Source: Candidatus Lloydbacteria bacterium RIFCSPHIGHO2_02_FULL_50_18
Lineage (GTDB): Bacteria > Patescibacteriota > Minisyncoccia > Phycocordibacterales > UBA6899
Direction of reading: 5' to 3'
NCBI GenBank assembly: GCA_001821395.1
Contig: MHLM01000003.1
Span: forward strand, 46,151-110,150
Length of the DNA: 64,000 nt
In this document: positions 1-64,000 of the stretch, piece after piece
How the letters are laid out: the number at the start of each line of letters is the position of its first letter
How positions within the stretch are numbered: the stretch's first letter is position 1
Program-made: the position numbers and the translations under genes
Notes under the pieces: generated by a model
Database searches by the model: none
Told to the model about the DNA's origin: nothing
Seen by the model: the letters and a program-made list of their open reading frames with translations, nothing else

Positions 1-226
1 ATGTGGGAAATATTGTATCATCCAAGGCTATGAAAGGCGCCTGGGTGTATGCTGACCCCATCCTTTGATGCTTCATTTTTTGAATGGAAGAGCAGTCGGG
101 AAACGTATCTCTGTAGTGTTTGTGAGCTAGCATGTACGGCGGATGACAGAATTTAGCCAGCATTTACTTAATATTTTATGTGTGGTACTGTTTTTCGAGC
201 AATAAGCACATTAACTGGAGAAAATT

Positions 227-1030
227 ATGAACGATCTCGACTATATCAAAAAACTTCCATTGGCATACCTGAAATACCTTCCGCGCATCACCGGTCACGC
301 ACTTGTCCTTGGGGGTAGTGGTGGGATCGGCAGTGAGATCGTGCCCGCTCTTGTCGCATACGGTGCAAGTGCGGTCTCTGTCGCGTATGGTCGGAATAAA
401 GCGGCTGCAGAAGCATTGCAGAAAGAATTGCGCGCGGCAAGGGTCACATGTTACATCGGCGCAGTCGATCCGCTTGATGAGAAGAGCTTCAGCGCATTTC
501 TTGACGATGCCGTCCGCGCAGTCGGTGAGGAGATCAGTGTTGCAGTCAATTCCATCGGCTTTTCGCCGAATACTCCGCTTGAAGAACAGACACTTGAAGA
601 ACGGCGGAAAGTGTTCGACGTGAATGTCCATGGCACCGCACTTACATCGCGCTTGATCTTGGCGCGAATGAAGGAAAAGGGTATCGGAGCAAAAGGCTCG
701 CTTGTCCTCATTACGTCGTCGAACGGTATCAATTCGCAGGCATCGTATTCATCGCACTACGATGAGTCGAAGGCGGCACTCATTCCGATGATCAAGAACC
801 TTGCGGAGTTTTATGCGCCGATCCGCGTGAACGGAGTTGCTCCTGGTTGGGTAGAGACTGCAATGAATGACACACTTCCACCTGGAGAGCGCGAAAAGGA
901 AACGGCAAAGATATTCCTCAATCGTTATGCCGATCCCGCCGAGGTCGCCTCATTCGTCGCGTTCATCTCAAGTTCCGGTGGAACGTTCATCAATAATGAA
1001 AATTACAAGATCGACGGCGGTACGCGCTGA
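227..1030 (+). CDS. short-chain dehydrogenase/reductase (SDR) family oxidoreductase
   Basis: 267 aa. N-terminal Rossmann glycine motif (LVLGGSGGIGSEI). SDR-like length and central S...YxxxK-type region. Confidence 0.7.
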   Translation: MNDLDYIKKLPLAYLKYLPRITGHALVLGGSGGIGSEIVPALVAYGASAVSVAYGRNKAAAEALQKELRAARVTCYIGAVDPLDEKSFSAFLDDAVRAVGEEISVAVNSIGFSPNTPLEEQTLEERRKVFDVNVHGTALTSRLILARMKEKGIGAKGSLVLITSSNGINSQASYSSHYDESKAALIPMIKNLAEFYAPIRVNGVAPGWVETAMNDTLPPGEREKETAKIFLNRYADPAEVASFVAFISSSGGTFINNENYKIDGGTR

Positions 1031-1041
1031 TCGATATATTG

Positions 1042-1066
1042 AAAGCCCTCTTCGGAGGGCTTTTTT
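1042..1066 (+). terminator. Rho-independent terminator after SDR gene
   Basis: GC hairpin gccctc-ttcg-gagggc followed by TTTTTT. Confidence 0.8.
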
Positions 1067-1091
1067 GTGACCCTCGTGCCACTTGCATTTT

Positions 1092-1487
1092 TTATAGGGT
1101 TTGGATAATGTTGGTGAATTTTTGTCCGAAGGTTCTCATCTCGATCAGCCTGTGCTCGTCCATCAAGTCGACGATCGCCCCAAGGTCGCCAGCATTTCTG
1201 CTTAAGCGATCCGGGTGCCACGCAAGGATGGCGTTAAACTTGCCCGCCTTGAGGTCATTAATCAGCTCATTGAAGACAGGGCGTTGCCCGGTGCTTTTTG
1301 CCGAGTGTGATTCACGCTTGATGTCGACCACATCAAGCCCCTCCAGTTGTGCCAACTGGAGCATCTCTTTGGCTTGGGAATCGATGGAAAGGGCTTGTTG
1401 TTCGTCCGATTCCGTCGACCTTCTAGCGTATAAACAGTATTTAATTTTTGGCTCGTCAGAGCCCTCTAGCGGGTTTGTATTTTTCAT
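1092..1487 (-). pseudogene. serine recombinase/resolvase N-terminal catalytic domain fragment; C-terminal helix E and DNA-binding domain absent
   Basis: YARRSTESDEQ active-site serine motif and DRLSRN motif. ORF stops after about 130 aa, where the E-helix would begin. No SD. Confidence 0.55.
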
Positions 1488-1551
1488 ACACCACAATGAA
1501 TGACAGAACCCTCCCAGAGAGTCCAGGAAGGGTAGAATAGGTAAAAACAAA

Positions 1552-1581
1552 AGCCACCCGATGAGGGTGGCCTTGTTTTTT
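1552..1581. terminator. bidirectional intrinsic terminator
   Basis: gccaccc-gatgag-ggtggc hairpin with T-runs on both strands. Confidence 0.6.
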
Positions 1582-1589
1582 GTGAGAAA

Positions 1590-2783
1590 TTACAGTCCTC
1601 GTTCAAGTACTGCAATACGCGCAATGTTGTTGCAGAGTTTCCATGTTGCCTGGTCTTTACCAAGCTTGGTTGGATTTCGCATCTCTTTCGCTTGCTCACC
1701 GACAGTTTTTGCCAGCTCATCGGCAAGCGAGCGAAAAACCTTTATTGGGTCGTCCTTCCAGATCGCCTTATCTCCCTCAACTTTCACGAGATTGCGGAAT
1801 GCCGCTAGTACGGGATAGATGAAAGCACTTGGTATTCTATAGTTCGCCTCACTTGAGTTGAAGATAAGTTCTTCATTAGCCATTTTGGGGCGGTTATTGA
1901 TCTGTATCACTCCAGTTAAGGCGCCAAATTTCCCACCGGCAGCTTTATTGTAAGCCTCAGGAAGTTCTCTGTAGATCGTGTCACGTAATTCGAGAATTCT
2001 TGGAATGAGCGGGACATACTTCATCAGGGTGGCTCGATAATTTTTGAAGTGTTCGATCACGTTTGATTTCTGCGAATATGCCATTATTGGATGATGTTCT
2101 TGGTCAAAATGATCGACATCGAAACATACGAGATAGGAAAGAATCTCCTTGATGTCCACATCCTTTGCTTCACCCGTTTTTTCGTCAATCTCATATTCTT
2201 TGTAGGCAATTCGATTTGCATATGGCTTGTCTTTGACTACCTGCTTGATCTCTTCAAAATGCTGATTCAGCTCCTCAAGGCTTTCGGACTTTACTTGAGC
2301 GGAGGTATTACGCGCGAGCACGATCTCAACTGCGTCATCTAGATTTTCAATCCCTTCAATAATTTCGATGCGAACACAGGCATTGATATCCTTTAACTCA
2401 TCTGGATTTGCACTATGGACGAAGTTTTGCAGAACACGGTATGTATGCCCGCCATCCAGTAGGCCGTGACGAGTTGAATCAACTAATTCAAGACTCACCT
2501 CGCCTGTCTTGTTGTCGTATTCGGCCTTGTCAACAAGCAAGGTAATACCGCGATTGCGGAAAAGAAATTGGTCAGGATTGTTTTCGAGTGATTTCTGAAT
2601 CTTCTTGCTGACCCCAGAAGTGATCTTGGGGTCACGCGGATTAATTTTTCGCCACTCCTCTACTTCAGCGGGTAAGTTAACGATGTTTGCTACTGCGATA
2701 TATGATCGGGCCACTGTTTCGTCATGTGGACTCTCGATTCTTCTGAAAGATGCAACTGGAAATTTAATAATTGTGCTTTTCAT
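1590..2783 (-). CDS. defense-island protein, possibly AIPR (abortive-infection phage-resistance) family; contains a DGGH(T) ParB/DGQHR-like motif
   Basis: About 397 aa ORF adjacent to and divergent from the R-M genes. Motif LLDGGHTYRVL. Family call is tentative; no search possible. Confidence 0.4.
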   Translation of the reverse strand: MKSTIIKFPVASFRRIESPHDETVARSYIAVANIVNLPAEVEEWRKINPRDPKITSGVSKKIQKSLENNPDQFLFRNRGITLLVDKAEYDNKTGEVSLELVDSTRHGLLDGGHTYRVLQNFVHSANPDELKDINACVRIEIIEGIENLDDAVEIVLARNTSAQVKSESLEELNQHFEEIKQVVKDKPYANRIAYKEYEIDEKTGEAKDVDIKEILSYLVCFDVDHFDQEHHPIMAYSQKSNVIEHFKNYRATLMKYVPLIPRILELRDTIYRELPEAYNKAAGGKFGALTGVIQINNRPKMANEELIFNSSEANYRIPSAFIYPVLAAFRNLVKVEGDKAIWKDDPIKVFRSLADELAKTVGEQAKEMRNPTKLGKDQATWKLCNNIARIAVLERGL

Positions 2784-3087
2784 ACTGTGTATGGCTAAGC
2801 GAATAAATGGGCAAAATAAAAACATGCCCGGTGCGCATGCTTAGCAGTCGTCTATGAAAAATATTCATTAGGCTGAGCTAAATGTTGGTCGAGATCTCTC
2901 TACGGCCCTCCACAGCTTTCACTACTGGAGTCAGTGTGCGTACATCACTGATTTCATTAGCCTACACCCGTAGCTGGGCTGACGTCAATGAATAACCAAA
3001 CATCCTCTAGAGAGCCAAGAATAAAGGGCAAAAAGCCCATAATTGTCCCCATTTTTCTTAATTTTTTCCTACTTAATTTGATCCGAT

Positions 3088-3098
3088 GTTGCTATAAT
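3088..3098 (+). promoter_or_regulatory. extended -10 promoter element (TGcTATAAT) for methyltransferase gene, short leader
   Basis: tgcTATAAT ends 17 nt upstream of the ATG at 3116. No SD. Confidence 0.4.
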
Positions 3099-3115
3099 TA
3101 GGATACGATTTTTGC

Positions 3116-5041
3116 ATGAGGCTTCTTGAACAACACAAAATTGCTCCCCGCATTTCTGCTTCTCAGGAGAGTGTTTTTGTCACTCGACCACTTCTTAAGT
3201 GGGCGGGAGGGAAAACACAACTGCTTGATGAGCTTCTTCCTAAACTTCCAGATGAGTATGGTCGGTTTATAGAACCGTTCATTGGTGGTGGAGCTTTATT
3301 TTTCAAAGTTAAGCCCAGAAACGGAATAATCGCAGACAGTAACCCGGAACTAGTAAACATGTATCGCTCAGTTGCGGAGAATGTTACTGCTGTCATTGAG
3401 CACCTCACGCGCTATAAGAATACGGAAGAGATGTTTTATAAAGTGCGGGCGCAAGACTGGGGTAATCTTTCTCCAGAGGAAGCAGCCGCACGTACCATCT
3501 ATCTGAATCGCACCTGCTTTAATGGGCTGTATCGAGTCAATAAAAAAGGACAATTCAACGTACCGTATGGTAGATATACGAATCCGCGAATAGTCGACGT
3601 AGAAGGATTAATATCTGCATCTCAGCTTTTGCAGAATACCAAAATAATCTGTGGTGACTACAAGAGCGTGTTGCGCGAAGAAGCACGTGCTGGTGATTTT
3701 ATCTTTCTTGATCCTCCCTATTTGCCCATATCAGAATATGCAGACTTCAAGAGATACACCAAGGAGCAATTTTATGAAGAGGACCACGTGGAACTAGCAG
3801 AAGAAGTACGACGCCTTCATGACTTGGGATGTCACGTTGTTTTAACAAACTCGAATCATCCGTTGGTGCATGAGCTGTATCAAGGATTTGAGATAGAGGT
3901 AATTCAATCAAGGCGCAACATCAGTTCAAATGCAAAGAGTAGAACAGGGGAGGACGTAATTGTCACAGCAATACCTAGGCACCGCTTCAATAAGAGACTC
4001 ATAATTACTCCACAACCTGAACAATTACTGAAGTACCCATCAACAAGATACATGGGATCGAAGAATAAATTGCTAGATCAAATCTGGGCAGTTGCTTCAC
4101 AGTTTAATTTTGATACTGCTGTGGACCTATTTTCGGGATCCGGCATAGTTGGCTATATGTTTAAGGCGCATGGCAAAGAAGTGCTATCAAATGACTATAT
4201 GACGATGTCTGCCGTTTTTGCAAAGGCCATGGTGGAGAATAATAATGTTCGTCTCACGGAGAAAGATATAAATGCACTACTCAAGTCACATCGTGCGGTC
4301 GATCGTTTTGTCCAAGAAACTTTCGGAGGATTGTATTTTACCGACGAAGAAAACAAGCTCATTGATATCGTCAGGTCTAATGTAAAAAAACTGAAAAACC
4401 CGCACAAGAGAGCAATAGCAATGTCTGCGTTGATACGAGCGTGTGTCAAAAAAAGGCCACGAGGTATTTTTACTTATGTTGGACACAGGTATGATGACGG
4501 ACGCCGTGATCTCTCCATCTCTTTTGAGCAACAGTTCGTTGAGGCAATACAGGCCATCAATGCTTCAATCTTCGACAACGGAAAGAAGAACAAGGCACGA
4601 CAGGGTGATGCCATGAGCATTAATACCGGACATCCTGGCTTGGTTTACATTGATCCTCCATACTTTAGTCCATTTTCTGACAATGAATATGTGCGCCGGT
4701 ATCATTTTGTTGAGGGGTTGGCCCGCGATTGGAAGGGTGTTGAAATTCAAGAGCACACACTAACAAAGAAGTTTAAAAACTACCCCACTCCCTTTTCATC
4801 AAGAAATGGTGCATATGATGCTTTTGATCTTCTATTCAAGCGTTTTCGCAATAGTATTTTAATCGTTTCGTATTCTTCAAACAGCCTCCCCACGCTTGAT
4901 GAGATGGTTGCACTTATGGCAAAACATAAGCGACATGTCGAAGTCATACCCGTTGATTATAAATATTCGATCGGCAACCAAGGGCATAAAGTTAACGATA
5001 ACCGGAATAACGTTAAAGAATACTTGTTTGTTGGATACTAA
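3116..5041 (+). CDS. Type IIS-style fused two-domain N6-adenine DNA methyltransferase (M.FokI-like; two Dam/D12-class domains)
   Basis: 641 aa. Domain 1: LLKWAGGKTQLLDEL, FIGGGALFF, LDPPY. Domain 2: YMGSKNKLL, FSGSGIVGY, IDPPYFSP. The architecture and the roughly 640-aa length are those of M.FokI. Confidence 0.85.
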   Translation: MRLLEQHKIAPRISASQESVFVTRPLLKWAGGKTQLLDELLPKLPDEYGRFIEPFIGGGALFFKVKPRNGIIADSNPELVNMYRSVAENVTAVIEHLTRYKNTEEMFYKVRAQDWGNLSPEEAAARTIYLNRTCFNGLYRVNKKGQFNVPYGRYTNPRIVDVEGLISASQLLQNTKIICGDYKSVLREEARAGDFIFLDPPYLPISEYADFKRYTKEQFYEEDHVELAEEVRRLHDLGCHVVLTNSNHPLVHELYQGFEIEVIQSRRNISSNAKSRTGEDVIVTAIPRHRFNKRLIITPQPEQLLKYPSTRYMGSKNKLLDQIWAVASQFNFDTAVDLFSGSGIVGYMFKAHGKEVLSNDYMTMSAVFAKAMVENNNVRLTEKDINALLKSHRAVDRFVQETFGGLYFTDEENKLIDIVRSNVKKLKNPHKRAIAMSALIRACVKKRPRGIFTYVGHRYDDGRRDLSISFEQQFVEAIQAINASIFDNGKKNKARQGDAMSINTGHPGLVYIDPPYFSPFSDNEYVRRYHFVEGLARDWKGVEIQEHTLTKKFKNYPTPFSSRNGAYDAFDLLFKRFRNSILIVSYSSNSLPTLDEMVALMAKHKRHVEVIPVDYKYSIGNQGHKVNDNRNNVKEYLFVGY

Positions 5042-5061
5042 AGATATAGGATTGTGAAATC

Positions 5062-6810
5062 ATGTCAGGAGTATGGAATATAGGAAATACCACAGTTCGC
5101 AACCCCAAAAGAATTGAAATGGGACTACGCCTACTCCACGAAGGTGGATTCTTGGGCAACCTTGAGGGAGAGGAAAATGAAATTAAACTTACCGACGCAC
5201 TGGTGCAGTCTGGGGTTGTTGATTCCGCCTCTAAAGAAAAGAGTTCTGCTTGGCTGGGTCGCAAGTGGAGAAATGTGATGGTGAAGCTGGGCTTTATTAC
5301 CGACAAGGCATATCGAATAGAAGGAAAAGCTGTATCTCACAGTAAAATATTCACAGAAATAGGTGCGGATATGAATGCTTACTCTCTTACTCCCGCAGGG
5401 GAGAGGTTGGTAATGGCAAAGACGCTTGGAGAAGTGCAAGATGTTTTCTTGCAACAACTGTATCGACACCAATTGCCAAATCCTCTTGAAAAGAAAGTTC
5501 CCAAAGACGCACCACCCATGCGACCCTTTGTGCTCCTGCTTGATGTCCTGCTTAGCTTGCAGAACGACGATGCTGGGATTTCCCAGACGGAAACAGCAAT
5601 ATTTATACAAGAAATACAAAGCCACACTCAGGACACGGGAGTAAAGATAGCCATGAAGATTATTGCTTACAGAAAAAAGAGAGGAATGTTGTCTTCAAGG
5701 AGGGAAAAACTAATCTTTGACAAGGAACTTTTGAGCGAAGTTTCAACAAGGGCGAAGGTCAAACTACTGACTCCTCGTGACTATGCCGATACCACAATTA
5801 GATATTTTTCCATGACAGGGCTTTTTGAAGTTCATGGATCCCGGATGTGTATCAAAGCTGAAAAAAGAAACGTTGCAGAGGAATTAGTAAAGAGCTCACA
5901 AGATCTTTTTGTAATTACTGACCCCGTTCAGTATCTCAAGGAGTTTTATGTTGGAACTGGGTTGCCAACCGATAACACGAGGGTGTTAAACGAGGAGCTT
6001 GCTGCGCTCAAAGAAATAGCACATGAATTAAAAATCAAAACCAAGGCTACGGGAGAAAAAGATCCCAACAGGTTAAAGGCGGAAAAATATAAACTTGAAG
6101 AAGATATTTTGTTTGCCAAAGAGGAGCAATTTGCACTTTTGCAACAGAATCCTGATCAGGTTGAAGACATAATCTCGTCCCTGTCTAAGATAGCTACAAG
6201 TGATCGCGACTTTTTGCGCAGCCTCGTGGATCTCCCCGCTTATCTAGAGTGGATTGTTTGGAGAGGATTTTTGTCTGTTGATCATATTACGGTCCCAACA
6301 AAAGAAACACGTGGCTTTCCTGTTGATTCCGATTTGCAGCCAAGATATCCTGCCCCAGGGGGTAGACCGGATATGTCCTTTGAGTTTTTGGACTACAGTC
6401 TTGTTGTCGAAGTGACATTAACCACCTCCACTCGACAATATATTGCCGAGTGTGAGCCAGTAAGAAGACATGTTGCCAACGGAAAAGGTGGAAAGGAGAC
6501 ACTCGGAATTTTTATTGCTCCCACCCTCGACAATAACTTTCTCCATAAAGTGCGAGAGCACTTCCGTGGTGACGAGCTAATAATGCTAAAGATTTTACCG
6601 CTCACGATTTCACATTTTGTTCGCTTGCTTGAGGTACACAAGTCCACATCCATTACGCCCGACGACGTTAAGGATCTAATCTTGAGGGTCAATAGTAGTG
6701 AATCCTCAAATGGTCTTGAGTGGAAGAAGCATATTGAGCAGACTTTTGATGAATGGTTACAAGAACATGGAGCAGTCGATGCTGTGAGAGGAAAGGTCGT
6801 GGCGGCGTAG
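5062..6810 (+). CDS. Type IIS restriction endonuclease, FokI-like (N-terminal recognition region, C-terminal PD-(D/E)xK cleavage domain)
   Basis: 582 aa (FokI is 587 aa). C-terminus GGRPDMSFEFLDYSLVVEVT aligns by eye to FokI RKPDGAIY...DYGVIVDTK. The downstream AECEPVRRHV segment matches ADEMQRYVEE. It sits immediately after the two-domain methyltransferase. Confidence 0.6.
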   Translation: MSGVWNIGNTTVRNPKRIEMGLRLLHEGGFLGNLEGEENEIKLTDALVQSGVVDSASKEKSSAWLGRKWRNVMVKLGFITDKAYRIEGKAVSHSKIFTEIGADMNAYSLTPAGERLVMAKTLGEVQDVFLQQLYRHQLPNPLEKKVPKDAPPMRPFVLLLDVLLSLQNDDAGISQTETAIFIQEIQSHTQDTGVKIAMKIIAYRKKRGMLSSRREKLIFDKELLSEVSTRAKVKLLTPRDYADTTIRYFSMTGLFEVHGSRMCIKAEKRNVAEELVKSSQDLFVITDPVQYLKEFYVGTGLPTDNTRVLNEELAALKEIAHELKIKTKATGEKDPNRLKAEKYKLEEDILFAKEEQFALLQQNPDQVEDIISSLSKIATSDRDFLRSLVDLPAYLEWIVWRGFLSVDHITVPTKETRGFPVDSDLQPRYPAPGGRPDMSFEFLDYSLVVEVTLTTSTRQYIAECEPVRRHVANGKGGKETLGIFIAPTLDNNFLHKVREHFRGDELIMLKILPLTISHFVRLLEVHKSTSITPDDVKDLILRVNSSESSNGLEWKKHIEQTFDEWLQEHGAVDAVRGKVVAA

Positions 6811-6818
6811 ATTAAAAA

Positions 6819-6846
6819 ACAGACCACCCATTAATGGGCGGTCTGC
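6819..6846 (+). terminator. terminator after R-M operon
   Basis: cagaccaccca-ttaa-tgggcggtctg hairpin with one mismatch. T-run slightly downstream. Confidence 0.5.
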
Positions 6847-6871
6847 TCTGCTCCGGTTTTTGTGGAAATAA

Positions 6872-7147
6872 CTACAATCCACGCTCAAGAACGGCAATGC
6901 GAGCACGCTTTCAGACAATGGGTTCGGCCTACGTGTTTTTGATGGCGCGGTAGAAATTCACGATTCGACGATCGCGGGTAACGAAACGGGCATAATGAAT
7001 ACAGATATTGATATGGTGGTTGACGCCACAAGGAATTATTGGGGAGACGCTGACGGGCCGACGCTTTCGGGTGAAGCAGCTGATGGTGACAGCATCTCGG
7101 AAAATGTTTTGACCGAAGGTTTCCTCGTCGCTCCGCCGATGATCTAA
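6872..7147 (+). pseudogene. 3' remnant of a parallel beta-helix (PbH1) repeat protein gene, no start codon
   Basis: Open frame reads ...NGNASTLSDNGFGLRVFDGAVEIHDSTIAGNETGIMNTDIDMVVDATRNYWGDADG...PPMI*. A stop codon lies just upstream and no upstream start is present. Confidence 0.45.
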
Positions 7148-7272
7148 GAAGGGTCGATTACCGATGTTTTGTCCAAGCGCAAGACCACTGGACGGCATCA
7201 CCTATACCGGTAGTCCTTGTCATGAAATTGCCCATGTAAGCATCAAAGAATCCTTCGGTGTGTTAACATGAA

Positions 7273-7521
7273 GTGATGAAATCAAAAGGATGGGGACTTG
7301 AGTTGATCGGGGCGTATGGAATGGTGATGATACTCGGAGCGTATTTTTTGACGTCTTTTAATTATGTTCTTGCCGATAATCTCTGGTATCAATTGATGAA
7401 TCTTACGGGTGGTATGGCTTTTGTGTACTACACGCTCACGAAAAAGGCGTGGGCGTCCCTCGGGGTCAACTCGGTGTGGGTCATCATCGCCGCCGTCAGT
7501 CTCTGGAAGATGTTCATGTAG
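7273..7521 (+). CDS. small hydrophobic membrane protein, unknown function
   Basis: 82 aa with 2-3 predicted TM helices. The antisense ORF looks like noise. Confidence 0.45.
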   Translation: MMKSKGWGLELIGAYGMVMILGAYFLTSFNYVLADNLWYQLMNLTGGMAFVYYTLTKKAWASLGVNSVWVIIAAVSLWKMFM

Positions 7522-7595
7522 CCAAGCGCTCGGCATTTAGGTTGCAATGAACCGGATACCCTACTTGAGGACTTGAGACGTAGCACAAAATTTTA

Positions 7596-7635
7596 AAAGT
7601 ACTATTTATTTGCTATAGCAAATAAATAGTACTTT
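7596..7635. repeat. perfect 40-bp palindrome (arms AAAGTACTATTTA... / ...TAAATAGTACTTT)
   Basis: aaagtactatttatttgcta|tagcaaataaatagtacttt read directly. Lies between convergent genes, 90 bp past the stop of the PaaX-like gene. Confidence 0.9.
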
Positions 7636-7724
7636 CACTTTTGGAGATGAGCACGGGAAGGGGGAGGACGTAATGCTCTTGGTTTGTGGTTGTCGGAGGA
7701 CTGCATCTGCTGTCGTGGGTAGAG

Positions 7725-8372
7725 TTATTGTAAATGAAAGTGGCGGATGAGTTCCGGTGCATTATCGATATCGGTTGCCGTCATAAAGCGGATGTGTCGC
7801 CGGGCATTGTAGAATTCCATTATGTATTCGATCTCGCTTGCGCAAGGGTAGGGGTGCACGAAGACTGATTTTTGAAACTCAGAGAATCCCATGTTCTTGA
7901 AATGCATGCGGAGCGCATCGCGAACGCCTTTCAGATTTTCCGGAACATCAAACATCACCACTCGCCATTTTTTGTCCCAATAAGGAGGCATTTTGATGAC
8001 CAAGTTATCAAGATCATAACGGAGTGCCACTTCCTTACCCTCCTTTGACAGGACAAGAGTGAATGTGCCGTCCTTATTGCTTTTTGTGCTTACGAGCTTG
8101 GACTTATAGAGATTTTGGATCGCCTGATTGAGCGCCCTACGGTTGATGGCGTTCCACTCTGCCTTCATTGCCCTCGCGACACGAAAGTACTGTTTCGGTG
8201 ATCGTGAGAGCCCGAGTGCCAATCCGCCGAGTAAGAGGAGCAGCACCTTTTGTTGCACATGTCCCACTCGTCTCTTTGAAACGTCGCTCGCTGTACCCAC
8301 CCCCTTCTTTATCTCTGTCTTTCGCATGGTGATTTGTTTGGATATTTTTGTCACACCATTCAATCTTTTCAT
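7725..8372 (-). CDS. PaaX-like transcriptional regulator (N-terminal winged HTH + central Cas2-like domain), short C-terminus
   Basis: 215 aa. Cas2/VapD-like pattern WRVVMFDVPENLKGVRDALRMHFKNMGFSEFQKSVF. Basic helical N-terminus. Confidence 0.5.
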   Translation of the reverse strand: MKRLNGVTKISKQITMRKTEIKKGVGTASDVSKRRVGHVQQKVLLLLLGGLALGLSRSPKQYFRVARAMKAEWNAINRRALNQAIQNLYKSKLVSTKSNKDGTFTLVLSKEGKEVALRYDLDNLVIKMPPYWDKKWRVVMFDVPENLKGVRDALRMHFKNMGFSEFQKSVFVHPYPCASEIEYIMEFYNARRHIRFMTATDIDNAPELIRHFHLQ

Positions 8373-8376
8373 AATA

Positions 8377-8424
8377 ACATAAAGTACTATTTACCCGCTA
8401 TCGCGGGTAAATAGTACTTTATGT
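8377..8424. repeat. 48-bp near-perfect palindrome sharing its 13-bp outer arms with the 7596-7635 palindrome; ends 5 nt upstream of the PaaX-like start codon
   Basis: acataaagtactatttacccgc-tatc-gcgggtaaatagtactttatgt. Confidence 0.9.
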
Positions 8425-8492
8425 GGGAGAGGAGAAAGGGAGAGAGAGGGGGTGGAATGGGGTTGGGTATACTCTATTAAGAAAAATTTGTC

Positions 8493-8583
8493 GCGATACG
8501 AAGTTCTGGACTGAAACGGTGCTTGAGATGCTGTACGAGTTGTACTGCCTCCAAACCCGCCAAAGGAAGAACTAGTAGTCCGC
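8493..8583. repeat. copy 1 of an imperfect direct repeat of about 90 bp (about 80% identity to 8723-8815)
   Basis: gcgatacgaagttctggac...ccaaacccgccaaaggaagaactag vs gcgatgtgaagtcctggac...ccaaacccgccgaaggaaggacgag. Confidence 0.8.
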
Positions 8584-8722
8584 AAAATTGAACACGCTAA
8601 AGAGTCTATTCAAATAGCCCCAGATGCGAGGCGCCTTGACAACGGTCCAACACCAGAAGAACGTTCAGATTTTTGATGAGATCTGATGTTGATTTTGTGC
8701 TAAGAGAGTTTCAGTTTCGGAT

Positions 8723-8815
8723 GCGATGTGAAGTCCTGGACAGAGGCGGTGTTTGAGAAGTTGTACGAGCTGTACTACTTCCAAACCCGCCGAAGGAAGG
8801 ACGAGCAGTGCGCCG
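8723..8815. repeat. copy 2 of the imperfect direct repeat of about 90 bp
   Basis: See copy 1. A compensatory change in the terminal pairing segment (agttct/agaact vs agtcct/aggac) is consistent with RNA structure. Confidence 0.8.
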
Positions 8816-8830
8816 AAAATGGAACTCTCG

Positions 8831-10123
8831 CTAGGACCACTTCACTTTGAGGAAGTGAGACGCGCAACTCATACAAGGGTCATACGCCCTTACCAGTTTC
8901 TCCATTTCGAGTGGCATCTTTTCTTTTTCCATTCCTCGCGCGATCAGTCCTTCGACGTAACGCCCCATGTCTTGCTCGATGTTGATCTGGTTCTGCCCGG
9001 TGGGAACGATAACTTCACCGTCTTTGATGAGTCCATCGGCACCCAAGACGAGTTTATGATAAAGCGTTCCGCGGGGAGCCTCAACAATGCCGACACCGAC
9101 GGCATCGCGTGCGGGTTTTTTGATCAAAGGCTCCGGAGTGAATTTGCGCGTGCGGAGTATCTCGACCGCCTCATCGAGGGAGTGCAATATTTCGATCGCT
9201 TGCGCGAGGTTGTTGTGGAAGATGTCGGTCGACGGGAAGAGTGCGAGCGCCTCAGGTATTGATGCTTTGGTGTTTGGGTGGAGTTTGTCTTTTGCAATAT
9301 TGATGCGGGCGAGTGAGCCCACCATGTAGCCGTCGCCTTTATACTGGTATGCAGATGCCTGTGAGTAGGGGAGAACGACATGTTCCAAAAGATTGCGGTA
9401 CTCACTCTTGGGGAATATTTCGCCTCGGCTCGTGCGGATGGTGCCCGTGATGTAGCCAAAGTTGCCTTCGGGAATGAGCGCCTGATAATTGGTCTTGCGA
9501 TCGAAATGGAACGGCTGGTCCTGGAATATCTTGATCAAGCGTAACGCTGCAGGGCGCATCGCTTCCATTTTTTCAATTGCTTCGTCGATGCCCGCCTGGT
9601 CGGGGAAGTGAAGGAACCCGCCGATCGTCGGATAGTGCGCATGGACGGAGCGTCCCGCAATAAGTGTTGCGAGGAAATTTCCCGCGGCCTTGATCCCAAA
9701 GCCGTCATGGAGGATCTGGTGTTCCTCGGGAATATTCTCATCGAGGTCGAGGAAGGCATCCTTGCCGTAGACATCGGGGAGCGAGAAGAGATAGAGGTGA
9801 AGTGCGTGGTCGCGAATGGTGAGTCCGTGCATCGTGAGTGCGCGAAGGACATCGGTCTGCTCCGAGGGTTCGATGTCGAGCGCGTCTTCACATGCGAGGA
9901 TGGCAGCCATGACGTGTGCATTTGAGCAGGTACCGCAGATGCGTGCCAAATGTTGCGGTATTGCAAGAATGGCTTTGCCCTTCATCGCTTCCGTGAAGAA
10001 GCGCTTGTATTCAATGGTCTGGAATTTCACATCGGTCACTTTGCCGTCTTCGACTTTGACCGAGATCGAGGCGTCGCCTTCGATCTTCGTAATGTGTTCC
10101 ATGCTGAGATCAAATGTATGCAT
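8831..10123 (-). CDS. [NiFe]-hydrogenase large (alpha) subunit, group 3-like
   Basis: 430 aa. N-terminal RICGTCSNAH (RxCGxCxxxH) and C-terminal DPCMSCASH (DPCxxCxxH) Ni-Fe ligand motifs. Confidence 0.9.
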   Translation of the reverse strand: MHTFDLSMEHITKIEGDASISVKVEDGKVTDVKFQTIEYKRFFTEAMKGKAILAIPQHLARICGTCSNAHVMAAILACEDALDIEPSEQTDVLRALTMHGLTIRDHALHLYLFSLPDVYGKDAFLDLDENIPEEHQILHDGFGIKAAGNFLATLIAGRSVHAHYPTIGGFLHFPDQAGIDEAIEKMEAMRPAALRLIKIFQDQPFHFDRKTNYQALIPEGNFGYITGTIRTSRGEIFPKSEYRNLLEHVVLPYSQASAYQYKGDGYMVGSLARINIAKDKLHPNTKASIPEALALFPSTDIFHNNLAQAIEILHSLDEAVEILRTRKFTPEPLIKKPARDAVGVGIVEAPRGTLYHKLVLGADGLIKDGEVIVPTGQNQINIEQDMGRYVEGLIARGMEKEKMPLEMEKLVRAYDPCMSCASHFLKVKWS

Positions 10124-10294
10124 ACGTGTTTGGTGTGATATTGGTTAGAACTTTCACATTCGGCGACCTGCTTCGTTGTTTTCCTCGAGTCTCCCTCGTC
10201 GTACTCCGAGTACGCCTCGGTTCGATTCTCGGTCACGCCTCGCAGGTCATCCGAATCCGAAAGTTTTTAATAATTGTTCGTTGTTTTCATACTA

Positions 10295-10816
10295 TTAATT
10301 TGCAGGAGAGATCGCTGCGGCGGGTAGGGCTAGGTCGGGGCGCAGTTCGGTGACAAGTGCGGTGACGGCTTTCAAAAATATATCGGTATTCATGGGACAC
10401 CCGGGAACGGACGCATCAACCGTGACAACGTCTGACACTTTGAGTACCTGGGGCAATGCACCAAAACGGTCGACGAGGAATTGGATGTTCGCGGTCTGCT
10501 CGGGGGTGAAATTATTGCGCTGCGCGGATGGTCCTCCGGTGACTGCACATGCGCCGATCGCCACCAACTTCGTCGAAATACTGCGAATATGTTTCAATTT
10601 CTCGACGTGAGCGGGCGAGGCCATTGCGCCCTCGATGAAGGCGATGTCGAAGGCGTCCATGATGTTGTTCGTTTTCAGGACCTTGACGTGGCGGAAATCA
10701 AAAATGCGTTTCCATTCCTGCCAATGGTCATTCATGAGCTCGGTAAAGACGATGGTGCTGTCTTCACAGCAAGAAAAAGAGAACCAACCGATAGCTATTT
10801 TTTTGTTTGTTTCCAT
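10295..10816 (-). CDS. [NiFe]-hydrogenase small subunit, truncated form with proximal FeS cluster only (HydD/delta-like)
   Basis: 173 aa. IGWFSFSCCEDS, DIAFIEGA, VAIGACAVTGG, VPGCPM are alignable to Pyrococcus HydD N-terminal half. The medial/distal cluster region is absent. Confidence 0.8.
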   Translation of the reverse strand: METNKKIAIGWFSFSCCEDSTIVFTELMNDHWQEWKRIFDFRHVKVLKTNNIMDAFDIAFIEGAMASPAHVEKLKHIRSISTKLVAIGACAVTGGPSAQRNNFTPEQTANIQFLVDRFGALPQVLKVSDVVTVDASVPGCPMNTDIFLKAVTALVTELRPDLALPAAAISPAN

Positions 10817-10912
10817 AGGAAAATGGGAATTAATGAGAGCAGTATAACATCGTTTGTCGTGAAAAACAGCTCACCGCATGCGCGGGCGTTATGCACCGCT
10901 GCTGTCGAGAAA

Positions 10913-10921
10913 CTTCTGGTA
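10913..10921 (+). promoter_or_regulatory. extended -10 (TGgTATAAT) giving a near-leaderless transcript for the OFOR operon
   Basis: tggtataat ends about 10 nt before the ATG at 10932. No SD. Confidence 0.4.
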
Positions 10922-10931
10922 TAATAATCCG

Positions 10932-12662
10932 ATGGAAACAGTAAAACAGAACATTCCGGTCTTTACGGTCGCCGTCGGAGGTGCCGCAGGGGACGGGATC
11001 AAAGAAGGGGGGCTGCATCTCGCCGAACTCGCACAGCGTCTCGGCTGTTTTGCATATCTTACTATGGAGTATCCGTCGCTTATCCGCGGCGGGCACAATT
11101 TTGGGCGGATGACGTACGGGGCGAGCGAGGTGCATGCCGACCATTCCGCGCTTGATGCGGTCATTGCGATGAATGCAGAGTCCGCACTTCTGCATCAGGA
11201 CGAACTGAAGGATGATGCCATTGTCTTTGTTGATACTCCTCATGCCGAGGCGTTGAAGGATATCGGACGGAAGGTGGTCGCAATACCCATGTCGCAGGCC
11301 GTGAAAGAGGTGGGTGCACCGCATGCTGCAGGCCCGTCGGTCGGAGTCGGCGCATATTGCTATCTTGCCGGACTTTCGCGCGAGAATGCCGAGGCACTAC
11401 TTGGAAAGATCTTTGGCGATATCCTGGGCGGTGTTGCGATGAACGTCGCACTTGCACTTCGAGGGTATGATGCCGCAAAAGAGTCGGGACTCACTCCGCG
11501 CACCGAACTCTACGTCGATGGCGCGTGTGCGCACACGGGAGTACTGCTTGAGGGGAACAAAGCGGTCGCTTTGGGATTTCTTTCCGCCGGACTCGAATTT
11601 TATATCGGATATCCGATGACGCCCGCATCGGGCATTCTGCATTTTCTTGCTAAGGAAGCGGTGGGCGGTGCGCTTACGGTGATCCACCCTGAGGATGAGA
11701 TCGCATCGATCAACATGGCGCTCGGCGTTGCGTATGCGGGAAAGCGCGTTGCGACCGGTACGGCAACCGGAGGGTTCGCGCTCATGCAGGAGGCATTTTC
11801 ATTCGCCGGCGTGAGCGAGCTTCCGCTCGCGGTTGCGGTATCGCAGCGACAAGGTCCTGCAACAGGGGCAGCTACGCGGACATCGCAGGGTGATCTACGT
11901 TTCGTCATCTCATCCGGTCATGGAGAATTTCCCCGCATGGTGATCGCTCCGGGCGATGCCGAGGAGGCATACACGGCCGGACGCATCGCACTCAACCTGG
12001 CGTGGAAGTTCCAAACTCCCGCGATCGTGCTGCTTGATAAACAACTTTCCGAAAGCTATCAGACGACAGTTGTCGATGGGGCGGCGAAACAGATCACCCC
12101 GCACAAAGCACAAGAAGAAGGTGACTACCAGCGATTCCGTTTTTCTCCCGACGGCGTATCACCACTCGCCTTTCCCGGCACTCCGAATACAAAAGTGAAG
12201 GCAACGAGCTATGAGCACGATGAATTCGGTATCGCGTCCGATAAGCCCGAAATGGTGCAGGCGATGCAGGAGAAACGCTGGAAAAAAATGGAAGGCATCC
12301 GTGCTGATGCACATAATTTTGAGACGGTAAAAGTGTATGGTGACCCTGCTGCAAAGAACGCCGTCATATTCTTTGGTTCGACCAAGGGCTCCGTTCTTGA
12401 GGCGGCAAAAATGATCGATACCCCGCTTCGGCTCGTACAGGTCCTCTGGATGGAGCCATTCCCCGAGGAGGAAGTTGCCAAAGCACTCGAGGGAGCCATA
12501 CGCATCATCGATGTTGAGGCAAATCACAATGCACAGTTCGCGGGACTCCTGCGTGAAAAGACCGGCATTGTCTGCCACGAGAAGATCCTCAAATTTGACG
12601 CACGGCCATTTGACCCGGCAGTACTCGCAGCAGAATTACGCAGTAAACTTTCATTATCATGA
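10932..12662 (+). CDS. 2-oxoacid:ferredoxin oxidoreductase alpha subunit (gamma-alpha fused), two-subunit OFOR type
   Basis: N-terminal POR gamma domain (GGAAGDGI...). Alpha domain motif GYPMTPASGILHF. The ORF begins at 10878 on the track, but METVKQ at 10932 follows the promoter. Confidence 0.85.
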   Translation: METVKQNIPVFTVAVGGAAGDGIKEGGLHLAELAQRLGCFAYLTMEYPSLIRGGHNFGRMTYGASEVHADHSALDAVIAMNAESALLHQDELKDDAIVFVDTPHAEALKDIGRKVVAIPMSQAVKEVGAPHAAGPSVGVGAYCYLAGLSRENAEALLGKIFGDILGGVAMNVALALRGYDAAKESGLTPRTELYVDGACAHTGVLLEGNKAVALGFLSAGLEFYIGYPMTPASGILHFLAKEAVGGALTVIHPEDEIASINMALGVAYAGKRVATGTATGGFALMQEAFSFAGVSELPLAVAVSQRQGPATGAATRTSQGDLRFVISSGHGEFPRMVIAPGDAEEAYTAGRIALNLAWKFQTPAIVLLDKQLSESYQTTVVDGAAKQITPHKAQEEGDYQRFRFSPDGVSPLAFPGTPNTKVKATSYEHDEFGIASDKPEMVQAMQEKRWKKMEGIRADAHNFETVKVYGDPAAKNAVIFFGSTKGSVLEAAKMIDTPLRLVQVLWMEPFPEEEVAKALEGAIRIIDVEANHNAQFAGLLREKTGIVCHEKILKFDARPFDPAVLAAELRSKLSLS

Positions 12663-13435
12663 GCCTACAACTTGGAACATACGCAAAGATCTCTTGGTGC
12701 CCCGGTTGTCCGAACAACCAGATCCTCGTCGCATTTCGTAAAGCAGTGACCGAACTCTGCGAATCGGGTGCACTCAAAGAGGAAAACATCGTCGCAGCGG
12801 CAGGTATCGGTTGCCATGCGAAGATCCTCGATTATCTCAATATGAATACGTTCAATGCGCTGCATGGTCGCGCGATCCCCGCCATTGAGGGGGTCAAGGC
12901 GGCGAACCCCGCGCTCACGGTGGTCGCATTTTCCGGTGACGGAGACTCATACTCGGAGGGGCTGACGCACCTCATTCATGCCGCACAGCGCAATAGCGAC
13001 ATCAACGTGTTCATTCATGACAATCAGATCTTCGCCCTCACGACCGGTCAAGCTACCGCTACTTCTCCAAAAGGTTTTAAGGGACTCACGCGTCCGTCCG
13101 GTTCGATCGAAGAGCCGATCGATCCATTGCGTATGATGATGAATGCCGGCGCGACATTTGTTGCGCGTACGTATGCGGGTGAATTTGAAAAGACGAAAGA
13201 GATTATGAAGGCGGCGATCGCACACAAGGGTATGTCATTCATCGACATCGCTCAGCCATGTATCACGTTCTTTGATACACGCGATTTCTATAAGGACAAC
13301 ATCACCTGGCTTCCGGAGGGTCACAATGTGACAGACCTCGATGCGGCCTATCACGCGACGAAACAATCTGACGGGAAAATTCCCATGGGTATCTTTTATC
13401 AGGTCGAGACCCCTACATTCGAGCAACAACTTTAA
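12659..13435 (+). CDS. 2-oxoacid:ferredoxin oxidoreductase beta subunit (TPP-binding)
   Basis: WCPGCP N-terminal motif, GDGD TPP-binding motif, four Cys for the [4Fe-4S] cluster. 4-bp overlap with the alpha subunit. Confidence 0.85.
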   Translation: MSLQLGTYAKISWCPGCPNNQILVAFRKAVTELCESGALKEENIVAAAGIGCHAKILDYLNMNTFNALHGRAIPAIEGVKAANPALTVVAFSGDGDSYSEGLTHLIHAAQRNSDINVFIHDNQIFALTTGQATATSPKGFKGLTRPSGSIEEPIDPLRMMMNAGATFVARTYAGEFEKTKEIMKAAIAHKGMSFIDIAQPCITFFDTRDFYKDNITWLPEGHNVTDLDAAYHATKQSDGKIPMGIFYQVETPTFEQQL

Positions 13436-13551
13436 GGGCCTATATAAGCCACCTCGTATCGAGCGTGTGGTCAATTGTTTTAGGCGACGATACCAAAGAG
13501 AAATAGAAGTATGCGCATGCTGCATTCATTTACCTAAGTCCCAAAAATATT

Positions 13552-15585
13552 ATGAATCTTGAAAAATTCTTTCATCCCGAGTCGGTCATGGTGATCGGGG
13601 CGCGTCCCGAGGAAGGACACGTGGGCTCCGCGATCATGAAGAATCTTCTCGCCGGAGCGAAGCGTACGCTCTACCCCGTCACTCCCGACTACAAGGAGGT
13701 GCTGGGTATTCCCGCATATGCCTCCATTGATGAAGTACCCGGAAGTCCCGACCTTGCCGTCATCGCGATACGCTCTGACCTAGTCCCGACCGCACTGCGC
13801 GCATGTGTCGCAAGGGGGGTGAAGGCGGCGGTCGTCATCTCTGCGGGCTTCAAGGAGGCCGGCGAGAAGGGGAAGCTGCTTGAAGAAGAATTGGTAGAGA
13901 TCGGTCGTGAGTCGGGCATTCCATTCCTCGGTCCCAATTGTCTCGGAGTGATCGACGGCAACACGGACCTCAATGCATCGTTCGCATTGCATAAGCCAAT
14001 GCCGGGAGCCATCGGTTTTGTCTCACAGTCCGGAGCTATCGGCACAGCATTCATCGAGTGGTCCCGCTCGGAGGGTGTTGGTATCTCAAAATTCATAAGT
14101 CTCGGGAATGAGGCGGGAGTATCAGAACTCGCGATGCTTGAGTACCTAGGGAATGATCCGGAAACGAAAGCTATTCTCGTCTATCTCGAGCACGTCTCCG
14201 ACGGTGCCCGCTTTCTTTCTGTCGCGAAAGAGATTATCAAAGAAAAGAAAAAGCCCATCGTACTCTTGCGGTCCGGCCGGTCCGCGCGCGGAGGCGCCGC
14301 CGTCATGAGCCACACCGGCTCGCTTGCTCCCGAAGACGCCATCTTCACCGCGGCCTGCAATCAGGCGGGTATCGCGACGGTGACGAACCTGCGTGATCTT
14401 TTTAACGCGTCGAAATTGCTCTCGCTCGGGACGAATTGGGGAGATAAGACGCATATTGCTATCGTGACGAACGGCGGCGGTCCGTCGGTGAACGCCGCAG
14501 ATCTCGTGGAACTTTCCGAATCGATGGAGCTCGTGCGATTCCCTGATGCGACGAAAGATGCGCTGCGCGGCGTGCTCCCATTCATGGCGGCCGTGGGAAA
14601 TCCGATCGATGTGATCGGGGACGCCGGAGCTGATCGCTATCGATCCGCACTGGATATCGTCGTTCAACAACATGATGTAGATGCGATCATCGTGATCGTC
14701 ACGCCGCAGATGATGACGGACGCTCGAGCTATCGCAGAAACGATCGTATCCTTCAAAGATATGAAACTGATCATGCCAGTCTTCATGGGAGGAGAGGTGA
14801 TGCGCGGCGGCATTGATGTGCTTCTTGCGAACGGGATGGTGAACTTTGACCTCCCGTCCGATGCTATTTTTGTACTGGATGCGCTTACTCCGAAGAAGAA
14901 GATCCCGCTTCCCGCAAAGATCCATGCGGCCTCGACCGCAAAGATGCTTTCTCACGAAGCGGCATCGGAGTTACTCAAGAAATATGACTGTGAAATATTC
15001 GGTGCTCTTGCGCACAAAAAAGAAGAAGCGGTACGTATCTTCGCCGAGCTTGGTGTAGAGCATGTTGCGATGAAGGTTGTTTCACAAAATGTCATACACA
15101 AGACCGAAGCCTCTGCAGTGCGACTCAACGTGGGAAGTGCTGACGTTCTCCGCACCTGGGACGAGATAGCGCTCGGAGTGAAGGCTATTGCGCCGGATGC
15201 GACGATCGAGGGGATGCTGCTGCAGCCGATGATCAAGGGAAAAGAAGTGATCATTGGCATGAAGCGCGATGCAACGTTCGGCCCCGTGATCGTTTTCGGT
15301 CTTGGTGGGATATTCGTTGAACTCCTAAGCGATGTGTCCATGCGCATCGCCCCGTTCGCCATCGAAGAGGCGAGAGGAATGATCGACGAGATTGCAGGTG
15401 TACGATATCTCGAAGGCTTCCGTGGATCCGAGCCCGTCGACAAGGAGGCGCTCGCGCAGTTGCTTGTTGCCATCGGTCGTCTCTCCGCTGAAAATCCCAT
15501 GATCACCGAGATCGATCTCAATCCCGTCATCGCAACAAAAAACCGGGCATACATTGTTGATGCTCGGCTGATGTCGGCACAGTGA
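13552..15585 (+). CDS. acetyl-CoA synthetase (ADP-forming), fused alpha-beta (NDP-forming acyl-CoA synthetase)
   Basis: 677 aa. CoA-binding N-terminus (VMVIGARPEEGHVG), succinyl-CoA-synthetase-like and ATP-grasp regions. Confidence 0.85.
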   Translation: MNLEKFFHPESVMVIGARPEEGHVGSAIMKNLLAGAKRTLYPVTPDYKEVLGIPAYASIDEVPGSPDLAVIAIRSDLVPTALRACVARGVKAAVVISAGFKEAGEKGKLLEEELVEIGRESGIPFLGPNCLGVIDGNTDLNASFALHKPMPGAIGFVSQSGAIGTAFIEWSRSEGVGISKFISLGNEAGVSELAMLEYLGNDPETKAILVYLEHVSDGARFLSVAKEIIKEKKKPIVLLRSGRSARGGAAVMSHTGSLAPEDAIFTAACNQAGIATVTNLRDLFNASKLLSLGTNWGDKTHIAIVTNGGGPSVNAADLVELSESMELVRFPDATKDALRGVLPFMAAVGNPIDVIGDAGADRYRSALDIVVQQHDVDAIIVIVTPQMMTDARAIAETIVSFKDMKLIMPVFMGGEVMRGGIDVLLANGMVNFDLPSDAIFVLDALTPKKKIPLPAKIHAASTAKMLSHEAASELLKKYDCEIFGALAHKKEEAVRIFAELGVEHVAMKVVSQNVIHKTEASAVRLNVGSADVLRTWDEIALGVKAIAPDATIEGMLLQPMIKGKEVIIGMKRDATFGPVIVFGLGGIFVELLSDVSMRIAPFAIEEARGMIDEIAGVRYLEGFRGSEPVDKEALAQLLVAIGRLSAENPMITEIDLNPVIATKNRAYIVDARLMSAQ

Positions 15586-15637
15586 CCCCTTGCTATTCTG
15601 CGGGTAGCAGTGATTTAAGGTCGAAATTCGGATCAGC
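15554..15637. repeat. left copy of an 84-bp direct repeat (covers ACD 3' end plus the 3' end of the convergent gene)
   Basis: Identical to 16473-16556 except one transition. Confidence 0.95.
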
Positions 15638-16472
15638 AAGTTGCGATTTTTTAGTTTTAAAATTATTTTTTCCCGAGTACGTTTTCGTATTTGAGTGCTA
15701 AATCAAGGCTGCTTTTTAAAAACTCTTCAAAGGAGCTTCCCGTTTTAATGTGTGTTCGATAACAGTCTTCAAAATACGTTACGAGTTTTTTCGTACCGAC
15801 TTTTAGGTCTGCAAATTCAGTGTATTGGTACTGTTTATGTTTATGGAGGTGCTGTATTTCCTTACTGTTATTGATGATGATTGGTGCAAGTATTTCACTG
15901 AGTTTCCAGACAAGATGGGGAGTATCACGTTCACGTTTCTTTGTTTTAGGGAAAACCTCCATCAATTTTTTGAAATAGAAGAAATGGAGAATCTCATGCA
16001 TTGCAATTGGACGCATGGATGAGGTCTTTGTGTAATCAACGTTGAATTCCCAGGTATCCAAAAAACGGGGATAGATAGGAATAATGGAGACATAAGCAGT
16101 GATCACTTTTTTATTCTTTGGGTACGTGGTTTCGCAAAGCTTCGAAAGAGTATACAGATAGTCATCATTTATTTTACTCCAGTCTTTTTGATAGAGGGAA
16201 ATAGTCTGATCGATTTTGTCTTTGTGTGTCGCAATGAAATGTTTTGCGTACTCAGATATACGTTTGCGGTACAGGCGACGATTACTCGTCTTCAATATTT
16301 CCTCGAGTGAAGGAAATGCTTTGTAGATATTCTTACTCCAGTCGAAACCTGATTTGTCTGGTGTGCAAAAATATAGTAGTAAATCAACCTCCTGCTTTAG
16401 TTGTGCTCTTTTAAATATGACCTTGAGCATGTAAATATGGAAAATTACGAGAATGAGCAAGCATTACTTTTT
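15638..16472. mobile_element. 835-bp very AT-rich single-gene insertion bounded by 84-bp direct repeats
   Basis: Sequence between the repeat copies carries only ORF 15663-16460. Its composition differs strongly from the flanks. Confidence 0.45.
15663..16460 (-). CDS. hypothetical protein with HExxH motif (possible zincin-like metallopeptidase), AT-rich cargo gene
   Basis: 265 aa. PIAMHEILHF followed by downstream Glu candidates. Lys/Tyr/Phe-rich composition typical of low-GC foreign DNA. Confidence 0.45.
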   Translation of the reverse strand: MLILVIFHIYMLKVIFKRAQLKQEVDLLLYFCTPDKSGFDWSKNIYKAFPSLEEILKTSNRRLYRKRISEYAKHFIATHKDKIDQTISLYQKDWSKINDDYLYTLSKLCETTYPKNKKVITAYVSIIPIYPRFLDTWEFNVDYTKTSSMRPIAMHEILHFFYFKKLMEVFPKTKKRERDTPHLVWKLSEILAPIIINNSKEIQHLHKHKQYQYTEFADLKVGTKKLVTYFEDCYRTHIKTGSSFEEFLKSSLDLALKYENVLGKK

Positions 16473-16556
16473 TGTTGATGCTCGGCTGATGTCGGCACAG
16501 TGACCCCTTGCTATTCTGCGGGCAGCAGTGATTTAAGGTCGAAATTCGGATCAGCG
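16473..16556. repeat. right copy of the 84-bp direct repeat (the functional 3' end of the downstream gene lies here)
   Basis: Encodes the C-terminal ...AELADPNFDLKSLLPAE* of ORF 16511-17755 on the minus strand. A non-coding duplicate of the ACD 3' end is disrupted by a T4 insertion. Confidence 0.95.
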
Positions 16557-17755
16557 AGCTCGGCCTTTTTTGTTGAGACGTCAGCGCGTGCGGCAATGAG
16601 GCTCACGATGGGAGCAAGCTCAAGCGTGCGATTGATCATCGACGCGCCGATCACACGTCCACCGCGCAAGATGATGCGGCCAAGTTTCCGCTCCTTCGCA
16701 TTGCCGCGCATGATATATTCTCTGTTCTCTTTCATGCGTCCGTCTCCCGCGAATGCAATGGTGTCCTCGAAGCCGTGGCTTAAGTGGAAGGAGACGAGGT
16801 CGTAGCATGATCTATCTCCGAGCATATTTGCGGCAGCCGTCTTTCCCTGCTTTTGCGCATTCATCCAATTACCCATGACGACAGAATCGTCGAGGGTCAT
16901 ATCTTTGTATCGCGCAGTATCTCCCGCCACCCAGACATCCGGCAGAGAAGTTTCCAGATATTCGTTCGCTAGGATGCCCCGATCGAGCGCTATCCCCGAT
17001 GAAATGAGCCACTCCGTCGGTATCTCAGTGCCGATGAACGCAAAGACCATGTCGCACTCGAGGTGTGTGCCGTCTTTTAATATCACTCCCTCAACCTTCT
17101 TGTCTCCCAAGACTTTCACGATCTCCATGTTCCGCATGATCGTCACACCCCGTTCAAGAAGCCTGTCTTCAACGATGCCTGACTCCTCTCGTGATATTGA
17201 GGGCTCCCAAAAATACGCTTCGCGCATCACTTCGGTGATCTTGATCCCCTTTGAGTAGAGGACGTCGGCGACTTCATATGTCACACAGGAGCTCCCAACG
17301 ATTACGGCGTGCTTGTTTTGCTGGTTGAGGTCCGCGATGATCTTCATCGCGTGATCGAGTGTCCGTAGGTAGAATACTCCATCAAGGTCCGCTCCGGGGA
17401 TTCCCCAGGCGCGATTGTGTGTTCCTGTCGCAAGCAGGAGTTTATCATAGTGAAATATCTCACCGTTGCTCACGGTCAGCATTTTTGTTCCGGCATCAAG
17501 CGCAACCGCACGTTGGCTTGTAAGCAGTGTGATGTTGTTCGTCTTGTACCATTCCGGAGACTTCATCCATATCGTATCGACACTCTTCTCACCAGTCAGG
17601 ATCGAGGGTTTTGAAAGCAATACGCGTGAGTAGAGACGATGCGCCTCATCCGTGAGGATGGTGATCGATCCCTCTTTATCGCGCTTACGAAGCTCTTCCG
17701 CCGCCGTAGTTCCTGCGATGCCGCCCCCAACGATGAGATAAGTGACGCTTTGCAT
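16511..17755 (-). CDS. FAD-dependent pyridine nucleotide-disulfide oxidoreductase (ferredoxin/rubredoxin-NAD(P)+ reductase or NADH oxidase-like)
   Basis: 414 aa. N-terminal FAD dinucleotide motif IVGGGIAGTTAAEEL. Second Rossmann motif VIVGSSCVTYEVA. Confidence 0.8.
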   Translation of the reverse strand: MQSVTYLIVGGGIAGTTAAEELRKRDKEGSITILTDEAHRLYSRVLLSKPSILTGEKSVDTIWMKSPEWYKTNNITLLTSQRAVALDAGTKMLTVSNGEIFHYDKLLLATGTHNRAWGIPGADLDGVFYLRTLDHAMKIIADLNQQNKHAVIVGSSCVTYEVADVLYSKGIKITEVMREAYFWEPSISREESGIVEDRLLERGVTIMRNMEIVKVLGDKKVEGVILKDGTHLECDMVFAFIGTEIPTEWLISSGIALDRGILANEYLETSLPDVWVAGDTARYKDMTLDDSVVMGNWMNAQKQGKTAAANMLGDRSCYDLVSFHLSHGFEDTIAFAGDGRMKENREYIMRGNAKERKLGRIILRGGRVIGASMINRTLELAPIVSLIAARADVSTKKAELADPNFDLKSLLPAE

Positions 17756-17764
17756 ATGTTTCGA

Positions 17765-18025
17765 TTAGACAGGGAAGACCTGCTTTCCTGTTGTATCAAA
17801 AAGAAGGATCGCTTTGGTGGGGCAGGATTCAGCTGCAGCCATTAGGGTTGCATCGTCTGCGGCATTCGGGTCGATCGCAACGACCTTGCTCTCCTCATCG
17901 AGCTGGAACGTCGCATCAGAAACGGCGATACATGATATTGCCGAAATGCAGAGGTCACGGTCGATGACGATCTTACTGATCGCCGATCCCTCCTTTGTGC
18001 GCGGATATTCTCGTTTTTCAGACAT
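17765..18025 (-). CDS. ferredoxin (single-cluster 4Fe-4S/3Fe-4S type)
   Basis: 86 aa. Cys pattern DRDLCISAISC...ESCP. Confidence 0.65.
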   Translation of the reverse strand: MSEKREYPRTKEGSAISKIVIDRDLCISAISCIAVSDATFQLDEESKVVAIDPNAADDATLMAAAESCPTKAILLFDTTGKQVFPV

Positions 18026-18061
18026 AGTGCTGTAAATTATTGGATTAATATTATCGTCCTC

Positions 18062-18337
18062 TTACGTGAGTACGATCTCCCTGATCTCCGGCACCTCTTC
18101 ATTGAGGAGCGTTTTGACCACTTTATTATACGTGAGAGACGCAAGCGGGCATTGTGCACAACTTCCTTCGATCCGAAGCGTGAGTATTTCACCCACAATT
18201 CCGGATACCCACACATCGCCGCCGTGCGATTGGATATACGGTCGTACGCGAGCGATGACCGCATGGACGCGTTCCTCCAGAGAAAGCAGTGATGGGGCGG
18301 CAAGCTCCTTTTCCTGTGTGATCGATCCCTGTTCCAT
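18062..18337 (-). CDS. NifU-like (Nfu) Fe-S cluster assembly domain protein
   Basis: 91 aa. VRPYIQSHGGDVWV...GSCAQCPLA motif characteristic of the NifU C-terminal domain. Confidence 0.75.
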   Translation of the reverse strand: MEQGSITQEKELAAPSLLSLEERVHAVIARVRPYIQSHGGDVWVSGIVGEILTLRIEGSCAQCPLASLTYNKVVKTLLNEEVPEIREIVLT

Positions 18338-18574
18338 GCGTGAATTTTACACTATTTTAGGTGACTCTCCAACGTTCGCGAGTTCGATTTTCCTCATATT
18401 TGACGCGTGCCTTAAGCGGGCACGTCGTGGAAGTAAGGAATATGTGTTACTGTGTGGTAACGAAGCAAGAATCGGTAGCAGTGGGCAACAAGATATCATG
18501 GTATGGAAAAGCTTCCAGCCTTTTTCTTTTATACGGAATGAATGCCCCAAGACCGAGTGATTTATTGATTACCC

Positions 18575-19162
18575 ATGAACAGCACCCCTATGATCTACAC
18601 AAAAAAACTGAAAGAAGCGATTACGTTCTCGATCAAGACCCATGAGGTCTATCAGAAGCAGAAGCGCAAAGGAAAGGACATTCCCTATATTACCCATCCG
18701 CTCACTGTGGGGCTCATCTTGGCGCATGCGGGTGCGAGCGAGGACGTCATCATTGCGGGGATACTCCACGACACGGTCGAAGATAGTTCTCCGGAGAAGA
18801 GTGTGTCAAAAGAAATGATCGCTGAGCGATTTGGGGAGAGTGTTGCCGCACTTGTCATGAGTGTGACGGAAGAAGACCAGTCACGCCCCTGGGAGGTAAG
18901 AAAAAATGACGCGCTGGAACATATCGCCCATTTCTCGCACGGCTCATTACTCGTGAAGTCTGCAGATACCATTTCGAATGTCTCGGAGATCATGGATGAT
19001 CACCGCAAGGATGGCGATGATATGTTCGCACGTTTTCATTCCTCAAAGGAGCGCACCGTTGCGAATTATCTTGAGGTGACGAAACGCTTACTGTTGCGTT
19101 GGCCGGAGAGCCCGCTCGCGAAAGACTTGAAACATATTCACGACCAGTTGCTTGTCGTCTGA
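18575..19162 (+). CDS. HD-domain hydrolase, RelA/SpoT-hydrolase-like (small alarmone hydrolase-like)
   Basis: YITHPLTVGLILA...ILHDTVEDS motif. Confidence 0.7.
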   Translation: MNSTPMIYTKKLKEAITFSIKTHEVYQKQKRKGKDIPYITHPLTVGLILAHAGASEDVIIAGILHDTVEDSSPEKSVSKEMIAERFGESVAALVMSVTEEDQSRPWEVRKNDALEHIAHFSHGSLLVKSADTISNVSEIMDDHRKDGDDMFARFHSSKERTVANYLEVTKRLLLRWPESPLAKDLKHIHDQLLVV

Positions 19163-19238
19163 TGCGCTCATTGTTGAGCTTGACCCCCGCGTGCGCATTA
19201 CCTCCGTCTATTCAGAGAAAAATTAAGACGCTATACTT

Positions 19239-19781
19239 GTGCATATGATGAATAACCTATCGCGACACGTCGCGGGCTTGGAGCAGTTTCTGTTTACCAA
19301 TAAAAAGAGCGCAGTGATATGGTTTGTTATTCGCCTCTATCTCGCGAATATTTGGCTTTCCGCGGGGTATGCAAAATTCATCAATCCCGCCTGGGTCGGC
19401 GCGGATGCGGGAAAGGGCATCATGGGCTTTGTCTCCGGTGCACTACAGAAAACGGGGGGTGCACATCCGGATGTCATGCTTTGGTATGCCTGGTTTCTTA
19501 CACATTGCGTCGCCCCATACCCGCTCTTCTGGTCGTATGCGATCACCTTCGGAGAGGTCGCGGTCGGACTCGGACTTCTTTTTGGTGTACTGACCGCGTT
19601 CGCATCGGGCGCCGGACTGCTCATGAATTTTAATTTTCTCTTCTCCGGTGCTGTAAGTGTGAATCCTATTATGATATTACTCGGTATCCCGCTTCTTCTT
19701 GCATGGAGAGTGTCGGATACGATCGGCGTGCAGCGTTTCCTTGCGGCTTTTTTTCGTAAAAAAACCCCAAAGCGAAGATAA
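19239..19781 (+). CDS. DoxX-like integral membrane protein
   Basis: 180 aa, four hydrophobic segments. DoxX-like N-terminal RLYLANIWLSAGYAK. Confidence 0.45.
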   Translation: MHMMNNLSRHVAGLEQFLFTNKKSAVIWFVIRLYLANIWLSAGYAKFINPAWVGADAGKGIMGFVSGALQKTGGAHPDVMLWYAWFLTHCVAPYPLFWSYAITFGEVAVGLGLLFGVLTAFASGAGLLMNFNFLFSGAVSVNPIMILLGIPLLLAWRVSDTIGVQRFLAAFFRKKTPKRR

Positions 19782-19857
19782 AGATGGTTTGCACCCAAAT
19801 GAGTGAAGAAGGCGTATACATGCTGTAGTTTCATTAACCGCTTTAATTTGTATCGCT

Positions 19858-20259
19858 ATGGAAGAAAAACAAGTAGGATCGGAAAATTCAGGAAGCGGAA
19901 CATGTCACGCTGTAGGTTCATGCGCCAGTACGTGCGAGCACATGCATAAGCTTTGTTTCAGGCACTGCTGCATGGTGAAATGCTTCGCGATCATTATCGT
20001 GCTCGCGGTGGTATTTGGTGCGGGATTCTGTGCCGGCTCCCACGGATTATACCGCCATCATCTGCGCGGTGGGTATCAGAATTATGAGCAGCGATACGGT
20101 CAGTTCGACCAGTATGGCGGTCAATTTCGGGGGATGATGGGTGTTGAAGGGTATCAGAATTCCGGAAGGAATATGATGTATCGTGTCTCGGGTACTCCGA
20201 GCGTTACGGTTTCGACTCCACCTGTTGTACCGGTCATCATTCCTGCTCCTGTCCAGTAA
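19858..20259 (+). CDS. Cys-rich small membrane protein with Gly/Tyr/Gln-rich tail, unknown function
   Basis: 133 aa. CxxxxxCxxxC...CC...C cluster before a TM helix. Confidence 0.4.
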   Translation: MEEKQVGSENSGSGTCHAVGSCASTCEHMHKLCFRHCCMVKCFAIIIVLAVVFGAGFCAGSHGLYRHHLRGGYQNYEQRYGQFDQYGGQFRGMMGVEGYQNSGRNMMYRVSGTPSVTVSTPPVVPVIIPAPVQ

Positions 20260-20284
20260 CATCTTTTCTGTTCACAACGGAACA

Positions 20285-20312
20285 AAAAACACCGAAAGGT
20301 GTTTTTTGTTTT
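20285..20312 (+). terminator. Rho-independent terminator
   Basis: aaacacc-gaaa-ggtgttt hairpin plus T-run. Confidence 0.8.
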
Positions 20313-20446
20313 TCCGATCTCATCAATGAAGGGTGCGGTGAAAAGACTGTAAAATCTTTGACGAGCTCTTCTTTAATAAGGTTATGTGCTATAGTAATAA
20401 ATACATATATCGCGGTTCTTGATCGGTGGCTGTTCGCTGAGTTACT

Positions 20447-21163
20447 ATGGAAATCATCAAACATCATTTCATCAGGCATTTTCGATGGTACGGCGTATTA
20501 GTGATTTTTCCTGTCGGGCTTGTCTCCGGATTTCTTGCGGTAGCCGGGATGTCCGGTGACGCTGCTCCGGTGACGGTCTATTTTTCTCCGTCGCAAGAAA
20601 CGATCGCTTCCGGAACGATATTTGCGGTTGAGATGCGGCTTTCATCGGAGCGTTCGATCAATGCCGTAGGCGTCTCGATTGACTATCCACCGGAGATACT
20701 CGAGGTGCTTAAGGTGGAGAAGAGCGAGTCATTGCTTAATTTATGGATCGAGGAACCCGAATATACCAACCAACCCGGGCGTCTTTCCTTTTCGGGTGGC
20801 GTCTCTGAAAAAGGTGGTTTTCATGGTGAAGGTGCTCTTGTCTCCGTCATTTTTCGCGCTAATCAGCCCGGAGTCGCCCATGTTGCGGTGATAGGGGCAC
20901 AGGTACTTGCGCATGATGGGAAGGGTACCGCGCTTACTACGGAATTAGGTAAAGGCCGATACACGATCGGCACTATGGGGCGAATACCATCTGACCTTAA
21001 TGAAGACGGGAAGGTTGCCATGAGCGATGTGGCTAAGTTTGCTGAGCATTGGGGCACTCCCTACGACGCTTTTTATGACCTGAACGGAAACGGAAAGGTC
21101 GATCTCAACGATCTGCTGTTGCTGATCTTTGTTCTCGCACGTGGCGGTCATCCTTTATGGTGA
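20447..21163 (+). CDS. cohesin-like domain protein with C-terminal dockerin repeats, N-terminal membrane anchor
   Basis: Dockerin type I Ca-binding repeats DLNEDGKVAMSDV and DLNGNGKVDLNDLLLL. N-terminal TM helix. Confidence 0.6.
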   Translation: MEIIKHHFIRHFRWYGVLVIFPVGLVSGFLAVAGMSGDAAPVTVYFSPSQETIASGTIFAVEMRLSSERSINAVGVSIDYPPEILEVLKVEKSESLLNLWIEEPEYTNQPGRLSFSGGVSEKGGFHGEGALVSVIFRANQPGVAHVAVIGAQVLAHDGKGTALTTELGKGRYTIGTMGRIPSDLNEDGKVAMSDVAKFAEHWGTPYDAFYDLNGNGKVDLNDLLLLIFVLARGGHPLW

Positions 21164-21290
21164 ACAAGGAGCGGGACGTCGCGGCGTGAGTGCCGCGTTC
21201 TCGACAATCACCTTTCGGGTGAATTAAAACAACGCGCCCCCGCATTTTAATCTCCTTCAATTGTCACCGGGAGGCGTTCGGACGAAAGTA

Positions 21291-21782
21291 TTATCGGACA
21301 ATGAGCACGCAGAGCAGTCCGAAGACCACCTGAGCGAATGGTCCAAAGACGGGATACTGATCAAGGCTCTCTTTCGCGTGGATCCAATGATGAAAACGCT
21401 GAAGACTGACAAGTGGTTCATGTCGCCATTTGAAATAGACAAATTGCAGTGCATCCGGGAAAATTCCGCCGACTGCGCCGAGCAGTGTCGCCGAAAGAAA
21501 GTAGGGGGTGGATACATGGAAAAAAAGTACCGCAAGGCCGATGCCGAGTATGGCGTCACAGCCCATCTTGAAGAGATCGAGCGGAAAATCTTTATTGAGA
21601 ATGATATCCGAATTCATCGGGTCATTGTGATCGTGTCTGCTTGAGAGAAGTGCGTAATGCCAGTGGGGTATCGCGTCAAGAAAAAAATGACTGACAAAAC
21701 CGGCGACAAAACCCAGCACAGGGTGTCCGGGAAGAAGATTCGCGACCGCGGCTCCGGCGACTGCATGCGTGGCAAGTATCAT
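21291..21782 (-). CDS. membrane-bound metal-dependent hydrolase, YdjM/DUF457-like
   Basis: 163 aa. His/Asp motifs (SHFFLDAIPHWH) in hydrophobic context. Overlapping plus-strand ORF judged spurious. Confidence 0.45.
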   Translation of the reverse strand: MILATHAVAGAAVANLLPGHPVLGFVAGFVSHFFLDAIPHWHYALLSSRHDHNDPMNSDIILNKDFPLDLFKMGCDAILGIGLAVLFFHVSTPYFLSATLLGAVGGIFPDALQFVYFKWRHEPLVSLQRFHHWIHAKESLDQYPVFGPFAQVVFGLLCVLIVR

Positions 21783-21885
21783 GGAAGGATTATAGCAGGA
21801 GTGTGTGCTTTCTTCACGCGGGTGGCAGAAAAGAATTTCTTACATATTCGGCTCATAAAATGGTGGTATACTGGACGGATAGCGT

Positions 21886-23181
21886 ATGAGCGGTGCAATA
21901 ATAAAAAATATCGATGTGCTGGCTACGACACCGCTGCGCCGTGACGCGTTGTCTATTCTTGAGGCCGGTTATCAGGCTGTTCTGACCGAGCGCGTGGTGC
22001 GCGAGCAGGTGGAAATGAAGGGGAATGATATTTGTATCAAAGAGAATGCCATCTGCTTATCGGATTTCGACCGCATTTTTTTTGTCGGTATCGGAAAGTG
22101 CGCGGTTGACGCCGCGCTTGTGTTTGAGGATATTCTTGGTGATCACATCACCGACGGCATTGTGCTTGACGTGAAAGCGGGGAATTTTAAAAAGATCCGT
22201 TCCTTCATCGGAACGCACCCATTTCCTTCCGAATACAATGTTTCGGTGACGAAGAAGATCGTGCACATGCTTGAAAAAGCAACGGCCCGCGATCTCGTTC
22301 TCGTGGTGGTTTCCGGCGGAGGCTCCTCGCTGCTTTGCTTGCCTCATGAAATGCCGATCAGCAAGATCGAAGAGATCACCAAGGCGCTCTGGAAAGGCGG
22401 TGCGACGATCAGCGAGGTCAATACGGTGCGCAAGCATATTTCTGATATTGCCGGCGGGCAGCTCGCAAAGATACTCTATCCGGCGACCGTTGCCTCTTTT
22501 ATTTTTTCTGACGTCCCCGGCGACGACATGAGCGTAGTCGCGTCTGGTCCTACCGTGCGTGATGTCACCACCATCATGGACGCCGAGCATATCCTCGCAA
22601 AATATGACGTGCTCACTCACTGTCAATTTCCCAATTGCCAGCTTGTCGAGACGCCAAAAGATGAGAAATATTTTCAAAAGGTGACCAATGTCACTCTGGT
22701 GACCAACAAGACCGCACTTCTAGCGATGGAGGCACGCGCAAGAGCATTGGGCTATCAAGCCGAGATCCGCGATGCGGCGCTCGAGGGTATCGCCGCCGAT
22801 CTCGGTGCGGCGTTTGCCATCATGCCCATGCCACCCGCGTCTTGCTATCTCTATGGAGGAGAGACGACCGTTCATATTGCACACAACGCGGGAGAGGGTG
22901 GACGCAATCAGGAATTCGCATTAGGTGCAGTCTCCGTTATTCCTGACCACCGGGTTATTGTTGCGGCAGCGTCAGATGGATGGGATAATACTAGCGTCGC
23001 AGGGGCGATCGTGGACGCGGGAGATTGTAAGCGTGCAATGAATGCCGCGATCGACCCGAATACTTATCTTCGCGCAAATGATTCGTACCATTTTTGGAAG
23101 ACGAATGGCGGAGCGATCATCACTGGGCGAACCGGTATCAATGTAGCGGACTTTTATTTACTATTAAGCGAGAAAAAATGA
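21886..23181 (+). CDS. glycerate kinase, MOFRL family (glycerate 2-kinase-like)
   Basis: 431 aa. VVSGGGSSLL and VASGPT motifs. DUF4147/MOFRL architecture. Confidence 0.75.
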   Translation: MSGAIIKNIDVLATTPLRRDALSILEAGYQAVLTERVVREQVEMKGNDICIKENAICLSDFDRIFFVGIGKCAVDAALVFEDILGDHITDGIVLDVKAGNFKKIRSFIGTHPFPSEYNVSVTKKIVHMLEKATARDLVLVVVSGGGSSLLCLPHEMPISKIEEITKALWKGGATISEVNTVRKHISDIAGGQLAKILYPATVASFIFSDVPGDDMSVVASGPTVRDVTTIMDAEHILAKYDVLTHCQFPNCQLVETPKDEKYFQKVTNVTLVTNKTALLAMEARARALGYQAEIRDAALEGIAADLGAAFAIMPMPPASCYLYGGETTVHIAHNAGEGGRNQEFALGAVSVIPDHRVIVAAASDGWDNTSVAGAIVDAGDCKRAMNAAIDPNTYLRANDSYHFWKTNGGAIITGRTGINVADFYLLLSEKK

Positions 23182-23214
23182 CGCGGGTGAAGTATGGGCG
23201 TGTTGAATTATTAA

Positions 23215-25647
23215 GTGATTAATTTTAATGATGTGAATAAAACAGAGCAGACAATCTTATGGTTCGATCAGGTAGGGAATGACGATGTGCAGATCGTCGG
23301 CGGGAAGAACGCGTCACTTGGAGAGATGTATACCGCTCTTGCGAGTAAGGGTATTCGCGTCCCGAATGGGTTCGTTGTGACCGCGAAGGCATATCGGGAT
23401 TTCATTAATACGTCCGGACTTGTCGATATCATCAAAAAAGAGCTGACGGGTCTCGATACGACCAACATCAAGGCGCTGCAGAACGCCGGCAAGACGGTTC
23501 GCGCCGCATTTTTAAAGGTAGAATTTCCACAGACCTTGCGTGATGACATTACGAAGGCCTACGCAGAGATCTCGAAGTCCTATGGAGTGGAAGAGGCGGA
23601 TGTCGCAGTCCGCTCATCGGCGACCGCCGAGGACCTCCCCGGCGCATCATTCGCGGGTGAGCATGAGACCTATCTCAATGTGTACGGTGCCGAGCAGGTC
23701 ATCAAGAAGACCCGTGAGGCGATGGCATCACTGTTTAATGACCGCGCGATATCGTACCGAGTCGACAAAGGCTTCAGTCATTTTGACGTAGCGCTTTCTG
23801 TTGGTGTGCAAAAAATGGCTCGTTCAGACAAGGGTACTTCCGGCGTTATGTTCACCATTGATACGGAGACTGGTTTCCGTGACGTCATTGAGATCAATGC
23901 ATCGTACGGATTAGGCGAGATGGTCGTGCAGGGCAAGGTGACCCCGGACGAATTCATGCTCTTTAAGCCGACATTACGTGACGGCTTCAGGTCCATCGTC
24001 AAAAAATCACTTGGTGAGAAGAAGATGATGATGGTCTACACTGAGAAGCAGGATTCACCGGTCAAAGAGATCAGTGTCCCCGTTGCCGACCAGACAAGAT
24101 TTTCGCTCTCAGATGACGAGGTCATTGAGCTCGCACAGTGGGGAATGATCATTGAGGAGCATTACACCGCACGATTCGGCAAACCGACCCCGATGGACAT
24201 TGAATGGGCAAAGGATGGTGTGGACGGAAAGCTCTATATTGTGCAGGCACGTCCTGAGACGGTGCAGTCCGAGAAGAAGGGTTTCTCGATCACCGAATAT
24301 CTCTTGCAGAAGGGTGCACCGGAAGCATTGACGCACGGTATCTGTGTTGGAGGGAAGATCGCGACGGGGGTAGCGCGCGTCATTCTCTCAGCTTCGAAGC
24401 TTGAAGAATTCAAGAAGGGGGAGATCTTGATCACTGAAATGACCGACCCGGATTGGGAGCCGATCATGAAAATGGCATCCGCGATCATCACCGCAAAGGG
24501 TGGGCGTACGTCACATGCCGCGATTGTCTCCCGTGAGCTTGGAATCCCGGCCGTTATCGGTATCGGCATGGAGGAGATGGCAAAATTGAAGACCGGAATG
24601 GAGCTCACGGTGGATGCGTCATCAGGCTCAGTCGGCTATATCTACCCAGGCAAATTGAATTGGGAAGAGCGCGTTGAGGATCTCTCGCAGGTGCCGGAGA
24701 CAAAGACAAAGATCGCCATGAACGTCGGAAGTCCTGAGGCTGCATTCATGTATGCACATCTTCCCCACAAGGGCGTCGGATTGGCACGTGAGGAATTCAT
24801 CATCATGTCGCAGATCGGTATTCACCCAAAGGCACTCCTTGATTACGACAAGTTGGACAAGGATCTCAAGAAGAAGATCGACGCGCGCACGATAGGATTC
24901 CCCGATAAGGTAGAGTTCTACGTACAAAAACTCGCAGAAGGAATTGCGCAAATTGCCGCAGCGTCCTACCCGCATCAGGTCATTGTGCGCTTCTCAGACT
25001 TCAAGACCAACGAATACTGTACACTCCTCGGTGGCGAGGCATACGAGCCGAGCGAGGAGAACCCGATGCTCGGATGGCGTGGTGCGTCCCGATACTATGA
25101 TCCGAAATTCAAGGATGCGTTCAAACTCGAGTGTGATGCGATCTTGCGTGTGCGCAATACCTACGGACTCAAGAACCTCCACGTCATGGTACCGTTCTGC
25201 CGCACTCCGGAGGAAGGAAAGAAGGTACTCGCGACGATGGCGGAGTTTGGTTTGCGTAAGGATGAGGACGGATTGCATGTCTATGTGATGTGTGAGATCC
25301 CGTCAAATGTGCTTCGTGCCGATGAATTCCTTGATATTTTCGACGGTTTCTCGATCGGATCGAATGACCTCACTCAGTGTACCGTCGGATCCGACCGCGA
25401 TTCGGGTATCGTCGCAGGGATAACGAATGAGAAAGACCCGGCAGTAAAGCAATTGATCTCAATGGCGATCAAGTCATGTAAGGCGCGTGGAAAATACATC
25501 GGTATCTGCGGACAGGCACCATCCGACTTCCCGGACTTCCTGCGATTCCTTATTCAGGAGGGGATTGAAACTGTTTCGCTTAATCCCGATTCGATCATCC
25601 CGATGCTCTTTGAGGTCGCGGAAGAAGAGAAGCTACTTGGTCGATAA
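23215..25647 (+). CDS. ppsA: phosphoenolpyruvate synthase (pyruvate, water dikinase)
   Basis: 810 aa. N-terminal ATP-grasp region. Phosphohistidine domain GGRTSHAAIVSRELGIPAVIG. C-terminal PEP-utilising domain. Confidence 0.85.
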   Translation: MINFNDVNKTEQTILWFDQVGNDDVQIVGGKNASLGEMYTALASKGIRVPNGFVVTAKAYRDFINTSGLVDIIKKELTGLDTTNIKALQNAGKTVRAAFLKVEFPQTLRDDITKAYAEISKSYGVEEADVAVRSSATAEDLPGASFAGEHETYLNVYGAEQVIKKTREAMASLFNDRAISYRVDKGFSHFDVALSVGVQKMARSDKGTSGVMFTIDTETGFRDVIEINASYGLGEMVVQGKVTPDEFMLFKPTLRDGFRSIVKKSLGEKKMMMVYTEKQDSPVKEISVPVADQTRFSLSDDEVIELAQWGMIIEEHYTARFGKPTPMDIEWAKDGVDGKLYIVQARPETVQSEKKGFSITEYLLQKGAPEALTHGICVGGKIATGVARVILSASKLEEFKKGEILITEMTDPDWEPIMKMASAIITAKGGRTSHAAIVSRELGIPAVIGIGMEEMAKLKTGMELTVDASSGSVGYIYPGKLNWEERVEDLSQVPETKTKIAMNVGSPEAAFMYAHLPHKGVGLAREEFIIMSQIGIHPKALLDYDKLDKDLKKKIDARTIGFPDKVEFYVQKLAEGIAQIAAASYPHQVIVRFSDFKTNEYCTLLGGEAYEPSEENPMLGWRGASRYYDPKFKDAFKLECDAILRVRNTYGLKNLHVMVPFCRTPEEGKKVLATMAEFGLRKDEDGLHVYVMCEIPSNVLRADEFLDIFDGFSIGSNDLTQCTVGSDRDSGIVAGITNEKDPAVKQLISMAIKSCKARGKYIGICGQAPSDFPDFLRFLIQEGIETVSLNPDSIIPMLFEVAEEEKLLGR

Positions 25648-25653
25648 TTCATC

Positions 25654-26856
25654 ATGGCCACAATCACCGGAGTACATGCGGATGAGATCCGAGACTCGCG
25701 TGGAAATCCGACACTTGAAGTCACAATCACGACCGAGGAGTACTCTGCTCATGCGTCCGTTCCTTCGGGGAAAAGTTCCGGGACACGAGAGGCCTGTGAG
25801 TTGCGTGACGCAGACGGCGTCGGCGTGACCCGGGCAATAGCAAACGTGAACACGGTGATCCGCGATGCGTTATTGCACGTCACGATTGACTCGGCACAGA
25901 TCGATCGGCAATTGATCGCTCTTGACGGGACCAAGGATAAGCATCATCTTGGCGCCAATGCGATGCTCGGAGTTTCCATTGCGGTCATGCGTCTTGCTGC
26001 GAAAGAGAAGGCGATGCCGCTCTGGAAGTATATTGCGGAACTCGGGGGGTATACCCCGGGTTTTCCGCGTCTCTATATGAATATGCTGAATGGCGGTGCG
26101 CACTCCTCATTTCGGCTCCCGTTTCAGGAGTATATTGTTGCGGTTGGCGCGGCTGGTCCCCGGGAATCGTACGCGAAGGCGAATGCGATATTCGAGACCC
26201 TTGGCACATTGATCAGTGAACGCTATGGTGTTGTCCCAATGGGGGACGAGGGTGGGTATTCACCGGAAATGAACGGTATAGAAACACCTTTTGCACTCTT
26301 GAATGAGGCGATGGGGGCTGAAGCGATGGCATTTTTAGCCATTGATGCCGCCGCGTCGGAATTTTTCCACGATGGAAAATACGTGATCGAGGGCGCACCG
26401 CATAGTAGCGACGAGCTGTTCAAAATATATGAGGACCTGGTGAAGAAATTTCACCTGAAGAGCATTGAAGATCCGTTCGATGAAGTAGATTTTTCCACTT
26501 TTCATCGCATTACCACGGAACTCGGCACACGAGCGCTTATCGTGGGGGATGATCTGACCGTTACAAATCCCGAGATTACCAAAGAGATGATCGCGGAGCA
26601 TCGTGCGAACGGAATGATCATCAAACCTAATCAGGTGGGAACGCTCACGGAGGTGTTTGAAACAGTGCGTCTAGCAAAGGAAGCGGGATGGAAGCTTATA
26701 GCGAGCCATCGCTCCGGTGAGACTGAAGACACGTTCATTGCGGATCTCGCCGTGGGTATCGGTGCCTATGGTTTAAAGGCGGGTGCACCGACCCAAAAAG
26801 AACGCCGTGTAAAATACGAGCGTTTGATTGAAATAGAAAAAGAATTTACTCAATAG
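25654..26856 (+). CDS. eno: enolase
   Basis: N-terminal EIRDSRGNPTLEV and conserved enolase core; 400 aa. Confidence 0.9.
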   Translation: MATITGVHADEIRDSRGNPTLEVTITTEEYSAHASVPSGKSSGTREACELRDADGVGVTRAIANVNTVIRDALLHVTIDSAQIDRQLIALDGTKDKHHLGANAMLGVSIAVMRLAAKEKAMPLWKYIAELGGYTPGFPRLYMNMLNGGAHSSFRLPFQEYIVAVGAAGPRESYAKANAIFETLGTLISERYGVVPMGDEGGYSPEMNGIETPFALLNEAMGAEAMAFLAIDAAASEFFHDGKYVIEGAPHSSDELFKIYEDLVKKFHLKSIEDPFDEVDFSTFHRITTELGTRALIVGDDLTVTNPEITKEMIAEHRANGMIIKPNQVGTLTEVFETVRLAKEAGWKLIASHRSGETEDTFIADLAVGIGAYGLKAGAPTQKERRVKYERLIEIEKEFTQ

Positions 26857-26862
26857 TACTGA

Positions 26863-27882
26863 ATGTTCACTATGCGCATTGCTTATTTTTTCAACGAAGA
26901 GTGGGAAAGGGAATTTGTCGGTTCCCGACTTCCCGATCACACGTTTGATTTTTTTCAGGGAGCGGTGCGTGGAGAGGGCATTCCCGATCCGAGTGTCGAG
27001 GTGCTTTGCATCTTTGCGAATTCAAGGGTGGATAGTGCGGTGCTCGATCGGTTTCCCTCCGTTCGCATCGTGGCGACACGGTCGACCGGTTTCGATCATA
27101 TCGATCTTGAGGAGACGAATAAGCGTGGCATTGTTGTCGTCAATGTGCCCACTTATGGTGAGCATACGGTGGCGGAATTTGCTATGGCGCTCCTTCTTGC
27201 GCTCTCACGACGGATCTGCGATGCGCATCGCCGCGTCGAAACGACTGGTTCTTTTTCCCAGGAAGGATTGCGTGGTTTTGACCTGAAGGGGAAAACGATT
27301 GGTATTGTCGGTACGGGCCATATCGGGGCCCACATGATCCGTCTCGCACGTGGGTTCGATATGAATGTCGTTGCATATGATGCGTATCAAAAAGCTGACC
27401 TTGCGGCCGAGTTTGGTTTTCGTTACGTCTCGCTTGATGAACTGCTCGCATGTGCCGATATCATCTCTCTGCACGCTCCCTATAATGAGCAAACACACCA
27501 TTTGATCAACGCCGAAAACATTTCACGTATCAAGCGCGGAGCGTATCTTATCAACACTGCACGAGGCGGACTGGTCGATTCTATGGCGCTCGCAAAGGCG
27601 CTTGAGGCGGGCATCATCGCAGGGGCAGGGCTCGATGTGATCGAGGAAGAGGGGCACATGGAGGATGAGGTTGGACTTATTGTGATGGAGCATCCCAATG
27701 AGGCAAGACTTCGTGCACTATTGGCGAACCACTATTTTATCCGTCATCCGCGTGTCATCTTGACCGCTCATATCGCGTTCAATACGGAAGAGGCAATCGA
27801 ACGTATCCTTTCTACGACCGTCGAGAACATCAAGGACTTTGTTGGGGGTACGCCGAAAAATGTTGTCACGCATGCGCGTTAG
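26863..27882 (+). CDS. D-isomer-specific 2-hydroxyacid dehydrogenase (glycerate/hydroxypyruvate reductase or D-lactate dehydrogenase-like)
   Basis: NAD-binding GIVGTGHIGAHM. Catalytic R/E/H region typical of the family. Confidence 0.8.
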   Translation: MFTMRIAYFFNEEWEREFVGSRLPDHTFDFFQGAVRGEGIPDPSVEVLCIFANSRVDSAVLDRFPSVRIVATRSTGFDHIDLEETNKRGIVVVNVPTYGEHTVAEFAMALLLALSRRICDAHRRVETTGSFSQEGLRGFDLKGKTIGIVGTGHIGAHMIRLARGFDMNVVAYDAYQKADLAAEFGFRYVSLDELLACADIISLHAPYNEQTHHLINAENISRIKRGAYLINTARGGLVDSMALAKALEAGIIAGAGLDVIEEEGHMEDEVGLIVMEHPNEARLRALLANHYFIRHPRVILTAHIAFNTEEAIERILSTTVENIKDFVGGTPKNVVTHAR

Positions 27883-27912
27883 CGATGCACACGAGTATGT
27901 TGTACGCCTCGT

Positions 27913-27940
27913 CATGACCCCCTTCGGGGTCATGTGTGTT
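27913..27940 (+). terminator. Rho-independent terminator
   Basis: catgacccc-cttc-ggggtcatg (9-bp stem) then T-rich tract. Confidence 0.8.
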
Positions 27941-27944
27941 TAGC

Positions 27945-28099
27945 GCCTATCTCAGTAGGAACTTTCCTGCTCCGTCGCATGATCTTCTGCGGAAACATCG
28001 AAAACTCTTGTCGCTTTGTCCCGACAAGGCTTCGCGAGTTTTCGATGTTTCCGCGAAGAAGCTCTTACGACTCGCGACGGAGGCCCTACTGGGATAGGC
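27945..28099. repeat. approximately 155-bp extended imperfect inverted repeat / long hairpin between convergent genes
   Basis: Outer arms gcctatctcagtagg / cctactgggataggc. Inner arms tcttctgcggaaacatcgaaaactc / gagttttcgatgtttccgcgaagaag. Small central hairpin. Confidence 0.8.
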
Positions 28100-28101
28100 T
28101 C

Positions 28102-29043
28102 TTAGCGGTCGTCACGCGTCTCTCCCTTTATGCTTGGAACACGCGGATCCTGCCCCGGCGCTTCGTCGTCCGACTTGTCAGGGGATACTGTCTCGGACCT
28201 GCTTCTATTGTTGCTATTGGGTTCGATGATCAAAGGAATTTCAGTTACCTCGGTCTCATTGTTGCTTTTGATGTCGGTCGTGCTCACTGTCCTCCCGTCG
28301 CTTTTTTCTGTTTGAGCATTGTCACGTTCGGACTTTTTTGTCTCTTGAAATTGATCTCGGGGTGTTCTGCGTGACGGATCTGCCTCTCGAGCGTCCTGCC
28401 CCTCCTTCCTTTCCCGCTGTTTTCTTTCTTCGCGTGTTTCGAGAGAGACTGCTTGCATCTCCGAAATGATGTCATCGATCACAGTTGTTGCGTTGCCCCT
28501 TCCGTCACGGCGAAGCGTATCACGTGTGGCCTCAAGTTCACGAAGTGCGACCGCTGTTCCGTGCTTTGCCCGCTCGGCGCGTTTTGTCTCTTCTTTTGAA
28601 AGAGCAGGAGTAGTGTCGAATACGGTCTCCGAGCTCGTCGCATACGCGGGATCGGTATCGATGAGTGCCGCAAGTTCGCGCACTTCCTTCAAACGCTTTT
28701 GTGCGAACTCAACTCGCAGTGCTTCCTTTTTCTGTCCGTCTTTGGTCATGATGATCTGTGCCTTCTCTTTGGCGATAGCGATGGGAAACAGTAGGTCACC
28801 CGGCTTGGCGTTGCTCGCATATGCGGTCGCCACGCCTCCCGACAACACAAGCGCCGTGAGGATTCCTGCCACGATCTTGCTCTGTGTGCGCTTCCGGAGT
28901 GCGGTGTATGAAAACGGCGACGGAGCAGCCACGAGGTGCTGTTCGATTATGTTCCATGAGCGGATCTTCTCTTCTTCGGTTATGCCGATCGGCTTATTCC
29001 GGGTGATGCGTTTTTCCATATTAGAGATATCGTTGTTCGACAT
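28102..29043 (-). CDS. putative anti-sigma factor (cytoplasmic N-terminus, one TM, charged low-complexity extracytoplasmic region)
   Basis: Immediately downstream of and overlapping an ECF sigma gene. TM IVAGILTALVLSGGVATAYA. Start position uncertain. Confidence 0.5.
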   Translation of the reverse strand: MSNNDISNMEKRITRNKPIGITEEEKIRSWNIIEQHLVAAPSPFSYTALRKRTQSKIVAGILTALVLSGGVATAYASNAKPGDLLFPIAIAKEKAQIIMTKDGQKKEALRVEFAQKRLKEVRELAALIDTDPAYATSSETVFDTTPALSKEETKRAERAKHGTAVALRELEATRDTLRRDGRGNATTVIDDIISEMQAVSLETREERKQRERKEGQDAREADPSRRTPRDQFQETKKSERDNAQTEKSDGRTVSTTDIKSNNETEVTEIPLIIEPNSNNRSRSETVSPDKSDDEAPGQDPRVPSIKGETRDDR

Positions 29044-29602
29044 ATGCATGAGGAAGATAGGCTTGTAATTCTTTGATCGCACGGTGATGGCGGACCTTGG
29101 CGTTATTCTCCGTCGTGTCGGTTGCGAGCGCGATCTCCCTGAAGGAAAGTTCCGACCAGTAGCGCAGACTGATTACTTCGCTCGACAGCCTGCTCATTTT
29201 TTTTAGTGCGTTTTCGAGGGTGCGGTAGTCTTCGTGCTCAGGAACCTCGGGGCTGGTCGCTTCATGGAGGAATTCAAGCGTTTCATTGTCGAGATCAACC
29301 GGTCGATGCTGTTCATTTTTGCGATAGGCATAGACCTTTCTTCGTGCGATGAGGAAAACAAACCCCCAGAACTCTTCCTCACTCTTCCAGTTGAACCGCG
29401 GGAGCCCCTTCCAGAGGTCAACAAAAACGTCTTGAAGCGTGTCGAGTGCTTGATTGCGGTCGCCGAGTTGACCCAGAAGAAAGCGAAAGACCTTATCATT
29501 TGCCGCATTGAAAACGCTGTGGAACGCATCGCGATCCCCCTTGCTCGCTTTCTTTATGCATTCTCGTAGTATTGCTTCTTGATCCATCGTTTGCTGCACC
29601 AT
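29021..29602 (-). CDS. ECF-type RNA polymerase sigma-70 family factor
   Basis: Region 2 (DAFHSVFNAANDKVFRFLLGQLGD...DLWKGL) and region 4 HTH (LSFREIALATDTTENNAKVRHHRAIKEL). Confidence 0.8.
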   Translation of the reverse strand: MVQQTMDQEAILRECIKKASKGDRDAFHSVFNAANDKVFRFLLGQLGDRNQALDTLQDVFVDLWKGLPRFNWKSEEEFWGFVFLIARRKVYAYRKNEQHRPVDLDNETLEFLHEATSPEVPEHEDYRTLENALKKMSRLSSEVISLRYWSELSFREIALATDTTENNAKVRHHRAIKELQAYLPHAYVEQRYL

Positions 29603-29762
29603 TGTAATGTGATGCTAGCGCGAAAAGGTTACGAAGAACAGAAGATCGACAGCACCGTGTAAAATAATGGCTCTATTGCAGCATATTTTCGTTGCAATTG
29701 ACGAATAGTGCGCAACCGTATCATGCTTCACACAATATTACTTTGCATGCTAAGATTCAGGC

Positions 29763-30377
29763 ATGAACAATACATTTTTATCACGCCTCGAGTGGCGTTT
29801 CGCAACAAAGCAATTTGATGCGGCCAAAAAACTTACCAGTGAACAATTGGGCGAGCTCTTGAGGGCGATTCGCCTTGCTCCCTCCTCGTACGGCGTTCAG
29901 CCGTTTCACGTTGTGATCGTGACAGACCCCGAACTCCGCAAGGAGCTTCGTATAGCATCGTATGATCAGCCGCAAGTGTCTGATGCGTCGCAGTTACTCG
30001 TTTTTTGCGCCCGCACCGATCTCACTGCGCGCGTTGATCAGTACTTTGCATCGATGACGGGAGGCGATGTCGACGCATTGATCATGACAAAGGGTTATGC
30101 GGACATGATGCATGGAGCGCTTGATGCCCGAACGGGTGAAGTTGCATGGGCATCGAAGCAGGCATATATTGCGCTTGGGTTCGGACTCGCTGCGGCTGCG
30201 GAACTCGGGATCGATTCGTGCCCGATGGAAGGATTTGATCCGGTGCAGGTCGATAAGATCTTGGGACTTCCCGCACATATCCGCTCCGTCGCCTATATGG
30301 CGGTGGGGTCGCGTGCTGCGGAGCCGGAGTTTCCTAAATTCCGTTTTGCCGAGAAGGACCTGTTTGAATATCGTTAA
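29763..30377 (+). CDS. nitroreductase family protein (NAD(P)H-flavin oxidoreductase-like)
   Basis: 204 aa. N-terminal RLEWRFATKQF and ...GVQP motifs typical of the nitroreductase fold. Confidence 0.75.
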   Translation: MNNTFLSRLEWRFATKQFDAAKKLTSEQLGELLRAIRLAPSSYGVQPFHVVIVTDPELRKELRIASYDQPQVSDASQLLVFCARTDLTARVDQYFASMTGGDVDALIMTKGYADMMHGALDARTGEVAWASKQAYIALGFGLAAAAELGIDSCPMEGFDPVQVDKILGLPAHIRSVAYMAVGSRAAEPEFPKFRFAEKDLFEYR

Positions 30378-30399
30378 ACAATGAGTTTAGTGCTCGCAA

Positions 30400-30428
30400 A
30401 AACATCCGCCGAACGGCGGATGTTTTTA
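30400..30428 (+). terminator. Rho-independent terminator
   Basis: catccgcc-gaac-ggcggatg plus TTTTT. Confidence 0.8.
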
Positions 30429-30487
30429 TGAAGCCCTGCATGCTCATGACGCGGTGAACAAAAAACACCACTTGTGGTGGTGTCTTA

Positions 30488-30994
30488 CTAGTGGGGTGAG
30501 AGTGCACCCTCCTTCTTGTCCTCGCCAAACATTGAACTCGTCCAATGCGCGGTCACGTTGGTTTTAAGGGTGTCAAACAATAGATGAACTTTCTTTTCCC
30601 GCGTCTTTCCGCTCTGATGGTAGAGTACTCTTCCCATCAGTGCATTGGTGCGCAAGAATGAGATCTCGGCAAGTCCCTTCCCAACCCCTAGTGGGCGCGA
30701 AACGGTAGTAGCGTTTGCGCCGGATATTTCTTTGTTCTCAAAAAAACAACTACAAAAAAGTTCTTCATGCGAAGCGTAGCATTTGTATTGAATGCGCGTT
30801 GTTGGATTTTTGAGTTGCAACAGCTGCATCCCGTCATGTTCTTCTGTAGTTACCTCATATTCATCCGACGTGAGCTCTCTCAGTACGGAGACCAGGTGTT
30901 GCGCAAGGTCTTCCTTACGACGGTAGCGCGGCCACCAGTAGGAAATACTGAACATGAAGGACAGAATGAACAGCGTACCCCAGATCGAATCCAT
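30488..30994 (-). CDS. membrane-anchored hypothetical protein (paralog A)
   Basis: N-terminal TM then WPRYRRKEDLAQ...FCSCFF. Resembles the neighbouring gene. Confidence 0.5.
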   Translation of the reverse strand: MDSIWGTLFILSFMFSISYWWPRYRRKEDLAQHLVSVLRELTSDEYEVTTEEHDGMQLLQLKNPTTRIQYKCYASHEELFCSCFFENKEISGANATTVSRPLGVGKGLAEISFLRTNALMGRVLYHQSGKTREKKVHLLFDTLKTNVTAHWTSSMFGEDKKEGALSPH

Positions 30995-31078
30995 GAAGTT
31001 TCCTTAAAATAATCCCTGCTCAAGCCACCATGATACTATATTTGTGCAAGCAAAAACCCCGCGTTAGCGGGGTTTGTC

Positions 31079-31684
31079 TTATATACGGCCATTGCTCGAA
31101 GACTCCAGTACGGCAAATATCTCTTCTAAGAGTTTGTCGTTGCTGCTTTTAGGGGGTGCCGGGAGGGGGAGAATACCGGACGCGACGAGTGTGGTTGTGC
31201 CCGATGCATTTTTAATTTCGAGTTTGTAAAAAATGCCGTGTCGCATACGTACCGACGCATCTTTGCATCCGTCCGCCTCGATGAGAAAGAGAAGTGCCGA
31301 TCCTCGTTCCTTGCGAACACCGAAGAGAGCAAGCCGCCCTTCAAGTTCAGCATGCTCCGTGATATCGAGATATCCATCGAGGGTGCGCAATATGCGTGCG
31401 CCGTCATCGTTATCACGCTCGGTAGTGGGCGGGTGCGGCCACATACAGTCGCAAAAGAATTTGCGCCCGATAAGTGTCGTATGAGTGAGCGTTTCGTTTT
31501 GTTGCCTGAGTATCTTCTCGGCGCTGGTCGCGCTCACTTGCTTATAAATATATGAGAGAACCGACTCGATGATCGCGGCTTTTTGAGCCAGTTCCTGTCG
31601 ATAGATACGCCATCGAACAATAGCAAGAATGAGCGCCAGTGCGACGACGGCGAAGAGCATGACTATGAAGTTCTGCCGTTCCAT
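31079..31684 (-). CDS. membrane-anchored hypothetical protein (paralog B)
   Basis: N-terminal TM then RWRIYRQELAQ...FFCDCMW. Followed at 31040-31070 by the terminator aaaccccgc-gtta-gcggggttt. Confidence 0.5.
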   Translation of the reverse strand: MERQNFIVMLFAVVALALILAIVRWRIYRQELAQKAAIIESVLSYIYKQVSATSAEKILRQQNETLTHTTLIGRKFFCDCMWPHPPTTERDNDDGARILRTLDGYLDITEHAELEGRLALFGVRKERGSALLFLIEADGCKDASVRMRHGIFYKLEIKNASGTTTLVASGILPLPAPPKSSNDKLLEEIFAVLESSSNGRI

Positions 31685-31821
31685 GTTTCCTCCGCAGATG
31701 AAAAGAAATTCTCCCTAAACCCTAGCACTCGGGGATGTAATTGCAAGACCATAAAATGATTGACCGAAGAGGCTGAGAAGAATAGTCTAAATACAGAGAA
31801 GATTTTTGACAGGAGTGTGTC

Positions 31822-32877
31822 ATGGACGGACTTACCCCCGAGTTCATGGAAGACTACCGCAAGCAAGAGCAGAAGCGGGTTCGGGCAGGCGTGTATCGCA
31901 CCTGGCATGATCAGAAAGAGTCTTTAATGGAAGGCAATGCCATCATTGTGCATGGTTACCGCGGCAACGTGCGCGCTCAGCACTTTAAAGACCTCGCAAA
32001 TGCGTTTGATGATGCACAGTTCAATGTCGCATCATTTGATCTTCCGAATTTCGGAAAGAGCCGCAACCTGCGTCCCGAACTTGAAGGACAGGTCGTCTCA
32101 TTTGCCGAGCTCATCCGTACGCTCAAATCGATGTTGTTTGCCATGCTCGAATCACGTTCGAAGAGCAAGGTTCCGACGATACTCGTCGGCTACAGTATCG
32201 GCGCGCTCGTGATACTGCGCTTGTTACAGATCTATCCATATTTGCAGAAGTATGTTGCGGGTATCGTGCTCATCGCGGTGCCATTACGCGTGGATCACAA
32301 TGCCCGCAAGGAGCTCCTTCGCTGGAAAAAAGTGGTGAAGCCGTTCTTCAAGTTGTTGGTGCGTGTGTATCCGAGCATGTCGGTTGCGGCGTATGAGGAA
32401 GATGAATTTTCCACTAATGATCCCCATCACTTTAAGGGGGCAATGAGTGCATGGACGGCCAATCAGATATTGGTTGCTTCCGAAAAGGCACGAGCTGCCA
32501 TGGGGCGTATCGCGGTACCAGTACTCTTTATCCATGGCAATGACGATAGCACCGCTCCACTAGAAGACATGGAGTGCGCATTCGGTGAGGTTGCGACATC
32601 ACGAGACGATAAGGACAAGATCGTATATCCGCACGTTGACCACCTCGTGTTGCAGAAGCATCGTCATGCCATACTTGATATCGTGAAGTGGGCGAAGATC
32701 CGCGTCAAGCTGGCCAAAGATTCAGTCGTGCGTATCCATACTGAGCAGGGTAAGTTCGAGGAACGACTTGAAGAATTGGTTCATATTTTTCTCGATCTTG
32801 GCCGTCGCATCGTCGTTTTGTTATGGAATGTTCGCGGAGACCTGCTTCACTCGCTCTTGCGACGGAAGAAGAATTAG
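31822..32877 (+). CDS. alpha/beta hydrolase (lysophospholipase/monoacylglycerol lipase-like)
   Basis: GYSIG nucleophile elbow (GxSxG). HG oxyanion motif IVHGY. Confidence 0.75.
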   Translation: MDGLTPEFMEDYRKQEQKRVRAGVYRTWHDQKESLMEGNAIIVHGYRGNVRAQHFKDLANAFDDAQFNVASFDLPNFGKSRNLRPELEGQVVSFAELIRTLKSMLFAMLESRSKSKVPTILVGYSIGALVILRLLQIYPYLQKYVAGIVLIAVPLRVDHNARKELLRWKKVVKPFFKLLVRVYPSMSVAAYEEDEFSTNDPHHFKGAMSAWTANQILVASEKARAAMGRIAVPVLFIHGNDDSTAPLEDMECAFGEVATSRDDKDKIVYPHVDHLVLQKHRHAILDIVKWAKIRVKLAKDSVVRIHTEQGKFEERLEELVHIFLDLGRRIVVLLWNVRGDLLHSLLRRKKN

Positions 32878-32908
32878 CCCCACCTCGGTGGGGTTTTTGT
32901 TTTTTGCT
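32876..32908 (+). terminator. Rho-independent terminator
   Basis: ccccacc-tcg-gtgggg hairpin plus T-run. Confidence 0.85.
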
Positions 32909-32949
32909 GTGTTAACATATGTTCACCATTAGTGAAATAATACTTTCAT

Positions 32950-33324
32950 ATGCTTCACGAATTCAAAACATTTGCCCTTAAAGGAAACGTACTCGATCTC
33001 GCCGTTGGTGTGGTCATCGGTACCGCATTCAGCGCCATCGTTGCTTCGCTTGTCGGTGACGTAATCATGCCGATTGTCGGAGTGATTACCGGCGGTATCG
33101 ATTTTTCAGGACTTCATTACACGGTGGGTGGGGCGACGATCAATTACGGAAAATTCATTCAAGCGTTGTTCATATTTTTGGTGGTAGCATTCACCCTGTT
33201 CGTCGTGGTGAAGGTATTGAATTCATTGCGTAAAAAAGCGGAAATAGAAAAAACAGTTGCTTCGGCGGATCCTGCACCGGACGTACTTTTGCTGACTGAG
33301 ATCCGGGACTTGCTCAAGCAATAA
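32950..33324 (+). CDS. mscL: large-conductance mechanosensitive channel MscL
   Basis: Classic N-terminus MLHEFKTFALKGNVLDLAVGVVIGTAF. 124 aa. Confidence 0.9.
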   Translation: MLHEFKTFALKGNVLDLAVGVVIGTAFSAIVASLVGDVIMPIVGVITGGIDFSGLHYTVGGATINYGKFIQALFIFLVVAFTLFVVVKVLNSLRKKAEIEKTVASADPAPDVLLLTEIRDLLKQ

Positions 33325-33376
33325 GGAAGAAAAATGCTGTCCAGAATGTGTACTTCTTTCATGCTATAATCTTCCC

Positions 33377-33973
33377 ATGGATTTTATTGTCGACCTGATT
33401 CATAACTATGGTTATTACATCGTGTTCTTCGGCACGCTGCTTGAGGGTGAAGTGGTCGTGGCGCTTGCCGGATTCGCCGCATTTCAGGATGACCTCCATT
33501 TGAGTATCGTGATCCCGATAGCTATCGTCGGGGCGGTGATCGGTGATCAGTCTTTTTTCTATTTCGGTCGATTCAAAGGTCGCAAGGTGCTTCATCGCCA
33601 TCCCGAGTGGTACGACCGTGTTGAAAAGATTCACGTATGGATGTCGCGGTATCAGGACCTGCTGATTTTCGGTTCGCGTTTTCTTTATGGTTTTCGTGCG
33701 ATCACCCCTATGGTGATCGGCACAAGCAAGGTCTCAGGGCTGCGCTATCTGGTGTTGAATGTGCTCGGTGCCATCGTGTGGGCACACTTGTTTGCTTTTG
33801 GCGGGTATATCTTCGGCAGTGCCATTGAGCGATTTTTGGGGAACATGAAGAGGTTTGAGGGCACGGTCGTGGGTGTGCTCATTTTGTTGACGATAGGCAT
33901 CCAGTTCATTGCCTGGCTCCGCAGGAGGCGGGAACGTATCCGAGAGATGAAGCACAAGCGCTCGCACGACTAG
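33377..33973 (+). CDS. DedA family membrane protein
   Basis: 198 aa. DedA/SNARE-associated motif pattern (GTLLEGE...G..IGDQ..F..GR). Confidence 0.75.
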   Translation: MDFIVDLIHNYGYYIVFFGTLLEGEVVVALAGFAAFQDDLHLSIVIPIAIVGAVIGDQSFFYFGRFKGRKVLHRHPEWYDRVEKIHVWMSRYQDLLIFGSRFLYGFRAITPMVIGTSKVSGLRYLVLNVLGAIVWAHLFAFGGYIFGSAIERFLGNMKRFEGTVVGVLILLTIGIQFIAWLRRRRERIREMKHKRSHD

Positions 33974-33996
33974 GAGCATTTGCTATACTCTCCTAT

Positions 33997-34641
33997 ATGC
34001 GACTATCAGGCTCAAGCACCCCCATCTCTCGATTTCTGCTCACATTGTTAGCACTTTATCTTTGTCTTTTTGCCGTTCTTGCGATCAACCCCATTGATCG
34101 GCAAGCGTGGTTTGCGGAGAATCTTACGGTGATTATTATCGTGAGCATTCTTGCATCCCTATATTTTTTCCGTATTCGTTTTTCTCATACCGCGTACGCA
34201 TTTATGGCTGTACTTATTTTTCTACATACGATCGGCGGTCATTATACATTCGAAAGGGTGCCGTTTGATTGGGTCACAAATTTTTTTGGTTTCGAGCGTA
34301 ACCATTATGACCGTGTCGCGCATTTTTCGGTCGGATTCTACGCGTATGCGATCGGTGAGTGGCTTCTTGCGAAACGCCTTGTCGCGAATCGCTTCCTCCT
34401 TTTTACGTATCCGATATTCGTCATTGCCACTCTCGCCATGAGTTATGAACTCATTGAGTGGATCTACGCCGCCAATGCGGATCCGCTCGCAGGTGCAGCG
34501 TATCTTGGGAGCCAGGGCGATATCTGGGATGCGCAGAAGGACATGCTTGCGGATACGCTCGGTGCGCTCAGTGTAATGACATTCTTTTTTTGGATGAATG
34601 GTTTTCATCGAATACGGACGCTCCTTTCTCACAAGCAATGA
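33997..34641 (+). CDS. integral membrane protein, possibly DUF2238 (YjdF-like)
   Basis: 214 aa, multiple TM helices. HTIGGHYTFERVP motif. Confidence 0.4.
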   Translation: MRLSGSSTPISRFLLTLLALYLCLFAVLAINPIDRQAWFAENLTVIIIVSILASLYFFRIRFSHTAYAFMAVLIFLHTIGGHYTFERVPFDWVTNFFGFERNHYDRVAHFSVGFYAYAIGEWLLAKRLVANRFLLFTYPIFVIATLAMSYELIEWIYAANADPLAGAAYLGSQGDIWDAQKDMLADTLGALSVMTFFFWMNGFHRIRTLLSHKQ

Positions 34642-36116
34642 ACAGGACGAACGCCCATCTTTTATTGCTCGCCGGTGCATGGCTTTCTCTCGTCGCGTTC
34701 GTGATCGGCGGAAGCGTCATGCTTCCCGTACAAAAGGAAGCGGGAGAACGTTCGACCGCGCTATTGTATAAATTTGCAGCAAATGAATTGACATCGAACA
34801 CGTCGCAAGTAACGGAGTCGGGACGGACGATCGTCGCCAACCTAGAGACGATGGAGGTGTTGCTCTATGATAACGGCACGCTTGTTCGCACATTTCCAAT
34901 CCTCTCAAAAGGACGCCCGGGTACCCCGTGGGAAACCCCATCCGGCGTTTACGCTATCCAGACAAAAGAAATAAAACATCTTTCATCGATTGGCGGAACC
35001 TGGATGCCCTATAGTATGCAATTCTACGGAAATTTCTTCATTCACGGATGGCCGACCTACATGAATGGAAAGGATGTACCGCTCGGATATTCGGGTGGTT
35101 GCATCCGACTTTCGACAGAGGACGCCCGTCTCATGTACGAGTTCGCTCCAGAGGGCGCACGCTTAGTCGTGCTCTCTCCCGGAAGAGGTGATGAATTCGC
35201 AACATCATCACGGTATTATTTACATGGAGAGGGTCATTTGCCGCATGTCACCGCACCATCATTCATGATTGCGGATGTGGATTCGGGGGTGGTGTTATGG
35301 GAGCGACGGAGCCATGATCTCAAGGACCCCAAAGGGCTCACCGCGCTCATGACGAGTCTTGCCGCCGTTGAAACGGTGAATCAGTACAAACTGGTGCGCA
35401 TGAGTGAGTTATTGATGGGGAGGGCTGTCCTCCGTAAGCACTCCATCGGCGCACTTGATGAGATCCCCGCGGGCACATTATTGTATCCGCTCCTTTTTGA
35501 GGGGAGCGATACGGCGGCAAAAGTATTCGCGAAGGAGCATGGGACCAAACAATTCGTGGAATATATGAATGAAAAAAGTACTGCGATCGACATGGGGGAT
35601 ACCGCGTTCAGCGGTGCGTTATCAGGAGACGGATCAACGACGACGGCTCGCGATCTGATGATGCTGCTTCGATATGTGAATGATCATAAGCATTTTTTGA
35701 TCGATGTGACCCTTCTACCGGGGCAGACGCTCTTTGATGATGCGGGAAACGAGCGATATGATTGGACAAATAAAAACCCTTGGGTCATATCGGGTGACGG
35801 GGCATTCCGAGGGGGTATCGTATCCGGTGACGCATCGGGGCGTGATGGCGCGATGCTGCTTTTTGACCTCCCACTCGCTGAATTCACTCCGCGCACGATC
35901 GCAATTGTGGTTATGGATTCTGAGGATATCAATGGTGACATTCGCGCGATCCGCCGATTCGTTGCAGATCACTTCGTGTTCGGTGTCGAACGAGAAGTCG
36001 GTTCTTTTATCCGAGAAAAGGAAGAGCCAACCCCGGGTCTTTTGGAGCGAGCGAAAGCGCTGATCAATCTTGGATCGTTACTAGAAGACGAGGTCGAGTA
36101 CGAACGTGAAGTATGA
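34638..36116 (+). CDS. L,D-transpeptidase (YkuD) fused to a PBP5/S11-like D,D-carboxypeptidase domain with substituted catalytic Ser and Lys
   Basis: YkuD motif FIHGWP...GYSGGCIRL. The later DPKGLTALMTS aligns by eye to the DacA active site NPASLTKMMTS, with S to G and K to A. ATGA overlap with the upstream gene. Confidence 0.7.
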   Translation: MNRTNAHLLLLAGAWLSLVAFVIGGSVMLPVQKEAGERSTALLYKFAANELTSNTSQVTESGRTIVANLETMEVLLYDNGTLVRTFPILSKGRPGTPWETPSGVYAIQTKEIKHLSSIGGTWMPYSMQFYGNFFIHGWPTYMNGKDVPLGYSGGCIRLSTEDARLMYEFAPEGARLVVLSPGRGDEFATSSRYYLHGEGHLPHVTAPSFMIADVDSGVVLWERRSHDLKDPKGLTALMTSLAAVETVNQYKLVRMSELLMGRAVLRKHSIGALDEIPAGTLLYPLLFEGSDTAAKVFAKEHGTKQFVEYMNEKSTAIDMGDTAFSGALSGDGSTTTARDLMMLLRYVNDHKHFLIDVTLLPGQTLFDDAGNERYDWTNKNPWVISGDGAFRGGIVSGDASGRDGAMLLFDLPLAEFTPRTIAIVVMDSEDINGDIRAIRRFVADHFVFGVEREVGSFIREKEEPTPGLLERAKALINLGSLLEDEVEYEREV

Positions 36117-36613
36117 ATACTATTGATGCATATTGGATGATCGTTGTCTCGGTGTCCGTCTTACTGGCGCTGCTTTCGATGCGTGAATACCATCTTCTCG
36201 CCCAGCTTCCCCCTGCGCATCCTGACCGCGGATCGTATTGGTTCAATGTATGCTTGCTCATCCTTGCCTCCGGGGGATTGCTCTACGGCGGTCATTACAT
36301 AGATATAGGGAGACGAACGATCGAGGCGCTGATCGCGATACCTCCATCGTCGCGCTATGCGATCGAGCGTAATGCGGTCATTCATGATGCGACATGGGTC
36401 TACGAGAGCGGAGAGCGCGAGGACGAGATCCGCTCTTTTTATCGGGAGTATGCGCGGGCACAGCACATGACCTTTCTTGAGGATGATCATGACGTGGTGC
36501 GCATGTCGTTTGCGCTCCCATCAGGTCTTCTTTTTTTGACACTGCACACCGAGGGAAAGAAGACGGTATTATATTTTTCTCGCGTCGGGGAGATCCGTAC
36601 CGCTACTCTGTAG
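36113..36613 (+). CDS. hypothetical membrane protein
   Basis: 166 aa, N-terminal hydrophobic helices. ATGA coupling with the previous gene. Confidence 0.45.
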   Translation: MNTIDAYWMIVVSVSVLLALLSMREYHLLAQLPPAHPDRGSYWFNVCLLILASGGLLYGGHYIDIGRRTIEALIAIPPSSRYAIERNAVIHDATWVYESGEREDEIRSFYREYARAQHMTFLEDDHDVVRMSFALPSGLLFLTLHTEGKKTVLYFSRVGEIRTATL

Positions 36614-37262
36614 CCGATGTCTTTGGGACAGCGACGATAAGTCCTTCCAAAACCGGGGCAACACGATCCACGATCCTCTCGTAACCCTTGTCATTCGGAT
36701 GTACCTCGTCGGACATGAGCGCACTGTTGCCGATGAGTCCCAGGAGTACATTGGGGACATAGAGGGACCCCGTTGCTTTTGCGAGTGTCGCGAAATCATC
36801 GTCGTATTGGTCAGTGAGCAGTCCGCCGCGTATGCCGAGTAAGAGGACGATTGCCCCGCGTGATTGTATCCGGGTTATGATCGAGTGGAGGTTCACGAAT
36901 GTTTCTTCTTTGGGGACTTGTTTGAGAATATCATTCCCACCGAGCAGCAGTATGACAATATCAGGTTTTTCATCAAGCACATCCTTCGAAAGTCGGAACA
37001 GCGCATCATACGTCGTATCGCCGCTTACACCTTTATTGATGATCGTGATATTGAGGCGTTTCGCCAGCATTGGAATGAATCCTTTCTCTCTGCTTCCTGC
37101 CCCGATACCGACGATGAGACTGTCTCCGAAGGCAACAATGTGCTCACCTTTCGGCGGGTAATTCTTGATCGGGTGATGCTCTAGAACGAGAGAAGCAATT
37201 TGCCACATGCCCAAAAAAATAATAGCCGCAAAAATAAAAATGAATGGGCGCACTTGTTTCAT
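36603..37262 (-). CDS. SGNH/GDSL hydrolase (TesA/arylesterase-like)
   Basis: Block I VAFGDSL, block III GGND, block V DEVHPN. Confidence 0.8.
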   Translation of the reverse strand: MKQVRPFIFIFAAIIFLGMWQIASLVLEHHPIKNYPPKGEHIVAFGDSLIVGIGAGSREKGFIPMLAKRLNITIINKGVSGDTTYDALFRLSKDVLDEKPDIVILLLGGNDILKQVPKEETFVNLHSIITRIQSRGAIVLLLGIRGGLLTDQYDDDFATLAKATGSLYVPNVLLGLIGNSALMSDEVHPNDKGYERIVDRVAPVLEGLIVAVPKTSATE

Positions 37263-37340
37263 TATTTCATCGTAGCATGTTTGACACGCACTTGCGTGAG
37301 AGGGTAGTGTGGTCGAAGAGGTAATTTATAAGGAGCGAAA

Positions 37341-37745
37341 ATGGCAGCAACGGAAAAAAAGTCGTGTGGCACACCAAGGTCTGCACCGTGGCAAAAACGT
37401 CGCCCGCCGAATGGGTATTCATATCTTGAAGTATTTCGCGAGTTGAAGCGTCGGAAGAAAGGGGACTACCTTCTTTCTTCGGAAGTGCGCAACGATGTAT
37501 TCGAAGCGGGCGTTCATCGATTGTCCGCACAGTATTTCATTTCTTCGATACTCTCAGGAATCATGAAAGAATACGAACTCACTTCGGAGGAATTTCTCTC
37601 ATTGTTCAGCTGTCGAAATGAAGATTCTGCAGACACGTTACTTTCGTGCATATTAAGTCCGTATCAGAGAAGCAAAGACGCGGACATTTCAAATAATGCC
37701 GAGGTGGATGAACTGTTTCCGGCACAGGGTCTGAAGAGAACGTAA
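37341..37745 (+). CDS. hypothetical protein
   Basis: 134-aa ORF followed by a strong terminator. Confidence 0.4.
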   Translation: MAATEKKSCGTPRSAPWQKRRPPNGYSYLEVFRELKRRKKGDYLLSSEVRNDVFEAGVHRLSAQYFISSILSGIMKEYELTSEEFLSLFSCRNEDSADTLLSCILSPYQRSKDADISNNAEVDELFPAQGLKRT

Positions 37746-37751
37746 TAAAAA

Positions 37752-37782
37752 TAACCGCGAGCATTGCTCGCGGTTTTTTGTT
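37752..37782. terminator. Rho-independent terminator
   Basis: aaccgcgagc-att-gctcgcggtt plus TTTTTT. Confidence 0.85.
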
Positions 37783-37794
37783 TGCCGATTTCAT

Positions 37795-38805
37795 TCAGTA
37801 GAACGTCGTACGCACTATCGGTTGAAACAGCTGCGTGTTTTGTGCGCAGACTTTTTTCATAGGGCATGCGTTGCAATTTGGTACCATCATTTCAGGGCAG
37901 AAGATCCGCGCAGACCACTTGAGCGTATCTATCTCATCTCTTGTCCGACCGGACTGCTTAACGAGGAGTGTATCTGCACGGTACGTGGCTTTACGGATGG
38001 AATCCTCCCTTTCCCGTGAGGTAAAGCGGCGTTCCCTATTTTCCTCACGCCATGCCTTTGGCAGTGTTACGTGCCCCATGCGAAGCGTGAGCCTCATATC
38101 GTGGTAATCCACGATCGGGCGGGATACCGTCTCCGCATTTTTGCGGAGAAGCTTATCAGGGCGATTCACAAGCGCCATGAGCAAGAGCTCGGCTTTTTTT
38201 CCTAGCGGATCTTCGTGATATCCCGGGATACCATTCTCCGGATGTGTCAGGACCTCCTGAAGCGCACCGACGGGGTCCGAATATTCACTCGCATATTGGA
38301 CAAGCTCATCGGGGGATTGTCCCGCCATGCGACGCGTACGAAACCATTTCCCGTAGTCGCGCGTCTGCGCGATACGATGCTCCGTGTTGAAAAGAGAGAC
38401 CGGCCCGTCGTCATCGGAAAATATCGTTGCGAATTCCGCATCGGAGATCCGAGCAAGTCTTGGTGGGGAAAAGCATTCCGAGTCCTTCCGCCATGCGGCA
38501 TGGAGCATCTTCCACAGAAGGTCAGAACCCTTCACTCCACTGTTCCCGTTCCATTTTCCATACAGCGGGGAAGTATACCTCGTTCTATCATCGAGCCAAA
38601 AGCCGTAATTGTGAACCATGGCAAAGAAAAAGAAATCAATCGTTCCAGGTGCTTTAAGCGGAGGGTACATATCCTCAAAAATGTATTCCGCTCCTGCTCG
38701 GATAGTGCTGCTGTAGAAATTTATCGGAGGCGCAATGGTCGCAGTTTTTGCAAGCGCGGCAAATGCATTGATCCGTTTTCTATTGAGAGCGGGTGACTTC
38801 TCCAT
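37795..38805 (-). CDS. hypothetical protein with C-terminal C-x7-C-x2-C-x5-C cluster (HhH-glycosylase-like / DUF2419 queuosine-salvage-like?)
   Basis: AAGGAG SD 7 nt upstream of the ATG at 38805. C-terminal CPEMMVPNCNACPMKKVC resembles the Nth/MutY FeS loop. Family is uncertain. Confidence 0.45.
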   Translation of the reverse strand: MEKSPALNRKRINAFAALAKTATIAPPINFYSSTIRAGAEYIFEDMYPPLKAPGTIDFFFFAMVHNYGFWLDDRTRYTSPLYGKWNGNSGVKGSDLLWKMLHAAWRKDSECFSPPRLARISDAEFATIFSDDDGPVSLFNTEHRIAQTRDYGKWFRTRRMAGQSPDELVQYASEYSDPVGALQEVLTHPENGIPGYHEDPLGKKAELLLMALVNRPDKLLRKNAETVSRPIVDYHDMRLTLRMGHVTLPKAWREENRERRFTSREREDSIRKATYRADTLLVKQSGRTRDEIDTLKWSARIFCPEMMVPNCNACPMKKVCAQNTQLFQPIVRTTFY

Positions 38806-38918
38806 GAAGATCTCCTTTTTGTTGGTACGTCTGTGCCAATGTAAACACATTATGATGATAGTGCAAGTAGCCATCGGTGAGTGTTGCGTCCCTCTATATC
38901 GAACGTTATGATAGGTGG

Positions 38919-39380
38919 ATGGACCCAAAGAAAAAAAAAGTTCTTGTACTCAAACTCCTCCTCCCTGTCTTCATTATTGGTATATTTTTTGTGAGCGGAC
39001 GAATGAAGTCGAATAATGATGTCCGGGAAAGTGCGATCATTTCAAATGACGGGCTGTCATCAGGTGTCGCGGCCATAGATCCGGAGTCGGTAGAAAAGAT
39101 GATCACGGACGGAACAACGGGTCGTGAATATTTGTCGAATCAGATCATCGTCGAATTTTTGCCCGGTGTCTCGGAGCAAGAATCGTTGGATAGCATTAGC
39201 GCTGTTGGGGGAAAAATGCTCCAACGCTTCACGATCGCACCGCTTTTTCTCATTCGGGTCAAGGATACCGGTGACGGTAGGGGGTCGGCAGTTGCGATCG
39301 CCGCACTCAACGCAGATACGAAAGTAAAGAAGGCCGACCGGAATTATCTGACGACACTCGATGCTGCTGTTGCGCAATAG
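38919..39380 (+). CDS. secreted/membrane-anchored protein with subtilisin-propeptide (inhibitor I9)-like domain
   Basis: Signal/TM then QIIVEFLPGVSEQESLDSISAVGGKMLQRFTIAPLFLIRV. Confidence 0.35.
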   Translation: MDPKKKKVLVLKLLLPVFIIGIFFVSGRMKSNNDVRESAIISNDGLSSGVAAIDPESVEKMITDGTTGREYLSNQIIVEFLPGVSEQESLDSISAVGGKMLQRFTIAPLFLIRVKDTGDGRGSAVAIAALNADTKVKKADRNYLTTLDAAVAQ

Positions 39381-39455
39381 TTTCCGTCGTTCTCATGGTC
39401 AATGGCTCAACGATGTTTTTGGCCGTTTTGTGTTGGTGGAGTATACTACTCAAAT

Positions 39456-40880
39456 ATGACCATCCGTGAGGGACTGACCTTTGACGACGTGCTTCTTATG
39501 CCGCGACGCTCCGCGGTTTTTTCACGTAAGGATACGTCGACCAAAGCACCGCTTTCAAGGAACATCTCACTCAACATCCCGCTCGTTTCTGCGAATATGG
39601 ATACAGTCACCGAGTCGGGAATGGCGCGCGCGATGGCGCGCATGGGTGGCATCGGTATCATCCACCGCTTCCTTTCTATCGAGCGTCAGGTTGAGGAAGT
39701 GAAAAAAGTGAAACGTGCGGAAAATGTCATCATCGAAGATCCGTTTACCGTGCATCCCGACATCACCCTCGGCGAGGCAAAAAGTTACATGCGTCGGGAA
39801 GGCGTATCGGGCGTGTTGGTAGTGAAAGAAAAAGCGGGCAAGAGACTGCTTGTCGGTATTCTCACGCGTCGGGATCTGCTCTTTGAGACGGATGACCGCA
39901 AGAAGGTGTCATCTCTCATGAGTACGGACCTGATCACCGCTCGCCCCAATGTGTCGCTTGAGCGGGCGAGGGATATTTTGCATGACTACCGCATTGAAAA
40001 ACTCCCGCTGACGACAAAAGAAGGATATCTTGTCGGGCTCATCACGCTGTGTGACATCATCGAGCGCATGCAGAACCCGCTGTCTTCTAAGGACAAGAAG
40101 GGGAGGCTCATGGTGGGAGCCGCGGTCGGAGTGAAAGAAGATACTATCGCCCGCACGGACGCACTCCTCTCTGCCGGAGCGGATGTTATTGTTATCGATA
40201 TTGCGCATGGGCACAATGAACGCGCGATAGAGACAACGAAACTCTTGCGAAAAACATTTGGGAAAAATATCGAGATCATCGCGGGGAATATCGCGACCCC
40301 GGAGGCTGCCCGTGATCTTGCAAAAGCCGGTGCGGACGGATTAAAGGTAGGTATCGGTCCGGGTGCAGCATGCACGACGCGTATCGTAACAGGTGTCGGG
40401 GTACCGCAGTTGACCGCGATCATGGATGTTGCGAAAGAGGCGGCAAAGATTGGTATCCCGTTCATTGCAGATGGAGGTATAAAGAACTCCGGAGATTTTT
40501 CAAAAGCAATGGCTGCGGGTGCAGACACGGTCATGATTGGTAATCTGCTTGCGGGTTGCAAGGAATCGCCCGGAGAATACATCCTCGATCGCGGCGTTGC
40601 GTATAAATATTATCGCGGAATGGCATCTTATGATGCGACACGTGAAAAGATCGATGTTGATGGCGGTACTGATGGTGTTTTTCGTTCGCCTGAAGGCGCA
40701 TCGGGTCGCGTTGCCTATCGCGGAGAGGCAAGCATGGTCGTGATGGACCTGATCGGAGGATTGCGTTCTTCGATGAGCTACCTGGGGGCGAAAACGCTTG
40801 CACAATTTGAAAAGAATGCGGAGTTCATCAAGATGAGTAATGCTGGCCTCACCGAGTCCGGACCCCACGGCGTGAAATAA
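39456..40880 (+). CDS. guaB: inosine-5'-monophosphate dehydrogenase
   Basis: N-terminal [13 protein letters not shown] pair. Catalytic loop [11 protein letters not shown]. Confidence 0.9.
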
Positions 40881-40921
40881 TTCCAGTTTGAGCATATTGC
40901 GTCGTTGACTGCACGAAAAAC

Positions 40922-40962
40922 CTTCAAGCAGTACTCACATGTACAGCTTGAAAGTTTTTTGT
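40922..40962 (+). terminator. terminator after guaB
   Basis: cttcaagc...gcttgaag stem then TTTTTT. Confidence 0.55.
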
Positions 40963-41060
40963 TTGCCGCCTCGCACTATATCTCAAACTTGAATTATTTC
41001 CACATTCTTTCATTGAGGGAAAACATTCGCTTTAAAGGAGAGGCGTTAGTGTTTGTCGAG

Positions 41061-41093
41061 AAAAATAAAAAACGCCGATTATTGATCGGCGTT
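41061..41093 (-). terminator. terminator after ftsH
   Basis: aacgccgat-tattg-atcggcgtt with a T-run on the minus strand. Confidence 0.8.
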
Positions 41094-41098
41094 GCTGT

Positions 41099-43078
41099 TT
41101 AGTCTTTTTTTTCTTTGTCTATTTCTTCTTGCGAGAGTGGCGTCATTCCCAGTTGTGCGGCAAGTTTTGCCGCATCGGGATCGATTCCCGCGACATGCTC
41201 GAGTGGAGGAACCCACGTTGTCACCGGATCATCAACTGGAATTGCTGGAGCCGGTTTCCGTGGCGGGCGATCATTCATAATGTCATCGATCTGGTCAGCA
41301 TCAAGTGTTTCCCATTCGAGGAGCGCCTTTGCCATGACGTGCATCTTGTCCTGATTGGACACAATGAGCGCACGGGCCACTGCATACTGCTCGTCAATGA
41401 TTCTTTTGACCTCAGCTTCGATTATCCGTAGCGTCTCTTCGCTCACGTTCTTGGTTTGGGTCACCGAACGACCGAGGAATACTTCCCCCTCGTTTTCCGC
41501 GTAGACCATGACACCGATCTTTTCACTCATGCCGTATCGCGTCACCATTTCACGGGCAATCTGTGTTGCGCGCTCGAAATCGTTCGAGGCACCGGTGGTC
41601 ATTTCGTCCATGAAGACTTCTTCGGCGATGCGGCCACCAAAGAGCATTGCGAGCATCGAAAGCATGCGCACCTTGTCCGAACTATAACGGTCGGCTTCAG
41701 GAAGTTGCATGGTGACGCCAAGTGCGCGTCCGCGAGGAATGATCGTGACTTTGTGTACCGGGTCGGTCTTTGGCATGAGTCGTGCAACGAGGACATGTCC
41801 TGATTCGTGGTATGCAGTGTTCCTGCGCTCACTTTCGGGCATGATCATTGATTTCCGCTCCGGACCCATCATGATCTTCTCTTTGGCTTTTTCGAAGTCG
41901 ATCATTCCGACATGGTTCGCTTTACGTCTGGCGGCGAAGAGTGCCGCTTCATTCACGAGGTTGGCGAGGTCCGCACCGGAGAATCCGGGGGTGCCACGCG
42001 CTAAAATATCGGCACGAATATCCTTACCGATCGGTACCTTGCGCATGTGCACATGGAGGATCTGTTCGCGTCCTCGTACGTCGGGCAACGTCACAAAGAC
42101 TTGCCGATCGAAGCGTCCGGGGCGCAAAAGTGCCGGATCAAGAATATCGGGTCGGTTTGTGGCGGCGACAACGATGACACCGATGTTCGTATCAAAGCCA
42201 TCCATCTCCACGAGCATTTGATTCAGTGTTTGCTCGCGCTCATCGTTGCCTCCACCAAGACCTGCGCCGCGTTGGCGACCAACTGCATCGATCTCGTCGA
42301 TGAAGAGGATACAGGGCGCACGTTTCTTTGCCTCACTAAACATGTCGCGCACGCGGGCGGCGCCGACACCGACGTACATCTCGACGAAGTCGGAACCCGA
42401 GATCGTAAAGAAAGGAACCTTTGCTTCACCCGCGATCGCTTTTGCGATCAAGGTCTTACCAGTTCCCGGTGGACCAACGAGCAAGCAGCCACGGGGGATG
42501 CGCCCGCCCAATTTTTGGAATTGAGCTGGGTTGCGCAGGAATTCCACAAGTTCCGCCACTTCTTCTTTAGCCTCATCGCACCCTGCGACATCGGCAAAGG
42601 TGATGGCATTCATTGATTTGTCGAGCATTCGCGCTTTTGATTTGCCAAAGCCGCCGAGACCTCCTGCTCCGCCTCCCGCACCCATCTGTTTGCGCATGAA
42701 GAATATCCAGACACCAACCAAGAGCAGTATCGGTCCAAAGGTGACAAAAATAGTCATGAGCATTGACGGCTCCTCCGGCACTTTGACGTCAAACTTGACG
42801 TCATTGTTCCTCAGGTCACCGATCAGACCGCGATCGAGGTGGGTGGCCATCGTAACAATGCTTTTGTCATCGATGGTCAATGCTTTGATCTCGGTCCCGC
42901 CTTGGACTTCTCTCATCTCCACACTCTTGATGTTCTTGCTCTGCACCTCATTGAGGAAGTCGGAATAGGCGATCTCATTGCTTGGTGTCACGCTCTGGTT
43001 GATCTGCTTGAGCAGGGAAAATATCATGAATACGATGAGCGTCCATATTGCGAGCCTCATAAACCCTTTATTGTTCAT
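41099..43078 (-). CDS. ftsH: ATP-dependent zinc metalloprotease FtsH
   Basis: Walker [12 protein letters not shown] region, HESGH zinc motif. GAGGAGG SD before MNNKGF. Confidence 0.9.
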
Positions 43079-43195
43079 GTTGTTCCTCCTCGGAACGAAT
43101 AATAACAAGGAACACTTGTATCGCTACCGCTCACTCAATCACATTAGCGGATAGTGTCAATCGGTAGGCGACATTGGTCGTGTTAGAATACAAAA

Positions 43196-44680
43196 ATGTC
43201 GAAAACAGTAAGACGGAAAATTGGCAAGGAACACATATTTACGGGGATCCGTGCGCTTGTCATGGGGCTTGGTCTTCATGGTGGAGGAGTAGCTACTGCA
43301 AAGTGGCTTGCGCGCCATGGTGCAAAGGTCACCGCAACCGATAAGCGCACAAAAGAGATCTTGGTTGACTCCATAAGGGCGCTCCAGGGTGTCCCCGTGA
43401 AGTACGTACTAGGGGGGCATCGTCATCAGGACTTTCGCACGAACGATCTCATTGTGGTCAATCCCGGAGTGCCGCGTGAAAGTGAGTATTTGGAGACCGC
43501 GATACGAGCGGGAAAGCGTATCGAAAATGACGCAAGTTTGTTCTTTCGTTACTCCACGAATCCGGTGATCGCGATAACGGGGACGAGGGGAAAGACAACC
43601 GTTACGCTTTGGGTCGCAACATTGCTCCAAAAAAAGTATCACGACGTCCTCCCGTCGGGTAATACTCCCGACAATGCCTTTCTGAAGGAGTTTGAGCGCC
43701 TGTCTGCGTGCGACGCACGGGCGGAGGTGCACGGAGACATCCCCGTTGTCGCGGAGATGTCCTCCTGGCAACTTGAACGTCTCTCGTCGGGGGGGCGCGC
43801 ACCTCATGTGGCAGTCGTTACCAATCTGTATCCCGATCATCTTAATCGCTATAACGGCATACGTGATTACGCGAACGCGAAAGTAAACATTTTTTTATTT
43901 CAACAGTCCGATGATTTTCTGATCTTGAACCACGAGAACGCGTGGACGCCCTATTTTTTGAAAAAGAAACCCAAAGCGCTTCTTTTTTTCATTAGTAAAA
44001 AGGCGCTTCCCAAAAACGCGCATGGCCTGTTCGTGCGGAGCGGGATGCTGATCTTTCGTTTCGACGGGATGGAGCAGAAACTATTTTCGATCAAAAGATT
44101 CACCGAGCTGTATGGAGTACACAACCTCGAGAATCTGATGAACGCAGTGCTTGCGGTGAAACTTTTTGATCCGACGATAGCCGTCAGCCTGCGTGACGTG
44201 CTCCATCTTCCTACGCCGAAAATGCGGCAAGAGATTGTAGCCAAGAAGGGGAGACTCACGATTGTGAACGACAGTTGTGCGACATCGCCTGACGGTACGA
44301 TCGCGGCAATTGAGCGTTTTAGGAAAATGGGCAACATCGTGCTCGTCACTGGTGGAACCGACAAGAACCTCGAGTTCGGAGCATTGGCGATGATGATCAA
44401 AAAGTTTATACTCGCGCAGAACCTTATTCTTCTTGAAGGTTCTGCCACTAAAAAACTCATCGCCGCATTCCCCGGTTCAGAATTGTCAAGGTTAAACCTT
44501 GACAAAAAAGTGCTAAAAAACCTTGATTCCTGCGTCGCAGAGGCATTTCGTGCGGCGAAAAAATTAACAGGAAAGACGACCATCCTCTTCTCTCCGGGTG
44601 CCGCAAGTTTTGAGAAGTTTCTTCATGAATTTGATCGGGGGGAGCAATTCAATATATTAGTGAAAAAATATAAGAAATAA
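43196..44680 (+). CDS. murD: UDP-N-acetylmuramoylalanine--D-glutamate ligase
   Basis: N-terminal Rossmann region. Mur ligase ATP motif ITGTRGKTT. Confidence 0.85.
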   Translation: MSKTVRRKIGKEHIFTGIRALVMGLGLHGGGVATAKWLARHGAKVTATDKRTKEILVDSIRALQGVPVKYVLGGHRHQDFRTNDLIVVNPGVPRESEYLETAIRAGKRIENDASLFFRYSTNPVIAITGTRGKTTVTLWVATLLQKKYHDVLPSGNTPDNAFLKEFERLSACDARAEVHGDIPVVAEMSSWQLERLSSGGRAPHVAVVTNLYPDHLNRYNGIRDYANAKVNIFLFQQSDDFLILNHENAWTPYFLKKKPKALLFFISKKALPKNAHGLFVRSGMLIFRFDGMEQKLFSIKRFTELYGVHNLENLMNAVLAVKLFDPTIAVSLRDVLHLPTPKMRQEIVAKKGRLTIVNDSCATSPDGTIAAIERFRKMGNIVLVTGGTDKNLEFGALAMMIKKFILAQNLILLEGSATKKLIAAFPGSELSRLNLDKKVLKNLDSCVAEAFRAAKKLTGKTTILFSPGAASFEKFLHEFDRGEQFNILVKKYKK

Positions 44681-44712
44681 AAAGACCTCGACTTGCGCCG
44701 AGATCATTCCCT

Positions 44713-44949
44713 CTATCGTATCGCGGTACCGTCGCCGCCCGCCACTACCTTATCGAGGCGTTGCCGCATCTTGTTGGCAAGTTCATTTACTTGCCTCTTT
44801 CCCTCCGCAGACAGTGCTGGGTGGCGACACCTCCTCCTACAGGACGAACATATCTGAATGGGCGATCGGACTGCTCCGTGGGGAGGGTCCATGGAGCCAA
44901 CGACCTCCGCTCCACAGCACTTGCTTGGTTCATAGAACGAATCTGTCAC
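44713..44949 (-). CDS. small Cys-containing protein (possible zinc-ribbon), GTG start with strong SD
   Basis: GGAGG 6 nt upstream of the GTG. Peptide has KCCGAE...CSSCRRRC. Confidence 0.45.
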   Translation of the reverse strand: MTDSFYEPSKCCGAEVVGSMDPPHGAVRSPIQICSSCRRRCRHPALSAEGKRQVNELANKMRQRLDKVVAGGDGTAIR

Positions 44950-45030
44950 AGTAAACCTCCCTACTTGTGTTAAGCCGATGAAATCATAATATAATCTTTG
45001 TGGTATATCAAATTCTGCATAAAAAACCTC

Positions 45031-45711
45031 TCACGGATGGAGAGGGTAGACATGATAGCCGAACAGAGACTTTGTGAATCCGAGCGCACGAGGGGTTGCC
45101 TCATAGCGTCGTATGAACGTCTCTTTTTTTGGAGCCCGTTCACGACCGTAATACGCTTGTTTTCGCGCGGGAATGACTCGAATGAGGCGGAATCCTTCTT
45201 CATGAGCGTAATCACGAACGAGTGTGAGGAGCATCTGTTCCCACTGTAGTGGTAGGAGGTAGCGCGTAATGTGCTTGTTGCGCTTTTCGCCCCAATGCTC
45301 CATTGATACTCCCTGAATTTGCCCGACAGTGAGCATGTTCCGTAGGCGAGAGACATTGAAGCCGATACACGCAAGGGGATATTGTCCTTCCTTCCGCGCA
45401 AGAACGATGGTAAATGAGCAATCCCTAAAAATGCGATGCCCGTGGACATATCCGTTCCCCGACGAAACAAAGAGCACATAGGCATCTTGTAGTTCATTCA
45501 CACGATGCCGGTGCGGCTCACCGATGAAACGCTCGATATACGGAGCGAGCGGGATCTTGATCAGGTCAGCCTCCCCCCATCTATCTCGCGGTGGGAAGCA
45601 AAGCACTTTTTGTGGCGGTATCTTGTGGCCAAAGGCTCCGAAGGTGGGGAGATGAAGACCATGCATGGGATTCCTCTGTGGCGAAAATATTTCTCTTTGC
45701 ATAATGAGCAT
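45031..45711 (-). CDS. hypothetical protein (only the 3' approximately 680 nt of the longer tracked ORF is credible; the rest overlaps glmS)
   Basis: Tracked ORF 45031-46086 overlaps glmS. Internal Met candidates at 45711, 45702 and 45666 avoid the overlap. Confidence 0.35.
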   Translation of the reverse strand: MLIMQREIFSPQRNPMHGLHLPTFGAFGHKIPPQKVLCFPPRDRWGEADLIKIPLAPYIERFIGEPHRHRVNELQDAYVLFVSSGNGYVHGHRIFRDCSFTIVLARKEGQYPLACIGFNVSRLRNMLTVGQIQGVSMEHWGEKRNKHITRYLLPLQWEQMLLTLVRDYAHEEGFRLIRVIPARKQAYYGRERAPKKETFIRRYEATPRALGFTKSLFGYHVYPLHP

Positions 45712-45778
45712 GAAGCACTGTTTTGTCAACGCGGAACAAAGAAACGTTTTCCCATAAAGACCGTTATAATAAACAAAT

Positions 45779-47701
45779 ATGTGTGGAATATTTGGATATA
45801 TCGGCGATAAAGAAAAAGAGGTGGCACTTATGGCGAACAGGGCGCTTTGTGAACTTGAGTACCGCGGATACGACTCATGGGGAATCGCCGCCGAGGTCTC
45901 GGGTAAGATGTTCGCAATAAAGGCGATTGGGAAGATCTCTCTCGCGTCCGATAAAGAACTCAAGGGGGTCATGGGAAAGATGTCCATCGGCCATTCGCGC
46001 TGGGCGACACATGGCGGTGTCACCGAGGCGAATGCGCACCCGCATTTCAATACCTCGCGCACCATCGCGGTTATCCATAACGGCATCGTGGAGAATCATG
46101 AAGAGATCAGGAGTTTTTTGCGCGGGAAGCTCGGGAATTCCGTTGATAAGCTTTTTCTCTCCGAGACCGATACCGAGGTCATTCCGCATCTCATTGATTA
46201 CTACATTACCCATGAAGGGAAAACATTCGAAGCGGCTTTCGTTGAAGCGGGGAGAATGCTCGAAGGACGCTACGCGGTCGTTGTGATGAAGCTGGGTGAA
46301 CCTTACCTCCTCGCTATGCGCGACGGATCACCGCTCGTCGTCGGGAAGGGGGAACACGAATATTTTCTCGCGTCTGACGTGCCGGCATTCATTGACCACA
46401 CACGTCAGGTGCTTTATCCTGGCGATCGCGAATACATGAAAGTGAGTGCCGACGCGATCATGTTGCGTAATCTTGATACCGGTAAAAAAGTAGACCGTGA
46501 ATGGATCACGGTGACCTGGGATAAGGGGAGTGCGACGAAAGAGGGTTACCCGCATTTCATGTTGAAAGAGATCATGGAGCAACCGCTCTCTCTTGATAAG
46601 GCGATCCATCAGGAGGATGCGAAGCTGGAAGAATTTGCACGGCTCATGAAAGAGTCCGAGCATCTCTTTTTCATCGGCTGTGGCACTGCCGCCAAGATGG
46701 CAAAACTCGGCGAGCTCTATGCCGCGCGCGTTGCCGGGAAACTCACGAATGCATATGTCGGCTCGGAGTTCGCCGCTTACGGTCAGTTCCTGAACAAAAG
46801 AAGCACTATCGTCGCCGTGTCCCAAAGCGGGGAGACCGCCGATGTGCTCGAAGGGCTCCGCGTCGCGGAGAAGGAAGGTGCGCGCATTCTCGCACTCTTG
46901 AATGTGGTCGGCTCATCTATCGACCGCATGTCGAAGAAGTCGCTGTTCTTGAACGCAGGACCGGAGATTGCCGTGGCCTCAACAAAGGCGGCAACCGCAC
47001 AGATCGCCGTCCTTATCCTTATCGCGCACGCGCTCGCAAAAAAACTCCCCGAGGGTAAACACCTCATGCGCAGTGCGGTAAAAGACATCAAGGCATGGCT
47101 CATACCCGATCTGTCGCGCGATATCAAAAAGATCGCGGAGAAATTGCTGAATAATCCCTCATCTGCTTTGTTGCGGGGCCCCACTAACTCGTCACCGTAT
47201 CAGAATACGCCTCCATCGTTGGTCTTCCCGCGCCGCGCACCTGAGACTTCTTCAGCAATTTCTCTACAGCAGTACCCATTGAGAGATATTTATATTATCG
47301 GCCGAGGATTGAATGCACCTGTCGCACAGGAGGCGGCGATCAAGATCCAGGAAGTATCGTATATTCACGCGGAAGGTTTTCCCGGCGGAGAATTGAAGCA
47401 CGGCCCGATTGCGTTGATCGAGAAGGGGACGCCGGTCATCGCGCTTATTCCGAATGATGAAACGAAGCGGGATATGGAATCGAATACCATGGAGCTGCGT
47501 TCGCGCGGCGCGTACGTCATCGGTATCGCACCCGACAACAGCAAGCTGTTTGATGAGTGGATCCAAGTACCCAACCTCGGACTCGCCTCTCCGATCGCAA
47601 GCATCATCCCCATTCAGCTTCTTGCGTACCATCTCGCGGTCCTGCGCGGAAATGATCCCGACAAACCAAGGAATCTCGCCAAGTCTGTGACGGTAAAATA
47701 A
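45779..47701 (+). CDS. glmS: glutamine--fructose-6-phosphate aminotransferase (isomerising)
   Basis: N-terminal MCGIFGY. Two SIS domains. Carries an extra Pro/Ser-rich segment of about 30 aa before the second SIS domain. Confidence 0.9.
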   Translation: MCGIFGYIGDKEKEVALMANRALCELEYRGYDSWGIAAEVSGKMFAIKAIGKISLASDKELKGVMGKMSIGHSRWATHGGVTEANAHPHFNTSRTIAVIHNGIVENHEEIRSFLRGKLGNSVDKLFLSETDTEVIPHLIDYYITHEGKTFEAAFVEAGRMLEGRYAVVVMKLGEPYLLAMRDGSPLVVGKGEHEYFLASDVPAFIDHTRQVLYPGDREYMKVSADAIMLRNLDTGKKVDREWITVTWDKGSATKEGYPHFMLKEIMEQPLSLDKAIHQEDAKLEEFARLMKESEHLFFIGCGTAAKMAKLGELYAARVAGKLTNAYVGSEFAAYGQFLNKRSTIVAVSQSGETADVLEGLRVAEKEGARILALLNVVGSSIDRMSKKSLFLNAGPEIAVASTKAATAQIAVLILIAHALAKKLPEGKHLMRSAVKDIKAWLIPDLSRDIKKIAEKLLNNPSSALLRGPTNSSPYQNTPPSLVFPRRAPETSSAISLQQYPLRDIYIIGRGLNAPVAQEAAIKIQEVSYIHAEGFPGGELKHGPIALIEKGTPVIALIPNDETKRDMESNTMELRSRGAYVIGIAPDNSKLFDEWIQVPNLGLASPIASIIPIQLLAYHLAVLRGNDPDKPRNLAKSVTVK

Positions 47702-47741
47702 AAACTCGCCACATATGTGGCGAGTAGCGCGATACGCTTGT

Positions 47742-48059
47742 TCACTGAAACAAAAAATGCGTACCCCAAAGTGTGATCTCAAACAGCACACCCCCGACAA
47801 TGAACCAAAGCCAGATTATTACGAGTCCACCATCTTCGTCTTTTAAATAATATTTGTCCACGAGGAATATGATGAACCAGACTCCGATAGTTGATCCAAA
47901 AAAGACATAGAGAGAAACACTCATAAGGTCTTCCGGCGCCATGAGGTTGGCGCAGATCGGTCCAGCGATGATTCCAAGAATAAGCGGACCAAGAAAGATT
48001 ATCCACTGGAACAACTTGAACACCATCTGGAAGAAATTAGCCCAAAACAATTTAGACAT
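47742..48059 (-). CDS. small membrane protein, unknown function
   Basis: 105 aa, three hydrophobic segments. Confidence 0.45.
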   Translation of the reverse strand: MSKLFWANFFQMVFKLFQWIIFLGPLILGIIAGPICANLMAPEDLMSVSLYVFFGSTIGVWFIIFLVDKYYLKDEDGGLVIIWLWFIVGGVLFEITLWGTHFLFQ

Positions 48060-48185
48060 TTGTCACTTTCAAAAATATCTTTTCCAACCCTATCAAAAAA
48101 AGTAATTTGCACAAGCATGATGCTTCAAATGACGCCTTGCGGCTCTTTTGCACAGTCTGCCGCTGCACGTGTTATAATTGGTGTA

Positions 48186-49085
48186 AATAGTTTATTAATA
48201 ATCATTTCATTTATGGAAACAACAGAAGAGAATATTCACTCATGTAATGCAGCAGGCGGTCATTGTGCGGGGAAGTGCTGGAAGAAAAAACTCGGCTGTG
48301 GGATGCTCCTGCTCGCCGTATCGGGATCGCTGTTCTTGCTTGCACTCTTTGCGGGAGAGTTGAAGTCATATCAGTTCATCGGACGGGATGTTCCCGGTGA
48401 GCAGACTTCCATCAGCGTCACGGGTGATGGCGAAGCGTATGCCTTCCCCGATATTGCTGAAATTTCGTTCTCAGTAACGAACGAGGCGAAAACTGCACCA
48501 GAAGCCCGCAAGCTGGTTGATGACAAGATGGTCATCATCAAAGCATTTTTAAAGGAATCGGGAGTCGATGATAAGGATATGAAGACGACCGCATATAATT
48601 TGAACCCAAAGTACGAATGGCAGAAGACCGGTGCATATGTGCCATGTGTACTTGGATACAATTGTCCGCCTCCGGAAGGCAAGCAGGTGCTTGTCGGATA
48701 TGAGGTGACACAATCGGTTGATGTGCGCGTGAGAAAGATCAATGACGCAGGGCTTGTCCTCGGTGGAATTTCCGACAAAGGCGCATCCTATGTCAGTGGC
48801 CTCACCTTTACGGTCGACAATGAAGACAAGGTAAAAGAAGCTGCACGCAACGAAGCAATAGCAAAGGCAAAGGCAAAGGCGAAGGATCTTGCCACGCAGC
48901 TCGGTGTGAGCATCGTGCGTATCACTTCCTTCAATGAGGGAACGAATTACCCTATGTATAATTACGCACGCGTTGGCATGGAGTCAAAGGCAATGTCTGT
49001 GGACATGGCCCCCACACCGGCAACGATCCCCGCAGGGGAGAACAAGTACACGTCCAATGTGACGATTACGTACGAGGTGCGGTAA
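48186..49085 (+). CDS. SIMPL/DUF541 domain protein (BP26-like periplasmic protein), start uncertain
   Basis: TM/signal then VTGDGEAYAFPDIAEISFSV...TAPEARKLVDD...LNPKYEW pattern typical of SIMPL. Confidence 0.5.
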   Translation, partial: NSLLIIISFMETTEENIHSCNAAGGHCAGKCWKKKLGCGMLLLAVSGSLFLLALFAGELKSYQFIGRDVPGEQTSISVTGDGEAYAFPDIAEISFSVTNEAKTAPEARKLVDDKMVIIKAFLKESGVDDKDMKTTAYNLNPKYEWQKTGAYVPCVLGYNCPPPEGKQVLVGYEVTQSVDVRVRKINDAGLVLGGISDKGASYVSGLTFTVDNEDKVKEAARNEAIAKAKAKAKDLATQLGVSIVRITSFNEGTNYPMYNYARVGMESKAMSVDMAPTPATIPAGENKYTSNVTITYEVR

Positions 49086-49110
49086 GTGTCATCATAGAAA
49101 AGACGAATGA

Positions 49111-49144
49111 AAACAACCCCCAAATTGGGGTTGTTTTTGTTTTG
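49111..49144 (+). terminator. Rho-independent terminator
   Basis: acaacccc-caaatt-ggggttgt plus T-run. Confidence 0.85.
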
Positions 49145-49207
49145 ACAGCATGAATGATACCGAGTAGAGTTCCTGCAGAAGTATCATTCTTTGTGAAGGA
49201 GTTTCTC

Positions 49208-50080
49208 ATGAAGTATCTTTCCCGTCTCATCGCTTTGATCGTTGCGGTATTCATGCTCTCTGTCGCATGGGCTGCACCTAGTGTTACACAAGCGGCGCCC
49301 GTGGTGGCGACCACGAGCGGTGCACCCCAACTCGTTACTCCCGATGAAGGAGCATTTCCTCCGGTGGCAACGACAGAGCAATTTGCACTCGGCGAATTCA
49401 CGTCACTCTGGGCATACGCCACGGCGCAGAAGCTCCCGCGCCATGAGTGGCCGAGATATTGGAAGGACGCATGTGTCCTTTCGGGTATCGCCTGCACCGA
49501 TGAGGCTTGGAGAAAACTTCCCGTTGGGAAAGTGATCACTGCTCCGCGCACGGCGAACGCCATTCTCGCAGAAGAAAAAGCGCGCACGGCGAAAGTAGCA
49601 GCTTTCCGCGCGCAGGTTGCGGCATTACAACAAGACCTGATGATCGTGAAGGAAGCAGCGCTCCGCGCGCAGTTCCGTCTCATGATGTCGAGTCTCGCAT
49701 TGTTTGCATTAACGCTCGTGTCCATTACTGCTTTTGTAGTTTTGCGCCGCGAGCGCATGCTTGTGAAAAGTGCTCGTGCGCTTGAGATCGAAGAACTGAA
49801 AGCCTTGCGTGCAGAACGACCGCACACCATTTCCGGCGCTTCTCCAGACTCTCGAGGGCCGATTGAGATGTTTACTCTCCCGCCGCTTCATTGTGCATCA
49901 TCAGGGTGTGATTGCAGTGGGGGAAGCGAATGCCAGTGCGATCCTTCAGTGCATGCGTGTGCGCGTGTAGAGACGAAGGACGTCGCACCGGCCCCGCATG
50001 TTGACGCACCATGTTCCACCAAGGAACCGGTGAAACTTGACTTCAAATACTTTCCTAAAGACACTTCGGAAAAACATTGA
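49208..50080 (+). CDS. secreted protein with signal peptide, internal TM and Cys-rich C-terminus
   Basis: AAGGAG SD before MKYLSRLIALIVAVFMLSVAWA. C-terminal CASSGCDCSGGSECQCD. Confidence 0.5.
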   Translation: MKYLSRLIALIVAVFMLSVAWAAPSVTQAAPVVATTSGAPQLVTPDEGAFPPVATTEQFALGEFTSLWAYATAQKLPRHEWPRYWKDACVLSGIACTDEAWRKLPVGKVITAPRTANAILAEEKARTAKVAAFRAQVAALQQDLMIVKEAALRAQFRLMMSSLALFALTLVSITAFVVLRRERMLVKSARALEIEELKALRAERPHTISGASPDSRGPIEMFTLPPLHCASSGCDCSGGSECQCDPSVHACARVETKDVAPAPHVDAPCSTKEPVKLDFKYFPKDTSEKH

Positions 50081-50167
50081 GGAGCACCAACCAAAGAGGG
50101 GGCGGGAAGTAATTCCCCTTGTGCATATAGTCTATGATGAATGAAGCCCGCTCATTCATTAGACCAA

Positions 50168-50196
50168 AAAAACGCCAAGAAGTGGCGTTTTTCTAT
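50168..50196 (+). terminator. Rho-independent terminator
   Basis: aacgccaagaagtggcgtt plus TTTTT. Confidence 0.8.
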
Positions 50197-50210
50197 CGAT
50201 TAAAAATTGA

Positions 50211-50239
50211 TTGACATTTATTCTATTTCTGCTATAATG
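50211..50239 (+). promoter_or_regulatory. sigma-70-type promoter (TTGACA-17-TATAAT)
   Basis: Consensus hexamers at 50211-50216 and 50234-50239 with a 17-nt spacer. Confidence 0.6.
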
Positions 50240-50334
50240 TAAAAGGATCTTTGAAGCGTTTTCTTGAGTTTGCGCTCACGTTCATGTTTCGTCTATCCGT
50301 TTTTTGTCAATTCATAACCTTAAAGGAGCTCATC

Positions 50335-50964
50335 ATGGGCAAGACACGTACGGTGTTCGCACCGCTTGAAAATTATCCTTTTGCGGAGGCACTCGCCTCT
50401 CTCAAGGCAGACACGGTAGCCGTTATTGATGCGGGTGTCGCATTGAAAGTCCCCCCTGTCTCCGCATCAAAAGTGCATGCAGGCAAGGCCCCCGTCCGCG
50501 AGTCGAAGGCGAAGACGCAAAAGAAGGGTCCTGTTGCACAAACGCAAAAGGCGGCCGACGGTGAAGCGAATCTTCCCGTCGTTGAGCTTTTCCGGCTTCC
50601 CGGCGAAGAGCTTGCTCGTCTGACCAAGGAGGTCTACGCAAATGGCGGGAATGCCATTTTCCGTTTTTTCTTCAAGGCAACACGCACAACACTCGTCATG
50701 AGTGTGGTGCCGGTCCGCGGGCAGTCGATACTGCTCACGGTCGTTGACGGGGAGGGTTGGCTTATCGAGGATTTCCCGGTGGGAACCGCGATCACCCTCG
50801 AAGAAGTTCGTGCACCATTCAATAGCGTCGATGTGCGTCGCTTGAATCTCGTCGCGAATTTCCGCGGTGTGATGAGTGCGCTCCTTGTGGAGCAGCTCCG
50901 CTCGCTTTCAGAGAAACTCACGGTGTTCCAACGCCGCAGTCAGTCTCAAAAAGCACACGAGTGA
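50335..50964 (+). CDS. hypothetical protein
   Basis: AAAGGAG SD before MGKTRTVF. 209 aa. Confidence 0.5.
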   Translation: MGKTRTVFAPLENYPFAEALASLKADTVAVIDAGVALKVPPVSASKVHAGKAPVRESKAKTQKKGPVAQTQKAADGEANLPVVELFRLPGEELARLTKEVYANGGNAIFRFFFKATRTTLVMSVVPVRGQSILLTVVDGEGWLIEDFPVGTAITLEEVRAPFNSVDVRRLNLVANFRGVMSALLVEQLRSLSEKLTVFQRRSQSQKAHE

Positions 50965-51048
50965 TCGACCAGTGCTCACGACCCGCCGTCACAAGCGGTG
51001 AGTCGTGGGCGTTCCTTAATTAAAAAAATTAGTGAAGGAGGACAGCAC

Positions 51049-51522
51049 ATGTCCGATCTGAATCAACGGAGCGTCTCCAGCATCATGCTAGCTGATGAGG
51101 TCAGCATGGAGCGCCAATCTCCGCAGGAAGCAAATCCTGTCGTTCTTGAAAACATCGCCGATGACCGTATCTGGCGCGCCCGGATCGGCGTGCCCGGGAT
51201 CTATGCGATCCATTCGAATAAAAATGAAACTGCGTATTTTCTCGTGACATCGTTCTTTGATTGCCGTCGCGGCCGTATGGCAATACGGGTGTTTCCCATC
51301 TCCCTTTGGGAAGATGGCACCTGTGTGGACAGGGTCGCCGTCCCGCAATCGGGGGAGCACCTCCCGTTTTTGCCCTCGTGCGTCCTCTGGGGCAAGTGCG
51401 ATTATGACCGTCTGCCGAATGAGCATCACGAGATGCTCTCAAGATGGGCAGACACCATCCTTGATGGTATCGATGAGTACGACGATACTCACCCAAGGCA
51501 CATGAGGAAGACTCGCCCGTGA
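51049..51522 (+). CDS. hypothetical protein
   Basis: AAGGAGG SD before MSDLNQRS. 157 aa. Confidence 0.5.
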   Translation: MSDLNQRSVSSIMLADEVSMERQSPQEANPVVLENIADDRIWRARIGVPGIYAIHSNKNETAYFLVTSFFDCRRGRMAIRVFPISLWEDGTCVDRVAVPQSGEHLPFLPSCVLWGKCDYDRLPNEHHEMLSRWADTILDGIDEYDDTHPRHMRKTRP

Positions 51523-51540
51523 ATGTAAGAATGTATTTTT

Positions 51541-51565
51541 AGCCCCCGTTCAGGGGGCTTTTTCT
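51541..51565 (+). terminator. Rho-independent terminator
   Basis: agccccc-gttca-gggggct plus TTTTT. Confidence 0.85.
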
Positions 51566-51580
51566 TTGTTCGCCGAGTCC

Positions 51581-51608
51581 TTGACTTTCGGTGGCAAACG
51601 CCTATACT
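51581..51608 (+). promoter_or_regulatory. candidate promoter (TTGACT-16-TATACT) for secE-nusG
   Basis: Hexamers read directly. Confidence 0.45.
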
Positions 51609-51621
51609 GCGAATATCAATA

Positions 51622-51642
51622 ACACCCCGCGGGGGTTTTTTC
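51622..51642 (+). terminator. short GC hairpin plus T7 in the secE leader (possible attenuator)
   Basis: accccgcgggggt followed by TTTTTT, lying between the candidate promoter and the secE ATG. Confidence 0.4.
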
Positions 51643-51673
51643 TTAAGAGCAGTTATGAGTTAATTTTATCTGT

Positions 51674-51853
51674 ATGTTTGGATTCATCAATTATTTACGA
51701 GAAACAAAAGCAGAGCTGCGGCACGTGACATGGCCAACGCGCGGGGAGGCGATCAATTACACCGTCATCGTCCTTTTGATCTCCATCGGCACGGGTCTTC
51801 TCCTTGGCATGCTCGACTTCTTGTTTGCGAAGGGTCTTGAGAAATTCATTTAA
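51674..51853 (+). CDS. secE: preprotein translocase subunit SecE (59 aa, below ORF-track cutoff)
   Basis: Translates to MFGFINYLRETKAELRHVTWPTRGEAINYTVIVLLISIGTGLLLGMLDFLFAKGLEKFI, a typical SecE, immediately upstream of nusG. Confidence 0.8.
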   Translation: MFGFINYLRETKAELRHVTWPTRGEAINYTVIVLLISIGTGLLLGMLDFLFAKGLEKFI

Positions 51854-51877
51854 TTCATCATTCACCAAATACTTATT

Positions 51878-52441
51878 ATGGAAGAAGAGAACAACATTTC
51901 TGCCACCCCTGTGCCCGCAACGCGTCAATGGTATGCGATCCATACCTACTCGGGATATGAGAATGCGGTGGTGCGCAATTTGCGACAACGTATCGAATCA
52001 CTCGGCATGGAAGATAAGATCTTTGATGTTGTTGTGCCAAAGGAAAAAAAGATCAAGATGAAAGCAGGTAAGCGCGCCGAAGTGGAGGAGGAGATCTATC
52101 CCGGCTATGTGCTCGTCAATATGATCTATGATCCCGACTCATGGTATGTGGTACGCAATACCCCTCGCGTCACGGGCTTTGTCGGCGCCGGCGTTGTTCC
52201 CGTGCCGCTCAATCAGAAGGAGATCGATGCGCTCTTCGGCCGCATGGGCTCAAAGATGGTGAAGCACGCAATCGACCTTACGGTTGGGGAGTCAGTGATC
52301 ATCACCGACGGCCCATTCAAGGAGCTTGAGGGACGTGTGGGCGAAGTGGATACTGAGCGTGGTCGTGTGAAGGTCATGGTCCCCATGTTCGGACGCGAGA
52401 CCCCCGTTGAATTGGATTTCCTTCAGATCAGGAAGATCTAG
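51878..52441 (+). CDS. nusG: transcription termination/antitermination factor NusG
   Basis: NGN domain (WYAIHTYSGYE) and KOW domain (GESVIITDGPFKELEGRV). Confidence 0.9.
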   Translation: MEEENNISATPVPATRQWYAIHTYSGYENAVVRNLRQRIESLGMEDKIFDVVVPKEKKIKMKAGKRAEVEEEIYPGYVLVNMIYDPDSWYVVRNTPRVTGFVGAGVVPVPLNQKEIDALFGRMGSKMVKHAIDLTVGESVIITDGPFKELEGRVGEVDTERGRVKVMVPMFGRETPVELDFLQIRKI

Positions 52442-52498
52442 ATGGTCTAAGGTCACTCCTTGGCTTTGAAAGGTGTGACCTTGATGAAGTTGACCATC
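52440..52498 (+). other. conserved structured hairpin element, copy 1 (overlaps nusG stop codon)
   Basis: agatggtc-taa-ggtcac-t-cctt-ggctttga-aagg-t-gtgacc-ttgatgaagtt-gaccatct. A second copy at 63814-63872 has compensatory stem changes. Confidence 0.6.
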
Positions 52499-52513
52499 TG
52501 AAATTTTTTCAAA

Positions 52514-52548
52514 AAACACCCTCACTTTCGTGGGTGTTCTTTTTTTCA
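52514..52548 (+). terminator. Rho-independent terminator
   Basis: aacaccc...gggtgtt hairpin plus TTTTTTT. Confidence 0.8.
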
Positions 52549-52725
52549 TTGCATCAGTACGAAAGCACTCTTTGCGGTGAGGTTGACAAGATAAAGAAAA
52601 AAAAGAATATGAAAGGAATAGTTCTTTGGGATCGTTTGTCATGGCGGAGTGGGCACCATCGTGAGTACTCCGCTATGACAAACTTACATAAGTAAGAGTC
52701 CGCTAGCGTATTGAAAGGAACAGCC

Positions 52726-53421
52726 ATGACAAAATGTGGAACACCCTTATCACTCGGTCAGTTCACCGAGTTTGCAGCTGCCGTATTGAAGGCCCTTCCG
52801 CGCGATATCGATCCGGGTATTGCTTTGCAGTGGGCTACGAATGGTGACGAGTTAAAAAAGGTCCTCCGAAGCGTACTCTGTCCAAGTAGCGACATAAAAA
52901 CACTCGTTGGTCTTGAGGAAGTTCGGAATTTCCCTAAAGAACGCTTGTGTCATATACCCTCATTCTTTCGTAATCGGCCCGGGTTGTATACCGCGAGTAA
53001 TTTTCACTGGGAAGTTGTGACGCAGTTTCAGGAGCCTGTTGAGATCCATGCAAACCCTCAGGATTCAGGAATAATTAGATGTCTTCAGCCCCACAAAGTG
53101 CGTTCTGCAATGAGTGAAATTTCTGGTTACTTGGAAGGAAAAGTATTTTTTCTCGACGAAATTGCACAGCTTGTTAATGACCAGTGGACTGGTCAAAAAA
53201 AAGTAGGTGGGTTGAACGTAGACGGAAGTCGTAATTATTTCGCCGTCACAGTGAAGAGCGTGATATTCATTGTTTCCGTGCATCGCAGTTCTTTCAAATT
53301 TTGTTCCAATGAGGGAATTACGATAAAGGAATCCTGGAACTATGATGCGTGGACTTCGGAAAAATGGCTGCTAACGTTTCCGCACGTTACGGAAGGAATA
53401 TTTTTTGTTGCCCATCGTTAA
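52726..53421 (+). CDS. hypothetical protein inserted between nusG and rplK
   Basis: AAAGGAA SD before [10 protein letters not shown]. 231 aa. No recognisable motifs. Confidence 0.5.
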
Positions 53422-53423
53422 GC

Positions 53424-53450
53424 CGACCGCCCAATGGGCGGTTTTTCTTT
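53424..53450 (+). terminator. Rho-independent terminator
   Basis: accgccc-aat-gggcggt plus TTTTT. Confidence 0.85.
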
Positions 53451-53586
53451 TTTCAAATATCATTTCCTTCAGTGATCTCGCTCGCTACTTGCGCAAAAGT
53501 CGGAAATTCAGTAGTATCTCCGTATCTGAAGGTGCCTACGTTGGTGGGGCTTCTCACTTCTCAGCGCAAAAATAGCATAAATTCAT

Positions 53587-54012
53587 ATGGCAAAAAAGAT
53601 CACCAAAAAACTTAAATTGCAGATTTCGGGAGGACGGGCAACCCCCGCACCCCCGGTCGGTCCCGCACTTGGTCAGGCAGGTATCAACATCGGTGATTTC
53701 GTCACGAAATTCAATGCGGCAAGCGCAAAGATGATGGGCGACATCATTCCCGTTGAGATCACCGTCTATGACGACCGATCGTTCACCTTCATTTTGAAGG
53801 TCTCTCCCGTGTCACGTCTTATCTTGAAAGCAATGGGCAAGGACAAAGCATCGAACAAACCGGGAACACAGAAGGCGGGTTCGATCACCAAGGCGCAAGT
53901 GCGCGAGATCGCAGAGAAGAAGATGCCGGACTTGAATGCTGCTTCGATTGAAGCCGCAATGAAGACCGTTGCAGGCACGGCACGTTCAATGGGAGTGACG
54001 GTCAGTGATTAA
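53587..54012 (+). CDS. rplK: 50S ribosomal protein L11
   Basis: [16 protein letters not shown]...[13 protein letters not shown]. 141 aa. Confidence 0.95.
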
Positions 54013-54034
54013 TGAACTGGTCAATAAAAAAAGA

Positions 54035-54058
54035 AAAACGCCGCGAGGCGTTTTTTTG
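54035..54058 (+). terminator. Rho-independent terminator directly after rplK (no rplA follows)
   Basis: aacgcc-gcgag-gcgtt plus TTTTTTT. Confidence 0.85.
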
Positions 54059-54060
54059 AT

Positions 54061-54339
54061 TCAGGAAGTAGTACGTTGTCCAGTTGTGAGGTAATTTAGT
54101 TCCGACTGAATTACTGCGAGCGAGTCGGTAAGTCTTTTCCTCTCCCGCTCGTATGTATCCATGTGTCCCCTGTGTTCCCGCTCGAATTGCTCAACCAAGT
54201 TTTTGGTGAGTGCGGCGTTGCCCGCGAGTCCGTGTGCAGTGAGAATCTCCTTGACCCGATTCTCGGTGAGTACCCGATAAACAGCATCCAGATTTAATGG
54301 ACATGCAAAGTCTGCGTCAGTCTTTGTTTTGTCGCTCAT
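54061..54339 (-). CDS. hypothetical small protein
   Basis: 92-aa ORF with a weak SD. Confidence 0.4.
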   Translation of the reverse strand: MSDKTKTDADFACPLNLDAVYRVLTENRVKEILTAHGLAGNAALTKNLVEQFEREHRGHMDTYERERKRLTDSLAVIQSELNYLTTGQRTTS

Positions 54340-54487
54340 ATCATTCTCTCTGTGTCGAAGGTATCCGTCGCAATAGTACCGTGGATGAATATTTTATCAA
54401 GTACGCACAGAAAAAACTGCCCTTAATTGGGCAGTTTTGATTAGGACTCGTCCACCAATAACTTCTAGTTATTGGTGGTGACGGTCC

Positions 54488-54733
54488 TTAGTGCAGATAT
54501 TTGATCGGCGTTGGGATACGCGGTTGGAAATAACGCGGATCGACATCATCAGCGGCCATCTTTTTGTGAAGTGCTTCGAGTTCCTGAAGATCGGAGTAGA
54601 GGCCATCAAGCGTTGAGCGAAGCTGCGCCATTTCCGGCGTATCGAGATACGCGGTCGTTGAGAGCGTCCGCTTCTGTGAAAGAAGGGCAGTTGCGGCGAT
54701 CGCGCTAAGCACAAAAACCAAAAGTGATCTCAT
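54488..54733 (-). CDS. small secreted protein (signal peptide)
   Basis: GGAGG SD before MRSLLVFVLSAIAATALLS. Two terminator hairpins downstream at 54420-54480. Confidence 0.45.
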   Translation of the reverse strand: MRSLLVFVLSAIAATALLSQKRTLSTTAYLDTPEMAQLRSTLDGLYSDLQELEALHKKMAADDVDPRYFQPRIPTPIKYLH

Positions 54734-54823
54734 ATATCCTCCATGGATGAGGCATGAACATCTGTTTTCAGAATACAATTGGTGGATTTTTTGTCAACAA
54801 AAAACAGGCATTGCCTGTTTGTG

Positions 54824-55060
54824 TTAAAGCCACGGTTCACCATTTAGTACTTCCTGTGTGCGCTTGCGGAGTTCTAGCTCGGCTGTCGAATATAATCCCA
54901 GATAAACCAGCTGTCCATTTCTCGTGTGAAGTTCAGCATGGAACGTCGTGTTTTTGATATTGAAAAAAGCGAGCCCCTCTCCACCGCCGGAAGGGTTTTT
55001 GTTCAATTCAGCAAGTACTGCGGTGACCTCTGCGGTGATCGCGACGACATCAAAATTCAT
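54824..55060 (-). CDS. hypothetical small protein
   Basis: 78-aa ORF divergent from the dCMP deaminase gene. No SD. Confidence 0.3.
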   Translation of the reverse strand: MNFDVVAITAEVTAVLAELNKNPSGGGEGLAFFNIKNTTFHAELHTRNGQLVYLGLYSTAELELRKRTQEVLNGEPWL

Positions 55061-55232
55061 AAAGATCTACCAGAAATTACCCCATGAAATTTTAGCGTTC
55101 ATCCTGAGATCGGTCAACAATATCGTGCTGGCGCCTGTCTGCATGCTCAATATGTGCATGCGGGACTCATATAAAGACCTCTCCCCACCTTGTTCACAGA
55201 TGAGGAGAACGCCCATTTGCTATACTCTACGC

Positions 55233-55733
55233 ATGAACAGCGAGGAAAAAAAGACACATCAGCGTCCGTCGTGGGATGAGTATTTTATGAAGATCGCGGA
55301 GATTGTCGGCACGCGCGCAACCTGCGACCGCGGGCGAGCGGGAACGGTCACCGTAAAGAATAAACGCATCCTCACCACGGGTTATGTCGGCTCTCCCGTG
55401 GGGCTTCCATCGTGCGATGAGCTCGACCACGAGCTCCACACGGTCATCCAGGTGGATGGCACAGAGTCACAGCACTGTATCCGCACCACACATTCCGAGC
55501 AGAATGCGATCGTGCAGGCGGCGCGCGTCGGAGTTTCGCTTGAAGGTGCAACGCTCTATACGCACATGGCGCCGTGTTACGTCTGCGCGAAGATGATCAT
55601 CAATGTCGGCATTGTGAGAGTGGTTTGCGCCAAGGATTATCACGGCGCAACGCAATCGAAGAAGGTGTTCAAGGATGCCGGCGTACTTCTGGAGTTGCTG
55701 TCCAAAGACATGGAAGTATACGAGAACATGTAG
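55233..55733 (+). CDS. dCMP deaminase (ComEB-like cytidine/deoxycytidylate deaminase)
   Basis: Zinc motifs HSEQNAI and PCYVCAKMI. Start at MNSEEKK. Confidence 0.85.
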   Translation: MNSEEKKTHQRPSWDEYFMKIAEIVGTRATCDRGRAGTVTVKNKRILTTGYVGSPVGLPSCDELDHELHTVIQVDGTESQHCIRTTHSEQNAIVQAARVGVSLEGATLYTHMAPCYVCAKMIINVGIVRVVCAKDYHGATQSKKVFKDAGVLLELLSKDMEVYENM

Positions 55734-55758
55734 GGCGTATTATTATTTTTTATTTTAT

Positions 55759-56316
55759 ATGGCAAAAAAACTTATTCTCGGTTTTGCGGGAGAAATGGCT
55801 GCTGGCAAGGGGACTGCGGCAAAATATCTGCTGGAAAATAGCGGTGCGGTCACGTATCGTTTCTCGAGCATGCTGCGCGACGTTGTGCGCCGGCTCCATC
55901 TTCCCGAGGATCGTCTTACGATGCAGCGGACGTCGACGGCACTCCGGAGGGAATTCGGTGAGGATCTCATGGCCAAGGTCATGTTCGAAGATGCGAAGAA
56001 AGATGAGCATCAGTTGATCGTGATCGACGGTGTACGCCGCCTTGAGGATGTGAAGTATCTGCGCGAGATCCCCGAGTTCAAGCTCTGCTACATCACCGCC
56101 CCGATGAAGACGCGTTACGAACGGCTTATCGTACGCGGGGAAAATGCCGACGATAATACAAAGACATTTGCGCAGTTCGAGGAGGATCACCAGGGGGAGC
56201 CGGAGCGCGAGATCACGAAGCTTGAGGCATTCGCGGCTGAGGTGATCGACAATACGGGGACGCTCCCAGATCTTTATCGTCAGCTTGACCAGATCGTCAA
56301 AAAATACGGCGAATAG
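55759..56316 (+). CDS. P-loop NMP-kinase-like protein (paralog 1)
   Basis: Walker A LGFAGEMAAGKGT. Shares its motif order with ORF 58876-59652. Confidence 0.5.
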   Translation: MAKKLILGFAGEMAAGKGTAAKYLLENSGAVTYRFSSMLRDVVRRLHLPEDRLTMQRTSTALRREFGEDLMAKVMFEDAKKDEHQLIVIDGVRRLEDVKYLREIPEFKLCYITAPMKTRYERLIVRGENADDNTKTFAQFEEDHQGEPEREITKLEAFAAEVIDNTGTLPDLYRQLDQIVKKYGE

Positions 56317-56383
56317 GCACTGTGCACCGATATTGCTTTGCGGTATGATGCACAAAGATATGTCTAATGTACAAGGAAACAAC

Positions 56384-56995
56384 ATGAAACGCGGGAAATT
56401 TATCGTATTAGAGGGCGGTGACGGTGCCGGAAAGGGTACGCTCGTAAATTATCTCAAGAAGGTATTACCTCCGGGTAAATTCATTTATACGCGGGAACCC
56501 GGAGGTACGCCCGTCGGAGAAAAAATTCGGGACTTGTTACTTAGCGAAGAGATGACTCCTGCGACGGAGCTTGGCCTGCATTTTGCGTATCGATTTGAAC
56601 TTTTTGAAAAGGTGATACTCCCTGCCATAAATAGCGGTGTACACGTGATCGACGAGCGACATGTTGCGTCCACGTACGCATACCAGATCGGCGGACGTGA
56701 ACGGCGTGACCTCTTGCCACTTTTTCGTTCGAATGAGCGTGCTTGTGCAAAGTATGCAACTCCTGATCTCTATGTTTACCTCGATCTCGATCCAAGGGAA
56801 GGGGAGCGCCGCCTAAAAGCCAAGGGCTTCGCACTCGACCGATTCGAGCTTGCGGGTCTCGCCTTTCATCAGCGCGTACGAAAAGCGTATCATCAGTATT
56901 TTCGCAAGCAGCGCCATGTTGTGGTCGATGCCGCAATGGGAGTGGAAGTACTCTGTAAAGAAATGGAACGCATTATTCGTGCAGAAACAAAATAA
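56384..56995 (+). CDS. tmk: thymidylate kinase
   Basis: FIVLEGGDGAGKGT P-loop, DRH/LID region. SD AAGGA upstream. Confidence 0.85.
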   Translation: MKRGKFIVLEGGDGAGKGTLVNYLKKVLPPGKFIYTREPGGTPVGEKIRDLLLSEEMTPATELGLHFAYRFELFEKVILPAINSGVHVIDERHVASTYAYQIGGRERRDLLPLFRSNERACAKYATPDLYVYLDLDPREGERRLKAKGFALDRFELAGLAFHQRVRKAYHQYFRKQRHVVVDAAMGVEVLCKEMERIIRAETK

Positions 56996-57063
56996 CCCTC
57001 ACCCGCCTGATCAATTTGGTCAGGCTTTTTGTTTCTCCCTCGCTCTGATACTATCTCTATATT

Positions 57064-58806
57064 ATGGAATCAAGGCTGCGAGATCATATTAACAGTGTGC
57101 TCACTGAGCTTGGCATGACCGACGTCGCTTTTGCATTAGAGCGTCCGGCGGATCTTTTGCATGGCGATTGGGCGACGAACGCCGCCATGGCAGGGGCAAA
57201 GAAGGCGGGTAAGAGCCCGCGTTCGCTTGCTGAGGAAATAAAAGTAAAACTTGAAGCAATAAATGATGAAGACATTGTCGCGATCGAAATAGCCGGCCCC
57301 GGATTCATCAACGTTAGGCTTTCAAAAACATATTTTGTCCGTGAATTGGAGACGACACTCGCGACGGAGAAGTACGGCAACAACGAAACCCTAAAAGGCA
57401 AAAAAGTGATCGTCGAATACACCGACCCTAACCCCTTCAAGGAATTTCATATCGGTCACTTGATGAGCAATACCATCGGTGAATCTATTTCCCGCATCAT
57501 CGAGGCTAGTGGCGCAGACACAAAACGCGCCTGCTATCAGGGCGACGTAGGCTTGCATGTTGCGAAGGCTATTCGATGGGTGTTAGAGGAAGAGAATATG
57601 GCAGAAAAAATCAGAGATGCTGTCGGTGGAGAGCCCGCCGAAACACTTCATGATTGGGAGTACTTACTTCAAACAGGAAAGGCGTACGCAAGGGGGAGTT
57701 CGGCATACGAAAAAAGTGATGTTGTGAAAGCCCAGATTGTTGAAATAAACAAAAAGCTATATACGAGGTCAGACCCTAAAGTAAATAAAATTTATGATGA
57801 GGGGAGAAAATTAAGTCTCGAATATTTTGAAACAATCTACAAACGTCTCGGTACTAATCATGGCGATGGAAAAGCATTCAATTTTTATTTCTTCGAATCT
57901 GAGACTGGAGTATTCGGTAAAGAAGTTGTTGAAAAATATCCGGATATTTTTGAAAAAAGCGATGGAGCGATCGTCTATAGGGGGGATGAGGCAAAGGGTC
58001 TGCACACACGCGTCTTCATCAACAAAGAGGGGCTGCCTACGTATGAAGCAAAAGAGCTGGGCTTGGCAAAGATAAAGTACGATGCGTTTCCCTACGATGT
58101 TTCTATCGTTGTTACCGGTAATGAGGTTAATGATTATTTCAGGGTTCTGCTTGATGCAATGAGCAAGGTGTTTCCCGAGCTTGCTGCAAAAACAGAGCAT
58201 TATTCCCATGGCATGCTTCGACTTCCGACGGGGAAGATGTCCTCGCGTACGGGCGATGTCATCACCGCCGAGTCGCTCATTGAGGAGACGAAGGAAAAAG
58301 CGCGTGCAAAGGTCGCTGAGAGTACTTTTTCTGATGCAGAGCGGGATGAGGTGGCGGAGCGTGTCGCGATCGGTGCGATCAAGTATTCTATCCTCCGTCA
58401 GGCTGCGGGAAAAGACATTATATTTGATTTTGAACAATCCCTGTCATTCGAAGGAGATTCCGGACCTTACTTGCAATATACCTATGCTCGTACAAGGTCT
58501 CTGCTCGCGAAAGCGGGAGACAAAAAGTTGGATGTCGGCAGCATGGCAGGGGAGGATATTCCTTCGCTCCATAAGCATATGTTGCGTTTCCCTGAAGCGG
58601 TGCTTCGTGCGGAGGCGAGTCGCGAACCGCACCACATAGCGACCTATTTGATAGAGCTCGCGCGTGAATTCAATGCTTTCTATGCGAATAATCCGGTCAT
58701 CGGCAGCAGCGATGAGGGTTACAAACTCGCACTCGTACAAATGACCTCCCGCATCCTTCGGCGCGGACTTGATCTTTTGGGTATCACTGCACCAGAGCGA
58801 ATGTGA
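57064..58806 (+). CDS. argS: arginine--tRNA ligase
   Basis: N-terminal Arg-tRNA-binding domain. HIGH-like FHIGHLMS. C-terminal DALR anticodon-binding domain. Confidence 0.9.
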   Translation: MESRLRDHINSVLTELGMTDVAFALERPADLLHGDWATNAAMAGAKKAGKSPRSLAEEIKVKLEAINDEDIVAIEIAGPGFINVRLSKTYFVRELETTLATEKYGNNETLKGKKVIVEYTDPNPFKEFHIGHLMSNTIGESISRIIEASGADTKRACYQGDVGLHVAKAIRWVLEEENMAEKIRDAVGGEPAETLHDWEYLLQTGKAYARGSSAYEKSDVVKAQIVEINKKLYTRSDPKVNKIYDEGRKLSLEYFETIYKRLGTNHGDGKAFNFYFFESETGVFGKEVVEKYPDIFEKSDGAIVYRGDEAKGLHTRVFINKEGLPTYEAKELGLAKIKYDAFPYDVSIVVTGNEVNDYFRVLLDAMSKVFPELAAKTEHYSHGMLRLPTGKMSSRTGDVITAESLIEETKEKARAKVAESTFSDAERDEVAERVAIGAIKYSILRQAAGKDIIFDFEQSLSFEGDSGPYLQYTYARTRSLLAKAGDKKLDVGSMAGEDIPSLHKHMLRFPEAVLRAEASREPHHIATYLIELAREFNAFYANNPVIGSSDEGYKLALVQMTSRILRRGLDLLGITAPERM

Positions 58807-58875
58807 TGATTGCGGTCAACTTGCGTTTCATCGTGATTTGCATACGATGGAGCAAGAAGTACAGAGGAGGTTGCG

Positions 58876-59652
58876 ATGAAAAAACTGATGTTGGGATTCG
58901 CCGGCGAAACGTCGAGCGGGAAGGGGACCGCCACTGATCTCGTGAAGGCATGGTATCCGGGCACGCCGTCATTCCGTTTCTCGGACTCCTTGCGTGATTT
59001 CTATAGACTGCTTCTGCAGAACTTTCCGCAGTTGCGCGAGCATAAGGTGCCGAGACTTTTTGAAGATCATGTGGCTGTCCGTTTGGTTGAAATACTGAAG
59101 CAGTCTTTTGGTTCCGATCTCGGTGCTACGGGGACTCGCTACGTTGCGTTTCATGAATTTGCCTACTGGCTCGTCGGACGGTTCATGCCGCTCCACTCCG
59201 GTTCTTGGCCGGAGACGGCGAGTACTGCCGACCTGCAGGGTATCTCAACAGCGGTCCGGAAATTTTTTGGAGAGGACACCCTTGAGCGCGCGATCATGTT
59301 TCGTGTCGCACAAAGCGGTATTGAACAGCCGTGTGTCATCATCGAAGGGATCCGTCGAATGGTCGACATCAGCACGCTCATGAATGATCCGAATGTACCG
59401 TTCCGCCTTACGTATGTCGAGGCCGAGCCTTCCATCCGCTTTGAACGGCACCAGTTACGGAATGAAAAGCCGGGTGATGACAAACTCTCGTTCGCGCAGT
59501 TCCTCGAACTGGGACAGGCCGAAGCGGAGGGAGAGATTCGCTCGTTGCGTCCGCACGCACATGCGATCATCCCGAACGATGGAACTCCAAAAAACTTTGA
59601 ACGCAGACTCAAGAAGGTCGTCATGAAGATGGTGGCAGAAATACTCCAATGA
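58876..59652 (+). CDS. P-loop NMP-kinase-like protein (paralog 2)
   Basis: Walker A LGFAGETSSGKGT, RFSDSLRD, IEGIRRMVD. Parallels paralog 1 (RFSSMLRD, IDGVRRLED). Confidence 0.5.
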   Translation: MKKLMLGFAGETSSGKGTATDLVKAWYPGTPSFRFSDSLRDFYRLLLQNFPQLREHKVPRLFEDHVAVRLVEILKQSFGSDLGATGTRYVAFHEFAYWLVGRFMPLHSGSWPETASTADLQGISTAVRKFFGEDTLERAIMFRVAQSGIEQPCVIIEGIRRMVDISTLMNDPNVPFRLTYVEAEPSIRFERHQLRNEKPGDDKLSFAQFLELGQAEAEGEIRSLRPHAHAIIPNDGTPKNFERRLKKVVMKMVAEILQ

Positions 59653-59657
59653 CCGAA

Positions 59658-59685
59658 GACCCCGCATGATCGCGGGGCTTTTCTT
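59658..59685 (+). terminator. Rho-independent terminator
   Basis: ccccgc-atgatc-gcgggg plus CTTTT. Confidence 0.8.
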
Positions 59686-59745
59686 TTGAGATCAAGTGCG
59701 TACAATAACGCCAGAATGATGTTGTGTATTTGGAAAGGGAATCCC

Positions 59746-60075
59746 ATGAGTCTGAAGATCACTGCTGTCGCCGCGCACTATATTCTGGCGCGGGTCCGGA
59801 AAGATCAATTGCCGCTTCGTCTGAGCAGGAAAATAATGAACTGCTGCGGCAACATCTCTCCTCGCTTTGAACGGTCCGCACGGCAACTCCCCGGTGATAC
59901 TCTTGTAGAGGCATACGGATTGGCCCTCGTGTGCGACCTCACTCTCTACCCTGAATTCGCAGACGTCTCGGTCGATCTGTATCTCGGGAAAGAAGGTTTA
60001 TTTCTCTCTGAGAAAGTGGTGGTCATTCCGGATGGTGCACAGCTGTGCGGTTGCGGGGCAAGTATCGTGAAGTAA
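59746..60075 (+). CDS. hypothetical protein
   Basis: AAAGGGA SD before MSLKITAV. 110 aa. C-terminal CGCG. Confidence 0.4.
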   Translation: MSLKITAVAAHYILARVRKDQLPLRLSRKIMNCCGNISPRFERSARQLPGDTLVEAYGLALVCDLTLYPEFADVSVDLYLGKEGLFLSEKVVVIPDGAQLCGCGASIVK

Positions 60076-60173
60076 AAATGTTCGTCGGGAACGCGCAACG
60101 ATCTGTTGTGCGTTTTTTCTTAAATAGCATCTTTTTTGCAATGAGCCCCCAAAACGTATAGTATAATCTCCAC

Positions 60174-63100
60174 ATGGATGAAGAAGACAAAAAACGATCG
60201 ATCAATGAGCGGGAAGAGGCAGTGCTCGCATTTTGGAAAGAGCGAGATATTTTTGAAAAGTCGCTGCAGCAAAATGTGGGCAAAGACCCTTACGTTTTTT
60301 ATGACGGGCCCCCGTTCGCGACCGGACTTCCGCATTACGGGCATTTGCTCCAGAGTACGATCAAAGATCTCATTCCGCGTTATCAGACGATGCGTGGCCG
60401 CTACGTACGCCGAAAATGGGGCTGGGACTGCCATGGATTACCAATCGAGAATATCGTAGAAAAAGAGCTCGGCTTCAAGAGTAAAAAAGATATCGAAGAA
60501 TATGGCATCGAACAGTTCAATCAGATGGCGCGCGATAGTGTGCTCACCTATGACAAAGAGTGGAAAAGTGTCGTTCCGCGCATGGGGCGTTGGGTGGACA
60601 TGGAGCATGCCTACCGGACAATGGATGCATCCTACACAGAGAGTGTCTGGTGGGGGTTCAAGGCGCTGTACGACAAAAAGTTGATCTACGAGGGGTTCAA
60701 GTCGATGCATATCTGTCCGCGTTGTGAAACGACACTTGCTGTTTCGGAGGTTTCACAGGGGTACAAAGATATCAAGGACATTTCGGTCTATATAAAATTT
60801 GAACTCGTTGACGAACCGGGCACATTTCTCGTCGCGTGGACGACAACCCCATGGACTCTGCCGGGCAACGTCGCGGTTGCGGTCAATCCGGATATCACCT
60901 ATAGCAAGATCACTCATGAGGGATCAACTTATATCGTTGCAAAAGAACGATCGATAGAGGTAATGAAACGAGGTTTCGGAGAGCAATTTAGTTTTAACGG
61001 AGACGAGTTTAACACCATCGAAGGCAAAGAGCTCATCGGAAGATCCTACAAGCCGTTGTTTGATTATTATGTGAATGACGAGAAACTTGAGCATCGCGAA
61101 AATGCATGGAAGGTCGTCGGTGCCGACTTTGTAACAGTAGAGAGTGGGACGGGTATCGTGCATGAGGCTCCGGCATTTGGCGAGGAGGACATGGAGCTCG
61201 CAAAGAAATTGAAACTCCCGATGATCCAGCATGTCAGTATGGACGGCACGATGAAGCCGGAGGTAAGGGATTTTGCCGGCATGCATGTCAAACCCAAAAG
61301 TGACGACGATAAGGTCCGATTGAGTACCGACATCGCTGTGCTGAAGTATTTACAGGAGCATGGAACCTTTTTTGCGAAGGAGAACCTCACCCACTCATAT
61401 CCGCATTGCTGGCGCTGTGACACGCCGCTCTTGAATTACGCGGCATCCTCATGGTTCGTGAATGTGACCGCACTCAAACCGCGCTTGATTGAGGAGAACA
61501 AAGAGATCAATTGGATACCGGAAAATTTTCGTGATGGACGTTTCGGAAAATGGCTCGAGGGTGCACGCGATTGGGCGATATCACGCTCGCGGTTTTGGGG
61601 TGCACCGCTTCCTGTATGGAGATGCAATAAGTGCGGAAAGGTTGACGCGCTCGGGTCCCTCAATGAATTACGAGAGAAGATCGGAAGTTCCAATACCTAC
61701 ATGGTGATGCGCCACGGTGAGGCGGAATCGAATCTGAATAATATCGTGAGCTACAAACCGGAGGATGAGATCCATCTGACCGAGAAGGGCCGAGCTCAGG
61801 TGAAGGCGTCTGCCGTGAAGCTAAAGGAGAAAGGAATCGACCTCATCATTGTGTCGCCGGTACTCCGCACGAAAGAGACGGCGGATATCGTCGCGGATGT
61901 ACTTGGAATCGCGAAGAGTGAGATCGTTGTTGATTCGCGTATCACCGAAGTGAATACGGGTGATTTCAGCGGTTGTCCGATAGAGAATTATCGCGCCTAT
62001 TTTACTTCAACGCTTGAGAAATTCACCAAACCATGTCCGGGCGGAGAGACGCTTGAACAAATGCGTATGCGCATCGCGGCATTTCTTTACGATATCGAGG
62101 AGAAGTACCACGGCAGAAAGATACTCATTGTCACGCACGAATACGGTACGTGGATGATGGAGGCTGCGGCAAAAGGGGCAACGAATGAGGAGTCTGCTTT
62201 GATGCGTGAAGAGCAGGGAGAAGATTATATCGATTATGCCGAAGTGCACGTGCTCCCGTTCGTGAACATCCCACATAATCAACACTACGAGCTTGATTAT
62301 CATCGTCCGTATATCGACCGCGTGAATTATCACTGCTCCTGCGGTCTGGGTACAATGACGCGTATCCCCGAAGTCTTCGACTGCTGGTTCGAATCAGGCT
62401 CGATGCCCTATGCCCAGTTTCATTACCTGGGAGATGAAACAACGCCGGAAGGGAAGTTATTCGTGAAAAATTTTCCCGCGGATTTTATTTCCGAAGGTGC
62501 CGATCAAACACGCGGATGGTTTTACACAATGCTGATCCTATCGGTCGGACTTTTTGATCGTGCCGCGTTCAAGAGTGTCATCACGACCGGACTTGTTCTT
62601 GCGGAGGACGGGATGAAGATGTCAAAAAAGCTCAAGAACTATCCCGATCCGGTCGAGATGGCTGAGAAATACGGTGCCGACGCGGTACGTTTTTATATGC
62701 TCAATTCTCCTATTGTGCGCGGGGAAGAGCTTCGTTTTTCAGCGCTTGGTGTTGATGAAGTATTCAAGAAGATCACTATTCGTCTCGATAATGTCCGTTC
62801 ATTCCTTGAAATGTATGCAAAAGATGCGGTGATCGCTCGTGCTCAGCCGCGATCGAAGAATGTGCTCGACCGCTGGATCGTCGCACGCTGGTTTGAGATG
62901 CACGCTGAAGTGACGCATCATCTTGATACGCATGAGCTTGATAGAGCAACGCGTCCGATTATGCCGTTCCTTGATGACCTTTCAACGTGGTACCTGCGGC
63001 GTTCGAGGGACAGATTCAAGTCTGACGACATGGATGATCGCATTGCCGCAACGGAAACGACCGGCTGGATACTGCTTCAGTTCGCCCGCCTCATTGCACC

Positions 63101-63701
63101 CTTCATGCCGTTCATCGCCGAGGATCTTTATCAGCGTCTCGCCATTGAAGACAAGAAGGAGAGTGTGCACCTTGAGCATTGGCCGGATGTCGGTGTCGCA
63201 GCAAGCGGCATCCTGAGCGAAATGGAAGTCGTACGCAAAATGGTAGAGGTCGCCCTCGCGCTTCGCGCTGAATCGGGGATGAAAGTGCGTCAGCCACTCT
63301 CGGAACTCTCATACAACCTCGAAGACAAAAAAGTACTCAGCGATGAAATGCTCGGCATCATAGCAGATGAGGTGAATGTCAAACATGTCGTCTTTGACGA
63401 AGAGATACGTATCACGGCCGAGAACAATAGCGATCACAAGTTGAGCGATCATGCGGGGATGCTCGTTTCCCTCGACATTGCGCTTACTCCAGAACTGAAA
63501 GAAGAAGGACAACTCCGCGACCTCATCCGCACCATTCAGGACATGCGCAAGAAAGCAGGTCTCAATCCAAGTGATCGCATCACCGTGACTGCACCAAAGG
63601 ACCAAATCGTTCTCCTCGAAAAATACCGCACCGAAGCCTCTCCGATCATAGGTGCCGATAATTTTAGCGCTGGCATGGAACTCACCATCGCGAAGGTGTA
63701 G
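60174..63701 (+). CDS. ileS: isoleucine--tRNA ligase (type 2) with an inserted histidine-phosphatase (PGAM-like) domain
   Basis: HYGHLLQS (HIGH), WAISRSRFWGAPLP, KMSKKLKN. 1175 aa. About 209 aa (61704-62330) beginning MVMRHGEAESN and containing IVTHEYG lie between the zinc-knuckle halves WRCNKCG and YHCSCG. Confidence 0.9.
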   Translation: MDEEDKKRSINEREEAVLAFWKERDIFEKSLQQNVGKDPYVFYDGPPFATGLPHYGHLLQSTIKDLIPRYQTMRGRYVRRKWGWDCHGLPIENIVEKELGFKSKKDIEEYGIEQFNQMARDSVLTYDKEWKSVVPRMGRWVDMEHAYRTMDASYTESVWWGFKALYDKKLIYEGFKSMHICPRCETTLAVSEVSQGYKDIKDISVYIKFELVDEPGTFLVAWTTTPWTLPGNVAVAVNPDITYSKITHEGSTYIVAKERSIEVMKRGFGEQFSFNGDEFNTIEGKELIGRSYKPLFDYYVNDEKLEHRENAWKVVGADFVTVESGTGIVHEAPAFGEEDMELAKKLKLPMIQHVSMDGTMKPEVRDFAGMHVKPKSDDDKVRLSTDIAVLKYLQEHGTFFAKENLTHSYPHCWRCDTPLLNYAASSWFVNVTALKPRLIEENKEINWIPENFRDGRFGKWLEGARDWAISRSRFWGAPLPVWRCNKCGKVDALGSLNELREKIGSSNTYMVMRHGEAESNLNNIVSYKPEDEIHLTEKGRAQVKASAVKLKEKGIDLIIVSPVLRTKETADIVADVLGIAKSEIVVDSRITEVNTGDFSGCPIENYRAYFTSTLEKFTKPCPGGETLEQMRMRIAAFLYDIEEKYHGRKILIVTHEYGTWMMEAAAKGATNEESALMREEQGEDYIDYAEVHVLPFVNIPHNQHYELDYHRPYIDRVNYHCSCGLGTMTRIPEVFDCWFESGSMPYAQFHYLGDETTPEGKLFVKNFPADFISEGADQTRGWFYTMLILSVGLFDRAAFKSVITTGLVLAEDGMKMSKKLKNYPDPVEMAEKYGADAVRFYMLNSPIVRGEELRFSALGVDEVFKKITIRLDNVRSFLEMYAKDAVIARAQPRSKNVLDRWIVARWFEMHAEVTHHLDTHELDRATRPIMPFLDDLSTWYLRRSRDRFKSDDMDDRIAATETTGWILLQFARLIAPFMPFIAEDLYQRLAIEDKKESVHLEHWPDVGVAASGILSEMEVVRKMVEVALALRAESGMKVRQPLSELSYNLEDKKVLSDEMLGIIADEVNVKHVVFDEEIRITAENNSDHKLSDHAGMLVSLDIALTPELKEEGQLRDLIRTIQDMRKKAGLNPSDRITVTAPKDQIVLLEKYRTEASPIIGADNFSAGMELTIAKV

Positions 63702-63783
63702 TACTTGAGAACCCTTCAAGCTCTTGCGTATCACATAAAATTGTGATATAATGCGATTATATAAGTTCATTGAATATTTGGTG

Positions 63784-63908
63784 TTGGCCAGAGCAGAAAG
63801 TGCCCCAATTGAAGACGGACTAAGGTCTCTCCTTGGCTTTGAAAGGTGAGACCTTGAAGAAGTTCGTCCGTCTTTTATCAACGAGACTTTTTCTGCTCTG
63901 GCGCAACC
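63784..63908 (+). other. conserved structured hairpin element, copy 2, enclosed in an additional 17-bp outer stem
   Basis: Core gacggac-taa-ggtctc-t-cctt-ggctttga-aagg-t-gagacc-ttgaagaagtt-cgtccgtc-TTTT. Outer stem ttggccagagcagaaag / ctttttctgctctggcgcaa. Confidence 0.6.
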
Positions 63909-63947
63909 AATTTCGGTAAGGCTCGGGCAAATTTGAAAGGAATTGTC

Positions 63948-64000
63948 ATGACACAACGTGTCGCCGACAGTGAAATCGATCGCGCGATGAAAATTGCGCG
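63948..64000 (+). CDS. 5' end of an unidentified gene truncated by the window edge
   Basis: ATG then MTQRVADSEIDRAMKIA..., runs off the window. Confidence 0.3.
   Translation, partial: MTQRVADSEIDRAMKIA

What the first reader, a model, noticed from the sequence alone, without database searches (positions are those of the whole stretch)
1070..7147. About 5.8-kb AT-richer defense island whose right junction has truncated a beta-helix gene
Between the SDR-gene terminator (about 1066) and a strong terminator at 6819-6846 lie four genes: a decayed serine recombinase (catalytic domain only), an AIPR-like protein, and a FokI-like M+R pair. Immediately right of the island, a frame reading ...NGNASTLSDNGFGLRVFDGAVEIHDSTIAGNETGIMNTDIDMVVDATRNYWGD...* is open for only about 90 codons, with a stop just upstream and no start. 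This is the 3' remnant of a parallel beta-helix protein gene, consistent with the island having integrated into and deleted the 5' part of that gene. The recombinase fragment at the opposite edge suggests serine-recombinase-mediated integration followed by decay.
Basis: partly seen in the sequence, partly recalled or inferred. Interest (0 to 1): 0.6.

Follow-up and report, generated by a model that had tools for sequence, protein, structure and literature searches.

The report
Defence island truncating a surface-protein gene
A roughly 5.3-kb block of foreign, AT-richer DNA carrying a restriction-modification system and an abortive-infection-type gene has replaced most of a large beta-helix surface-protein gene in a groundwater Candidatus Lloydbacteria genome; this is a well-documented but ordinary example of a mobile defence island.

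Summary
Window 1590-6850 is the lowest-GC stretch (42-44% against 49.9%) and the strongest tetranucleotide outlier in the 64 kb.

It encodes three intact genes:
- an AIPR protein
- a fused double D12 adenine methyltransferase
- a restriction endonuclease of the AlwI family (PF09491), not FokI

At its left edge is a fragment of a large serine recombinase. It keeps only codons ~1-136 of ~450, about two-thirds of the catalytic domain, and its GC is host-like.

At the right edge, 6872-7147 is the 3' remnant of a beta-helix gene. A related Lloydbacteria genome carries an intact 1206-aa orthologue (60% identity over its last 83 residues) at the syntenic position, directly upstream of the same CBU_0592 gene.

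The island is a mosaic:
- The methyltransferase-endonuclease (M-R) cassette alone occurs at 80% nucleotide identity in an unrelated context.
- The same recombinase family sits intact beside a homologous M-R cassette in another genome.

No att-like repeats exceed chance, so recombinase-mediated integration followed by a deletion is plausible but not shown. The neighbouring SDR gene is also missing from the relative, so the history was not a simple one-step insertion.

All components belong to known families. Interest is low to moderate.

The parts
227..1030 (+). SDR (short-chain dehydrogenase) gene. It flanks the island on the left, has host-like composition, and is absent from the syntenic locus of the closest relative.
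   Evidence: Pfam adh_short_C2 E 1e-38. GC 52.4%. No tblastn match in L009-L013.
1041..1066 (+). Intrinsic terminator hairpin of the SDR gene (AAAGCCCTC-TTCG-GAGGGCTTT followed by a T run).
   Evidence: Read from the sequence. ViennaRNA fold about -17 kcal/mol.
1067..1109 (.). Left junction zone, about 40 nt of unassigned origin. It includes five non-homologous read-through codons (IIQTL) and the stop of the recombinase ORF.
   Evidence: Recombinase homology ends at 1110. No match to any fetched locus.
1110..1487 (-). 5' remnant of a large serine recombinase gene, codons about 1-136 of about 446-500. The catalytic Ser context YARRS is kept. The alpha-E helix, recombinase domain and zinc ribbon are missing.
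   Evidence: Pfam Resolvase positions 3-92 of 145. NCBIfam CcrB positions 9-103 of 542. 69-71% identity to relatives that continue into PF07508 and Zn_ribbon_recom. No C-terminal part is found in the window or in the 9.8 kb upstream.
1550..1574 (.). Bidirectional terminator hairpin between the AIPR stop and the recombinase start. It is roughly the left edge of the low-GC block.
   Evidence: -20 and -21.5 kcal/mol on the two strands.
1590..2825 (-). AIPR (abortive-infection phage-resistance type) gene, apparently intact. Gene callers start it at 2783, giving 397 aa.
   Evidence: Pfam AIPR E 8.4e-31, profile 4-301 of 308. Weak PADLOC AbiU hit. GC 43.7%.
3040..3115 (+). Conserved promoter and leader of the M-R cassette (extended -10, TGCTATAAT). 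It forms the left end of the independently mobile cassette.
   Evidence: 80% nucleotide identity to L123 begins at 3040.
3116..5041 (+). Fused double N6-adenine DNA methyltransferase (two D12-class domains). The N-terminal half is Dam-like. Motifs: FxGxG at residues 55 and 339, DPPY at 199 and 513.
   Evidence: Pfam MethyltransfD12, two stretches, E 3e-88. TIGR00571 dam 284 bits. PADLOC type II MTase model matched end to end, 1136 bits. Motifs.
5062..6810 (+). AlwI-family type IIS restriction endonuclease, intact. The catalytic PD...EVT block lies at residues 435-452.
   Evidence: Pfam RE_AlwI E 4e-66, profile 2-441 of 441. N.BspD6I structures E 5e-30 with the catalytic block conserved. More than 1000 homologues, several named AlwI family.
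6820..6845 (.). Strong hairpin after the endonuclease gene. A6 lies upstream and a T5 run lies 7 nt downstream, so it is canonical on the minus strand.
   Evidence: -21.7 and -25.9 kcal/mol.
6846..6895 (.). Right junction zone, about 50 nt of unassigned origin. It contains the stop TAA at 6869-6871 that closes the beta-helix frame upstream.
   Evidence: Alignment to the L009 beta-helix gene is unconvincing before about 6896-6905.
6896..7147 (+). 3' remnant (last 83 codons plus the stop) of a roughly 1200-aa right-handed beta-helix / lamin-tail-domain surface-protein gene.
   Evidence: P0002 residues 1124-1206 of 1206, 60% amino-acid and 71% nucleotide identity, at the syntenic position. GC 51%.
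7276..7521 (+). CBU_0592-family small membrane protein gene. It is the first intact host gene on the right and the synteny anchor.
   Evidence: NCBIfam NF047864 E 1.4e-10. 69% identity to the gene that follows the intact beta-helix gene in L009.

Best explanation
What it is. Window about 1110-6895 is a decayed, mosaic integrative defence island in a Candidatus Lloydbacteria (CPR, Parcubacteria) genome. It sits in a variable hot spot between the nickel transporter gene NicO and the NiFe hydrogenase genes.

What it does. The working cargo is two defence modules.
1. A type IIS restriction-modification system. A fused double D12 adenine methyltransferase presumably methylates both strands of an asymmetric site, one domain per strand. 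An AlwI-family endonuclease has one catalytic site per chain; from what is known of AlwI and MlyI it would bind as a monomer, dimerise transiently and cut a few bases to one side of the site. The site is probably GGATC or something close to it.
2. A divergently transcribed AIPR gene of the abortive-infection type.

How it probably arrived.
- An element carrying a large serine recombinase at its edge, reading outward, landed in or next to a roughly 1200-codon beta-helix surface-protein gene.
- A later deletion of at least 4 kb then removed the recombinase's 3' two-thirds, the adjacent attachment site and the first ~1120 codons of the beta-helix gene.
- The result is an immobilised island, and the beta-helix gene survives only as an 83-91 codon 3' stump.

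Shown versus inferred.
- Shown: the gene identities and their intactness, the foreign composition, the truncations and their coordinates, the intact syntenic orthologue, and the independent mobility of the M-R cassette.
- Inferred: the order of events, the role of the recombinase, the recognition site and AIPR activity.
For: Composition: AIPR, M and R have 42-44% GC against 49.9% for the window. The block is the lowest-GC stretch and the top tetranucleotide outlier of the 64 kb.

Gene identities.

Beta-helix remnant:
- P0002 (1206 aa) aligns by its last 83 residues to fragment residues 9-91 (E 1.6e-22).
- Its gene lies between NicO and CBU_0592 in L009/L010, which is Ca. Lloydbacteria GFS_12411.
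- DNA homology resumes at window 6905 and runs through the shared stop codon into CBU_0592, PaaX_M and the NiFe hydrogenase gene.
- No other piece of the gene is found in the window or in the 9.8 kb upstream.

Hot spot: four genomes have four different contents between NicO and the NiFe hydrogenase gene.

Recombinase:
- 69-71% identity to large serine recombinases that lie at the edge of prophage or defence cargo and read outward (L118-L122).
- An intact copy lies beside a homologous M-R cassette (57-65% identity) inside a 43% GC block next to 59% GC host genes (L124/L125).
- The window has the same layout: the recombinase fragment is at the edge and reads outward.

Parallel case: L126 has a serine recombinase (only 24% identical), PrimPol cargo and M-M-R ending against a 3' fragment of a comM-like gene (Mg_chelatase profile from position 112 of 207).

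Mosaic: window 3040-6770 is 80% identical to L123, which has unrelated flanks.

Recognition site:
- The N-terminal methyltransferase half is Dam-like (284 bits).
- GGATC/GATCC is the third most depleted of 512 pentamers outside the island (observed/expected 0.79, z -3.7). GAGTC ranks 66th and GATC is enriched at 1.2.
- Literature: AlwI (GGATC 4/5), MlyI and FokI are class I type IIS enzymes that act as homodimers (PMC3017599). AlwI-family endonucleases go together with a fused adenine/Dam methyltransferase (PMC12898733).

Timing: the stump has no internal stop, and its dN/dS against L009 is 0.28, the same as the neighbouring intact CBU_0592 gene. The truncation is therefore recent relative to the species split.
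Against: - No att-like direct or inverted repeat exceeds chance at the junctions. The best match is the 8-nt TTTTTGTG, reached by 54 of 300 shuffles. Large serine recombinases need only a 2-bp crossover, so this neither supports nor refutes the model.
- The recombinase fragment has host-like GC (49.7-51%), unlike the 43% cargo. It could therefore be a relic of a different, older element.
- The SDR gene lies inside the stretch that differs from the relative, so events other than one insertion plus one deletion are needed, or SDR was lost in the other lineage.
- Only one genome with an intact orthologue was found, and it is distant (dS about 1). No strain of the window's own species lacking the island was found among 17 and 15 contigs.
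- In L124 the recombinase is convergent with the endonuclease gene, so the association there may be adjacency of tandem islands rather than cargo of one element.
- GGATC depletion is modest, and 133 sites remain in 58.7 kb.
Confidence: 0.55

Rival explanations
1. Hot-spot turnover without any role for the recombinase. The stretch between NicO and CBU_0592 is a recombination hot spot, and pieces were swapped in by homologous or illegitimate recombination after DNA uptake. On this reading the AIPR gene, the self-mobile M-R cassette, the SDR gene and an old recombinase relic arrived separately. The beta-helix gene was clipped by one of several unrelated deletions.
For: - Four relatives have four different gene contents at this site.
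- The M-R cassette recurs alone with sharp homology edges at 3040 and about 6770.
- The recombinase fragment's GC differs from that of the cargo.
- SDR is also absent from the relative.
- There are no att repeats.
- 14 SNPs cluster in the NicO-SDR spacer between two assemblies.
Against: - The recombinase fragment sits exactly where, and in the orientation in which, intact relatives sit on cargo-carrying elements.
- The same recombinase family accompanies a homologous M-R cassette elsewhere.
- This reading needs more events than one insertion plus one deletion.
Confidence: 0.3
2. The beta-helix stump is not a relic of a native gene. It arrived as part of the incoming DNA, as a fragment carried over from the element's previous host, or it is a chance open frame.
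For: No Pfam or NCBIfam hit for the fragment itself. Word-based search found only the 50-aa ORF of the same genome.
Against: - The full HMMER scan gives E 1.6e-22 to the exact C-terminus of P0002, plus 329 further hits at E <= 0.001.
- The fragment is contiguous with CBU_0592 exactly as in the relative, and DNA homology runs through the shared stop codon.
- Its GC is host-like at 51%.
Confidence: 0.04
3. The truncated recombinase ORF is not junk. It would be a retained, possibly domesticated catalytic-domain protein, for example a regulator or a dominant-negative inhibitor of incoming related recombinases.
For: - The ORF is open across all 116 homologous codons and keeps the catalytic Ser motif.
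- A second population (P0152, SRR3989344) has the same truncated tail IIQTL at 88-90% amino-acid identity with the frame still open.
Against: - It lacks one-third of the catalytic domain, including the alpha-E helix, and all DNA-binding domains.
- One assembly of the same population carries a 160-bp internal deletion.
- No DNA is available for P0152, so selection cannot be measured.
Confidence: 0.05

Closest known systems
AlwI restriction-modification system (type IIS, GGATC 4/5) and its relatives MlyI, PleI and N.BstNBI/N.BspD6I
   Same: The endonuclease matches Pfam RE_AlwI end to end and aligns to N.BspD6I with the catalytic block conserved. It is paired with a fused double adenine methyltransferase whose first half is Dam-like, as described for AlwI-family systems (PMC12898733). 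GGATC is depleted in the host DNA.
   Different: The recognition site and cleavage were not tested. Identity to the solved N.BspD6I is low, and no sequence of AlwI itself was available for comparison. It occurs in a CPR bacterium.
FokI restriction-modification system
   Same: Same functional class: a type IIS enzyme with one catalytic site per chain that acts as a transient homodimer, plus a two-domain adenine methyltransferase serving an asymmetric site (PMC3017599).
   Different: No FokI family appears among the Pfam hits, which give only RE_AlwI, and no FokI chain appears among the PDB hits at E <= 0.01. It is a different endonuclease family.
Large-serine-recombinase integrative elements that split host genes (SCCmec Ccr elements, SPbeta-type prophages, phiC31-type integrases)
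   Same: The N-terminal resolvase-type catalytic domain is most similar to CcrB/CcrC among NCBIfam models. Relatives carry PF07508 and the zinc ribbon, and sit at the edge of cargo-carrying islands.
   Different: Here only about 30% of the gene survives, no att sites can be defined, and mobility is lost. NCBIfam scores are far below the Ccr cut-offs (45 against 900 bits), so it is not a Ccr.
AIPR / Abi-type genes of defence islands (Pfam PF10592)
   Same: Full-length match to the AIPR domain, located beside a restriction-modification system in a foreign-composition island.
   Different: No activity or mechanism is established for this member. There is only a weak PADLOC AbiU hit (E 8e-5).

Membership tests
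AlwI-family type IIS restriction endonuclease (PF09491) | Full-length match to the family profile above the curated cut-off | tested here: met
   224 bits against a cut-off of 23.1, profile 2-441 of 441. PADLOC REase_II model 3-563 of 570.
AlwI-family type IIS restriction endonuclease (PF09491) | Conserved C-terminal catalytic block shared with the solved N.BspD6I structure | tested here: met
   GGRPDMSFEFLDYSLVVEVT aligns to GNQPDMEIIYEDFIVLGEVT of 5liz_A.
AlwI-family type IIS restriction endonuclease (PF09491) | Adjacent fused double adenine methyltransferase with a Dam-like half | tested here: met
   641-aa protein with two D12 stretches. TIGR00571 gives 284 bits on residues 24-280. DPPY at 199 and 513. 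Described as the rule for this family in PMC12898733.
AlwI-family type IIS restriction endonuclease (PF09491) | Recognition of an asymmetric 5-bp site with cleavage outside it | not testable with these tools
   Indirect evidence only: GGATC/GATCC observed/expected 0.79, rank 3 of 512 pentamers.
FokI restriction endonuclease family | Sequence match to FokI recognition or cleavage domains | tested here: not met
   Pfam lists only RE_AlwI for the endonuclease. No FokI chain among PDB hits at E <= 0.01.
Large serine recombinase | N-terminal resolvase catalytic domain with the nucleophilic serine | tested here: met
   PF00239 E 6e-16. YARRS motif at residue 20 of the 131-aa ORF. Only profile positions 3-92 of 145 are present.
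Large serine recombinase | Recombinase domain (PF07508) and zinc ribbon C-terminal to the catalytic domain | tested here: not met
   Absent from the window and from the 9.8 kb upstream. Present in relatives 69-71% identical over the N-terminal ~115 residues. The window copy is therefore a gene fragment, not a functional member.
Large serine recombinase | Definable attL and attR flanking the element | tested here: inconclusive
   No repeat exceeds chance. One end is deleted, and these enzymes need only 2 bp of identity.
AIPR (PF10592) | Full-length match to the family profile above the cut-off | tested here: met
   108 bits against a cut-off of 25, profile 4-301 of 308.
AIPR (PF10592) | Protection against phage by abortive infection | not testable with these tools
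   Needs experiment.
Right-handed parallel beta-helix protein (PF13229), for the 6872-7147 fragment | Match to the beta-helix profile | tested here: inconclusive
   The 91-aa fragment alone has no Pfam hit even at E 10. Its full-length orthologue P0002 passes the cut-off (28.4 against 25.9 bits) at residues 1031-1166, overlapping the aligned stretch 1124-1206.
Genomic island | Deviant composition, mobility gene, absence from the syntenic site of relatives | tested here: met
   No tRNA gene is present in the window.

The most novel reading that the evidence does not exclude
One conserved family of large serine recombinases (about 70% identical across Lloydbacteria, Moranbacteria and other Patescibacteria) may be a main vehicle moving restriction-modification and other defence cargo between CPR bacteria. 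It would often land in, and destroy, large surface-protein genes. Its gene may also be inactivated recurrently at one spot: two independent relatives are frameshifted right after the same 'VDP' motif, in opposite directions. A further possibility is that the truncated catalytic-domain ORF is kept for a function, since it is shared with the same tail by a second population.
Probability: 0.1. Interest if true: 0.45.

Novelty: new member of a known kind. Interest (0 to 1): 0.25.

Why it matters
It is a clean, well-bounded example of how defence genes move in CPR bacteria. These bacteria have tiny genomes, mostly lack CRISPR and are thought to rely on restriction-modification (this rests on my own knowledge; I did not check it in the papers read here). 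The locus shows an M-R cassette behaving as a self-contained mobile module, its repeated company with one recombinase family, and a cost to the host: the loss of a 1200-residue surface protein. It also marks the NicO to NiFe hydrogenase interval as a variable hot spot in Lloydbacteria. None of this changes current understanding. Its value is for annotation: the 50-aa and 131-aa 'hypothetical proteins' in the public record are gene stumps.

Tried and rejected
1. The word-indexed homologue search with the 91-aa fragment found only the genome's own 50-aa ORF. Pfam and NCBIfam found nothing. The exhaustive HMMER scan was needed.
2. I looked for an empty site within the species. All 17 contigs with the exact SDR protein and all 15 with the exact CBU_0592 protein carry the same island. 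The apparent variant L005 is partly a scaffold gap of 10 Ns, plus a 160-bp deletion inside the recombinase fragment.
3. The metagenome scan with the beta-helix C-terminus found no close relative (best 46% identity).
4. The genome scan with NicO found no genome of the window's own species, only other Lloydbacteria and Parcubacteria.
5. The att search was negative. A 38-nt 71% direct repeat (1120-1157 and 7107-7144) has a 14-of-15 core that my estimate puts at about one chance occurrence in 6.5 kb. The junction-zone test was at chance level. The junction segments match nothing in any fetched locus.
6. The context of P0152, the second truncated recombinase, is not on record.
7. The viral-contig scan with AIPR found nothing.
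8. There are no tRNA genes or Rfam families in the window, so it is not a tRNA-targeted island.
9. I considered that every relative of the recombinase is a short 'catalytic-domain-only' protein, because all 120 listed hits are 229 aa or shorter. I rejected this. The alignment shows they continue into recombinase-domain sequence, and intact 446-499-aa members exist but were not listed. The search tool's candidate step evidently favours short proteins.

Full report
**Source.** The window is part of a 140.7-kb groundwater-metagenome contig; window position 1 is L001 position 9775. NCBI names the 131-aa recombinase ORF as a hypothetical protein of Candidatus Lloydbacteria bacterium RIFCSPHIGHO2_01_FULL (OGZ05625.1). 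The closest genomes found with the flanking NicO gene are Lloydbacteria and other Parcubacteria. The window has no tRNA gene and no Rfam match.

**Observation: genes and signals.** The ORF map, Pfam, NCBIfam and PADLOC scans give this order:
- SDR, 227-1030 (+), with a terminator hairpin at 1041-1066
- a resolvase-domain ORF, 1092-1550 (-)
- a bidirectional hairpin, 1550-1574
- AIPR, 1590-2825 (-)
- a 290-nt divergent spacer
- a 641-aa double D12 methyltransferase, 3116-5041 (+)
- a 582-aa endonuclease, 5062-6810 (+)
- a hairpin, 6820-6845
- a frame open from 6872 to the stop at 7145-7147

A TAA at 6869-6871 closes it upstream, and there is no start codon before ATG 6995.

**Observation: composition.** AIPR, M and R have 42.4-43.9% GC against 49.9% for the window. 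The lowest-GC 5.75-kb windows and the nine most deviant 2-kb tetranucleotide windows of the whole 64 kb all fall here. The recombinase fragment (49.7%) and the beta-helix fragment (51.1%) are host-like, so the compositional island is about 1550-6870.

**Corrections to the gene calls.**
- The endonuclease is AlwI-family (PF09491, E 4e-66, full profile). It aligns to the nicking enzyme N.BspD6I (E 5e-30) with the catalytic block conserved. No FokI family or FokI chain appears among the Pfam or PDB hits.
- FokI, MlyI and AlwI do share a functional class: type IIS, one catalytic site per chain, acting as homodimers (PMC3017599). AlwI-family enzymes are reported to be accompanied always by a fused adenine/Dam methyltransferase (PMC12898733), which is what is seen here. 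The N-terminal half scores 284 bits on the Dam model. Both halves have FxGxG and DPPY motifs.
- Outside the island, GGATC/GATCC is the third most depleted of 512 pentamers (observed/expected 0.79, z -3.7). GAGTC is unremarkable and GATC is enriched. This is modest support for a GGATC-like site.
- The recombinase remnant is smaller than 'catalytic domain only'. Homology covers window 1110-1454, which is Pfam positions 3-92 of 145 and codons about 21-136 of relatives. It is followed by five unrelated codons (IIQTL) and a stop.
- Relatives continue into the alpha-E helix, PF07508 and the zinc ribbon. Intact ones are 446-499 aa. It is therefore the 5' 30% of a large serine recombinase gene.

**The beta-helix fragment.** Word-based search and profile libraries found nothing. 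An exhaustive HMMER scan found 329 proteins at E <= 0.001.
- The best is P0002 (1206 aa). Its residues 1124-1206, the exact C-terminus, are 60% identical to fragment residues 9-91 (E 1.6e-22).
- P0002 has a lamin-tail domain, Ig-like domains and a Beta_helix domain at 1031-1166 that passes Pfam's cut-off.
- Its gene lies in L009, which is identical to L010 from Ca. Lloydbacteria GFS_12411. The order there is ATPase, DHO dehydrogenase, DUF6390, NicO(-), a 195-aa ORF, the beta-helix gene, CBU_0592, then PaaX_M(-) and NiFe hydrogenase(-). This is the window's neighbourhood.
- blastn shows that left-flank homology stops at window -59, inside NicO. It resumes at 6905 and runs through the shared stop codon into CBU_0592 and beyond.
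- No other part of the gene exists in the window or in the 9.8 kb upstream.

The fragment is therefore the 3' stump of a native ~1200-codon gene whose first ~1120 codons are gone. Its dN/dS against the orthologue is 0.28, equal to that of the intact neighbour CBU_0592, and it has no internal stops. The truncation is thus recent relative to the divergence of the two genomes.

**A hot spot.** Between NicO and the NiFe hydrogenase gene the contents differ in each genome:
- L012 has nothing (5 nt).
- L011 has only CBU_0592.
- L009/L010 has the 195-aa ORF, the beta-helix gene, CBU_0592, a LexA / Y-family polymerase pair and PaaX_M.
- The window has SDR, the island, the stump, CBU_0592 and PaaX_M.

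SDR is thus also missing from the only relative that has an intact beta-helix gene. What the comparison strictly shows is replacement of about 4.1 kb by about 7 kb.

**Mobility evidence: the recombinase family.**
- It is 69-71% identical in the N-terminal domain in other Patescibacteria. There it lies at the edge of foreign cargo and reads outward.
- In L118-L121 (Moranbacteria) the cargo is a terminase and ParB-methyltransferase block. In L122 it is a methyltransferase/helicase block with a Shedu-type gene nearby.
- The window fragment has the same position and orientation relative to AIPR-M-R.

**Mobility evidence: association with the M-R cassette.**
- In L124/L125 an intact member of the same recombinase family lies immediately beside an M-R pair homologous to the window's (65% and 57% identity). 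Both are inside a 43% GC block that abuts 59% GC housekeeping genes.
- In L126 an unrelated serine recombinase, PrimPol cargo and an M-M-R set end against a 198-aa 3' fragment of a comM-like gene. This is the same end architecture as here.
- The M-R cassette is mobile on its own. Window 3040-6770, from its promoter to 40 nt before the endonuclease stop, is 80% identical to L123. L123 has unrelated flanks, no AIPR within the 256 nt that the contig holds upstream, and a nuclease gene downstream.

The island is therefore a mosaic.

**Junctions.**
- About 40 nt on the left (1067-1109) and about 50 nt on the right (6846-6895) are unassigned.
- They share nothing beyond an 8-nt TTTTTGTG, reached by 54 of 300 shuffles, and they match no fetched locus.
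- A 38-nt 71% repeat is at the level expected by chance.
- Large serine recombinases need only a 2-bp crossover and one end has been deleted, so this is uninformative.

**Most likely history (inferred).** An element with the recombinase at its left edge integrated in or beside the beta-helix gene near codon 1120. One deletion running from mid-recombinase leftwards then removed the att site and the 5' 3.3 kb of the beta-helix gene, which fixed the island in place. The main rival is piecemeal turnover at a hot spot, with the recombinase fragment as an unrelated relic. That rival is favoured by the fragment's host-like GC, by the SDR difference and by the cassette's independent mobility. I put the two at about 0.55 and 0.3.

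**Population detail.**
- Contigs from several assemblies of related groundwater samples are 99.8-100% identical over the region.
- One carries a 160-bp deletion inside the recombinase fragment.
- A second population (P0152, SRR3989344) has the same truncated tail at 88-90% amino-acid identity, so the truncation is not brand new.

**Verdict.**
- Every component belongs to a known family, and the overall phenomenon, a mosaic defence island that has disrupted a host gene, is familiar. This is a new member of a known kind, and I score interest at 0.25.

Noticed in passing
L119:8541-8650 and L122:8541-8638 (relatives of the window recombinase): In two unrelated genomes the homologous large serine recombinase gene is split into two overlapping ORFs. 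The frameshift falls at the same alignment position, right after 'VDP' and before 'RAPI(I/V)'. It is +1 in one genome and -1 in the other. The 209-aa product recurs in four independent assemblies. Many other listed relatives also end at residues 183-229.
   Followed up: partly
window 90-175 (NicO-SDR spacer): 14 of the 16 differences between the window and contig L003 (8971 aligned bases) cluster in this 86-bp intergenic stretch. This suggests a small recombination patch or a hypervariable regulatory region.
   Followed up: no
window 7594-7637: A 44-nt near-perfect palindrome (20-bp stem, AT-rich; 40 nt of it, 7596-7635, match their own reverse complement exactly) lies between the convergent CBU_0592 and PaaX_M-like genes. 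It is probably a bidirectional terminator.
   Followed up: no
window 7725-8372 (-): A 215-aa protein with a PaaX central Cas2-like domain (PF20803, E 7e-20) and weak Cas2 hits. It is conserved at 81% identity in the relative L009, and no CRISPR or cas genes were noticed nearby.
   Followed up: no
L126:11741-12337: A 198-aa ORF is the 3' fragment of a comM-like Mg-chelatase gene (profile from position 112 of 207). It directly abuts the endonuclease gene of a serine-recombinase/PrimPol element, an independent case of the same end architecture.
   Followed up: partly
window 3070-3095: The conserved promoter region of the M-R cassette (extended -10, TGCTATAAT) contains a GATCC site at 3080. If GGATC is the system's target, its own methylation could tune expression.
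   Followed up: no
L009:14750-16801: The relative carries a LexA-like repressor plus a Y-family polymerase (IMS) pair in the same NicO to hydrogenase interval. This is another accessory cassette in the hot spot.
   Followed up: no

What the first reader, a model, noticed from the sequence alone, without database searches (positions are those of the whole stretch)
3116..6810. FokI-like Type IIS system: two-domain Dam-like methyltransferase plus endonuclease whose catalytic Lys position appears to be Thr
The 641-aa methyltransferase has two complete D12-class modules (each with an FxGxG motif and DPPY), the hallmark of M.FokI-type enzymes that methylate the two strands of an asymmetric site separately. 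The 582-aa downstream protein aligns by eye with the FokI cleavage domain (RPD...DYSLVVEVT vs KPD...DYGVIVDTK; AECEPVRRHV vs ADEMQRYVEE). At the position of FokI Lys469 the sequence shows Thr (VEVT), so the PD-(D/E)xK triad would be PD-E-x-T. This is either an unusual active-site variant, or the alignment is shifted.
Basis: partly seen in the sequence, partly recalled or inferred. Interest (0 to 1): 0.5.

Follow-up and report, generated by a model that had tools for sequence, protein, structure and literature searches.

The report
AlwI-family Type IIS restriction-modification cassette
This is an intact but ordinary bacterial restriction-modification gene pair of the well-known AlwI/BstNBI family, and the "missing" catalytic lysine (a threonine) is the normal, invariant state of that family, already visible in a solved crystal structure.

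Summary
Both ORFs exist exactly as described. The 641-aa protein is a fusion of two D12-class adenine methyltransferases (FIGGG55/DPPY199 and FSGSG339/DPPY513). The 582-aa protein is not a FokI-family enzyme. It is a full-length AlwI-family (Pfam PF09491) Type IIS endonuclease, homologous end to end with the solved nickase Nt.BspD6I/N.BstNBI.

The E450-V-T452 motif is real and the alignment register is not shifted. However, it is invariant in 81/81 homologues (27-87% identity) and is also present in Nt.BspD6I (E469-V-T471), whose isolated C-terminal domain is an active nuclease. [quoted passage not shown]

The fused-methyltransferase-plus-endonuclease layout is the published AlwI architecture, and 76 of 80 related loci share it. 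The methyltransferase is 61% identical to that of an Acinetobacter lwoffii plasmid cassette. Its N-half keeps the E. coli Dam GATC-contact residues (one Tyr-to-Phe change), so GGATC is the most likely site, though this is unproven.

Verdict: new member of a known kind; low interest.

The parts
3116..5041 (+). Fused two-domain N6-adenine DNA methyltransferase gene (641 aa), M.AlwI-type
   Evidence: ORF. Pfam PF02086 twice, 2.9e-88. PADLOC PDLC03261 MTase_II matched end to end, 10-641 of a 643-position model, 1135.6 bits. 61% identity over 621 aa to the methyltransferase of an A. lwoffii plasmid cassette.
3182..3970 (+). M N-terminal domain (aa 23-285): Dam/DpnM-like D12 module, with motif I FIGGG55 (3278-3292) and motif IV DPPY199 (3710-3721)
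   Evidence: TIGR00571 dam 1.2e-84. DpnII M1 2dpm 6.8e-65 and E. coli Dam ~3e-40. EcoDam GATC-contact residues K9/Y119/N120/L122/R124/P134/R137/Y138 align to K28/F135/N136/L138/R140/P150/R153/Y154 (residue roles from PMC4417163).
4022..5038 (+). M C-terminal domain (aa 303-641): second, divergent D12 module, with motif I FSGSG339 (4130-4144) and motif IV DPPY513 (4652-4663)
   Evidence: PF02086 3.4e-23 over 242 of 253 model positions when scanned alone. Only marginal similarity to the N-half. Resembles the N-terminal half of a FokI-linked methyltransferase at 24% identity, 1e-16.
5062..6810 (+). AlwI-family Type IIS restriction endonuclease gene (582 aa)
5062..5961 (+). Predicted DNA-recognition region of R (about aa 1-300; helical/winged-helix subdomains)
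5962..6198 (+). Helical linker region of R (about aa 301-379)
   Evidence: The AF2 model has helices 306-322, 335-360 and 364-378. Assigned by analogy to the linker domain of Nt.BspD6I (PMC8533099). Boundaries are approximate (inference).
6199..6771 (+). PD-(D/E)XK cleavage domain of R (aa 380-570)
6247..6249 (+). Codon of E396, equivalent to Nt.BspD6I E418 (first-helix catalytic Glu)
   Evidence: Invariant 81/81. Aligns to BspD6I E418: chain residue 424 minus the 6-residue tag. E418A is catalytically deficient (PMC6261011; PDB 6qnz title).
6367..6372 (+). Codons of P436-D437, the 'PD' of the motif, equivalent to Nt.BspD6I D456
   Evidence: D437 invariant 81/81; P436 present in 54/81. D456A is catalytically deficient (PMC6261011; PDB 5lhc title).
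6409..6417 (+). Codons of E450-V451-T452, the '(D/E)xK' position with Thr in place of Lys, equivalent to Nt.BspD6I E469-V470-T471
   Evidence: E 81/81, V 80/81, T 81/81, and identical in BspD6I. Lies at the end of strand 445-451 of the model. FokI-family homologues have invariant D-T-K here instead.
6448..6471 (+). Codons of E463-C-E465-P-V-R-R469-H470 on the helix after beta3. These invariant residues are candidates for the displaced catalytic or DNA-contact functions.
   Evidence: E463, E465, V467, R469 and H470 are invariant 81/81 and conserved in BspD6I as E482, E484, V486, R488, H489. Their functional role is inference only.
6820..6863 (+). Terminator-like GC-rich hairpin plus T-run immediately after the R stop codon (end of the M-R operon)
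   Evidence: Palindrome CAGACCACCCATTAATGGGCGGTCTG at 6820-6845. Terminator-like hit at 6836-6853 followed by CGGTTTTTGT. Sequence read. A consensus match only.

Best explanation
The region encodes a two-gene M->R operon of the AlwI type, i.e. a Type IIS restriction-modification system.

The methyltransferase is two independent alpha-class (D12) N6-adenine methyltransferases joined in one chain. Each is inferred to methylate the adenine on one strand of an asymmetric site.

[quoted passage not shown] That domain should cut a few bases to one side of the unmethylated site. With no small-subunit gene present, cutting probably follows transient dimerisation of two cleavage domains, as reported for AlwI and MlyI.

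The catalytic centre is the family-typical E396 ... P-D437 ... E450-V-T452 plus residues on the following helix (E463, E465, R469, H470). Thr452 is the normal occupant of the 'Lys' position in this family, and the Lys role is supplied from elsewhere in the fold.

The most likely recognition site is GGATC/GATCC (AlwI-like). I put that at about 0.55.

Shown here: gene structure, family membership, fold, conservation of the motif, conserved gene order. Inferred: activity, dimerisation, cleavage offset, recognition sequence. The confidence given (0.9) is for the family and system assignment and for the Thr being the family norm, not for the recognition site.

For: Motif: E396, D437, E450, T452, E463, E465, R469, H470 and K478 are invariant in 81 homologues at 27-87% identity and present in BspD6I. 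E396 and D437 map onto E418 and D456, whose Ala mutants are inactive. The EVT-bearing Nt.BspD6I C-domain alone is an active nickase when fused to TALE (PMC10940147). [quoted passage not shown]

Architecture: the same review describes AlwI as an REase (GGATC 4/5) plus two MTases joined in a single chain. PMC12898733 says AlwI-family REases are always associated with a fused adenine-MTase/Dam MTase. In 76 of 80 related loci both M halves lie directly upstream in the same order.

Specificity: the N-half is a Dam-family member that retains the EcoDam GATC-contact residues, with one Tyr-to-Phe change at Y119. The M protein is 61% identical over 621 aa to the M of an A. lwoffii plasmid AlwI-family cassette.

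Operon: 20-nt gap between the genes, and a terminator-like hairpin after R.
Against: Nothing argues against family membership.

The specificity is weakly supported. GGATC/GATCC is only mildly depleted in the 64-kb window (obs/exp 0.80, rank 24 of 512 5-mers). R is only 30% identical to the A. lwoffii enzyme. I could not verify that this plasmid enzyme is the characterised AlwI. AlwI-family members with other sites are known: GAGTC for MlyI, PleI and BstNBI, and a family member discussed in connection with a SfaNI-like (GCATC) system in PMC9799307.

Whether it cuts both strands or only nicks cannot be decided from sequence. No coordinates were available, so I could not identify which residue substitutes for the Lys.
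Confidence: 0.9

Rival explanations
1. It is a FokI-family Type IIS enzyme whose catalytic Lys469 equivalent has mutated to Thr, giving a novel PD-E-x-T active-site variant.
Confidence: 0.02
2. It is a natural site-specific nicking enzyme, like the isolated large subunit Nt.BstNBI/Nt.BspD6I. It would cut only one strand because its cleavage domain cannot homodimerise and no small subunit is encoded.
For: The closest solved homologue is a nickase. PADLOC also matches 'Type II nicking endonuclease' models: PDLC03394 at 9e-28 and PDLC03393 at 1.1e-16. No small-subunit-like ORF lies downstream, and there is no second cleavage domain anywhere in the window.
Against: The best PADLOC model is an ordinary REase_II (9.2e-65, nearly full length). 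Characterised family members without a small subunit (AlwI, MlyI) are homodimerising double-strand cutters (PMC3017599). Among 80 related loci, the dominant layout is the same M-R pair.
Confidence: 0.15
3. The endonuclease is an inactivated remnant (loss of the catalytic Lys), retained next to an orphan-like methyltransferase.
For: A canonical Lys is absent at the (D/E)xK position. The neighbouring recombinase gene is truncated, so some local decay exists.
Against: The ORF is full length against Pfam, PADLOC and BspD6I. All family-invariant residues are intact. The same E-V-T is present in enzymatically active Nt.BspD6I. An identical protein is found on 15 metagenome contigs.
Confidence: 0.03
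4. It is an AlwI-family system as described, but it recognises an asymmetric site other than GGATC: another GATC-containing or GGAT-related 5-6 bp site.
For: R recognition regions are only 27-37% identical to most homologues and 30% to the A. lwoffii enzyme. GGATC avoidance is weak. The family contains several specificities (PMC9799307).
Against: The M protein is 61% identical across both domains, including the variable regions, to the A. lwoffii cassette. The Dam-type GATC contact residues are retained in the N-half. The review links this fused architecture specifically to GGATC/GATCC.
Confidence: 0.35

Closest known systems
AlwI R-M system (Acinetobacter lwoffii; REase GGATC 4/5 plus single-chain double methyltransferase)
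   Same: Same Pfam family for R (PF09491). Same gene order and the same fusion of two adenine methyltransferases (PMC4081073). An A. lwoffii plasmid cassette has a 640-aa M that is 61% identical and a 573-aa R that is 30% identical, with the same GEVTLT and EGEPVRRH motifs.
   Different: R is highly diverged (30%). The A. lwoffii plasmid locus has an upstream HTH (controller-like) gene and a full recombinase gene, whereas the window has a divergent AIPR gene and a truncated resolvase. I could not verify that the plasmid enzyme is the characterised AlwI, nor the recognition site of the window enzyme.
Nt.BspD6I / N.BstNBI large subunit (GAGTC 4/-; PDB 2ewf)
   Different: About 22-25% identity. 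BspD6I works with a separate 186-aa small subunit and nicks on its own, and no small subunit is encoded here. BspD6I recognises GAGTC. The first ~100 residues do not align by sequence.
FokI (GGATG 9/13; PDB 1fok/2fok)
   Different: No detectable sequence or profile similarity. FokI-family homologues have invariant D-T-K, i.e. D467/T468/K469, where this family has invariant E-V-T. The spacing is PD-x12-E here versus PD-x16-D in FokI. HindIII is structurally as close as FokI.
M.FokI-type fused methyltransferase (represented here by the 647-aa M next to a FokI_cleav_dom gene, L087)
   Same: Two D12 modules in one chain, each with FxGxG and DPPY, serving an asymmetric Type IIS site.
   Different: Only 24-27% identity, and the homologous domains are in swapped order: the window's C-half matches its N-half, and the window's N-half matches its C-half. 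The architecture is therefore analogous rather than orthologous.
DpnM (M1.DpnII) / E. coli Dam (GATC)
   Same: The N-terminal half is a bona fide Dam-family domain (TIGR00571, 284 bits against a cutoff of 115; 2dpm 6.8e-65). The EcoDam base-contact residues are conserved, with one Tyr-to-Phe change.
   Different: It is fused to a second methyltransferase and linked to a Type IIS REase. By analogy with M.AlwI it is expected to read one extra flanking base, making it strand-specific (not tested).
BpuJI recognition domain (PDB 2vla/5hlt)
   Different: 11-13% identity. BpuJI has a different nuclease domain organisation and a different site.

Membership tests
[quoted passage not shown] | Match to the family HMM above the curated gathering score, covering the whole model | tested here: met
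   224.3 bits against a cutoff of 23.1, E 4e-66, model positions 2-441 of 441, residues 75-522.
[quoted passage not shown] | Three-part fold of the solved member Nt.BspD6I (recognition domain, linker, cleavage domain) | tested here: met
[quoted passage not shown] | Catalytic residues shown by mutagenesis in Nt.BspD6I (E418, D456) and the E-V-T strand motif | tested here: met
   E396, D437 and E450-V-T452 align to E418, D456 and E469-V-T471 (mutants in PMC6261011). Invariant in 81/81 homologues.
[quoted passage not shown] | Cleavage at a fixed short distance outside an asymmetric recognition site | not testable with these tools
   Requires enzyme assays or run-off sequencing of digests.
FokI family (Pfam PF09254 FokI_cleav_dom, with PF02981/PF16902 recognition subdomains) | Sequence or profile match to the FokI cleavage domain or recognition subdomains | tested here: not met
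   No FokI Pfam family at E <= 0.1. hhalign probability 0.08-0.19% against the FokI sequence and a FokI-family profile.
FokI family (Pfam PF09254 FokI_cleav_dom, with PF02981/PF16902 recognition subdomains) | Catalytic PD...D-T-K (D450, D467, K469) | tested here: not met
   FokI-family homologues have invariant D67/D84/T85/K86, i.e. D450/D467/T468/K469. The window protein has D437/E450/V451/T452.
FokI family (Pfam PF09254 FokI_cleav_dom, with PF02981/PF16902 recognition subdomains) | Closest structural neighbour is FokI | tested here: not met
D12-class (alpha-group) N6-adenine DNA methyltransferases (Pfam PF02086) | HMM match above the gathering score for each module separately | tested here: met
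   N-half 218.5 bits and C-half 83.1 bits against a cutoff of 22, each covering at least 242 of 253 model positions.
D12-class (alpha-group) N6-adenine DNA methyltransferases (Pfam PF02086) | AdoMet motif I (FxGxG) N-terminal to catalytic motif IV (DPPY), with the variable region between them | tested here: met
   FIGGG55 then DPPY199; FSGSG339 then DPPY513.
M.AlwI-type single-chain double methyltransferase of a Type IIS system | Two complete adenine-methyltransferase modules in one polypeptide, encoded immediately upstream of an AlwI-family REase | tested here: met
   (PDLC03261 matched end to end, 1135.6 bits). Same arrangement in 76 of 80 related loci and in the A. lwoffii plasmid. Literature description in PMC4081073 and PMC12898733.
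M.AlwI-type single-chain double methyltransferase of a Type IIS system | The modules methylate GGATC and GATCC respectively | not testable with these tools
   Indirect support only: Dam-type GATC contact residues in the N-half, 61% identity to the A. lwoffii M, and weak GGATC depletion of 0.80.
Dam family (TIGR00571), N-terminal module only | Score above the curated cutoff and conservation of the EcoDam GATC-contact residues | tested here: met
   284.2 bits against a cutoff of 114.85. K28/F135/N136/L138/R140/P150/R153/Y154 correspond to K9/Y119/N120/L122/R124/P134/R137/Y138 (roles from PMC4417163). It does not reach the E. coli Dam equivalog cutoff: NF008152 172 against 441.

The most novel reading that the evidence does not exclude
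The least ordinary reading the evidence still allows is that this cassette is a recombinant of M and R modules with different histories. Its R is closest to a small clade (Ca. Saccharibacteria-type, 49-68% identity), while its M is closer to the methyltransferases of clades whose R is only about 30% identical. The diverged recognition region (27-37% identical to most relatives) might then specify a new asymmetric site, or the enzyme might be a stand-alone natural nickase. Separately, the identity of the residue that takes over the Lys role in the family-wide E-x-T active site remains unassigned here.
Probability: 0.12. Interest if true: 0.3.

Novelty: new member of a known kind. Interest (0 to 1): 0.1.

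Why it matters
It matters little for biology in general. It adds one more uncharacterised, apparently intact AlwI-family Type IIS system from an uncultured organism, sitting in a small low-GC defence island.

Its practical value is modest. AlwI/BstNBI-family cleavage domains are used as sequence-independent nickase modules, for example Nt.BspD6I(C) in mitochondrial base editors (PMC10940147), and Type IIS enzymes are cloning tools. A diverged member (30% identity to the A. lwoffii enzyme, 22-25% to BspD6I) could therefore be a source of variant domains or, if its site differs, a new specificity.

The main result of this check is negative. The 'Thr instead of catalytic Lys' is a known, family-wide feature, not a discovery.

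Tried and rejected

2. Recognition-site avoidance in the 64-kb window. GGATC obs/exp is 0.80 (rank 24 of 512), GAGTC 0.87, GGATG 1.00, GATC 1.2. This is too weak to assign a site.

3. Literature. The primary BspD6I structure paper (PMID 18835275), Higgins 2001 (PMC55753), Xu 2001 (PMC60812) and Besnier 2001 (PMC1084030) are not held. A residue-name search was unproductive. I therefore could not cite which residue replaces the Lys.

4. Small subunit. No 180-190-aa ORF lies downstream, and tblastn finds no second cleavage domain in the window.

5. Island boundaries. Direct and inverted repeat searches over 800-7800 gave only short chance-like matches, so no att-like repeats were identified.

6. 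Promoter scan. 10 sigma-70-like hits against 8.3 expected from shuffles, which is not informative. A TGCTATAAT extended -10-like element upstream of M was seen by eye only.

7. I considered K478 as the displaced Lys. It is invariant, but it sits at the start of beta4. In the restriction-endonuclease-like fold, beta4 runs parallel to beta3, so K478 should lie at the opposite end of the sheet from E450/T452. This is inference from topology, not from coordinates, and I left it open.
Full report
OBSERVATION. A GC-rich hairpin plus T-run follows directly after the second stop codon, at 6820-6863. The 641-aa protein has FIGGG55/DPPY199 and FSGSG339/DPPY513. Each half scanned alone matches Pfam PF02086 (D12-class N6-adenine methyltransferase) over nearly the whole model, at 1.7e-64 and 3.4e-23. 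The halves are barely similar to each other, so this is not a recent duplication. The 582-aa protein contains P436-D437, E450-V451-T452 and A462-ECEPVRRH470, as quoted. The sequence features are therefore real.

THE THR-FOR-LYS QUESTION. The PDB alignment places the window's PDMSF...LVVEVT...AECEPVRRH against BspD6I's PDMEI...VLGEVT...MESEPVTRH. I counted the alignment in the 610-residue tagged chain and subtracted the 6-residue tag (the native protein has 604 aa; PMC8533099). This gives the equivalences:
- E396 = E418
- D437 = D456
- E450-V-T452 = E469-V-T471
- E463 = E482 and E465 = E484
- R469 = R488 and H470 = H489

E418A and D456A are published catalytically deficient mutants (PMC6261011; PDB 6qnz and 5lhc titles), so the register is anchored by experiment.

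In 81 homologues taken from genomes (27-87% identity by domain), E396, D437, E450, T452, E463, E465, R469, H470 and K478 are each 81/81 invariant. They are also invariant in the 35 closest database homologues. In the model, D437 begins strand 438-441 and E450 lies at the end of strand 445-451. These are preceded by helix 391-404, which carries E396, and followed by helix 457-472 and strand 479-486. This is the canonical alpha-beta-beta-beta-alpha-beta PD-(D/E)XK core, so T452 does occupy the 'K' position.

This state is both functional and already known. Nt.BspD6I is an active Mg2+-dependent nickase (PMC8533099). Its isolated C-terminal domain (residues 382-604) nicks DNA when fused to TALE arrays (PMC10940147). 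[quoted passage not shown] EcoRII; BspD6I)' (PMC4081073). The Thr is therefore neither an alignment artefact nor an unusual variant of this particular protein. It is the family norm.

HOW FOKI-LIKE IS IT? I verified my remembered FokI cleavage-domain sequence as identical to 1fok residues 381-576. hhalign of the AlwI-family alignment against it, either full length or C-domain only, and against a 15-member FokI-family profile, gave probabilities of 0.08-0.19%. The by-eye alignment therefore has no statistical support. FokI-family homologues keep invariant D450, D467, T468 and K469 (residue roles are established knowledge, and D450A is mentioned in PMC3017599).

THE METHYLTRANSFERASE AND THE LIKELY SITE. 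PADLOC model PDLC03261 (643 positions) matches residues 10-641 at 1135.6 bits, so this exact two-domain architecture is a catalogued Type II methyltransferase family. [quoted passage not shown] GATCC'. [quoted passage not shown] In 76 of 80 related genomic loci both halves lie directly upstream of the endonuclease gene in the same order. In three of the remaining four the contig ends inside the methyltransferase.

The N-half is a Dam-family domain (TIGR00571, 284 bits against a cutoff of 115; DpnM 6.8e-65). It retains the EcoDam residues that read GATC: K9, Y119 (Phe here), N120, L122, R124, P134, R137 and Y138 correspond to K28, F135, N136, L138, R140, P150, R153 and Y154 (roles from PMC4417163).

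A plasmid of Acinetobacter lwoffii, the source species of AlwI (my knowledge), carries the cassette HTH - 640-aa 'Dam family' M - 573-aa AlwI-family R - recombinase. Its M is 61% identical to the window's M over 621 residues, and its R is 30% identical.

By contrast, a 647-aa double methyltransferase encoded next to a FokI_cleav_dom gene (L087) matches only at 24-27% identity and with the domains in swapped order. The 'M.FokI hallmark' is therefore an analogous architecture, not shared descent.

Site avoidance in the window is uninformative (GGATC obs/exp 0.80). I therefore rate GGATC/GATCC as the most likely site at about 0.55, not as established. AlwI-family enzymes with other specificities exist.

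MECHANISM. Inferred except where stated.
- M and R are co-transcribed. What is shown is the 20-nt gap and a terminator-like hairpin after R.
- Each methyltransferase module methylates the adenine of one strand of the asymmetric site.
- R binds unmethylated sites through its N-terminal region and cuts a few bases downstream with the E396/D437/E450 metal site. The residues are shown; the chemistry is by homology.
- No small-subunit gene is present. Double-strand cleavage would therefore need transient homodimerisation, as in AlwI and MlyI (PMC3017599). A nickase-only mode remains possible, at about 0.15.
- Which residue substitutes for the Lys is open. Q459, E463/E465, R469/H470 and K478 are all invariant, including in BspD6I.

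CONTEXT. The cassette lies in a lower-GC stretch (0.41-0.46 over 1500-7000, against roughly 0.48-0.60 in most flanking windows). It sits beside a divergently oriented AIPR abortive-infection gene (1590..2825, -) and a truncated serine-recombinase fragment (1092..1550, -). The same block recurs on other contigs from the same organism. Relatives sit next to full-length serine recombinases. This looks like a small, formerly mobile defence island.

VERDICT. It needs re-filing to the AlwI/BstNBI family, where every feature noted is standard and documented. New member of a known kind; interest 0.1.

Noticed in passing
window 1590-2825 (- strand): A 411-aa AIPR (abortive infection phage resistance, PF10592, 8.4e-31) gene lies divergently upstream of the methyltransferase. 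It has a weak AbiU-like PADLOC hit (8e-5). Together with the R-M pair it forms a small defence island in a lower-GC stretch (0.41-0.46 over 1500-7000).
   Followed up: partly
window 1092-1550 (- strand): A truncated serine recombinase: 131-152 aa, covering only Resolvase model positions 3-92 of 145, with no DNA-binding domain. It is probably the remnant of the element that delivered the island. Relatives of the cassette sit next to full-length serine recombinases (L088 6734-8233; L091 6225-6869). No flanking att-like repeats were found.
   Followed up: partly
Homologues P0020, P0025, P0028, P0029, P0030, P0032 (not in the window): A subgroup of close AlwI-family endonucleases (38-41% identical, about 740-750 aa) carries an extra C-terminal Peptidase_S24 (LexA/UmuD-like, PF00717) domain after the cleavage domain. 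One is from a Ca. Omnitrophota MAG. I am not aware of a characterised restriction enzyme with this fusion.
   Followed up: no
Loci L007-L090 compared with window 3116-6810: Across 72 complete related loci, identity of M to the window's M is anti-correlated with identity of R to the window's R (Spearman about -0.4, p about 3e-4; the loci are not phylogenetically independent). The two M halves track each other (rho 0.90). Examples: L007 has R 49-63% and M 42-46%, while L077 and L085 have R about 30-39% and M about 72%. This suggests M and R modules have partly separate histories (module exchange) or very different rates between clades.
   Followed up: partly
L091 1783-2034 (A. lwoffii plasmid) versus window 2826-3115: The A. 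lwoffii cassette has a small HTH (controller-like) gene overlapping the start of M. The window's system has no such ORF in the 290-nt region upstream of M, so its expression timing must be controlled differently. The upstream region contains one GATCC (a GGATC site) close to a TGCTATAAT extended -10-like element, around 3076-3098. One site in that length is expected by chance.
   Followed up: no
window 7725-8372 (- strand): A 215-aa protein with a PaaX_M (Cas2-like) central domain (7.3e-20) and weak Cas2 hits lies just downstream of the island. There is no CRISPR context in the part of the window I examined.
   Followed up: no
window 7596-7635: A perfect 40-nt palindrome (AAAGTACTATTTATTTGCTA / TAGCAAATAAATAGTACTTT, arms abutting) lies between the CBU_0592-like ORF and the PaaX_M gene. 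It may be an operator or a bidirectional terminator.
   Followed up: no

Follow-up and report, generated by a model that had tools for sequence, protein, structure and literature searches.

The 64,000-nucleotide stretch of Patescibacteria DNA analysed here (the window) contains a short PaaX-like gene lying between two long palindromes with common arms. Are these palindromes binding sites of the protein encoded between them, hairpins at the ends of transcripts, or the borders of a mobile module? Patescibacteria (Candidate Phyla Radiation) have almost no cultivated members, and their gene regulation is little known. The features of the locus are the following.

7596-7635, no strand: downstream site DN, a perfect 40-bp palindrome AAAGTACTATTTATTTGCTATAGCAAATAAATAGTACTTT, 89 nt past the stop codon
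7643-7670, + strand: second purine-rich tract GGAGATGAGCACGGGAAGGGGGAGGACG, between the stop codon and DN
7725-8327, - strand: probable coding sequence of the PaaX-like protein, 200 aa plus stop, from M16 of the 215-aa ORF 7725-8372
8184-8196, + strand: half-site-like sequence AAAGTACTGTTTC with 2 mismatches, inside the coding sequence at the codons of the conserved PKQYF motif
8335-8363, - strand: putative weak promoter of the gene, with -35 TTGAAT (8363-8358), 17-nt spacer and -10 CAAACA (8340-8335)
8348-8375, + strand: sigma-70-like promoter, TTGTCA-16-CATAAT, 10/12 matches, directed away from the gene
8377-8424, no strand: upstream site UP, a 22+4+22 palindrome ACATAAAGTACTATTTACCCGC-TATC-GCGGGTAAATAGTACTTTATGT, putative cognate binding site of the encoded protein
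8425-8470, + strand: purine-only tract on the gene-distal side of UP, polypyrimidine on the sense strand of the gene

The encoded protein and the two palindromes

Homologues begin at about residue 16 to 35 of the long ORF 7725-8372, so that the ATG at 8327 (M16) is the likely start codon. UP consequently ends about 49 nt upstream of the start (its centre about 73 nt 5' of the probable start codon), and not 5 nt as in the original prediction, which also gave a 90-bp gap between the stop codon and DN where we count 89 nt.

The ORF matches the Pfam family PaaX_M (PF20803) over residues 131-203 (E = 7.3e-20, 71 bits against a cut-off of 24). Its Cas2-fold C-terminal half carries the motifs VVMFDVPE and QKSVF. 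Matches to Cas2 itself are weak (PF09827, 17.1 against a cut-off of 23.8; TIGR01573, 19.6 against 24.5), as are those returned by PADLOC, which are to Cas2 only. The PaaX model TIGR02277 scores 27.3 against a cut-off of 264.6 and is covered at positions 83-151 of 279 only. The PaaX N-terminal winged helix (PF07848) gave no Pfam match at E <= 1. An AlphaFold model (pLDDT 81) combines a helical winged-helix N-terminal half (helix-helix-beta-hairpin) with a ferredoxin-like C-terminal half. Among PDB structures the model comes closest to E. coli PaaX (8a39; whole chain, E = 5e-4, TM only 0.36), then to Cas2 and VapD chains; a profile search found no relative among PDB sequences. The Pfam match, the predicted fold and the top structural match bear out the PaaX-like architecture first read from the sequence.

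With the C-terminal domain missing and no paa genes in the vicinity, the protein is not a true PaaX. PaaX of E. coli and Pseudomonas (PDB 8a39, 3l09), a phenylacetyl-CoA-responsive repressor of paa operons, likewise has a winged helix followed by a central Cas2-fold dimerisation domain, but it is about 305-316 aa long and includes a C-terminal ligand-binding domain. The present protein of 200 aa ends about 60 residues past the Cas2-like core; the PaaX effector-binding domain (PF08223) is absent and the full length of about 300 aa is not reached. The neighbours of the gene in the window are a NiFe hydrogenase, a pyruvate:ferredoxin oxidoreductase, a small membrane protein and a restriction-modification island, with no paa catabolic genes near it. 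A literature search found no published work on PaaX in Patescibacteria or on PaaX with a Cas2-like domain.

Cas2 and VapD are small nucleases of ferredoxin fold, Cas2 being the dimer of the Cas1-Cas2 integrase. They have in common with the present family the beta1 Asp of FD(V/I)P and the QKSVF strand motif. The family differs from Cas2 by scores below the cut-offs and by the fusion to a winged helix. An association with CRISPR was rejected: there is no repeat array in the 64 kb, and no cas1 among the neighbours in the window or in the homologue loci L001-L005. The 'Cas2' names given by NCBI to some family members are misannotations, and the database annotations of family proteins as Cas2 or PaaX are corrected here.

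Of the two palindromes originally described as perfect, DN is so over its 40 bp and extends to 7594-7637 with one mismatch. The description fails for UP at its centre only: its two 22-nt arms are 100% complementary, and the four central nucleotides (TATC) are non-palindromic. The arms of DN and UP are identical, except that the inner 3 bp on each side are swapped in a compensatory manner (CCC/GGG to TTT/AAA). The common 13-nt arm AAAGTACTATTTA occurs exactly four times in the 64 kb, always within UP and DN; it is thus not a dispersed repeat of the REP/MITE kind within the window. Allowing up to 2 mismatches there are 6 matches in the 64-kb window, where 0.68 are expected and 0 of 100 shuffles reach 6. 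One of these near matches is the half-site-like AAAGTACTGTTTC in the coding sequence, which is probably incidental. Scans of the whole 64-kb window found no further stem of at least 20 bp, nor any further site with the family centre and symmetric arms. The remaining hairpins of the window have stems of 12-15 bp and represent ordinary terminators flanked by A/T; the A/T-rich stems of UP and DN are far longer. In the window the pyrimidine tract and palindrome at DN form a direct repeat of the UP unit, where most loci have a mirror arrangement.

Conservation of the layout and covariation with the protein

The family was found only in Patescibacteria, where it is large, with 309 clusters at 50% identity (E <= 1e-30). 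The flanks of relatives were checked in 73 non-redundant Patescibacteria homologue loci: family-type palindromes are present on both sides of the gene in 57 of them, and on neither side in a single one. Long palindromes concentrate at the two gene ends only, with counts of 43 and 41; elsewhere in the 422 kb there is about 1 per 100-bp bin. DN lies 0-100 nt past the stop codon in nearly all loci, and the centre-to-centre distance between UP and DN is 603-787 bp. A 10.5-bp phasing of these distances is weak (Rayleigh p of about 0.02, with nothing at 10 or 11 bp) and is not relied on. The association of site and gene is conserved across hundreds of genomes. Homologues adjoin yebC/ruvC, map, RNase J and others. 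A genome of roughly 1 Mb holds several paralogs, which are old (about 60% identical) and of distinct specificities. Within a locus the two sites have matching arms; other loci and other paralogs, even in one assembled genome, have other arms. The purine tract seen at 8425-8470 from the outset is real and has its counterparts in the family: many homologue loci have a C/T-rich tract 5' of UP and a G/A-rich one 3' of DN.

The anatomy of the sites is well defined. The palindrome centre, GC(K)A/T(M)GC, is near invariant, with C at position -3 in 142/142 half-sites; no protein feature was linked to it. A second conserved block lies at -13 to -10, one helical turn from the centre. At some loci UP and DN have diverged from each other, with the conserved blocks retained.

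The highest corrected mutual information between protein and DNA columns connects a single protein helix with DNA positions -12 to -16. Residue 83 (long-ORF numbering) varies with base -13: Arg goes with C in 57/60 cases, Gln with T in 5/5, Asn with A in 3/3 and Asp with G in 2/3, the Gln, Asn and Asp classes being small. Residue 79 varies with base -14 (Gln with G in 23/23, Asn with G in 8/9). The window protein conforms, its Gln83 being matched with T:A at -13. The residue-83 rule holds separately for UP (Fisher p of about 1e-18) and for DN (about 1e-20), these values not being corrected for phylogeny; it also holds among the paralogs of one genome. DN half-sites obey it as strictly as those of UP, including at loci where no UP is detectable. 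The validity of the rule for each site suggests that both UP and DN are cognate double-stranded DNA sites of the protein. The original prediction had taken the shared arms as a protein-recognition operator pair rather than two unrelated terminators, and the recurrent layout together with the covariation of the helix supports it.

We thus favour the explanation that the palindromes are the protein's own duplex-DNA binding sites, the gene being placed between its own operators and autoregulated; judged as a whole, this explanation seems to us fairly probable. The short PaaX-like protein would combine an N-terminal winged helix, predicted to carry the recognition helix N77-S91 (NRRALNQAIQNLYKS, long-ORF numbering), with a Cas2-fold domain that presumably dimerises. 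One dimer would bind per palindrome, each half-site consisting of an outer block at -12 to -16 read by the helix N77-S91 and of the near-invariant central block. Some properties count against the operator model: no part of the protein was linked to the near-invariant centre, and perfect symmetry is kept at the low-information positions -5 to -8 and in the fast-evolving outer arms, which recognition by a dimer alone does not require. So do the weak putative promoter of the window, the -35 of which UP does not overlap, and the many solo sites between convergent genes.

PaaX autorepresses and binds a widely spaced palindrome, TGATTC-N27-GAATCA (PMC9493321); the outer recognition blocks here, 28 bp apart, have a similar spacing. 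Unlike the PaaX operator, the present one has an invariant central block and is accompanied, as a family-wide rule, by a second identical operator past the stop codon. The multiple paralogs with distinct specificities, the surroundings free of paa genes and the lack of a Pfam match to the PaaX N-domain are further differences. We regard the layout as a new variant of PaaX-like autoregulation, and the original prediction as essentially right.

Promoters, transcripts and the role of the downstream site

UP ends a median of 25 nt before the ATG in the homologue loci. These exhibit a TATACT/TATAAT box 6-8 nt before the ATG, and a TTGnnn within the 3' arm of UP, 17 nt upstream of the box. The -10 hexamers are concentrated +33 to +37 from the UP centre, on the gene side only; in one subfamily UP abuts TATAAT. 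In most loci the -35 of a leaderless promoter thus falls within UP. Such a position implies autorepression and gives further support to the operator reading first proposed. Occupancy of UP would control the gene's own promoter, most likely as negative autoregulation.

The architecture has a practical side. The binding site of each family member can be read from the flanks of its own gene, an amino-acid-to-base rule can be read from the sequence (residue 83 and base -13, residue 79 and base -14), and the promoters have a simple design, in which the -35 falls within the site and transcripts begin without a leader. Regulatory targets can therefore be predicted from metagenomic sequence and tested in vitro or in E. 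coli, with no need for culturing the organism.

The window departs from this general picture. By analogy with locus L001 (TTGAAT-16-TAAACA) and with the -10 spacing of the family, its gene would be transcribed from the putative promoter at 8335-8363. The putative -10 is 7 nt from the ATG at 8327, giving a leaderless or near-leaderless mRNA. UP is then about 14 bp upstream of the putative -35 and does not overlap it, unlike in most loci. The sigma-70-like promoter at 8348-8375 on the opposite strand falls in the part of the long ORF that the homologues do not have, its first 15 codons. It fires into UP and the purine tract, so that a divergent transcript may share control by UP. In the lineage of the window, control might accordingly pass through cooperation with DN, for example by a DNA loop of about 785 bp, or act on this divergent promoter.

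Known repressors that use cooperating operators offer a parallel. Lambda cI sits between OL and OR with long-range looping, and lac, gal and deo form loops likewise. All have two separated operators, one at the promoter and one distal, which permits cooperative, loop-mediated autoregulation. In contrast, the present sites are single, near-identical perfect palindromes of 34-48 bp placed exactly at the ends of a monocistronic gene; the layout is conserved across the entire protein family.

The two palindromes could instead be purely RNA or DNA hairpins, acting as insulating bidirectional terminators unrelated to the protein, with arms that arose by local duplication. The predicted hairpins are indeed very stable (single-strand folding of DN, -25.4 kcal/mol, z = -9.5; of UP, -35.3 kcal/mol, z = -11.6), and a consensus terminator scan flags both on the - strand, with a U-rich tail (TTTTAAAATTTT) at DN only. 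Such a proposal leaves the protein-DNA covariation and the tie to one gene family across hundreds of genomes without explanation. It also does not suit UP, which lies upstream of the -10 box in most loci and so is not in the mRNA. Mismatches in UP exhibit no G·U bias (15 G·T against 20 A·C). We strongly disfavour this proposal and hold it to be very improbable. A very stable UP hairpin in the 5' UTR, suggested in the original prediction, was rejected on similar grounds: UP is upstream of or overlaps the -35 in most loci, the mRNA is apparently leaderless and the G·U bias is absent, so that the suggestion is probably wrong. An Rfam search of 7200-9000 returned sub-threshold, hairpin-like noise only.

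DN behaves differently. Its mismatches include 34 G·T against 17 A·C (p = 0.024), and this sense-strand bias suggests that DN also has a role as an RNA hairpin. DN would then be transcribed, serving both as the second cognate site and as the 3'-end hairpin of the mRNA. A stronger version of this idea makes UP alone the operator and DN a terminator or 3' stabilising hairpin, kept identical to UP by gene conversion or hairpin-templated correction. The position of DN shortly past the stop codon and the restriction of the G·U bias to DN are in its favour. So is the window itself, where TTTTAAAATTTT directly follows DN on the - strand as a U-rich stretch; some solo sites (see below) also have A-run/T-run ends like bidirectional terminators. 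However, most DN sites lack a T-tract, none being consistent family-wide, and at several loci (L008, L016, L017, L023) a canonical terminator is found 60-120 nt beyond DN. The ordinary terminators of the window look quite different from it. The strict adherence of DN to the residue-83 code, even where UP is not detectable, and the conserved blocks retained where UP and DN have diverged speak for a protein-binding site. We consider a purely structural DN unlikely.

DN as operator or promoter of the next gene was also considered and rejected as a general rule: a properly spaced -10 box is present in 8/59 loci only, and no consistent downstream promoter is seen across loci. The next gene after DN in the window is convergent.

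Solo sites, possible gene loss and mobility

Single copies of family palindromes occur elsewhere in related genomes. The order yebC-P-gene-P-ruvC (P, palindromic site) is observed on some contigs and yebC-P-ruvC on others; the occupied and single-site forms have an identical 34-bp site and homologous flanks. Both states exist in at least 6 independent contexts. This polymorphism is consistent with deletion between the two sites: recombination would occasionally remove the gene and leave one solo site, because UP and DN are identical direct repeats. Operators at both ends of a gene, and the coexistence of site-gene-site and single-site forms, are unusual, and they offer a natural system for the study of loop-mediated autoregulation, of the upkeep of palindrome symmetry and of gene loss through operator recombination.

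The same observations invite a reading in terms of mobility, in which palindrome-gene-palindrome is an excisable and integrative cassette, or an analogue of REPIN-RAYT systems (PMC3116915, PMC3337134). The Cas2-fold domain would be an active nuclease or recombination factor working on the palindromes as hairpins or cruciforms, and solo palindromes would be either non-autonomous copies that have dispersed or vacant attachment sites. Cognate palindromes lie on both sides of the gene, usually as true inverted repeats (asymmetric centres are opposite in 6/9 informative loci), and distinct paralogs have distinct palindromes. Besides the occupied and empty states of the same site, about 45 solo intergenic contexts were found, many of them between convergent genes, where it is hard to see what an operator would do. 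The hairpins stay nearly perfectly symmetric despite sequence drift, and the Cas2-type Asp (FDVP) is invariant in the family. Comparison of the window with an ortholog locus reveals indels directly outside both palindromes; the small upstream ORFs of the window bear no relation to the two that occupy the corresponding place in the ortholog locus.

Against mobility, neither sequence nor fold comparison gave an HUH domain or any other fold known from transposases or recombinases, the only matches being PaaX_M and Cas2-like. In 18/18 pairs of gene copies with at least 90% identity both flanks are shared, which indicates no recent transposition, and an active transposon was rejected on this ground. 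Near-identical copies at unrelated positions, as for an insertion sequence or MITE, are not found. The paralogs are old, and the gene holds syntenic positions across genera, for example at yebC/ruvC. The site is present in two copies in 64 kb, and additional sites amount to about 1 per 150 kb around homologues (about 2 in 422 kb). No relatives turned up in viral contigs, and PHROGs gave no match. The recognition-code covariation and the promoter overlap point to regulation on duplex DNA, and deletion between two direct repeats explains the solo sites more simply. We judge a mobile module to be quite improbable.

The likeness to REPIN-RAYT systems extends to a single-copy gene between cognate palindromes, paralogs paired with their own palindrome families, extra intergenic copies and largely vertical inheritance. 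In REPIN-RAYT systems the dispersed repeats number in the tens to hundreds per genome; here there are two copies in the 64-kb window and about 2 additional sites in the 422 kb around homologues, while one palindrome type has about 30 solo contexts across metagenomes. The present family differs by its apparently low copy number, by the lack of an HUH/Y1 (IS200-like) transposase, and by palindromes that overlap the promoter and covary with a DNA-reading helix; its solo copies fit gene deletion at syntenic sites.

The conserved Asp of FDVP and other invariant polar residues may leave room for a catalytic role. If the Cas2-fold domain acted catalytically on its own palindromes as cruciforms or hairpins, the family would be a non-HUH counterpart of REPIN-RAYT or a set of integron-like cassettes. 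The gene with one palindrome would excise and re-enter at solo palindromes, and the solo sites would be footprints of this process across Patescibacteria genomes. We attach a low probability to such a role, and retain autoregulation from the two operators as the preferred explanation of the locus.

Solo sites are also seen in metagenomes, in which the genes near palindrome matches were identified by hmmsearch. Some solo sites are extended by A-runs and T-runs at their ends.

Two palindromes flanking a PaaX-like gene

The segment 7596-7635, past the stop of the PaaX-like regulator gene (ORF 7725-8372, minus strand), is a perfect 40-bp palindrome. Its upstream counterpart (8377-8424) had also been described as perfect; its two 22-nt arms are 100% complementary but enclose a 4-nt centre. 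The shared 13-bp arms of the original prediction are borne out: the 13-nt arm AAAGTACTATTTA exhibits four exact copies in 64 kb, all inside these two palindromes, and six matches with up to two mismatches (0.68 expected), a number reached by no shuffle. The upstream and downstream copies differ solely at the inner 3 bp of each arm (CCC/GGG versus TTT/AAA), a compensatory difference that preserves symmetry. Elsewhere in the window, a full scan revealed neither a stem of at least 20 bp nor a further site combining the family centre with symmetric arms; the remaining hairpins are ordinary A-run/T-run terminators with 12-15 bp stems. Single-strand folding of the two palindromes is predicted at -25.4 and -35.3 kcal/mol (z about -10). 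A half-site-like AAAGTACTGTTTC at 8184-8196 falls within the coding sequence, on codons for the conserved PKQYF motif; it is probably coincidental.

The ORF product matches Pfam PaaX_M (7e-20), and Cas2 weakly, under the cut-off. Its AlphaFold model (pLDDT 81) exhibits a helical N-terminal half with a beta-hairpin wing and a ferredoxin-like C-terminal half; E. coli PaaX (8a39) heads its PDB matches, ahead of numerous Cas2 and VapD chains that match the C-terminal half. Unlike PaaX, it lacks the C-terminal effector domain (TIGR02277 score 27, cut-off 265) and paa neighbours; neither paa genes, cas1 nor a CRISPR array was found near the gene. The protein is neither a true PaaX nor a Cas2. It represents a short, Patescibacteria-specific branch with a winged helix and a Cas2 fold, the hallmark of which is a pair of predicted cognate palindromic operators, one on each side of its own gene. 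All of the roughly 800 homologues found belong to Patescibacteria (Lloydbacteria, Yonathbacteria, Minisyncoccia and others). Their length is about 185-200 aa, and assembled genomes carry several each; an exhaustive profile search gave 309 clusters (50% identity) at E <= 1e-30. Their N-termini fall near residue 16-35 of the 215-aa long ORF, which suggests that the true start codon is probably ATG 8327. At NCBI, the homologues P0050, P0077 and their relatives go partly by "CRISPR-associated endonuclease Cas2" and partly by "PaaX family regulator", both ill-fitting names, as the cas/CRISPR context and the PaaX C-domain are absent.

Palindromes and putative recognition helix across the family

In 80 homologue loci from species-representative genomes, long palindromes accumulate at two places only, 5' of the start (43) and past the stop (41), against about one per 100-bp bin elsewhere in 422 kb. 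When the symmetry score permits a small number of mismatches, family-type palindromes stand on both sides in 57 of the 73 non-redundant loci, upstream only in seven, downstream only in eight and on neither side in one. The arms are common to both palindromes of one locus and differ from locus to locus, even among six paralogs in one assembled genome. In the 83%-identical ortholog (L001/L006) the context is broadly syntenic and the arms are unchanged on both sides, with indels just outside each palindrome.

The half-site consensus is tAgCAATaacayGC(K)A| (centred logo, 71 sites). Counting outward from the palindrome centre, C at -3 is invariant (142/142 half-sites) and a second conserved block spans -13 to -10. 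Symmetry is >=92% across -17 to -1, low-information positions included, and perfect over positions 3-17 in about half of the sites. In public assemblies of UBA MAG contigs, runs of N lie exactly at palindrome centres (L011 ~1625, L012 ~1690, L024 ~3510), probably reflecting assembly or scaffolding trouble at fold-back sequences; such sites may therefore be under-represented or broken in MAGs.

We aligned 78 non-redundant proteins, each paired with its own flanking half-site, and computed corrected mutual information. The top pairs link DNA positions -12 to -16 with a single helix that spans N77-S91 of the long ORF (in the window, NRRALNQAIQNLYKS). Residues 79, 83 and 86/87 share a face of this helix, and the contingency tables resemble a textbook recognition code.

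Residue-base pairings between helix and half-site (minority residue classes are small)
Residue 83, base -13: Arg with C (G on opposite strand), 57/60
Residue 83, base -13: Gln with T (A opposite), 5/5, the window among them
Residue 83, base -13: Asn with A, 3/3
Residue 83, base -13: Asp with G (C opposite), 2/3
Residue 79, base -14: Gln with G, 23/23
Residue 79, base -14: Asn with G, 8/9
Residue 79, base -14: Arg with C or A, 18/21

The rule holds for upstream and downstream half-sites each (Fisher p about 1e-18 and 1e-20, shared ancestry ignored) and between paralogs in one genome. Descent alone hardly accounts for this covariation: the signal is confined to a single helix and a single block of DNA, and the bases next to -13 vary while -13 remains matched. 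These sequence patterns support the prediction that each protein binds the palindromes beside its own gene. The operator pair originally proposed for a PaaX-like regulator gains support and is extended family-wide. PaaX represses its own promoter, and its binding site is a palindrome with far-apart halves, TGATTC-N27-GAATCA (PMC9493321); the N27 spacing resembles the 28-bp gap between the outer blocks of the family sites. The family offers a specificity code readable from sequence and, in a lineage about whose regulation next to nothing is known, a regulatory module open to testing.

Predicted promoters and the downstream site

In most loci the ATG follows the end of the upstream palindrome at a median distance of 25 nt, and a TATACT/TATAAT box lies 6-8 nt 5' of this ATG, implying a leaderless mRNA. 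TTGnnn in the 3' arm lies 17 nt 5' of this box. Measured from the site centre, -10 hexamers concentrate at +33 to +37, and only on the side facing the gene. By this geometry the helix-read bases coincide with the putative -35 element, which would be a layout classically associated with autorepression. Sites of a Nomurabacteria-type subfamily directly abut TATAAT. In the window lineage (window, L001, L003) the site lies farther upstream than in most loci, and simple occlusion does not apply. The window exhibits two candidate promoters:

8363-8335: TTGAAT (8363-8358), 17-nt spacer, CAAACA (8340-8335), 7 nt to ATG 8327; weak candidate for the gene promoter, inferred
8348-8375, plus strand: TTGTCA-16-CATAAT; predicted sigma-70-like promoter, better match

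The latter points away from the regulator gene, straight into the upstream palindrome and purine tract, and its transcript could be the one that the upstream site controls. This promoter falls within codons 1-15 of the long ORF, which argues against translation of that stretch. What looks like a portable regulated promoter recurs in certain contigs of groundwater metagenomes: about 120 nt long and made up of a GTAT-type palindrome, 14 nt, TTGAAT-17-TAGAGT and the hairpin CACCGCCGGAGGCGGTG, it precedes different genes several times per contig (L095, L109 at 36 and 4316, L119, L155, L160 at 143 and 2456, L171 at 1434 and 3717, and others).

The downstream palindrome lies 0-100 nt past the stop in nearly all loci, follows the same recognition code and equals the upstream site in symmetry. 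In general it does not look like a canonical terminator, the T-tract not being consistent across loci; several loci exhibit an ordinary terminator 60-120 nt beyond the palindrome. Nor is the site consistently the promoter of the next gene, which is convergent in the window. The window palindrome is followed by UUUUAAAAUUUU. On the sense strand, imperfect downstream sites exhibit 34 G·T versus 17 A·C mismatches (p = 0.024), against 15 and 20 at upstream sites. This G·T excess suggests that transcription runs through the downstream copy as well, with constraint on it as an RNA hairpin. Centre-to-centre spacing is 603-787 bp, with just a weak 10.5-bp phasing signal. We read the downstream palindrome as a probable second cognate operator that would also supply the hairpin at the 3' end; a loop or a roadblock would be plausible.

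Solo sites, symmetry and neighbouring features

When metagenome contigs were scanned for exact matches to the pattern of one common site type, 115 sites emerged, 109 of them fully symmetric. Only 17 of 100 scanned loci contain a family gene (hmmsearch); the gene-less ("solo") sites group into about 45 distinct intergenic contexts. Genes flanking solo sites are co-directional (30), convergent (14) or divergent (8), and ordinary terminators often adjoin. The yebC/ruvC junction exists in two states, yebC-P-gene-P-ruvC and yebC-P-ruvC (P, palindromic site), with the same 34-bp site and homologous flanks, differing by exactly one site, promoter and gene (about 660 bp). Both states occur in at least six independent contexts (e.g. 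yebC/ruvC, pyrH-like/map, priA/murA). Gene copies >=90% identical have both flanks in common (18/18), and neither relatives in viral contigs nor PHROG matches were found. Most simply, the gene would be inherited vertically and now and then deleted through recombination between its two identical sites; one solo site would stay behind, as a solo LTR does. Four solo sites (L125 8891, L148 1451, L163 836, L178 4754) are lengthened to 50-80 bp perfect palindromes with A-run/T-run ends like those of bidirectional terminators. Upstream of its own site by 600 bp, L012 carries (~40) a palindrome of the type flanking its L024 paralog (same MAG), and L079 exhibits two different site types in tandem upstream (1716-1800), hinting at possible cross-regulation between paralogs.

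The outer arms of orthologous yebC/ruvC solo sites are unrelated to one another, but each site is still perfectly symmetric. Such symmetry, kept also at positions that the protein apparently does not read, points to possible hairpin-templated correction or selection for a hairpin or cruciform. It would also suit a REPIN-RAYT-like (PMC3116915, PMC3337134) or cassette-like module, as would the invariant centre, to which covariation analysis linked no protein residue, the polypyrimidine and polypurine tracts bordering the palindrome-gene-palindrome module (the purine tract noticed at 8425-8470 is real and one of these), and the invariant Cas2-type Asp, which makes a catalytic role possible. We give that alternative a low probability and prefer the operator reading.

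Between the upstream palindrome and the hydrogenase gene lies a 91-nt direct repeat (8493-8583 and 8723-8813, 81% identity) with no Rfam match; two unrelated ORFs take its place in ortholog locus L001. Small plus-strand ORFs there (8423-8575, 8728-8850) have a common peptide pattern, W-TE-V-E-LYELY-QTR-RK. An identical 34-nt hairpin, AAGGTC(A/T)CTCCTTGGCTTTGAAAGGTG(T/A)GACCTT, occurs twice, 11 kb apart (52449-52482 and 63822-63855). The segment 1590-7147 is a defence-type island:

within 1590-7147: AIPR (abortive-infection-like) protein
3116-5041: fused double D12 N6-adenine methyltransferase
5062-6810: AlwI-family restriction endonuclease

At this position the ortholog locus has a 1206-aa LTD/beta-helix gene, of which 6905-7147 looks like a remnant.
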